The notes under the pieces were generated by a model. That model was given only the letters and a program-made list of their open reading frames with translations, was not told the DNA's origin and did no database searches. Shown piece by piece: positions 1-28,040 of a stretch of DNA of 28,040 nt. Numbering within the stretch: the first letter of the stretch is position 1; each line of letters begins with the position of its first letter. A program made the translations under genes and the position numbers. Source of the DNA: a virus (Duplodnaviria; Caudoviricetes); the IMG/VR virus record IMGVR_UViG_3300011335_000482, positions 1-28,040 of that record. One strand, given 5' to 3'.

Positions 1-104
1 CGGTTGTCGTGATCTGCCTCTTGCGCTGCAGACATCAAATTGAGCACTGCTTGGTGGCTGTCGAAGTCAATCGCGTAGTCATCGCCTGATTCGTACTTAG
101 CCAT
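1..104 (-). CDS. Portal protein, N-terminal fragment (continues beyond the window start)
   Basis: Not in the ORF track. ATG at 104 overlaps the terL stop (TGATG) and reads MAKYESGDDYAIDFDSHQAVLNLMSAAQEADHDN, open to the edge. The gene after terL in P22-like phages is the portal. Confidence 0.75.
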   Translation of the reverse strand, partial: MAKYESGDDYAIDFDSHQAVLNLMSAAQEADHDN

Positions 105-1525
105 CACGCCCATCCTTTAAATTTGATTTGCTTGACCGCTGCCAGCTTAGGCTTGGGTCGGTACATTGCCATCATGAGCGCGTCGGCCATGTTGGGTGAT
201 GGTATCTCATACGGCTTCTTCGCCATCTCGATCTTGGACATTATTTGTATTTTACCAGTATTTGTGCGCTTTAGGGGAATCCGGCAAACTTCCGAGCGGA
301 GCTGGTCTATCTTCTCGATCTTGGATGACAAGCTAATCATCTCATCAGGGTTGACGTACTGCCCCTTAGTCACCGCCCGGTATGTCGCCTCAAACCTGTC
401 GCGCAGCCTCCAGTAATACTGTGCCCGCTTATTGGCGAACGTCTCCCGGTTACTCTTGGCCCGCTGAGTGCCGCCATCAGAGTATGGGACATCTGCATCC
501 TCTGGTGACTCTGAGCCTTTGTACATAACGTATTCAATCTTTTTGTTCTCCAGCGCAGCATCTACTTGGCGCTTGAGACTTACGCCCAGGCCATCGCAGT
601 CCCATACAAAGTAATCTGCTCGATCAGCTAATGCAATATCCAGCGCCCAATCCATGCCATCTGCTGATTCGCCTGTGACCTTCTCAGTAACATTGAGCAC
701 GACGTTACCATGACGCACTGCATAGCCCTTGGAGTCGCCGCCAGTGTCAGATGGGTCGTGGCTGGCAATAATAGCGCCCTCGCCCTTCCATCCTAGCTTG
801 ACGTGAGAATCTATTGCAGCCTCAAACCAATCCACCGGAATGATGGTGTCCTCAACCTCATCATAGAACTCACCAAGCCAGATGTGCCGGTAAAGAGCTG
901 TAGACAGGTTGGCTTGGTCGTATGCTCTCTCTTGCTCGAGAACTGCCGGGAAGAACGGGTTGTCGCTGTAGTTGATCCAGATGATAAGGTGCATCTCATC
1001 TTCATAGATGCCTTCGGATCTAAGCTGCTTTTCAAACGGCTTGATGAATCGCTGGCTGAACGGATCTGCAATTGACCGGGGGTTAGCCGTCATCCAGATC
1101 TCGGAGTCATCTGATCGCAGCGTTGGAGTCAGAGCCTTAAGACTGTCCTGGCTGATTGTCTGCGCTTCCTCGACCCAGAACCTCTTGAACCCGTACATGG
1201 ATTTGATTCCTTCCGGATTCCTTGCCAATCCTCGGAACTTGAAAGCATCCTCGCCCTTGTACTGTATTGCGTTAGCCTGAACATTGAAGCCGGACAGCGC
1301 GAGCCTTTCTATTTCACCAGACAGCAGAGAGAGCACCGAATCATCCATTGTGATCTGGTACTCACGAAAGCAGGCTGTTTTGATTCCTTTGGTCTGGGCA
1401 TCCATGAGACAGATGTCGCCAACTGACTGGCTCTCGCCTGACCCCCTTCCCCCGATAAGTATCTTGAATCGCTTGGGAGTGGTTATCAGGCGCTTGAGTT
1501 TAGCCGGTAGTGTCATCTCTGGCAT
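104..1525 (-). CDS. terL: Terminase large subunit (PBSX/Sf6-like), with a variant Walker A
   Basis: 473 aa. Walker A-like IGGRGSGES, Walker B FWVEEAQ, coupling motif MTANP, RNase H-like nuclease motifs HDPSDTGGD and SPNMADALMM. Lies between TerS and portal. Confidence 0.95.
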   Translation of the reverse strand: MPEMTLPAKLKRLITTPKRFKILIGGRGSGESQSVGDICLMDAQTKGIKTACFREYQITMDDSVLSLLSGEIERLALSGFNVQANAIQYKGEDAFKFRGLARNPEGIKSMYGFKRFWVEEAQTISQDSLKALTPTLRSDDSEIWMTANPRSIADPFSQRFIKPFEKQLRSEGIYEDEMHLIIWINYSDNPFFPAVLEQERAYDQANLSTALYRHIWLGEFYDEVEDTIIPVDWFEAAIDSHVKLGWKGEGAIIASHDPSDTGGDSKGYAVRHGNVVLNVTEKVTGESADGMDWALDIALADRADYFVWDCDGLGVSLKRQVDAALENKKIEYVMYKGSESPEDADVPYSDGGTQRAKSNRETFANKRAQYYWRLRDRFEATYRAVTKGQYVNPDEMISLSSKIEKIDQLRSEVCRIPLKRTNTGKIQIMSKIEMAKKPYEIPSPNMADALMMAMYRPKPKLAAVKQIKFKGWA

Positions 1526-1883
1526 CTACAAGCCTCACAGTCCAATCGTTCTTGATGGGGCCACCGTCTGGCCCTGATAGCTCTTGCTCGGTCTTGTCCT
1601 TCCATCCAAAGTTGTTCTTTAGGCTGAAGATTGACCCAACTGGAGACTGTTGATGGAGTCGTTTTTCAAGATACATCTCAACTCTTTGCTTGGCTCTTTT
1701 TACAGTCGCATAGAATTGTTCGTCTGCACTGTAGCGCCGGAGTGATTCTGTATTCATATCAAGGTGATAGGCAAGACCAGAGACGAGAGGAGGATTCTCG
1801 TCATTGCACATTGCAAAATACTCATCAATCTTTGCCTGCATCTCTTCAGCCGACTTGATCTTGAGCGGTCTTCCTGCTGCCAT
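1500..1883 (-). CDS. terS: Terminase small subunit (P22 gp3-like DNA-packaging protein)
   Basis: 127 aa. GRP start, IDEYF, SGLAYHL, IFSLKNNFGWKDKTEQELSGPDGGPI motifs; overlaps the terL start. Confidence 0.9.
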   Translation of the reverse strand: MAAGRPLKIKSAEEMQAKIDEYFAMCNDENPPLVSGLAYHLDMNTESLRRYSADEQFYATVKRAKQRVEMYLEKRLHQQSPVGSIFSLKNNFGWKDKTEQELSGPDGGPIKNDWTVRLVDARDDTTG

Positions 1884-2029
1884 TACTCAATCGTCCCGCG
1901 AGCTTTCTTTGCTCGCTTTGCAGTATCCAGCGCAATTGCGATGGCTTGCTTTTGTGGCTTGCCAGACTTCATCTCAGTCCTGATGTTCTGAGAAACTGTT
2001 TTCTTGCTGTAGCCTTTCTTGATGGGCAT
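1883..2029 (-). CDS. Small basic phage protein (48 aa)
   Basis: Translated by hand: MPIKKGYSKKTVSQNIRTEMKSGKPQKQAIAIALDTAKRAKKARGTIE. RBS AAAGGTG, TAATG coupling to terS. Resembles the MPLKKG..QAVAIAL proteins often found near terminase genes. Confidence 0.8.
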   Translation of the reverse strand: MPIKKGYSKKTVSQNIRTEMKSGKPQKQAIAIALDTAKRAKKARGTIE

Positions 2030-2040
2030 ATGTCACCTTT

Positions 2041-2070
2041 AAAAAATACCCCTGACGATTAATCAGGGGG
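2041..2070 (-). terminator. Intrinsic terminator between lysis and packaging genes
   Basis: Minus strand CCCCTGA-TTAATCG-TCAGGGG followed by TATTTTTT. Confidence 0.7.
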
Positions 2071-2176
2071 TGGAGTAAGGCTCCATAACCGCTCAGAGAT
2101 AAACGCAAAGGGAAGGATGCGCCTGCTATCGGGATTTATAGCGTCTCTTGTGCGGAGGTGGTCATTGTATCGCAAT

Positions 2177-2380
2177 TTACTGTGCGTTGTTAATCGTTCG
2201 CTCAAGCTCGACTATATAGGTAGCCATGCTTGCCGTGCTTTCTGCGTTGAGACACATACCGCCGTCAGTCTGCATTTGGACGTCGAGGATCGGCTTTGTC
2301 GGCATTGTGATTGATTGTGGAGTCTGGCACCCGGCCAAAGTGACCAGCAAGGAACTCGCCAGGATTGCTCTGTATCTCAT
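2177..2380 (-). CDS. Lipoprotein, probable o-spanin (Rz1-like)
   Basis: MRYRAILASSLLVTLAG-C lipobox. Overlaps the upstream gene in another frame; last gene of the lysis cassette. Start moved from 2395 to the ATG at 2380. Confidence 0.7.
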   Translation of the reverse strand: MRYRAILASSLLVTLAGCQTPQSITMPTKPILDVQMQTDGGMCLNAESTASMATYIVELERTINNAQ

Positions 2381-2474
2381 CGACAGTTGCCTCATGTTGT
2401 TGCTGCTCCTGTTTAGCCATTGCCCGCTTCAGGATCGCCAGCAGGCTGTTTAGCAGTTGAAGCAGGGCGCTCAC
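2265..2474 (-). CDS. Probable i-spanin (Rz-like), short
   Basis: 69 aa. Hydrophobic or amphipathic N-terminus, then a Q-rich helix; its 3' half overlaps the lipoprotein gene, as in Rz/Rz1 pairs. Confidence 0.5.
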   Translation of the reverse strand: MSALLQLLNSLLAILKRAMAKQEQQQHEATVDEIQSNPGEFLAGHFGRVPDSTINHNADKADPRRPNAD

Positions 2475-2677
2475 TTGATAGGCTTTGTGGCTTTGTATCG
2501 ACCGTAGACAGCAAGAACACCGCCTGCCGCTGTTGCTATGCCTACCACTGCTGCCGTGATTGTCGCCTGATCGTCAGGGCTTAGGACTACGCCAAACAAT
2601 TGAACGATACCGCAGATAGTGGCGACGTAGCCGCCAACTATGGATTTACTGGTGTACCAGCTTTTACCTTCCATCAC
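2471..2677 (-). CDS. Small two-TM membrane protein, holin-like
   Basis: 68 aa. KSWYTSKSI start, two hydrophobic helices, basic C-terminal YGRYKATKPIK; inside the lysis cassette. Confidence 0.65.
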   Translation of the reverse strand: MMEGKSWYTSKSIVGGYVATICGIVQLFGVVLSPDDQATITAAVVGIATAAGGVLAVYGRYKATKPIK

Positions 2678-3072
2678 GCTCTCCCGATTATCCAGTAGAC
2701 AGGTTGTTTCGAATCAAGCTCGGCCTGAATCATTGCTTGCAGGGCTTCGTAGCCCTTGAACAGTATACACCCGGCAGTGTGCTCAGTGGTGACGCCTGCG
2801 TGAACTCTGATACCTGTCCACTTGACCAGGCCATCCACTACAGACAGATCCGCAGGTTGATTATACAGCAGAATAAGGGGCTTCTTGAATCTCGCTGACT
2901 CGGTAATCTTGACGCCGTAGACGCCTTCGGGAATGCAGGTTTCGTCCTGAATCTTGACGCCTGATGGTCTTCCAATGTCTTCAAGGCACGCGCCTATCAG
3001 CTTGACCCCATCGACGTATAGCTCTGAGGTTGTGCGAGCTGTGAAGTAGGTGCGGAGTTGGGTGATTATCAT
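2674..3072 (-). CDS. DUF5675-type putative endolysin
   Basis: 132 aa. T.SELYVDG, CLED, TCIPEGVY, GIRVHAG..EHTAGCIL motifs (His/Cys pair); lies between two holin-like genes. Confidence 0.75.
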   Translation of the reverse strand: MIITQLRTYFTARTTSELYVDGVKLIGACLEDIGRPSGVKIQDETCIPEGVYGVKITESARFKKPLILLYNQPADLSVVDGLVKWTGIRVHAGVTTEHTAGCILFKGYEALQAMIQAELDSKQPVYWIIGRA

Positions 3073-3386
3073 TTACCTTCCATTCTCTTGACAATGACCT
3101 GTTCAATTAACGCTACTGCCCTTCCACCCATGTGCCCAGCAATGCCTGCCGCGGCAGAGGTGAAGGCGAACGACAATCCCAAGTCAATGCAAATGTACGC
3201 CGTGATGATTCCTGAAAATCCGCTTATAGACCATTCTCCTACTAGCTCGATTATGGAAAATGGCGTTTTGTCTCGATTGCGCCTGCTGATGTAATTTGCC
3301 GTACCGCCCCAGAACGCCATCATAACAAACCACCCGTAAGCTATGTTTTCTACAATCCATGCACAAAGTCGATGCCCAAATTCCAT
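3069..3386 (-). CDS. Holin (LydA-like)
   Basis: 105 aa, about three TM segments, motifs WGGTANYI, ISGFSG and AGIAGHMGGRA. Confidence 0.8.
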   Translation of the reverse strand: MEFGHRLCAWIVENIAYGWFVMMAFWGGTANYISRRNRDKTPFSIIELVGEWSISGFSGIITAYICIDLGLSFAFTSAAAGIAGHMGGRAVALIEQVIVKRMEGK

Positions 3387-3434
3387 CTGTCCATCCCCGT
3401 AATCAGTTTCATTGATTATGGCGAAAATGCGAAT

Positions 3435-3671
3435 TTATTGCAATGTAGGCTTGACAGTCAGGACATAGCGACCGCAGTCGAAGCTCAGAGGCTTGTCGTT
3501 TAGAGACTCCTGACGCTTGATCTCTATACAGCCCGCAATCACAACACGGAACAGGTCTGGCATATCCTTATGCCATCGCGTAAGTGTGTCGGCACTGCGC
3601 CCGGTCATGCGGACAGCTTCGGCAAGGCTTTTCAGCCCTGCCTGCTTTGCGTATTTGCTGGCGGTGGTCAT
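3435..3671 (-). CDS. Small HTH DNA-binding protein
   Basis: AKQAGLKSLAEAVRMTGRSADTLTRW is an HTH pattern; ATGA overlap with the upstream gene. Confidence 0.65.
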   Translation of the reverse strand: MTTASKYAKQAGLKSLAEAVRMTGRSADTLTRWHKDMPDLFRVVIAGCIEIKRQESLNDKPLSFDCGRYVLTVKPTLQ

Positions 3672-3952
3672 AGTCCAAGCTCCGCAAGGCTGTATCGTGT
3701 GCCTGATGTAGTTGTGACTGATTTGGCGTTCTTCTTGGCAACAACGGCACAGATTCCGAAAGCCTGAAGTGAGTCGCCGACCTGAAGTGCATCGAATCGT
3801 GATTGCGCCTTGCTTTTGAATGACGCTGATATCGCCTGCGCTGCCTGCTCACCAATGCCGTGCCGACTCGCTTCCATCTGCGCGACAACTGTAAGTGACT
3901 GATTTAGCATCGCTGCGCCGTGTCTGTACAGGCTGTTTCCGTTCTTTTGCAT
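3668..3952 (-). CDS. Hypothetical protein
   Basis: ORF 3668..4009. The ATG at 3952 (MQKNGN) follows a GAGGGAG RBS, whereas the ATG at 4009 has no good RBS. Confidence 0.6.
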   Translation of the reverse strand: MQKNGNSLYRHGAAMLNQSLTVVAQMEASRHGIGEQAAQAISASFKSKAQSRFDALQVGDSLQAFGICAVVAKKNAKSVTTTSGTRYSLAELGL

Positions 3953-4013
3953 TTTTATTCTCTCCCTCGGGGCGCCGTCCTTGGCGGTGGTTGTTAGCTG
4001 TTTAGCCATTGGT

Positions 4014-4050
4014 AAAAAAGATTTCCCTAATCATTTTCCGCAGGGAAATC
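4014..4050 (-). terminator. Possible intrinsic terminator or operator palindrome
   Basis: Minus strand GATTTCCCT-(13 nt)-AGGGAAATC followed by TTTTTT. Confidence 0.5.
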
Positions 4051-4326
4051 GGATTCTGCTGTAGAAGTAACGCGTTTTCTTGCGGAAAATCGCAGATTCA
4101 ATGTATCTCGTTGTTGCTGTTCACGTCGCAAAATATGCACAATCATCTGAGCAGCATCGCGCGCTGAACCACCAGCACTAACTATCTCAAATATATTCTT
4201 ATTGTTAATAAATTTGCGCTTTAGCAGCAACCCGGACACGGCAATATGAGCAACAGTAAATATATCCGCTGCTCTTGCCAGATCTCTTAACTTTGCTTCG
4301 TGTTGAGGTTTAGCCCTGATTCTCAT
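4027..4326 (-). CDS. Hypothetical protein (AT-richer, moron-like)
   Basis: 99 aa with RBS GAGGGG and its own upstream promoter-like sequence. Confidence 0.55.
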   Translation of the reverse strand: MRIRAKPQHEAKLRDLARAADIFTVAHIAVSGLLLKRKFINNKNIFEIVSAGGSARDAAQMIVHILRREQQQRDTLNLRFSARKRVTSTAESDFPAEND

Positions 4327-4367
4327 TTTCTTCCCCTCTGGCCCGCTTTATTGCTGGCATGGGAGAT

Positions 4368-4395
4368 ATAATACTTCTTTGCGCATCATATACAA
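4368..4395 (-). promoter_or_regulatory. Sigma70-like promoter
   Basis: TTGTAT-16 bp-TATTAT upstream of 4326. Confidence 0.5.
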
Positions 4396-4422
4396 GCGCT
4401 TTTGCACTATTAGCCGGTATTT

Positions 4423-5010
4423 TTATTCGCTTTGTCTAAATTCTTTCAATCTTGCCTTAGCGGTAGCAATGGCCGCCTTGCATTCCTCGACGGTCAAAGG
4501 CGGTATCTCTCCCCGGTCAACGGCCATTTTGTACTCGCATAGTGCATCAAATTGGGCTTGACCGTAGCGGGCAATGTATCCGAGCCGGTAGTCGTGCTGC
4601 TTCCCGCCTTGGTAGGTATTACAGTGATTGCATTGCCCCACTAGGTTGCGCCGATCAAGCGTAATCGGGGAAATGCGGTATTTGCTTCCTCTGTGGAAGT
4701 AGTGGCCTGCATCACTCACCCGGCCTGTCGTGCAGCTTATACAGCCTTTGTACTTATCCTCTGCAACGACTACGCGATTAACGTCCTCTTGAGCAAGGCT
4801 TACCCATTCCGACAGTGTTCTGATACGCTCCCTTGCCTCTTTGGTCTGCGCTCGCTCTGTGCGTGCCTGCTTCGCTTTAACAGCAGGGACACGCTTCTGT
4901 GCGACGATTAGACCACATTCAGGCGAGCACCAAACGACAGTGCCTGGGAATGTCTGCTCCGGCCTGAAATAGGTCTTGCATGCCCCGCACCGGCGTTTTG
5001 CGTTAGCCAC
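4423..5010 (-). CDS. ninG: NinG/Rap-like recombination endonuclease
   Basis: RRCGAC..F, CSPEC, CISC, DAGHY, N..GQC..CN motifs of lambda NinG. Confidence 0.9.
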   Translation of the reverse strand: MANAKRRCGACKTYFRPEQTFPGTVVWCSPECGLIVAQKRVPAVKAKQARTERAQTKEARERIRTLSEWVSLAQEDVNRVVVAEDKYKGCISCTTGRVSDAGHYFHRGSKYRISPITLDRRNLVGQCNHCNTYQGGKQHDYRLGYIARYGQAQFDALCEYKMAVDRGEIPPLTVEECKAAIATAKARLKEFRQSE

Positions 5011-5284
5011 GCTTTTCGGCCTTCATTTTCTCAATCTCTCGATGCCGGTCGTACTGCCTCAAGCTGTCAATTCGTGACTGCTTGCCGGACTCGCTTTCTG
5101 GATCTTGCATTTCAAATGCAGCCCGCACGTCAACTTTTCCGCCTGCTGAAAAGTATGCCGCCTTTGCCCTCTCAAGTGAGTCAAGCACTGCCAGCTCTAT
5201 TGCTGACCGCTCTTTGACTGTGTCCTTAATTGCCAGCATCCTGTTTACGCACTCGGCGTGAGTGACCTCTGCGAAGTAACTCAT
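5003..5284 (-). CDS. Hypothetical protein with a SutA RNAP-binding-domain-like motif
   Basis: SLERAKAAYFSAGGKVDV resembles the Pseudomonas SutA segment LAKAMEEFLSRGGKVQEI (recalled). Coupled to both neighbours. Confidence 0.5.
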   Translation of the reverse strand: MSYFAEVTHAECVNRMLAIKDTVKERSAIELAVLDSLERAKAAYFSAGGKVDVRAAFEMQDPESESGKQSRIDSLRQYDRHREIEKMKAEKRG

Positions 5285-5466
5285 TTGGCCCGCTCCTTGT
5301 CTATCATCACGGCATAGGTTTGCTCGCCTATCTGCCTCGGTGACAGTCCATCATCGTCACGAATGGCTGATCCTGCCGGACATTGTTTAACAGCGCCGCC
5401 ATTCTGAAAAAAGGCTTCCATCTGCGCGGTAATGTCCAAACTGCGCATTCTTGTTTCGCTTCTCAT
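5281..5466 (-). CDS. Small SutA RNAP-binding-domain-like protein
   Basis: DITAQMEAFFQNGGAVKQCP matches the MEEFL..GG.V pattern. Confidence 0.6.
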   Translation of the reverse strand: MRSETRMRSLDITAQMEAFFQNGGAVKQCPAGSAIRDDDGLSPRQIGEQTYAVMIDKERAK

Positions 5467-5468
5467 TA

Positions 5469-5915
5469 TTATTCCCCGTGCTGCTCTCGGTTGTCCGGGT
5501 CGGTCAATGCAAACCCCTTGCCGGTAAAATAGTCGTACATCTGATCAAGGTACTTCTTTGCGCCTTTCGTGCTCAAACATCGAGTGACCGGAAAATCAAA
5601 AGGCTCCATCATCATTTCAAGTTTCTGCTCGTATGGCAAAGGCTTTATGATGCGGTCGTACTTCTCTGCCCATTCTGGTGATTCAAACTTCATCAGCTTT
5701 ACACCGAAGTGAAGTTTACAATAGCCCCGATAGTATTCGGCCTCGCAGTCGCCCTGTTCTTCGGCCTCGGTAAGCCACTTCCTTTGCAGTTTATTCTGTA
5801 GCAGTGACCGCTGAACACCCTTCACAATATCGGCAGTAAAAGGCAAGTCTCGGCCCATTATGATCTTTACCAACTGCGCCCGCTCTTGCTCTGTCCTGAC
5901 TGCCCATGTGGTCAC
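5469..5915 (-). CDS. ninB: NinB/Orf-like recombination protein
   Basis: RSLLQNKL..KWL, CKLHFG, TRCLS.....KYLD motifs; upstream of ninG. Confidence 0.7.
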   Translation of the reverse strand: MTTWAVRTEQERAQLVKIIMGRDLPFTADIVKGVQRSLLQNKLQRKWLTEAEEQGDCEAEYYRGYCKLHFGVKLMKFESPEWAEKYDRIIKPLPYEQKLEMMMEPFDFPVTRCLSTKGAKKYLDQMYDYFTGKGFALTDPDNREQHGE

Positions 5916-6073
5916 TGGTCAAGCCTCGCAATCCTCACGGCCTCACGAGCGTCTAGCAGTGCCTCTCGAAGCTCACCGACTACATGCCACATTTCATCCT
6001 CCGCAAGCTCAATCATGCGCTCCAATGCCAGCAACAATATCAATTCTTTGCGGGTCATCACTTGTGTGCTCAT
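5912..6073 (-). CDS. Hypothetical protein (53 aa)
   Basis: Translated by hand: MSTQVMTRKELILLLALERMIELAEDEMWHVVGELREALLDAREAVRIARLDQ. ATGA and GTGA overlaps at its ends. Confidence 0.6.
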   Translation of the reverse strand: MSTQVMTRKELILLLALERMIELAEDEMWHVVGELREALLDAREAVRIARLDQ

Positions 6074-6246
6074 GCGCTCACCCTCGTTTTATACCGCACC
6101 CAATCCCATATCGTGTTTATGCTCACGCCGTACTTACTGGCAAGGTCGCTCGGTCTTGCCCCGTGCCTGTGGTAGTTGTGGCGGATCTCGCTCACCGTTT
6201 CAAAAGATACTTTGACGCGACCATTCTGCAATCCATAGTTTCTCAT
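6070..6246 (-). CDS. Small HTH protein (58 aa)
   Basis: Translated by hand: MRNYGLQNGRVKVSFETVSEIRHNYHRHGARPSDLASKYGVSINTIWDWVRYKTRVSA. LASKYGVSINTIWDW is an HTH; TAATG coupling. Confidence 0.65.
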   Translation of the reverse strand: MRNYGLQNGRVKVSFETVSEIRHNYHRHGARPSDLASKYGVSINTIWDWVRYKTRVSA

Positions 6247-6404
6247 TATTTCATCGTTCCAAAATTAACCTTTCGCGTCTGAAATCTCAGTTCTTTCATC
6301 AGTTGCGCTGCGTCGAACCGAAGCTGCCGAAGCTCCCCCGGCTGGCATCTGTGCATCTGGCGATACTTTTCCTTTATTGCGTACTTCAGAAACTCTGCCA
6401 TCAT
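6246..6404 (-). CDS. Hypothetical protein (52 aa)
   Basis: Translated by hand: MMAEFLKYAIKEKYRQMHRCQPGELRQLRFDAAQLMKELRFQTRKVNFGTMK. RBS AAGGGG; stop overlaps the next ATG. Confidence 0.55.
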   Translation of the reverse strand: MMAEFLKYAIKEKYRQMHRCQPGELRQLRFDAAQLMKELRFQTRKVNFGTMK

Positions 6405-6469
6405 TCACCCCTTGTTGTTTTACCGGGCTTCCAGTTTCAAGCCACAAATTGCCGTCGAATCTATCGTCA

Positions 6470-6637
6470 TCAGAACAGATCAAGCTGGCCTGCCTTTTGC
6501 GCTTTGTTTTCGCGCAACCATTCGTGTAGATTCCTTCGCGCCCATTTAACCAGCGTACTGCGCCATTCTGGCCACTTTGTTGCTCTGGCCTGCGTCAGAT
6601 ACACCTTAGACATATAACGGCTGTTAACGTCACTCAC
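6470..6637 (-). CDS. Small protein ending in the beta-clamp-binding motif QLDLF
   Basis: Probable GTG start at 6637, overlapping the upstream TGA; C-terminus KAGQLDLF. Confidence 0.6.
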   Translation of the reverse strand: MSDVNSRYMSKVYLTQARATKWPEWRSTLVKWARRNLHEWLRENKAQKAGQLDLF

Positions 6638-6873
6638 AATCCCACACTCTGAGCTAAACTGGCCTTGTCTATCCGCATGCGATAAAACCAAACGTCACCG
6701 CGCCTGTGGCAGTCAATTACAAAGCCCTGTTGCCTAAGCTCCGCCGCAGCCGAATTGACCGCCATCACCTGCGCCCCGCTGACTATCTCCATCGTTGAGT
6801 GATCGCGGCCATCTGAAAGAAACTTGACCACTCGCTGCAATCTTTCAGACCTTGACAGTGCTGCTGCGTGCAT
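6634..6873 (-). CDS. Winged-helix DNA-binding protein
   Basis: RLQRVVKFLSDGRDHSTMEI...VNSAAAELRQQGFVIDC...WFYRM is a wHTH pattern; RBS AAGGGG. Confidence 0.7.
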   Translation of the reverse strand: MHAAALSRSERLQRVVKFLSDGRDHSTMEIVSGAQVMAVNSAAAELRQQGFVIDCHRRGDVWFYRMRIDKASLAQSVGL

Positions 6874-7018
6874 TTTGTCGCCCCTTGTGTATTTTGATGT
6901 GGGTTCTAACCAAGTCTTTCCATTCTTCCGGGCATCCAGCCAAAGCCTCGCGCTCTTTCTCTCTGTCGCCTTCGGCTTTGAGGTAATCCCGGAAGTATTG
7001 CCTGGGCATCTTTTCCAT
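6845..7018 (-). CDS. Hypothetical phage protein (57 aa)
   Basis: Translated by hand: MEKMPRQYFRDYLKAEGDREKEREALAGCPEEWKDLVRTHIKIHKGRQNARSSTVKV. TAATG coupling to the upstream ORF. Confidence 0.65.
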   Translation of the reverse strand: MEKMPRQYFRDYLKAEGDREKEREALAGCPEEWKDLVRTHIKIHKGRQNARSSTVKV

Positions 7019-7806
7019 TATGCGGTCTGCGCGATTCCGAACACTTCAAACATATCATCTTGCACGCCGGATTTATCAGTTGACTGCAGGTGCTTGATTG
7101 CTTCGCGGTAGTATGTTGGATGCAGCTCCGTCCCGATAAACTTCCTACCCATCGTGATTGATGCCATGCCTTCAGAGCCGATACCGCCGAACGGTGAGAA
7201 CACAACGTCCCCTGCATTCGTCCACAATGACAGCGCCCTTTTAGTGATATTCAGAGGCATTGGGCAAAGGTGCTTCTCAGCGTCCTGATCTCGCGCCAGT
7301 CGCACGTTGAGCACGTCCGTGGTAGGCATATCGTAATCGCCCTGCCCGCTCTGCATTCGTGCGTAGTTCCATGCGTGAGGCATTGAGTCAGGCCAGAACT
7401 CGCTCGCCAGCTCTTGCCAACAGATTAGCGGCACTTTGGTTTTCGGATGGAGTACAGGCCGCACTAGGTCTTCCTCGCCCTCCTTCGCCCACTTGCGGAA
7501 GACTAGGACATACTCAGGCATACCGACACGGCAAAAGCTCGCATCGTGCTGCTTTCCTACTGCCAAAGGAGCCAGCAATAAAACCGGCTTATTCTCAAAC
7601 TCGACCACTTGCCGACCGTATTCCAGTTCAACGGCTGTTTTGCCAAGACCTGTATCAAGGAAAGGAGCCCCGCGCCCAGACTCCAGCATGAAGTTGACAA
7701 CGTCCTGCTGGTGCGGAAACAGCTTTGAAGACAGATTCCAATCCTTTCGAATGCCTCTCGGTACAGCCTTTAGCTCTTTTCTTTTTAGAAAATCAAGATA
7801 TTCCAT
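7018..7806 (-). pseudogene. In-frame chimera: SF2 helicase N-terminus fused to the C-terminal half of an N4/N6 DNA methyltransferase
   Basis: Residues ~1-87 carry Q-motif LFPHQ, Walker A DTGLGKT and motif Ia LLLAPLAV. Residues ~88-262 carry EYVLVFRK, KHLCPM and SAM-binding VFSPFGGIGSEG, GRKFIGTEL. No DExx motif and no (D/N/S)PP(Y/F) motif. Confidence 0.7.
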
Positions 7807-7814
7807 ACTTCCCC

Positions 7815-8159
7815 TTAGTGTGCCCAGTCGCGGTTAGTAGCCCGCTCTATGAAGTTATCCGGCCCTGCAATCACAAGTGATTTACCTGCCGCCTCTTTTC
7901 TTCTTCCCAATGATGCCTTGATATACTCAAAGACCACGCCTTTCCATCCAGAATCGATAGTCAGACTGATTGCCTCGTCGGATGGAATGCCTAGCTCTAT
8001 GTTGCATTTGAGGCAGACTTTCATTGCTCTGTCAAAGGCTCGTTGCGTTAGCGGGTCTTTCTTCATCAATCGCCATTCAACAAGCTCTTGAGCTGCTTCA
8101 TCACTCACCCCGTAGGTGTAAGCCTGACTTATATCTATTGGTGCTACTTTTGCCATCAT
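7815..8159 (-). CDS. Replication-initiator C-terminal-domain-like protein
   Basis: 114 aa. EWRLMKKDPLTQRA...I..TIDSGWKG resembles the C-terminal part of phage replisome organisers; no N-terminal HTH. Confidence 0.5.
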   Translation of the reverse strand: MMAKVAPIDISQAYTYGVSDEAAQELVEWRLMKKDPLTQRAFDRAMKVCLKCNIELGIPSDEAISLTIDSGWKGVVFEYIKASLGRRKEAAGKSLVIAGPDNFIERATNRDWAH

Positions 8160-8470
8160 ACTTTCCTTTAGACATAGTTTCCCCTATTTCCCCCATGAAG
8201 GAATCCAGCCTTCACGTCAGCAACTAAGCTATTGCCAGCAATGCCAGCAAGGTACTTTACATCCCCCTGCGATTACTCGCCCACAGAATCCATTCTGTGA
8301 ATCGGACTGCCAATGGCAGACATCATGGGCCAAGTTGACAAGGGTAGGTCAGAGCTTGGAATTTTGATTACCGTTTTTAAGGTTTCGGAACCATGAGCCT
8401 GATTGACGAGTCGGCATTTGCCCCACGGCGAAAGTGGGATTAAGGCTATATAACTAAAAGTTATAGATTC
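8160..8470 (-). ncRNA. Candidate structured non-coding element (RNA or origin)
   Basis: No credible ORF; at least seven short hairpins; G-tracts GGGGGAAATAGGGG near the 3' end. Confidence 0.4.
8449..8465. promoter_or_regulatory. Operator-like inverted repeat
   Basis: Perfect TATAACT-AAA-AGTTATA; a third TATAACT half-site at 8493-8499. Confidence 0.45.
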
Positions 8471-8479
8471 TGACTAGTG

Positions 8480-8508
8480 TTGACCGAAAATGTATAACTC
8501 GGTACAAT
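8480..8508 (+). promoter_or_regulatory. Sigma70 promoter for an antisense small RNA
   Basis: TTGACC-17 bp-TACAAT; the inverted repeat ACCGA-N11-TCGGT spans the spacer. Confidence 0.7.
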
Positions 8509-8514
8509 TCGCTT

Positions 8515-8580
8515 ATCAGGTGCCTGAATCACCTGTCTCACCCCTAAAAAGGCTCAGTTTTCGCAGACTGGGCCTTTTTT
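8515..8580 (+). ncRNA. Candidate ~66-nt antisense small RNA (OOP/RNA I-like position)
   Basis: Bounded by the promoter above and an intrinsic terminator; 5' hairpin CAGGTG-CCTGAAT-CACCTG; no ORF. Confidence 0.6.
8546..8580 (+). terminator. Intrinsic terminator, possibly bidirectional
   Basis: AAAAA-GGCTCAGTT-TTCGCA-GACTGGGCC-TTTTTT. Two G-U pairs favour the plus-strand fold. Confidence 0.75.
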
Positions 8581-8625
8581 CTTTTCGGAGTAGACGTTTC
8601 CTATCTTATCCCACCTTCCCGGCTG

Positions 8626-8823
8626 TTACAAGGGAAACGCTGTAACCCTCATTGCTCGTTTTTGGTGTTTGGTGCCTGTAGTTATCAGGCCGTCTCGCTT
8701 CAGTTGCCCTATGCGCTCGTAGGCTGACTGATGCGTTATCCCGCAATGCTCGGCAATCTCGCGGATTGAACAGCCGGGATTTGCCGCGATGAATGCAAAG
8801 GCTTGTTGCTGTTTTTCGGTCAA
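8626..8823 (-). CDS. LexA-DNA-binding-domain-like winged-helix regulator (no peptidase domain)
   Basis: LTEKQQQAFAFI...PGCSIREIAEHCGI...AYERIGQLKRDGLI......RAMRV. Probable TTG start at 8823 after RBS AAGGGGG; alternative ATG at 8850. Confidence 0.7.
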   Translation of the reverse strand: MTEKQQQAFAFIAANPGCSIREIAEHCGITHQSAYERIGQLKRDGLITTGTKHQKRAMRVTAFPL

Positions 8824-8945
8824 TCTATCCCCCTTGTTTGTGCTTGGCATCTTCGACCGCTGACGCGCAATCCTCTCGGAGTTATGCCATTCCCCGGCTA
8901 TCGGAACCTGTAAGGCTTGCTTACAAGCTGCGTTTAAGCCAGCAC

Positions 8946-8974
8946 ATATTGGCAAACTCGGAAGCATAGAGCAA
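8946..8974 (-). promoter_or_regulatory. Leftward promoter candidate
   Basis: TTGCTC-17 bp-CAATAT with an extended -10 TG and an AT-rich upstream tract at ~8981-9006. Confidence 0.45.
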
Positions 8975-9008
8975 TCCCCAAACAATAATTTTTATTACTA
9001 ATTTTCAG

Positions 9009-9037
9009 TTGACAGCCGTTAACGGCAATTATAGTAT
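9009..9037 (+). promoter_or_regulatory. Strong rightward sigma70 promoter with an operator palindrome
   Basis: TTGACA-17 bp-TAGTAT; perfect 12-bp palindrome GCCGTTAACGGC at 9015-9026 in the spacer. Confidence 0.8.
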
Positions 9038-9066
9038 GGGTCGTCGATTTACGAAAGGTGCAATAA

Positions 9067-9270
9067 ATGACCCCACAAGAAGCAATCGCCGCAATGATAG
9101 ATAGCGGTATGTCGCAGGCCGAGATTGCGCGTCAATGCAATGTCAAAGCCGCGACCATATCGCAACTAGCCAGCGGTAAAAACAAGAATCCAATATACAC
9201 GCTCGGCACTGAGCTGGTCAGGCTCGGCAAACTGGCAAAGAGAAGGGGAAAAAAGAATGAAAAGAACTAA
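9067..9270 (+). CDS. Cro/XRE-type HTH regulator
   Basis: GMSQAEIARQCNVKAATISQLASGKNKNP; RBS AAAGGTG. Confidence 0.85.
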   Translation: MTPQEAIAAMIDSGMSQAEIARQCNVKAATISQLASGKNKNPIYTLGTELVRLGKLAKRRGKKNEKN

Positions 9271-9358
9271 CGCTGTAAATGAAGCCTTCGCATGTGTAAT
9301 CGTCTGCGCCTTGGCTTTCGGATTAACGTTTATCACTGCGGCAGGATGGATGTTATGA
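9257..9358 (+). CDS. Small single-TM protein (33 aa)
   Basis: Translated by hand: MKRTNAVNEAFACVIVCALAFGLTFITAAGWML. RBS AAGGGG; ATGA overlap with the next gene. Confidence 0.55.
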   Translation: MKRTNAVNEAFACVIVCALAFGLTFITAAGWML

Positions 9359-9579
9359 ACAGCCATGCCCAATATGCGAGGCAGTTTGAAATCCACATTG
9401 CCCGCCGTGAAATGCTTTCATGGCAGCGTGAGTACCGGATTGCAAAGCGTGACTTGAACCGCTACGCAGGCCCGGTAACCCGGTCAATCGGATGGCAGAT
9501 ATTCAACCATGCGCGTGATCGTTATCTAAAATCAATGGCACAGCTAAGGTCTGCGCTTCGTGCGCCGAAGGGGGAATGA
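9355..9579 (+). CDS. Hypothetical basic protein
   Basis: ORF 9292..9579; likely start MNSHAQ at 9355 through the ATGA overlap. Confidence 0.55.
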   Translation: MNSHAQYARQFEIHIARREMLSWQREYRIAKRDLNRYAGPVTRSIGWQIFNHARDRYLKSMAQLRSALRAPKGE

Positions 9580-9893
9580 TGATTTTTAAAGAGCAGCCAA
9601 TGTTTGTAAATGCGGAAGACTGGGATATGGCCATTATGTTCGGGCAGTATTCTCAAGGAGATAACAGAGATGATTTGGTAACTTTTAATCGCACTGATTT
9701 AGCGGCATATCTTGCGGCTATGCGGGTTGACTATGAAGGCAGAATAACGGCTTTAAAGCAAAATCTCATTGCATGTAAATATCCGCTACTGGTGGCAAAG
9801 GCCGACGCAGATAGCAGCGGAGAGATTGAAGATTTAGAGGCGCTGTCAAGTCTTTTGAGGCAGATTGATGCTGCCCTGAAGGTGAAAGTATGA
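9576..9893 (+). CDS. Hypothetical protein; N-terminal domain paralogous to 13753..14052
   Basis: RBS AAGGGGG; ATGA coupling at both ends. Confidence 0.7.
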   Translation: MMIFKEQPMFVNAEDWDMAIMFGQYSQGDNRDDLVTFNRTDLAAYLAAMRVDYEGRITALKQNLIACKYPLLVAKADADSSGEIEDLEALSSLLRQIDAALKVKV

Positions 9894-10189
9894 GTTACGA
9901 AACCATCATTATTGAGGATAGGGTTATCCTTGTCGATTACGATTCAGAGCCTGACGAAGCGCCGAGCATGTACAGTGCAGGCCATCCCGGTGGATTGTGC
10001 GTAAACAAAGTCATGTTCCAAGATGGCATTGATGCCCTGCCTTGGATCATGTCAATTGACGAAGAAACCGAAGAACAGGCGCTGGAATGGGTCGAGCGAT
10101 TGCTTGACCGCAAACTGACGCTAATGGCAGATGACGCGCAAGATTCACGCGCATCGGAGCGCATGCGGTATGGGAGGAGGGTATGCTAA
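9890..10189 (+). CDS. Hypothetical acidic protein
   Basis: 99 aa, coupled within the operon. Confidence 0.65.
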   Translation: MSYETIIIEDRVILVDYDSEPDEAPSMYSAGHPGGLCVNKVMFQDGIDALPWIMSIDEETEEQALEWVERLLDRKLTLMADDAQDSRASERMRYGRRVC

Positions 10190-10434
10190 ACACGCTCATC
10201 GCGTTTAGCCTTCTGTTCGCCGCTTTCTGGTTTGCATTGCGATGGGCAGACAGTAAGATTCAACAGTCACGCAAGCGCATTACAGACGATGTGCCCGACA
10301 TAGACCGCGAGCTGGCATTGAATGCCGAGATGCGACGATTGCAAGGCAGCAGGCGAATCGGTGACGATACTACCGAGTATTTCAAATCAAAAGACTACGC
10401 CGGCAAAGGGCGAACAGTACCAAGGGGAAAATAA
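10183..10434 (+). CDS. Hypothetical protein with an N-terminal membrane anchor
   Basis: RBS GGAGG; hydrophobic first ~20 aa. Confidence 0.65.
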   Translation: MLNTLIAFSLLFAAFWFALRWADSKIQQSRKRITDDVPDIDRELALNAEMRRLQGSRRIGDDTTEYFKSKDYAGKGRTVPRGK

Positions 10435-10435
10435 G

Positions 10436-11140
10436 ATGGAACAGCAATTGGCAGTGGTTACAAATCAGCAGGAATTGCAACGCGCAGAAACATCCGCAAT
10501 CATGTCCGTGATTGAGCGGGTTGCAATGTCGCCGGATGCAGACATTAACAAGCTACAGACAATGTTGGATATGCAGGAAAGAGTATTGAATCGCAATGCA
10601 AAGCAGGCATTTACCGCCTCGCTCGCTGCTATGCAATGCGAACTACCGCGAGTAATCGAGCACGGCGAAGGGCACAACAAAGCCAAATACGCCAAGCTGG
10701 AAGACATTAACGACGCAATCAGGCCGACGCTTCACAATCATGGCTTCGCTGTAACTTTCAGAATAAAGACTGAATGCGGGTTAGTTCACATAACCACCGT
10801 ATTGAGCCACAGGGACGGCCATAGCGAAGAAACGACTATACCCTTGGCCCTTGATACTACCGGCAGTAAAAACGCTGTACAGGCTGTAGGGTCAACGATT
10901 AGCTATGGCAAGCGATACGGATTGTGCGCCATGCTCAACATATCTACCGGAGACGATAACGATGGTGGATTGCCAGCGCACAGGGAGCCAATGAAAACGC
11001 AAAAAATGCTAATCTCCGACGCCCGGTTAACTGCCGCAATTATCAAGATCAAGGCTGCCGAGTACACCAGAGAGGCGCTATTGAAAACCTTTGCATTGAC
11101 CGACGCCCAGCTCCAGTGGCTTGACGATGAGGCGGCATGA
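10436..11140 (+). CDS. erf: ERF-family single-strand annealing protein
   Basis: KYAKLEDI..AIRPTL..HG, LSHRDGHSE and QAVGSTISYGKRYGLCAML..STGDDNDG (ERF signature). Start MEQQ at 10436 after RBS AAGGGG. Confidence 0.92.
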   Translation: MEQQLAVVTNQQELQRAETSAIMSVIERVAMSPDADINKLQTMLDMQERVLNRNAKQAFTASLAAMQCELPRVIEHGEGHNKAKYAKLEDINDAIRPTLHNHGFAVTFRIKTECGLVHITTVLSHRDGHSEETTIPLALDTTGSKNAVQAVGSTISYGKRYGLCAMLNISTGDDNDGGLPAHREPMKTQKMLISDARLTAAIIKIKAAEYTREALLKTFALTDAQLQWLDDEAA

Positions 11141-11793
11141 TGATCAGGTGCAGCTCTATCTCAAAGATCATGACAGCGCCGCGCTCAAAGGGTGAGGAAT
11201 GGTCTGAAACAGCGAAGGCGGCAATGCTGGAAGCAGCAAGGGAATCACTGTTCGGCGTTCGTCGTACCCTGGACGATATTAAATACATTCAAAAGGGGAA
11301 GGCTTGCGAGGATGAAGGCATTGAGCTGTACAACAATGTCTTCCTGTATGACCTGAAGAAAGTCGATTCTAGCCAGCGACGAAACAACGGCATCATAACC
11401 GGAGAGCCGGATCTGATTGCAATGTCTTCGCGCAAGGGTGTTGACATTAAAGTGGCATGGTCGTTGCTCACGTTTCCGTTGACAGAAGAACAGGCCGGTA
11501 AGAAAGATTACGAGTTTCAAGCTCGCGGGTATATGTGCCTGTTCGACCTGCCAGAATGGGAGATCGCATACTGCGCTGTGGACACGCCAGAGGACATTCT
11601 GAAGCCTTGGGACGACAGGGCTATCCATATCATTGACAGCGCAATCCCGTTGCACCATCGCATTACAGTGGCCCGCTATCACAGAGATATGACCATCGAG
11701 CGTGAAATGCTCGACAAATGCTCGAAAGCAAACGAATGGATTAAGCAGGCAATTAAAGACTTCGCAACAAATCACGATAAATACATTGAGTAG
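11137..11793 (+). CDS. YqaJ/lambda-exonuclease-like PD-(D/E)xK nuclease
   Basis: IRCSSISKIM, KG...E, ITGEPD, DIK, YEFQARGYM motifs; directly after erf. Confidence 0.85.
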   Translation: MMIRCSSISKIMTAPRSKGEEWSETAKAAMLEAARESLFGVRRTLDDIKYIQKGKACEDEGIELYNNVFLYDLKKVDSSQRRNNGIITGEPDLIAMSSRKGVDIKVAWSLLTFPLTEEQAGKKDYEFQARGYMCLFDLPEWEIAYCAVDTPEDILKPWDDRAIHIIDSAIPLHHRITVARYHRDMTIEREMLDKCSKANEWIKQAIKDFATNHDKYIE

Positions 11794-11804
11794 CCGAGCA
11801 CGTC

Positions 11805-11845
11805 CCCGCCTGCCTATCGTATGGGTACGCAGTCAGGCGGGTTTT
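11805..11845 (+). terminator. Possible terminator or hairpin after the exonuclease gene
   Basis: CCCGCCTG...CAGGCGGG-TTTT enclosing an inner CCTAT-CGT-ATGGG hairpin. Confidence 0.45.
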
Positions 11846-11860
11846 AATCAGGGGAATGCC

Positions 11861-11956
11861 GTGAACAAAACACAACAACGATTTGAAGCAATGGCGCTTT
11901 TAGTAGGCTTTTGCATTGGATGGATAATAGGGACGGTAATAGCAAATGTCATTTGA
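11861..11956 (+). CDS. Small single-TM protein (31 aa)
   Basis: GTG start after AGGGG; ALLVGFCIGWIIGTVIANVI. Confidence 0.5.
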   Translation: MNKTQQRFEAMALLVGFCIGWIIGTVIANVI

Positions 11957-12299
11957 AGATTTGAAGAAACGCAAGACAAGATCAGACTCGCTTTGGGAGA
12001 AGATCTGGCCGGTGGTGCAGAAGTACGCAGGCAAAAAGCCGCGAGAGGTTATCGCTGATTCAATCGGAATGACCGCAGGAGCATTGTCTTTTCACTGCAG
12101 TAAGCATAATGTCAGTCTCAGGCTCCCAGGCAGGCAGCTTGAAGGCATTAGACGCTCAACTGTCGCTCGGAAGAAAGAACGCGAACGACACGCCGAGCTA
12201 GAAGGTATTGTTAAGCTCAAAATTGATATCGAAACACTTTGGCGACCCATCACTAAAACAAAGCTGCCGATTCAGGTCAGGCAGCACTATTACGATTGA
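11946..12299 (+). CDS. Putative HTH DNA-binding protein
   Basis: REVIADSIGMTAGALSFHCSKHNVSL; basic protein. Confidence 0.6.
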   Translation: MSFEDLKKRKTRSDSLWEKIWPVVQKYAGKKPREVIADSIGMTAGALSFHCSKHNVSLRLPGRQLEGIRRSTVARKKERERHAELEGIVKLKIDIETLWRPITKTKLPIQVRQHYYD

Positions 12300-12310
12300 A
12301 AAGGGGAAAC

Positions 12311-13114
12311 ATGAATAGCGAATTGATTGAGACCATGCGCGACCCAGCAGAGCGGCTAGCGCGAAGAATTCGAGATATTCTTGGCCCGTACAACGACGAC
12401 GAAGAATCGCTGCAAGTGCTTGTGTCGAGTCTTGTGCTGAAACTCGACGATATGCAAGCCGCCGCGTCAGCACATGATACGGAGGAATTCATAGCCATCC
12501 ACAGGACTTACAACGCACAGGCCGCTGATTCAGGAGTCGTTCCGGTCTCAGACCTCCGAGCATGGATGGCCGGTCACGCGAGGGTGCCGGTGGAGCCTAC
12601 AGAGGCGATGCTTGATGCAGCAATTAACGCTTGCGCCGGGAAGATGTACCCACAAGACCTGACGCATGGCCCGCAGGCTGAGCCGGTGGCATACCAATCT
12701 CGCATGCGCCCGAGCTGGAGCGAAAAGGATGGATGGACGAGCTGGGAAGAATGCTCAAAAGGCACCTTCGAGGATTACAAGCGAGTTCCTATCAACGGAG
12801 ACTGGCATTACGAAGCCCGCGCACTGTATGAGCACGCACCAAAGCCACAAGCACTGCCGCAGGGGGTGGAGGATGCTATTCATGGAGCATTGACCCGCCA
12901 CGGGGATATATGCCGGAACCTCACCGACGACCTTATCAGCTCAGTATCTAGCGCCATTTCCGGCATGGCGATTGTGCCGGTGGAGCCGACTGAGGCGATG
13001 CTTGTGGCTGCACGAGACTGGTCACACAAGAAATACAGCAAGCCCATCGGCAATGACGCAGCACAAGGTTGTTGGAAAGCCATGCTCGCCGCCACAAAGG
13101 AGAAGGGAGAATGA
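12311..13114 (+). CDS. Mosaic Eaa/Ead-like modular phage protein
   Basis: Two VPVEPTEAML modules plus EPVAYQ...W...YEARALY, typical of lambdoid early accessory genes. ATG at 12311 after AAGGGG. Confidence 0.7.
   Translation: MNSELIETMRDPAERLARRIRDILGPYNDDEESLQVLVSSLVLKLDDMQAAASAHDTEEFIAIHRTYNAQAADSGVVPVSDLRAWMAGHARVPVEPTEAMLDAAINACAGKMYPQDLTHGPQAEPVAYQSRMRPSWSEKDGWTSWEECSKGTFEDYKRVPINGDWHYEARALYEHAPKPQALPQGVEDAIHGALTRHGDICRNLTDDLISSVSSAISGMAIVPVEPTEAMLVAARDWSHKKYSKPIGNDAAQGCWKAMLAATKEKGE
12584..13004 (+). repeat. 31-bp direct repeat (12584-12614 and 12974-13004)
   Basis: GTGCCGGTGGAGCC(T/G)AC(A/T)GAGGCGATGCTTG; 29 of 31 identical, in frame, 390 bp apart. Confidence 0.9.
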
Positions 13115-13380
13115 GTGAGCCTCAGTTCATATACGAGATCGTGGACAGCACCAATGACGAGATGTACTTCTCGCAGGGCGTGTTTGCAACGCTAGAGGAG
13201 GCTGTGCAGCACGTCACTACCGAACCTTGCACGGATGACGCAGATGAAATCTGCGAGAACACTGTACGACAACGACCACTGGGCAATCTGGCAAGCGGCA
13301 TCGGTAAAATTGTGTACCGCGTGCTGTGGGAATACGACTACGAAGGCACCGAGTGGCGGATAAAGGAGCAAAGCAAATGA
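13111..13380 (+). CDS. Hypothetical protein
   Basis: Start MSEPQF through an ATGA overlap and a strong RBS. Confidence 0.7.
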   Translation: MSEPQFIYEIVDSTNDEMYFSQGVFATLEEAVQHVTTEPCTDDADEICENTVRQRPLGNLASGIGKIVYRVLWEYDYEGTEWRIKEQSK

Positions 13381-13604
13381 GCATCAAGCCTGTGGGCAGC
13401 ATAAGAGTGGATGTTGATGGCGCAGAGCTTCCAAAAGGAAAGGTTAGCCTGTATTACATCCCCGACACGCACCGCGTGGTTAGTGTGGAGTTGCTAAACA
13501 GAATCATGGAATTGGCCGGGGTCGCGCTTGTTTACCAACCTTTCGGCACCAAAGACCGGCAGAATTTTGATGCACTGATGGCAATCATCGAGGAGAAGCC
13601 ATGA
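13377..13604 (+). CDS. Hypothetical protein
   Basis: Start MSIKPV through an ATGA overlap; RBS AAGGAG. Confidence 0.65.
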   Translation: MSIKPVGSIRVDVDGAELPKGKVSLYYIPDTHRVVSVELLNRIMELAGVALVYQPFGTKDRQNFDALMAIIEEKP

Positions 13605-13756
13605 GCGAACCCATGTTATACCGATTTGCAAACTGGCTGTGTAAAAAAGCAGGGCATTTTACAAAAGGCGGATGGGTACACAATGGAGCGTTTCATCAAG
13701 AGTGTAGGATTTGCGGAAAAATAATCAGCGAAAATATAAAGGAGATTGAAGAATGA
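13601..13756 (+). CDS. Small putative Zn-binding protein (51 aa)
   Basis: Translated by hand: MSEPMLYRFANWLCKKAGHFTKGGWVHNGAFHQECRICGKIISENIKEIEE. C...GH...CxxCG pattern; ATGA overlaps at both ends. Confidence 0.65.
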   Translation: MSEPMLYRFANWLCKKAGHFTKGGWVHNGAFHQECRICGKIISENIKEIEE

Positions 13757-14052
13757 AAGAACCGATGTTTACAGACAGAGAATGGTTTGAAGCCAAAATG
13801 TTTGGCCAGTACGAACAGCGCGAGAACCGGGAAGAAGTCGTAGTGTTTCGGAGGGTAGACCTGTGCGCTTACGTCACGATGATGCGGCAGTACGACGAAG
13901 AAACCAAGCCCGGCGGATTTAAGGGTCTAACACTGGAAGAAGTCGAGGACATCATCAAATCCAACATCACTATCACAGACCAGCGGTTGTACGAGGGCGT
14001 CTATGCGGTGGCAGTGGATATTGAAATAGCAATCAAGAATAAAAACTCATGA
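13753..14052 (+). CDS. Hypothetical protein; N-terminal domain paralogous to 9576..9893
   Basis: RBS AAGGAG; C-terminal module GLTLEEVEDII...AVDIEIAIKNKN. Confidence 0.7.
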   Translation: MKEPMFTDREWFEAKMFGQYEQRENREEVVVFRRVDLCAYVTMMRQYDEETKPGGFKGLTLEEVEDIIKSNITITDQRLYEGVYAVAVDIEIAIKNKNS

Positions 14053-14441
14053 TCTCCGCCCTATTCTGCGTAGCCAGCGCCATATACTTCGAGGCCCGTG
14101 GCGAACCGTTGGAAGGCCAAGCCGCAGTCGCGTGGGTGATCTACCACCGCACAGCCTCCCACGGCTACCCAGACACGGCTTGTGGTGTCACACACGAAGA
14201 TGAGCATCGCAAGTATCAGTGCCAGTTCTCTTTTATGTGTGATGGCAAACGCGAGGATGTACACGACGACTGGGCCTACGCCAAGGCACTGATGGTCACG
14301 ATGCTTACAGCCGGTGGCTTTATACCAGACCCCACTGGCGGGGCGACACACTACCACGCGACCAGAGTACAGCCGTGGTGGGCAGCGGAGTTAGAACGCA
14401 CGGCACAGATTGATAATCATATTTTTTATAGGGGTGAGTGA
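14049..14441 (+). CDS. Cell-wall hydrolase, SleB/Hydrolase_2 family
   Basis: AIYFEARGEPLEGQAAVA (catalytic Glu), CQFSF.CDG, DPTGGATHYH, IDNHIFY. Confidence 0.92.
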   Translation: MISALFCVASAIYFEARGEPLEGQAAVAWVIYHRTASHGYPDTACGVTHEDEHRKYQCQFSFMCDGKREDVHDDWAYAKALMVTMLTAGGFIPDPTGGATHYHATRVQPWWAAELERTAQIDNHIFYRGE

Positions 14442-14587
14442 TGACAACAGCAGCAGATGACGTGCTTGGATGGGGCGCATATGCCGATGCGTACTTTCAG
14501 GACAAGCACGGGCTGGAAGATCAGGCGCTGGTTTACAAGCTCATGGCAGAGAGCCTGAGCGCCATCATCGACAACAAGGAGGAGTGA
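14441..14587 (+). CDS. Hypothetical protein (48 aa)
   Basis: Translated by hand: MTTAADDVLGWGAYADAYFQDKHGLEDQALVYKLMAESLSAIIDNKEE. TGATG coupling. Confidence 0.55.
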   Translation: MTTAADDVLGWGAYADAYFQDKHGLEDQALVYKLMAESLSAIIDNKEE

Positions 14588-14605
14588 AGCCGGAACTCTT
14601 GCCCG

Positions 14606-14986
14606 TCAGCTCACCAGCGCAACAATGGCCGCAGCAACTTCGACTGGAGTTGTGCTGGTGGTAAACGCAAACTGTATGCCGCAGTCCCCATTGTAGTCAG
14701 ATCCGTGCCAGCAAAAATTGATTAGGTTAACCACAAAATCAATTTCCTTGATTTCGGCCTGAGGGTGACTTGCACTTGGGAGGTCAATGATCCAGCCTAT
14801 TCCCGTTGAAGTAACTGGCACCGGAGTGCCAGCCAGATACGCTGCAATTGCATCAATTGCATGCGTTACCTGAAAGCCTGTGCTCCACTCGAAAGGCACC
14901 ACGCCGACACTAGTGTTCAGCGTGTCGTTCACAATGTCGCCGCCGTAACAATTTACCTGCTGGCCGTCCACGGTTAAAGTAATCAT
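14606..14986 (-). CDS. Hypothetical protein after the tail fibre (possible fibre partner or chaperone)
   Basis: Start MITLTV at 14986, directly after the fibre stop, with RBS GGAG. Confidence 0.65.
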   Translation of the reverse strand: MITLTVDGQQVNCYGGDIVNDTLNTSVGVVPFEWSTGFQVTHAIDAIAAYLAGTPVPVTSTGIGWIIDLPSASHPQAEIKEIDFVVNLINFCWHGSDYNGDCGIQFAFTTSTTPVEVAAAIVALVS

Positions 14987-14987
14987 G

Positions 14988-17900
14988 TTAGCTCTCCAGA
15001 CGGTAGTAAGTGATGACCCATGCAATGCTCATAGTCGCAGCAGTGTCAGGCGTGACAGTCAATTTGAGGTTAGTCGCGTCAGTCGTGCGGTTAGCCACTG
15101 TAAAGGTGTTCGTGCCCGCAGCAAGTGCTGTGGTGATCGTAACGTAGCGGTTAGTGCTTGAGCCATCACCTACAATAATGTCCTGAGGAGTCGCACCTGA
15201 GACTGTGCCGACAATTGACTCGATGTACGCATTGGATGGCAGGATAGCTTGGTTGACACCACCAATGTACTGAAGCTCGTTTGTGCCCGCCCATGTGTTA
15301 GTCCATCGTACCTCTCTGCGCCTTGCTGAGATTGCGCCTTGCGTGGACATTCCCGCTATTGCAAGTTTGGCGTGCTGTTTATTGCCAGATGAGTCCAAAA
15401 CTTGCCCGTTGTCTGTCTGGGCATTTTGGGCTAAAAGCTCAGAGGTTATTCCCGCCGTACCGAATGAGACGCCATTAATGTAAAACATTTCACCCACGGC
15501 AGATGCGGAAATTACAGTATTTGAACCGTCTAGCGCCCAAAAATAAAGTCGCGTATTCACGCTTGCGGTTGAAACGTATCTAGCAAGACCAGACAAATTT
15601 ACCCATGTTCCATTTCTTCCAGTCCCGTCAAAAATAGTGGTTTCGGCAGAAATTGTAGAGCCTCGCGTAATTAAGAAGCCGTCTATATATGTCTGCCCAG
15701 ACGGGACATAAACCGATGCTTGTAGCCATGCATTTTTTAAGTCGGTAAAAAGTGTCCCGCTGGTTTTTGCTGCTCCTGTGCCGGTCCCTGCGACGGCCAG
15801 CTTGACCATTTGCAGGCAGTCATCCTTGCTTGTCGTGCCATCAGAAACTCCATCAACATTGGCATTAACCGTTGTGGTGCTTCCTGATATGGCAGCAAAT
15901 CCATCAGCAGTTGCGAACGCGCTCGTATATGTGGCAGTCTGACTAGCCCCCACATCCGCAGACGCCATGCCATTCACGAACATCCCAAGATTCTCAGCAA
16001 CGGTCTTGGCTCGATTGAACAGACGATGGCTGAACCACTGAGCCGCCGAGCGCACTGCTGAGGTGCCGCAGACGTAGAGGCTGGAGGTGTTGTCTACTGT
16101 CAGGAGGATAGATTTGAGAGAGACGTTATCTACCGTCCCGGTAAACGTAGACCCAGCGTTGATTACAAATGTGACGTTGCCGGTCACTGCGGTTAAATAC
16201 TGCGTGTAGGTGCCACTTGCGCTTACCGTAGTGGTGCCAACTGCTGTGCCTCCCTCAAAACGCATAAGCTGAACAGAGCCAGCCACGCGAGTCAGTGTCA
16301 CGGTCACGGTATAAACCCTGCCCGCTACAAAGGCAATCGGCTGAGACAAGCCCGCAGAAGACCCGGTTGCAGTAAAGCTCGCCACACCTGCCGCAATAGT
16401 CCAGCCTGTGCCCTTTGTCCAAACCGTATCAGTCGCAAAATCGCCGTTGGTCAAAAGCTCAGTAGTTGTGTCTCCGGTGGCAGTGATCGCCACAGACGCG
16501 CCCAAAATAACACCATTAAGCGTGTACACAATAGACCCAGCAGCAGACGCAGATGATCGAGTGATATCAACGTCAATAACAGCCACATAGCCGTCAGCCA
16601 TACCCGTCGCTACTGTGCTGTCGTAGTTCGTCCCGTTGATAGTGGTGCGGAGAATGCCGGTAGTCAGCAGCGTCAGAATGTAGCCGTTCGCGCCGTCATG
16701 TTTATTGATCAGGATGACGTCAGCAGCAGGAGTCCAGTCAGGAACCGAGCCGCGCCACTGAAGTGCGAAGTTTGATGTGCCGAAGTTGTTCTGCACGTTT
16801 GTAAGCTGCTGAATTCCATTGCTTGCAGAGGTAGCGGCAGTGATTGAGACCTGTACTGCGCGGGCAAGGGCAGTGGTGCGCTTGTTAATTGACGGATTAA
16901 CCCAGTTTTCAAGTGTGCCGCTTGTGTCAGCGATGGGAACATTGCTTGCCACAGGAGTTGTGGAATACCCGCCACCGTACACAATGCCGGTCGCATTAGC
17001 CTCGGCAAGCTCTGCAGCATTCTCTGAAGCCAAAGCTGCAGCCGCAGAAGCCGCAGCAGCCAGTTGGGACGCAAGAGACGCAGCAGCACTATTGCTTGAC
17101 GCAGTAGCAGAGCTTGACGCAGCCAGAGCAGAGGCTGCAGCAGCAACAGCAGATCCTGACGCATTTGACGCTTGAGTGGTTGCGGTAGAGGCGCTGGTAG
17201 CCGCATTACTAGCCTGGGTCGTAGCGGTAGATGCAGAAGCAGCAGCAGCGACAGCAGAGGCTGCAGCCGCTACCTGAGAAGCAAGCGCAGCACTCGCAGA
17301 AGCAGCCGCAGCCGCAGACGTGCCCACCCACCACAACGGAGACGTTGCAGGAGCGTTGTTGGTATTAGCAGCTTGGATAGACGTGTACAACACGCCATTG
17401 GACGCGACCACGTTGGCATTGAGCGCATACGTTACTGTGGAAATCCAAGAAAGCTGGATTGCCGTCCAAAATGTTGTCTCAGTCAAAGGGTTTTTGTTTA
17501 GGTTTGTATTCTGCAACGATTGATACACAAGGCTTTGATAAGTAATTACAGAGCCTTCTTTGTACGTCGTGCCTGCATTCCATTCAACGGAATAGAGAAA
17601 AGTCCAGTTGCCGGTGGTGGTAACCGGATTCAGGTTCACGTTGCCGTTAATCAGGGAGACGTAGTATTGCCCATCCGAGCCTTGCACAACGTCATTGGCA
17701 GAGTATCGCTTGGAGGAGATCCACGGATTGCCGAAGCTCTCGGCAGTGTCGCCAACAGGGTCTCTAACAAGAATCTGAGTGCCAGCAGAAGTCGCCAGGA
17801 TAGCCTTAGCAACGCCTTCAAAGAAAATGTTTGGCTGTCTTCCAGCCGCAGTCAGGATTACCGGGTTCGTGTTCGCAATCGTGTAGTCCACATCGGCATA

Positions 17901-18011
17901 AGTCGCCTTGAGAGTCGTCGTGCCGGTCTCGTAAAAGTAGACCTTGCCGTTCACAAGAGGATCGCCTGCGTCATCGAAGTATTGTGTGCCTAGGTCGCCG
18001 TAACGTGCCAT
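14988..18011 (-). CDS. Tail fibre / receptor-binding protein
   Basis: 1007 aa. N-terminal virion-attachment domain (QYFDDAGDPLVNGKVYFY...NTNPVIL), three Trp/Tyr repeats, Ala/Ser stalk, beta-rich lectin-like domains. Confidence 0.85.
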   Translation of the reverse strand: MARYGDLGTQYFDDAGDPLVNGKVYFYETGTTTLKATYADVDYTIANTNPVILTAAGRQPNIFFEGVAKAILATSAGTQILVRDPVGDTAESFGNPWISSKRYSANDVVQGSDGQYYVSLINGNVNLNPVTTTGNWTFLYSVEWNAGTTYKEGSVITYQSLVYQSLQNTNLNKNPLTETTFWTAIQLSWISTVTYALNANVVASNGVLYTSIQAANTNNAPATSPLWWVGTSAAAAASASAALASQVAAAASAVAAAASASTATTQASNAATSASTATTQASNASGSAVAAAASALAASSSATASSNSAAASLASQLAAAASAAAALASENAAELAEANATGIVYGGGYSTTPVASNVPIADTSGTLENWVNPSINKRTTALARAVQVSITAATSASNGIQQLTNVQNNFGTSNFALQWRGSVPDWTPAADVILINKHDGANGYILTLLTTGILRTTINGTNYDSTVATGMADGYVAVIDVDITRSSASAAGSIVYTLNGVILGASVAITATGDTTTELLTNGDFATDTVWTKGTGWTIAAGVASFTATGSSAGLSQPIAFVAGRVYTVTVTLTRVAGSVQLMRFEGGTAVGTTTVSASGTYTQYLTAVTGNVTFVINAGSTFTGTVDNVSLKSILLTVDNTSSLYVCGTSAVRSAAQWFSHRLFNRAKTVAENLGMFVNGMASADVGASQTATYTSAFATADGFAAISGSTTTVNANVDGVSDGTTSKDDCLQMVKLAVAGTGTGAAKTSGTLFTDLKNAWLQASVYVPSGQTYIDGFLITRGSTISAETTIFDGTGRNGTWVNLSGLARYVSTASVNTRLYFWALDGSNTVISASAVGEMFYINGVSFGTAGITSELLAQNAQTDNGQVLDSSGNKQHAKLAIAGMSTQGAISARRREVRWTNTWAGTNELQYIGGVNQAILPSNAYIESIVGTVSGATPQDIIVGDGSSTNRYVTITTALAAGTNTFTVANRTTDATNLKLTVTPDTAATMSIAWVITYYRLES

Positions 18012-18013
18012 CG

Positions 18014-19912
18014 TTATTGTCCTGTCTCAGGGGCTAAAGTTGTTCCGGCAAGTGATGCCGAGATTAGTGGCGACTGTGCAAGTGGGACAATGGCCGCTTG
18101 CAGGCTTCTCAAAGCCTCGGTATCCGTCAATGCCTTCCTGACTACTTGAGGATCACTGGAAAGCAGAATCCTTGCAATAGCCAATCTATTAGTATCAGTA
18201 AGCCCTGGCCTGAATTGCTGGATCATTCTATCAAGAATAGCTGCTGCAGCGCCAACATCTCCGCGCAAAGCATCAGCAGCCAACCCGCTTGTCCTGACGG
18301 AATCTGAGAGCATTCCTTGTCGGCCCTGTACCGTCTGCGTTGCCGCTGTCTGAGAGCCTTGCAGAACAGTGTTGCTCGCAGTCTGAGCCTGTCTTGCTAC
18401 TCCAAGTCGAGACAATGCCGCTTCCTGCAAGTCCTCTGGGTAAATGGTGCGGAAGATCAGACCTTCTTTAGATTCTGGGTCTGTAAGCCTGTTTACAATC
18501 GAGGCTTTGTTGCCGCTTTGTATTTTAGCTTGCAGGTTCTGAAGGTATCCAAGCCGATACGCTTGAATCAACCCAGGGTCTCTGGAATTAAGAACTTCGT
18601 TAAACTCCACTTGAATTTCGTCTGCGCTTTTTGAGTTAGCTTGCAGCCCAGCCTTGTAGTTGTCATTGCGCTGGAAGATCAGTCTAGACCTGCCCCTTGC
18701 CTCGCCAATTTGGGGAGCCGCCGTGTCAATTGATGATCTCAATAAAGTTTCAGCCTCGCCAAGATTGATGCCTGTGGTTGCACCAGCTCCACCTCCGCGA
18801 GTTAATAGCCGAGCCTCGTCAGCAACAATTCTTCTCAATACTTCTGCGTCTCGCATGGTCGGCAGCATTCTGAAAGTTATTTTGCCCAAGTCATCAATTA
18901 CAAAAAACGGGTCGCGCCCAGTTTCTGACTTGAATGCTTCTTTTAATTTATTGCCGCCGCTTGGGAATCTAGCAATAGTTTCATACATCTGATCAACAAC
19001 AGCCTGTGGCGCATCTCCAGCAGTTTCAAACGCTTCCTTGTATTCTCTGTTCTGCAACTGGCGCAGCAGGTCGGCACTTGCTCTCATGTGCCGGTAAATG
19101 TTGCGATCCAAACCAGTGGCAATACCTGATCGTATCGTTTCAAAGGCTGTTCGCCTAGTGGCTGCTGGTCTATCCTGCATGGTGCCCCTGATGTTTGCAC
19201 CAGCCTCGCCCTGACCCATGTATCCTCGAAGCTGGAGCGCCACATTAGGGTCTTCTGCGATTAACTCACCGCGCAGCAATCTGGCTTCTGCTTCTGCCAC
19301 ATCGATGCCAGCCTCCGCTGCAATGCGTTGCACTTCATTTGTCACGGCATTCCGAGCGCGACTACCAGAAGCAAACCGCGCTGCCTCAGTCACAACGTCA
19401 AGACCTTTAACTAATCCTGTCCCGCCAGCTTGTAGACCGCCAGCAGTTATCCCGCCAACACCTGCGCCATATACAATCGGGCTTATCTCATTAAATCGCT
19501 CGCTGAAGGGCTGTTCCATCCCGCCCACTGTTTGTGCGGCACCTTCTGCTGCGCCTAACCCAACAACCTTCGTAAGATTTGGCAAAAAGTTTGAAAACAC
19601 GCCAACAGCAGGTGCTGGGTTTCTTGTTGCTATGGCTGCTGCTAGGGAAGGAACAACTGCTCCAGCAAACTCGTATGCTTTTGAAGCAATCGGACTTTCT
19701 TGTTGATAGCTTCTCAAGCCCTGCCGTATCTCTTGGGCAATCTCTTGCTGCGGCCTGCCAGTGGCTGCTGCTCTTGCGGCAGCTTCTATCTCATCCGCAG
19801 TGTTGAACGTAGCGCCTTGCGCCATCATCCGAAGGCGTTGAGGCTCTTGTTGCTGGGCCATCACCGCCTTGACGCTATCGATCGCGGCCTGTTGCTCTGG
19901 AGTTAGCGCCAT
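18014..19912 (-). CDS. DNA ejection (internal virion) protein, gp16 position
   Basis: 632 aa, Ala/Gly-rich and helical, with QGATFNTADEIEA; last of the ejection genes. Confidence 0.7.
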   Translation of the reverse strand: MALTPEQQAAIDSVKAVMAQQQEPQRLRMMAQGATFNTADEIEAAARAAATGRPQQEIAQEIRQGLRSYQQESPIASKAYEFAGAVVPSLAAAIATRNPAPAVGVFSNFLPNLTKVVGLGAAEGAAQTVGGMEQPFSERFNEISPIVYGAGVGGITAGGLQAGGTGLVKGLDVVTEAARFASGSRARNAVTNEVQRIAAEAGIDVAEAEARLLRGELIAEDPNVALQLRGYMGQGEAGANIRGTMQDRPAATRRTAFETIRSGIATGLDRNIYRHMRASADLLRQLQNREYKEAFETAGDAPQAVVDQMYETIARFPSGGNKLKEAFKSETGRDPFFVIDDLGKITFRMLPTMRDAEVLRRIVADEARLLTRGGGAGATTGINLGEAETLLRSSIDTAAPQIGEARGRSRLIFQRNDNYKAGLQANSKSADEIQVEFNEVLNSRDPGLIQAYRLGYLQNLQAKIQSGNKASIVNRLTDPESKEGLIFRTIYPEDLQEAALSRLGVARQAQTASNTVLQGSQTAATQTVQGRQGMLSDSVRTSGLAADALRGDVGAAAAILDRMIQQFRPGLTDTNRLAIARILLSSDPQVVRKALTDTEALRSLQAAIVPLAQSPLISASLAGTTLAPETGQ

Positions 19913-19913
19913 T

Positions 19914-21122
19914 TCAGAAAGCTCCTTTTTGTTCTGGCGTCATAAGGTTCCACATCTCAGGCGTCACGCCTGCATCAGAGGCTGATTGTGGGATGCTGGA
20001 TTGCGCTCCACTTGGCATTATTTTGTTAAGAGCCTGCTGAAGTGCTGGGCTTATGATCGACTGACTGTTGATCTGTCGAATCAAAGCGGTAGCCTGTGGC
20101 CTGGTAATGCTTCCGTCAACGACTTGCTGAGTAACATCTGCCAACTGCTGATTGATTGCATTCTTCTGCATCATTGACTGAATCAGCAATTGCTTGGTTT
20201 CGGCTGAAGCAGCCAATGGGCCAATACTGTTGAGCAGAACATCAATGTCTCTGTCAGACTGAGCGCCTGAGCCAGGAACTCTTAGGCTTGGAAGAACTTG
20301 GTTAGTAATGCCAATAAACGCTTGGTTGGCGTCATTAAATGTTGGGAACATTCTCGACAGAGCCGCTGGAATCTGCCCTTCCGTTGTCAGAGGAGCAAGC
20401 TGACTCAGCAACTGGAGCTGTGGCGCCGCTGATGCGCTTGTGCTGGCTGCGGTAAAGTATCCGGCAAGCTGTTGGTCTACAAGTTTGTTAAGCTCATCGC
20501 TCGCACCGCTCGTATCAACGTTAATAACTTGACCATTCCCGCCACCACCAGAGCGCATGAAGTCAGAATACTCAGGCGTACCCGGAGTAAGATTAGCTGC
20601 TTCTGCTCGGAATCTCAGCGTCTGCATTGCTGCCGGTTCTTCTGTCGGTTTCGGCTGGCCCTGATACATCACCCTGCCGGTGTTCTGGCCGACAAGCGTA
20701 TTATCTACAACCACGCCGCGCTCTTGCTCCATCTGTGGCACAAGTCCCATTCTTTGGGCAGTCTGTGCAGCTCCTGCAAGCTTCATTGACAGGTTGCGGA
20801 TAGCCATTGGATCGCCAGCTTTTGCGGCCTCGGCATTTTGCAGAATTTCCATCGTATCTCTGGGGTCAGCATCCTGAAATGTCGAAAGCATTTCAAGCCG
20901 GTCATTGGCTAGGTCAATGATGCCGTCGAGGTTGCCATCTGAAAGCATTTGGAAAGCCTGGTAGCCATCCTGGTACATAGCCTTCTGCCTAGACTCAAGC
21001 TCTGCCCGCTTGCGCTCAGTAAGCCCCTGCTCGCGCTGCTGGATGCCCTGCGCGTATTGCTGCGCTGTGCCACCCATTGCTGCGCCCAGACCACCGAGAA
21101 CGTCCCCGAAGTTAATAGCCAT
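19914..21122 (-). CDS. DNA ejection protein, gp20 position
   Basis: 402 aa, Gln/Ala-rich, with GSGAQSDRDIDVL; synteny. Confidence 0.7.
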   Translation of the reverse strand: MAINFGDVLGGLGAAMGGTAQQYAQGIQQREQGLTERKRAELESRQKAMYQDGYQAFQMLSDGNLDGIIDLANDRLEMLSTFQDADPRDTMEILQNAEAAKAGDPMAIRNLSMKLAGAAQTAQRMGLVPQMEQERGVVVDNTLVGQNTGRVMYQGQPKPTEEPAAMQTLRFRAEAANLTPGTPEYSDFMRSGGGGNGQVINVDTSGASDELNKLVDQQLAGYFTAASTSASAAPQLQLLSQLAPLTTEGQIPAALSRMFPTFNDANQAFIGITNQVLPSLRVPGSGAQSDRDIDVLLNSIGPLAASAETKQLLIQSMMQKNAINQQLADVTQQVVDGSITRPQATALIRQINSQSIISPALQQALNKIMPSGAQSSIPQSASDAGVTPEMWNLMTPEQKGAF

Positions 21123-21140
21123 TGTCGAAGGTTCCTTAAA

Positions 21141-22640
21141 TTATGGGCCAAAGGTTCTAAAGCTAGGAGTGGTGTTAGGCATGCTATACCCGCCGTTGTT
21201 GGCATTGTATGGGCCGTACCGTTGATACGTTGGCTGGCTTTCGGATACCGGAGCATATCCTCCCTGTCTCGGCTGGTACACTGCTTGGTTGCCAAGATTA
21301 TAACCGCCTGCCGCTGCATTCGTTGCATTCCGCAGAGACGCGCCATAGTCGAACGACGGAGCGTTAATTCTTTCAGCGCCTTGATATATTTGATTCTGAT
21401 TCTGAGCTAAATTGGTTTGCATCCCCGCAATGTTGCCGGACAGACCAGTTGCTAGGTTTGCCGCTCGCGCTGCCGAATCGCCACCCATGCCAATTAGGTT
21501 GGAAGTCTGCTCGCCTATCAGGTTTGAATTGTATGCCCCCATCCCTGAAAGCAAGTTTGCTTGATTTGCGTAGAAGTTTTGCAACTGATTCGCCTGTAGC
21601 TCGCCAGCCCGTGTTCTGCCAGCGCCAATATCTTGACCCGTTCCGTACTGCATCGTTGCAATGTTCTGACCCGTCGTTTGACCAATGTTTGCACGATTCA
21701 ATCCTGCTGTGCCCTCGGCGCTTGCCATGCTGCCACGCTGCCCAGCAATGTTTCCAGCCGTGTTCATAGCTATGTCGCCCAATGCGCCCGCTGCCTGAAC
21801 CCCATATCCAGACAACGTGTTAAGGTTGCCTATCTGCTGCTGTAGTCCTTGAGATGAAAGCCCTTGCCCAAATCGCTGCAGCTCTTTTTGAACATTGCCG
21901 CCACCAAGCCCGCCAGTTGCCGAAGCGCCCGCAAGGTTGGCTCTCATGCCCTGTTCAAACAAGAACTTCTCGTATGGTGATTCCTGGCGCGCCTTGTTGA
22001 ACGCATCAACTCCAAGCGCCCCAGACAATGCCGTCTGTACATCGAAAGCTTTTGTGCCTCCAGCGTAGTAAGGCTGGAAGTAGTTGCCCGCAGTAGTGCC
22101 CGCCGCTCTTAAGTCATTAATGTTGATGCCGTATAGCTCATTGACTCGACCGAGCGCAGCATCGATGTCAGCGCGTGATGAAGTCTCAGCGCCTAGCAGC
22201 GTGCCAGTGGCATCAGTAAGCCCCTGACGCATGGCATCCTCTGCACCACCAACACCAATTGGAATGTTTTCGTAACCAGCAGATCTATATCGGTCTTGCG
22301 CTTCCGACAAGGGAATTCCGACAGCGCGTGATACCTGCTCTGGCGATACCTGGTACTGATTCATCAGCGCGTAAACTTGACTATCCGGGACATTTGGATT
22401 GTTTGCAAAATACGATTTTAACTGTTCGTCAGAGACCTGACCAGGCCGAGCCTGGTTAACCACTTGCTGATTGTACTGCCCGCCAGCCTGTTGAGGATCA
22501 AGCCCCCGCGCACTGATTACCTGCTGAGGACTGACTTGATACTGCTGCATGAGCTGGTAGGTTTGCTCATCAGAGATGTTAGGATTAGCCGCAAAGAAGT
22601 TGCGCAGCTCTTGGTCTGTCACTTGTCCGGGCGTCGCCAT
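21141..22640 (-). CDS. DNA ejection protein, P22 gp7-like core with an N-terminal tandem repeat
   Basis: QESPYEKFLFEQGMRANLAGASATGGLGGGNVQKELQRFGQGL resembles the gp7 AAAEATGGLGS segment (recalled); G/A/Q/N-rich. Confidence 0.75.
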   Translation of the reverse strand: MATPGQVTDQELRNFFAANPNISDEQTYQLMQQYQVSPQQVISARGLDPQQAGGQYNQQVVNQARPGQVSDEQLKSYFANNPNVPDSQVYALMNQYQVSPEQVSRAVGIPLSEAQDRYRSAGYENIPIGVGGAEDAMRQGLTDATGTLLGAETSSRADIDAALGRVNELYGININDLRAAGTTAGNYFQPYYAGGTKAFDVQTALSGALGVDAFNKARQESPYEKFLFEQGMRANLAGASATGGLGGGNVQKELQRFGQGLSSQGLQQQIGNLNTLSGYGVQAAGALGDIAMNTAGNIAGQRGSMASAEGTAGLNRANIGQTTGQNIATMQYGTGQDIGAGRTRAGELQANQLQNFYANQANLLSGMGAYNSNLIGEQTSNLIGMGGDSAARAANLATGLSGNIAGMQTNLAQNQNQIYQGAERINAPSFDYGASLRNATNAAAGGYNLGNQAVYQPRQGGYAPVSESQPTYQRYGPYNANNGGYSMPNTTPSFRTFGP

Positions 22641-22642
22641 AA

Positions 22643-23128
22643 TTACCTCTGGAACGGTCTCATCGGTTGGAATTGCTGCTGACCTGGGAACTGCTGTGCC
22701 TGCGGGTTAGTTAGACCGGCAATGCTGGCTGGATCAATCGCTAAAGACTGAGCTGGGGCCATCTGAGGAATGCGCCCGCCCAATAGTGCAGCTCGCATTG
22801 CAGGAACTGACGCAAGGTTGGCATTCTGAGCCGCCATGTTGCCGCTTTGGTAGGCTTGCATTCTCGGCATAAACGACGCGCCCTGCATTTGATATGCTTG
22901 GTTGAGAGCGCCCTGATTGATCTGCCCCGCCTGCCCATAGCCGCCGATCAATGTGTCCTGCGCCTGCTGGTAGGCTGGCAAAAGGTTATTCATCTGCGTG
23001 TTAGCCATTGCCATCGAGCGCCGGTTAGCCTTGCTGATGTCTTTCCTCTGCGAACGCGCACTTAGACCGTCGCTTATCATGCTTGCGCCTGCTGATGCCG
23101 CCGCCATTGTTACCGGGTCCATGCCCAT
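22643..23128 (-). CDS. Small ejection/pilot protein (gp7-like N-terminus)
   Basis: MDPVTMAAASAGASMI start, Q/A/M-rich; directly after the gp14-like gene. Confidence 0.65.
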   Translation of the reverse strand: MGMDPVTMAAASAGASMISDGLSARSQRKDISKANRRSMAMANTQMNNLLPAYQQAQDTLIGGYGQAGQINQGALNQAYQMQGASFMPRMQAYQSGNMAAQNANLASVPAMRAALLGGRIPQMAPAQSLAIDPASIAGLTNPQAQQFPGQQQFQPMRPFQR

Positions 23129-23495
23129 ATATCCACCTCGACTTGTATTCAGTGAAGCCCAGATTACTGAGCATATTCTTTAAAGCCGTTCTGTCATCAG
23201 GAGCAGTTGTGTAGATTTGCGTCCATCCGTGCTGTGCAATCCATTCTAAAAGCTTGGCAAACGGTTCGCCCATCTGTGCCCGGTCGCGCAGCTTGCAGCA
23301 GCCGTGGATCTCTAGCTTCCTGCCCCTCGGAATCAATTGAACCAGCACTTTGTCATTAAGAAGAACAAGGCCGTCCATGTTTCCAATGTCTGTGACGTAG
23401 AATCCCCAGGGAACACTTACGCTAGAATGCTGCAAAATCTCTAATGCTCTCGCTTTGGTGGGTATCGTGACAGACTCTGGTCTGCTGGATAGCAT
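23025..23495 (-). CDS. gp14-like GNAT-fold virion assembly protein
   Basis: LEIHGC, LLEWI...GW..IYT, ML..LGF pattern; same position as P22 gp14. Probable ATG at 23495. Confidence 0.6.
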   Translation of the reverse strand: MLSSRPESVTIPTKARALEILQHSSVSVPWGFYVTDIGNMDGLVLLNDKVLVQLIPRGRKLEIHGCCKLRDRAQMGEPFAKLLEWIAQHGWTQIYTTAPDDRTALKNMLSNLGFTEYKSRWIYGHGPGNNGGGISRRKHDKRRSKCAFAEERHQQG

Positions 23496-23500
23496 TTTAC

Positions 23501-23755
23501 CTAAACAAGAATCCATCCTTGCGTCCTGTCGCCGCCGATTTCAGAAAGCATTTTCCGGTATTCGATCAATCCTGCTGTGCCGGCTGAGTTGATATACAGT
23601 TGATACTGTCGAGCCTCAACTACGCCTTCAGGTGATCCAGATCCGACAATGGGAATACTCAGCGAAGCATCGAGCGTCCACGTTCTGAAGGCTTGAGCCA
23701 TTTTACCAGAATTGTCAACAATTGGCTGTCCGGCATTAAGCAATGGCGTTATCAT
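23501..23755 (-). CDS. Short tail needle/plug protein (gp26 position)
   Basis: 84 aa. PIVD..G.M...F..W N-terminus and GSGSPEGVVEA...LY...Y.K...GW fibre-tip motif. Confidence 0.55.
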   Translation of the reverse strand: MITPLLNAGQPIVDNSGKMAQAFRTWTLDASLSIPIVGSGSPEGVVEARQYQLYINSAGTAGLIEYRKMLSEIGGDRTQGWILV

Positions 23756-25194
23756 TTCGCGCCCCCAATAATCTGAGCATTAAGCTGCAGGATTACAGGC
23801 TTTACCGCATCCGTCAGGGTAAACCGGAATATCTCAAATCTTGATGCTCGGCCATTCTTGCGCCAAATTGCCCTGCGATTGTATTCGCCAACCTTGCCTA
23901 TTGCCCGCGACCGAGCGTCAGACCACGTTTTGCCGTCCTTGCTTCTGTCCATCGTGATAACAGGATCAACCACGTCAGTATTGCCAACACCTGACTCAAC
24001 TGTTAATTCAATCGACGGCACAAAGATTGCTCGCAGCTCATTCTGAAACGGCTGAGTAGCCACGCGCCTAATGATCGCGCTGCCGTACTCTGTGTAGACC
24101 AGAGGATCAATTCTTCCAATCCTGCCATCTACCGAGTCGCCGCACAGTATTTGATTGTACGCTTTACAGATCGCTGTCACCCGGCATCTACTTAGCTCGC
24201 CCTCAGTGATGGACTTCCTTTCGTGCCATCGCTTCGCTGTGAGATCGAATACCAGGGTAGTCGTCGGAAGTGTAAACCCAATGAAGTACGCCCCGTTCTG
24301 CGAATAAGCCCATGCTGAGATTGCCTGAAGCTGAGTCAGCGTTAAATTCTGAAGCAGGTTGTCTATCGGCGTAGTGCTTATCTTCGCTGTGTCGTTGCCT
24401 AAGAGCGCCCAAATCGATGGCCCTTCGTTATCCCCGCCGCCTACCCATACAACAGTGTCCTGTGCGTTAATCAGGCTGTACGGAGCGTATACGCCCTTCT
24501 GCAAGAACAGCCCCGTGCGCTGGAAAGGAAAGTCAGTTCCACCCACATTCTGGAAGGCTTCAATGGTCTGGGAACCAGAGATGAATAGTTGATTCTTAAA
24601 CACAATCGGCGCAACGGTAACATCTGGATCTGACTCAGCCGTGCCGAAGTCTAAAGCGTTGTAGCTCAGTCCGTCATTAGGTGCCGAGCAGATGAACTTT
24701 TTGGTGTCGGTTGTGCAGACGAAGTATGAATCGATGAACACCACAAATTGCGGGTTGCCGTTAGCGTCAAAGTCGCCGTCTGTGATCTGAGCAAATACGT
24801 TGGTGACGTGATTGTAGATGTACCCATCGCCCCCAGGCACAAGCACCATCAACTGCGTACCGTTGTCGGCCATTGAGACCAAAGCAGTGCCGGAGATCGT
24901 TCCCAATGACGTTAGGCTGTAGCTTGCCACGCCAAGCGTGATCGTCTCGACTATCTTATAAAGAGCATCGCCATTGACCGCATAGGCAACCCCAGACATT
25001 TCGTGCATTCCCCTGTTTTGCTCCTCAATCGTCCCAGAGGATACAAGCTCTAGGAGACCTGGCGTTCCATACAAGTTCTCAGGGCTGAGTGCCGGAGCCT
25101 CGCTCACGTTCACATACCAATTCAAGCACTCCTGTGCGCTCAGTGGCAAAGAAGGGCTGACATAGAACCCATTAGTGATGGGAAGTGCTGGCAT
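23752..25194 (-). CDS. Packaged-DNA stabilisation / tail hub protein (P22 gp10-like)
   Basis: 480 aa beta-propeller-like; LYGTPGL, AESDPD, ELTVESGVG, SKDGKTWS, IGKVGEY..RAIWR..G motifs. Confidence 0.9.
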   Translation of the reverse strand: MPALPITNGFYVSPSLPLSAQECLNWYVNVSEAPALSPENLYGTPGLLELVSSGTIEEQNRGMHEMSGVAYAVNGDALYKIVETITLGVASYSLTSLGTISGTALVSMADNGTQLMVLVPGGDGYIYNHVTNVFAQITDGDFDANGNPQFVVFIDSYFVCTTDTKKFICSAPNDGLSYNALDFGTAESDPDVTVAPIVFKNQLFISGSQTIEAFQNVGGTDFPFQRTGLFLQKGVYAPYSLINAQDTVVWVGGGDNEGPSIWALLGNDTAKISTTPIDNLLQNLTLTQLQAISAWAYSQNGAYFIGFTLPTTTLVFDLTAKRWHERKSITEGELSRCRVTAICKAYNQILCGDSVDGRIGRIDPLVYTEYGSAIIRRVATQPFQNELRAIFVPSIELTVESGVGNTDVVDPVITMDRSKDGKTWSDARSRAIGKVGEYNRRAIWRKNGRASRFEIFRFTLTDAVKPVILQLNAQIIGGAK

Positions 25195-26045
25195 TAGTTA
25201 ATACTCAATACAGCTCGGCTCACGATGATATTGTTGGCCGCAGTGGAATTTTGCACATATATTTCAATGTAATCATTAGTCGCCATCGACAGCGCATAAA
25301 CAAGCGGAACAGCTATATGCGAACCGTTGTCTACCCTTGCCTCGATTCTTGACCCTGCAATTGCAGAACCGTTCTTGTACAAGTAGACCTGTAAGTCTTG
25401 GTTAGCACCACTGACTGGGTCTATGCTTAAAGCCGCATTGATTGTAAGAATTTGCGTCGTTGCGTTAGTGTAGGTAATTCGGCCTGCTGTTGTGCAAGCT
25501 GTGTTGACAGACAAGTCAGCCGTCCACGTTCCAGCAACGCGCACAGGTGTAGCAGTGGATGCGATTACAGTCGCAGTGGTGTTGCCCTGCATATAGACCT
25601 GACCACGCACCTGAGCTGTTTCCTGAGCGTTGGTAATCGTGATCGTGCTGCTTGCCGCCGTTAACGTGATGCCTGTACCAGCGACCAGTGAGACAAAGGT
25701 CGGGCTGAGTGCTGTGGTGTTGAGCATCAAGGGCGAGCCGGTGGCGTTAACGGTAAAGTTGTGCGCTACGGTAATGCCGTTCTCTGCCGACACGCTACAC
25801 GCAATGCCTGTGCCGTTCTCAAGGTTGCGGATGTTGTTGACTGTGCCAGACACATCTAAAACAGGAGTTCCGGTTACTGCGCCATCCTGAACAATCGTGC
25901 CGGTCACACCAAGCCCGCTGATGAAGTTGGCGTAGGTGATCTTGTAGTTGTAACCGTTGTAGAAGAAACCGAAGTAGGAGCCTGGCGTTATGCTCGTAAG
26001 CGCCTCGAAGTCTGACTGCCTTACACCATAAGTTCGCTCAACCAT
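25194..26045 (-). CDS. Accessory fibre/spike with a C1q/BclA-like C-terminal domain
   Basis: 283 aa, Thr/Gly-rich; LVAGTGITLT shaft motif; C-terminal LYKNG...L..NDYIEIYV beta-sandwich pattern. Confidence 0.6.
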   Translation of the reverse strand: MVERTYGVRQSDFEALTSITPGSYFGFFYNGYNYKITYANFISGLGVTGTIVQDGAVTGTPVLDVSGTVNNIRNLENGTGIACSVSAENGITVAHNFTVNATGSPLMLNTTALSPTFVSLVAGTGITLTAASSTITITNAQETAQVRGQVYMQGNTTATVIASTATPVRVAGTWTADLSVNTACTTAGRITYTNATTQILTINAALSIDPVSGANQDLQVYLYKNGSAIAGSRIEARVDNGSHIAVPLVYALSMATNDYIEIYVQNSTAANNIIVSRAVLSIN

Positions 26046-26520
26046 TTGTATTTATCTCCAGTGCAATCCCGCCGCTAATTTGTGTTGCTACCAATGGGTC
26101 ATTTGCCGGGTAGAAGTGCAGACCATCACCGAATTGGTTGTCTTCATTGCCAGATCCGACAGGAAGCGTTGATGGAAGGCTTGTGGGCGTGATGTATTGA
26201 CCAAGCTGACGCATCGCCTGCATTCCCTCACGCGCCGTTGCAGCAAGCTCTGGAGAGACGCTTCCGCCGTAGTACGGGACAGACTGAAATGCCATGTTTG
26301 CAATTAAGCCAGTTAATGCGCCTGGGGGAATGGTGACTTCGTCGGCCAGCCCTGTTACTGCTGTGTAGCCCAGGTTGATGCCCTTCGCCGCAAGGCTGGA
26401 CATATAGTTGTTCATCGCAAAGATGAAGTCTTGATACTCGTCGGCCTCAAGAGGAGCCTCTGACGCCTGTACCAGAATTGCTTGCAGTGATGCTTTTGCT
26501 ACCTGGGCAACCGTCGCCAT
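26038..26520 (-). CDS. Head-to-tail adaptor (P22 gp4-like)
   Basis: 160 aa; GINLGY and LPVGSGN motifs; synteny between coat and gp10. Confidence 0.85.
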   Translation of the reverse strand: MATVAQVAKASLQAILVQASEAPLEADEYQDFIFAMNNYMSSLAAKGINLGYTAVTGLADEVTIPPGALTGLIANMAFQSVPYYGGSVSPELAATAREGMQAMRQLGQYITPTSLPSTLPVGSGNEDNQFGDGLHFYPANDPLVATQISGGIALEINTNG

Positions 26521-26522
26521 GA

Positions 26523-26684
26523 TTACGCCCCTTTGAATTTCGGCGGTCTGCCTCTGCGCTTCTCTGCGTCATCAGGTGCCGGATCTGCTTTAGGCTTCCA
26601 GCCCAGACTTGCAGCAGCTTCGTAACTGCCGCTGTCTACGGTGACTTCCACGCCACTTGGTTTGATCCAGATGCTGGTTGGCAT
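26523..26684 (-). CDS. Small protein with a C-terminal AT-hook-like motif (53 aa)
   Basis: Translated by hand: MPTSIWIKPSGVEVTVDSGSYEAAASLGWKPKADPAPDDAEKRRGRPPKFKGA. P22 also has a small gene between coat and gp4. Confidence 0.7.
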   Translation of the reverse strand: MPTSIWIKPSGVEVTVDSGSYEAAASLGWKPKADPAPDDAEKRRGRPPKFKGA

Positions 26685-26711
26685 TGACTTTACCTGCTGA
26701 TTGTTACCGAG

Positions 26712-26736
26712 GAGAAATCAGGGGGCCGAAGCCCCC
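26712..26736 (-). terminator. Hairpin or leaky terminator after the coat gene
   Basis: GGGGGC-TTCG-GCCCCC followed by a weak TGATTTCT tail. Confidence 0.6.
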
Positions 26737-26798
26737 GTCACTATTTGCATTCTACCATCACCTACAGAACCAACATAACACGTTGATTTTGCAGGAAA

Positions 26799-28040
26799 TT
26801 ATACTCCGAATCCCTGCCCGCTCATGCTTGGGTTAAAGCAAGCGTATGCAGGCAGAAGGTCGAAGCGGATGCTTTGGGTGTTAGCGTTACCGTCCGAGAA
26901 CTTACTGATACGGATGGACATACCGTCTGAGGTAGTCGCAACAGTGTCAGTAGAGTAAAGCTTCGGCAGCTTGACTGTGCCCAATCCGAAAGCCTGCTTA
27001 GTGTAGAACAAGTTTGGTTGGTACAGAGTCGCAGTGGCAGACACGATTGTAATTACAGCGCCCGAAGCAGGAGCTGCGTTTACAGTATTGTACTGACCAG
27101 TTGCTTCGTAGATCGCAGGGCCAGCCACTACCAGCGTGCCTTCGCCAGACGCGCCCAAAGTAACATCAGCGGTCACCACACCAGTCCATGCTACTGCCGT
27201 GCCGGTTGCGCTCACCATTGATTGTCGGGTTGACTGGTTCAGACGGTTGACGTTGGCAATGGTTACAAGCTCGCCAGCCTTCACAACCATGTTTGCTTGG
27301 AACGCAGTGACAGCCAGGGACTGGGTCATTGTGTCTTTCGCAGTAACGTAAGTTGCATCAGGTGCAGCACTCAAAGTACCGGCACGGTCGGCGCCAGTGC
27401 TTGAAGTGAAGCTAGCCAGAGTCGTTGCGCTCAGAGCACGCAGACCACCGAAGTTGGTGCTGATCTGGGCATTTTCCCAAGCTGTACGGATCAGGCTGTC
27501 AACGGAGTTCAGGCCAGACTGAGCAGATGCCAATGTTGCCGTTGTGAACGGGTTCATCAGGTAGTAGCGGTCTGTGCTTGGGTCGATACCGATTGAATCC
27601 ATGAACGCGCCAGCGCCAGCCACATCAGACCATGCATCCACCGCAGTGCCGTGAGTACCGTAGCGAAGCGAGCTGTTCTTCAGCATGAAGGATGCGAAGT
27701 CGAGTTCCAAGTCGGTAACAATGCGTCGAGCCATCGGAGCCAGGATGTTCTCAAGCTGGTCCAGTTGCAGAGCCTCTTCCACGTTGCCCCATTCGGTAGC
27801 AGCAGTGAAATAGTTCTGGACAGTACCAGTGGCCTTACCAGCAATGATTTCGCTCTTTGTAGATGCAGAGATGTCACCGCCAGAAGTACGGATGGTCTTG
27901 TAGTCATGGGGACGTTTGAAGTCCACAGTGGAGCCAGATGACGGGTTGAACTTGTCAGCCAGAAGCTGAGTATCAACTGTCTTGGTGATTACCCGTGAGT
28001 TCTCGAAAGCATCAAGGAACACACGGGCAACTTTACGGGT
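26799..28040 (-). CDS. Major capsid protein (P22 coat-like), 5' end outside the window
   Basis: Frame open to the window edge (TRKVARVFLDAFE...); GSTVDFKRP, ILAPMARRI, N.FY.K.AF.L..V.L and RFDLL motifs. Confidence 0.92.
   Translation of the reverse strand, partial: TRKVARVFLDAFENSRVITKTVDTQLLADKFNPSSGSTVDFKRPHDYKTIRTSGGDISASTKSEIIAGKATGTVQNYFTAATEWGNVEEALQLDQLENILAPMARRIVTDLELDFASFMLKNSSLRYGTHGTAVDAWSDVAGAGAFMDSIGIDPSTDRYYLMNPFTTATLASAQSGLNSVDSLIRTAWENAQISTNFGGLRALSATTLASFTSSTGADRAGTLSAAPDATYVTAKDTMTQSLAVTAFQANMVVKAGELVTIANVNRLNQSTRQSMVSATGTAVAWTGVVTADVTLGASGEGTLVVAGPAIYEATGQYNTVNAAPASGAVITIVSATATLYQPNLFYTKQAFGLGTVKLPKLYSTDTVATTSDGMSIRISKFSDGNANTQSIRFDLLPAYACFNPSMSGQGFGV

Follow-up and report, generated by a model that had tools for sequence, protein, structure and literature searches.

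Genome context and features of the locus

The window analysed in this study (the whole 28,040-nucleotide stretch of IMG/VR virus record IMGVR_UViG_3300011335_000482) belongs to a P22-like podovirus, in which profile searches matched the coat protein (PF11651), terminase, ERF, NinG and NinB. The locus described here occupies the slot of cII, O and P in lambdoid phages, with divergent regulators (near 9000) on one side and the nin genes on the other. Because the record is only 81% complete, complete relatives were used to test whether replication genes are lacking. The features of the locus, read along the minus strand, are as follows.

8626–8985, minus strand: winged-helix (MarR/HTH_24-like) regulator gene (Pfam MarR_2, E 1.9e-8; HTH_24, E 3e-8)
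8603–8631, minus strand: predicted promoter for the long RNA in the sense direction, TTGTAA-17-TAAGAT (matches 8 of 12 consensus positions, below the scan threshold)
8167–8596, minus strand: predicted long non-coding RNA of about 430 nt, its ends placed from the promoter and the 3' box
8515–8585, plus strand: predicted antisense RNA of ~70 nt, with hairpin 8517–8535 carrying a 7-nt loop, a C-rich linker and terminator 8546–8579
8480–8508, plus strand: antisense promoter, TTGACC-17-TACAAT (promoter scan)
8449–8465, no strand assigned: dyad with 6-bp arms, candidate operator or 5' hairpin (by eye)
8395–8439, minus strand: 5' module of the RNA (blastn, 89–98% to relatives L001 and L003)
8371–8392, minus strand: candidate small H-type pseudoknot (8392–8390/8383–8381 and 8388–8386/8373–8371)
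8330–8359, minus strand: hairpin P1 of the core, whose 8-nt loop is C-rich; no other part is as widespread (outer-stem covariation)
8192–8329, minus strand: multibranch domain closed by 8329–8323/8198–8192 (covariation alignment)
8319–8307, 8299–8282, 8280–8269 and 8249–8233, minus strand: hairpins inside the multibranch domain (covariation alignment)
8167–8194, minus strand: 3' G-tract together with the conserved 3' box, where the RNA may end or priming may start (box in 18 elements)
7815–8159, minus strand: C-terminal domain of O-type replication initiators standing alone, an all-helical protein of 114 aa (phrog_678 match, homologue lengths, AlphaFold model)
7018–7806, minus strand: gene 3' of the initiator, in which the first 86 aa of a helicase-type gene are joined in frame to the last ~175 aa of a DNA methylase

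The stop codon of the regulator gene overlaps the -35 box of the sense promoter. Both partners of the fusion gene at the other end of the locus occur in relative L214 as separate full genes, of 464 aa (helicase-type) and 317 aa (methylase); the fusion arose either by a large internal deletion or by an assembly join, and it does not provide a working replicative helicase. A small phrog_3648 gene (6845–7018, minus strand), also found 3' of the headless initiator in complete relatives G006 and G007, encodes a candidate partner protein.

Relatives of the module were sought in several collections. INPHARED yielded none with tblastn using the window protein or blastn using two elements, while more distant query proteins gave only weak matches there, mostly to genes annotated as O-like or primosomal; no match was found among GTDB genome contigs. 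No description of the module was found in a literature search that covered part of the supplement of Fremin et al. 2023 (PMC10690425); that part contains none of four motifs or two contig identifiers, and the folded RNA may be among the candidates of that study.

A stand-alone C-terminal initiator domain

A preliminary description of this DNA, made from the letters alone, had proposed that the 114-aa gene is the C-terminal domain of an initiator by itself, and profile searches bear this out: the protein matches positions 222–285 of the 346 positions of phrog_678 ('replication initiation O-like', E 1.8e-5), and only 8 open codons stand in front of the reading frame. A length-limited homologue search returned 16 relatives of 110–159 aa, a result that proves nothing by itself. 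The search without a length limit returned 104 representatives, which by hand count comprise 40 proteins of 99–137 aa, 52 of 217–376 aa and 12 others. The domain forms the C-terminal end of all 52 long representatives, and 20 of the 27 long ones scanned carry an N-terminal Phage_rep_O, HTH_36, DUF1376 or Lin1244_N domain. On this evidence, headless proteins form a widespread class. Homologues were also checked for an intact long initiator frame across 8160–8600, and short stand-alone proteins were found instead.

The AlphaFold model of the 114-aa protein is confident (pLDDT 88.5). Its best relevant structure match, the DnaD domain 2i5u (Z 5.0, rmsd 2.2, 58 residues aligned, rank 3), lies at or below noise level, and neither Foldseek nor a PDB sequence search gave a meaningful match. 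Its Atlas neighbours are other initiator C-terminal domains (Phg_2220_C, 0.90; DnaT, 0.87; DnaB_2, 0.85). The modelling points, weakly, to a ssDNA-binding type of domain as the likely nature of this protein. As the preliminary description had stated, no iteron array is present: no exact 12-mer occurs twice in 7815–8600, and a repeat search of the stretch showed no such array. Among full-length initiator loci, 17 of 20 contain a repeated exact 12-mer in 2–3 copies.

A conserved non-coding fold on the minus strand

The hairpins quoted in the preliminary description are all present on the minus strand (8439–8434/8426–8421, 8392–8381, 8319–8307, 8300–8292/8289–8281, 8280–8269 and 8215–8209/8201–8195, followed by the G-tract at 8194–8181). 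Two of the quoted stems, 8439–8421 and 8215–8195, are not the conserved ones, and strand 8198–8192 pairs over a long range with 8329–8323 rather than within stem 8215–8195. That list also omitted the most conserved hairpin (8359–8330) and the sense promoter (8631–8603).

When homologues were aligned, the hairpins proved to be conserved, with compensatory changes. Across eight sequences the fold comprises 42 pairs, with 98.2% of 332 cells paired and compensatory changes in 11 pairs, a structure that was derived from these same eight sequences, several of which are close kin, so that L023 and L171 carry much of the covariation signal. None of 500 shuffles scored as high, and slid controls were 34–49% paired. 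Single-sequence folding was hardly better than shuffles (z -1.4 on the minus strand and -2.0 on the plus strand), and the case for the fold therefore rests on the relatives. Values of -50.0 (covariation -2.0) for the minus strand versus -40.2 (covariation -0.4) for the plus strand agree with the earlier reading of a minus-strand RNA, and the G-U-rich helices hold on the minus strand and fail on the plus strand.

Individual parts of the element differ in how strongly they are constrained. The outer stem of P1 is 100% paired in 14 sequences, with compensatory changes in 3 pairs, and it covaries in distant phages too, where the stem was absent from the search pattern. The candidate pseudoknot (6 pairs) is 100% paired with one compensatory change per stem in 6 distinct rows, and 16 of 500 shuffles score as high. 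Within the multibranch domain, hairpin 8280–8269 carries a GUAA tetraloop in the window and GCAA or CUUG in its kin, a G5 run at 8267–8263 is invariant, a tandem U-G/G-U is kept in helix 8249–8233, and G-U pairs are kept in several helices. Bases 8185–8181 of the G-tract can pair with the P1 loop (8344–8340), a pairing that is 97% satisfied in 14 sequences and whose sole change is one-sided (U-G/C-G); on these alignments, the 3' G-tract is explained at least equally well as the paired strands of two helices. The variant of the 5' module found in the window is common to L001 and L003, and a related variant starts most other elements. At the position equivalent to the dyad at 8449–8465, L004, L006 and L022 have a different dyad (by eye).

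The stretch 8167–8391 is 80–85% identical to the upstream region of many relatives, including those with intervening genes. An Rfam search of the window gave no match, including to Betaproteobacteria-1 (RF02932) and Polynucleobacter-1 (RF01718); 14 loci searched at the gathering threshold gave one tRNA only, and 12 loci searched at E up to 1 gave only two weak, unrelated matches. At the level of sequence, these comparisons establish the element as a conserved, uncatalogued, non-coding fold read from the minus strand.

Facing promoters and a predicted antisense RNA

A sigma-70-like site on the sense strand lies at a like distance, 140–200 nt ahead of the 5' module, in 18 of 19 loci (shuffles gave an expectation of 4.4), and an equivalent of the antisense promoter occurs in 15 of 19 (3.6 expected); these counts were made with a loose threshold in windows picked after the sequences had been viewed, and the 19 loci fall into about 11 groups. 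The terminator-like site at 8546–8579 was the one such site found in 7700–9300, and the layout of the antisense unit is kept in relatives. The preliminary description had placed a small, oppositely oriented unit immediately upstream of the hairpin-rich 310 nt. The unit is real as a sequence feature, with its promoter-like and terminator-like sites, and it overlaps the predicted 5' end of the long RNA rather than the hairpin-rich stretch: over its full length, the antisense RNA is complementary to a segment of the predicted long RNA (~8596–8167) about 10–80 nt from the start of the latter. The two promoter-like sites and the overlap of the two predicted RNAs are supported by comparison of the sequences.

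The loop of the antisense hairpin varies among relatives. In a subgroup of 17 segments, whose stems were fixed by the search pattern, the loop is 42% identical compared to 83% and 79% in its flanks, and 11 different loops occur. In the subgroup of the window (6 segments), the loop is 68% identical compared to 48% and 42% in the flanks, and is therefore not hypervariable.

Interchangeable cores and distribution among relatives

Relatives keep the promoters, the 5' module and the 3' box, and their cores differ. The type B core covaries independently, and a type C core and an A-like variant (L020) also occur; three or more unrelated folds (types A, B and C) exchange with one another in this slot. 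In L001, the 5' module of the window is combined with a core of type C and an endonuclease-like gene, and a remnant of the 3' end of the window is also present; L012 and L034 have flanks in common and different cores. Genes that are GIY-YIG/T5orf172-like (by motif and weak PHROG matches) or HNH-like lie directly behind the core in L001 (2776–3360), L012 (3085–3810), L020, L040 and L162 (2639–2908), and are followed by remnants of the 3' end of another core, a pattern that suggests endonuclease-driven swapping of RNA alleles.

The association between element and initiator type was counted at 77 loci, which were reduced to 50 after dropping duplicates, contig edges and loci with less than 600 nt upstream (L020 and L207 are one contig). 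In profile searches, the element was found upstream of 24 of 29 headless initiators versus none of 21 full-length initiators, where the profiles had been trained on many of the positives, the loci are not independent and the full-length loci represent more distant phages. Distant held-out positives are L012, L214 and L218, with L230 a further positive by alignment; no element was found in L039, L206, L216 or L225 within the available upstream DNA. The element type also precedes other short initiator-like proteins, namely in L118 a 118-aa protein that matches no PHROG and has a P-like loader (E 4e-10) behind it, and a 145-aa protein in L162 (phrog_270, positions 176–256 of 383). In relatives, unrelated first genes are inserted behind the element, whose own position is fixed, and the initiator can follow 0.2–3 kb downstream. 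A scan with the 5'-module pattern returned 110 stretches, mostly chance matches, of which 22 passed a filter, several of them still unrelated; a scan with the type B pattern returned only loci already known plus unrelated matches.

Several further arrangements were observed among these loci. In L174 (2330–3200) and L118 (2260–2420), gene-free sequence with tRNA-like arms precedes the core (by eye), and the stretch in L174 is about 900 nt long with its own promoter-like site. L159 contains, between the element and a helicase gene, a 293-aa ORF of His/Gly-rich tetrapeptide repeats (1250–2131, minus strand), repeats that could matter as DNA. Around position 2501 of L097, the 5' module and a 3'-box-like sequence flank an unclassified core; this record (40% complete) has no initiator of the family of the 114-aa protein.

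Replication genes in complete relatives

Three relatives with a CheckV completeness of 100% (G006, G007 and G008) gave no match to DnaB_C, HTH_36, Phage_rep_O, IstB/DnaC, lambda P or a tyrosine integrase. The headless O-like gene was the only initiation-type match in the 106 of 170 listed ORFs scanned in these genomes, the ORFs outside the scan lying mostly in the structural module. A plasmid-like or purely lytic life style is possible for these lambdoid-type phages, as far as tyrosine integrases are concerned. More broadly, HTH_36 and Phage_rep_O were absent from five records that are at least 90% complete. The preliminary description had seen no DnaC/P loader, and the wider searches agree, with no lambda P match in the window or four relatives and no IstB/DnaC match in five relatives.

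The RNA core is also present in four genomes (G001, G002, G003 and G004) that have no match to the family of the 114-aa protein. G001 has the core, yet no recognisable replication gene or initiator in the 39 of 47 ORFs scanned, and in G003 the core precedes genes for a helicase and for a short zinc finger of the primase type (15 of 36 ORFs scanned). In G002 (41 kb, complete), the core lies at 34.8 kb, at the end of a long gene-free stretch, and the same genome has a 271-aa primosomal-type initiator and a primase/helicase at 0.5–2.3 kb (34 of 68 ORFs scanned); G002 is a counterexample to replacement of a full-length initiator by the RNA core. L160, L161, L168, L169 and L173 (G001) carry the P1 core and a G-rich 3' end in a long structured stretch; in view of the ORFs scanned in G001, these phages are candidates for a protein-free origin.

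The skew minimum falls at the element in the window (8295) and at the divergent promoters in G006, G007 and G008. GC skew is confounded by gene direction, and a sign change at four-fold sites was seen near the element only in G008.

Possible explanations for the locus

The preferred reading, given an even chance of being correct, is that the locus is an antisense-controlled, RNA-primed replication origin with a helicase-loading adaptor. Host RNA polymerase would make the ~430-nt RNA starting at 8596, and the folded RNA would remain paired with its template around the 3' G-tract and box (8194–8167); the resulting R-loop would open the DNA and supply a primer, as ColE1 RNA II does. The headless DnaD/DnaT-like domain would bind the displaced strand and help to load the host helicase, which is the task of the C-terminal half of lambda O, and the RNA would thus stand in for the winged-helix domain and the iterons. 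The ~70-nt antisense RNA would kiss the nascent 5' end via its 7-nt loop and block productive folding, a block that would limit copy number and exclude relatives that share this loop. All of these steps, from transcription and R-loop priming to helicase loading and antisense gating, are inferred. The fixed position of the element ahead of varying first genes is easier to reconcile with a cis-acting site than with control of a single start codon. A broader proposal, held more tentatively and put at somewhat less than an even chance, is that a lambdoid phage family swapped the winged helix and iterons for interchangeable self-priming RNAs, handing the locus to a stand-alone helicase-loading domain, with the antisense loop defining incompatibility groups and allowing integrase-free, plasmid-like copy control.

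There are several other potential explanations. The long RNA could be an antisense-controlled 5' leader of the early operon, with the origin elsewhere, in which case attenuation, antitermination (HK022 put-like) or a pseudoknot over the ribosome-binding site would set the level of the headless initiator and nin-type genes; this is the main rival and is judged less likely than not. The element heads the operon in the sense direction, its P1 loop could form pairs with AGGGG, an SD-like sequence five bases ahead of an ATG at 8174, and in the window five U on the sense strand come directly after hairpin 8546–8579. Control of rep expression, too, typically involves facing promoters and variable loops. 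In addition, the antisense unit sits at the position of lambda oop (PMC5869508). However, the gene behind the element varies, the initiator can be 0.2–3 kb downstream, and type B elements lack the ATG, which in the elements that have it opens short unrelated frames. Moreover, no terminator was found in the core, the sense U-run is absent in L004, L006, L022 and L023, and a leader does not account for the missing DNA-binding half of the initiator and other origin-binding proteins. Far less credible is the suggestion that 8160–8470 is the remnant of a decayed or recoded N-terminal half of an initiator: some relatives do have open frames of 90–150 codons through part of the element, but no frame is open across eight relatives, the indels are mostly single bases, and other genes are inserted between element and initiator. 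Together, the closed frames, the indels and the class of short homologues (40 of 104 representatives) effectively refute a decayed long initiator, which is given almost no weight.

It is improbable that the RNA is a free-standing phage non-coding RNA, or the passenger of a homing-endonuclease cassette, that favours this hot spot and has no direct role in initiation. Such independence would suit the presence of the P1 core in phages without the 114-aa initiator family and beside the full-length initiator of G002, its position after other gene-free, tRNA-like sequence in L174 and L118 (by eye), and the endonuclease-like genes that adjoin the element in L001, L003, L012, L020, L040 and L162. However, most elements, including that of the window, have no adjoining endonuclease, none of the 21 full-length loci has an element, and the unrelated folds A, B and C take one another's place within a constant frame of promoters, 5' module and 3' box, suggesting that a single function is needed there. 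Less probable still, and very unlikely overall, is a fold that forms in ssDNA exposed by transcription and serves as a site of primosome or primase assembly, the RNA being incidental. Covariation alone cannot separate RNA from ssDNA (PMC5737381), and a ssDNA-binding type of domain, weakly indicated as it is, would suit such a signal. However, G-U pairs are kept, including the tandem pair in 8249–8233, the tetraloops switch among the three sequences given above, and the dedicated promoter and predicted antisense RNA point to RNA. Loops of the types GUAA, GCAA and CUUG are stable in RNA.

Lambdoid phages are textbook iteron replicons. If the proposed RNA-primed origin is real, its combination with half of an initiator of the O type would unite two classic initiation strategies in one hybrid. 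It would also account for the many phage genomes in which no initiator, or just a short fragment of one, is seen, and would assign a role to pseudoknotted RNAs that are so far uncatalogued. The module is smaller than 900 bp and has natural RNA swaps and loop variants, and if it were a leader it would still represent a new covarying RNA family with an antisense partner.

Comparison with known replication systems

The lambda O/P module contains the ori-lambda iterons and is accompanied by oop RNA (PMC5043065 and PMC5869508). The present module shares with it the genome slot between divergent regulators and ninB/ninG, a protein homologous to the C-terminal part of O-like initiators, and a small antisense unit just upstream, at the position of oop (PMC5869508). 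In contrast to lambda, the present module has neither the winged-helix N-terminal domain nor iterons, has a sense promoter and a folded RNA instead, and shows no P in the window or three complete relatives.

Antisense-controlled leaders of plasmid rep genes include CopA/CopT of R1, the pseudoknot of IncB/IncI and the attenuation system of pT181. The present module resembles them in its facing promoters, variable kissing loop, structured leader and possible pseudoknot over an SD-like sequence, but differs in that the first gene varies, that no conserved leader peptide or sense terminator is present, and that the phage initiator has no origin-binding domain. The plasmid motifs ARRPOF, GEBRO and PAGEV, of 223–349 nt, offer another comparison, ARRPOF lying in a region that replicates without rep (PMC5737381). 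They are likewise medium-sized structured motifs tied to a replication region, whereas the element described here has a phage context, an antisense partner, a headless initiator and no Rfam match.

In ColE1, replication is controlled by the pre-primer RNA II and the antisense RNA I (PMC5043065). The preliminary description had likened the locus to ColE1, and its layout bears the comparison: both have a long structured RNA with its own promoter and a short antisense RNA against the 5' part of that RNA (both RNAs predicted here), and no iterons. In each, G-runs also appear to precede a CTATG-like box close to the 3' end. The G-tract of ColE1 has a role in the function of the priming RNA. The distances of the G-runs to the box are -259, -93 and -12 in ColE1 (record NC_001371) and -249, -92, -19 and -9 in the window, a likeness that fails a significance test, as does the alignment of 15 of 18 bases between the 3' ends of L003 and ColE1. 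In a profile of 18 phage 3' boxes, the ColE1 box ranks 16th–34th of 1950 with a negative score. L035 gave alignments to ColE1 with low shuffle counts on both strands (0 of 300 and 0 of 200), and the window gave none such. Local alignments and nhmmer searches against NC_001371 were unconvincing, blastn against plasmids returned chance-level matches only, and homology to RNA II, which was not detected, was rejected. The systems differ in other respects as well, as the present module belongs to a P22-like phage, its RNA is about 430 nt compared to 550 in ColE1, several unrelated folds fill the phage slot with no Rfam RNAI match and no detectable sequence homology, and the phage encodes an initiator domain behind the RNA, whereas ColE1 encodes no initiator. 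The module resembles ColE1 in layout and is not a member of the ColE1 type.
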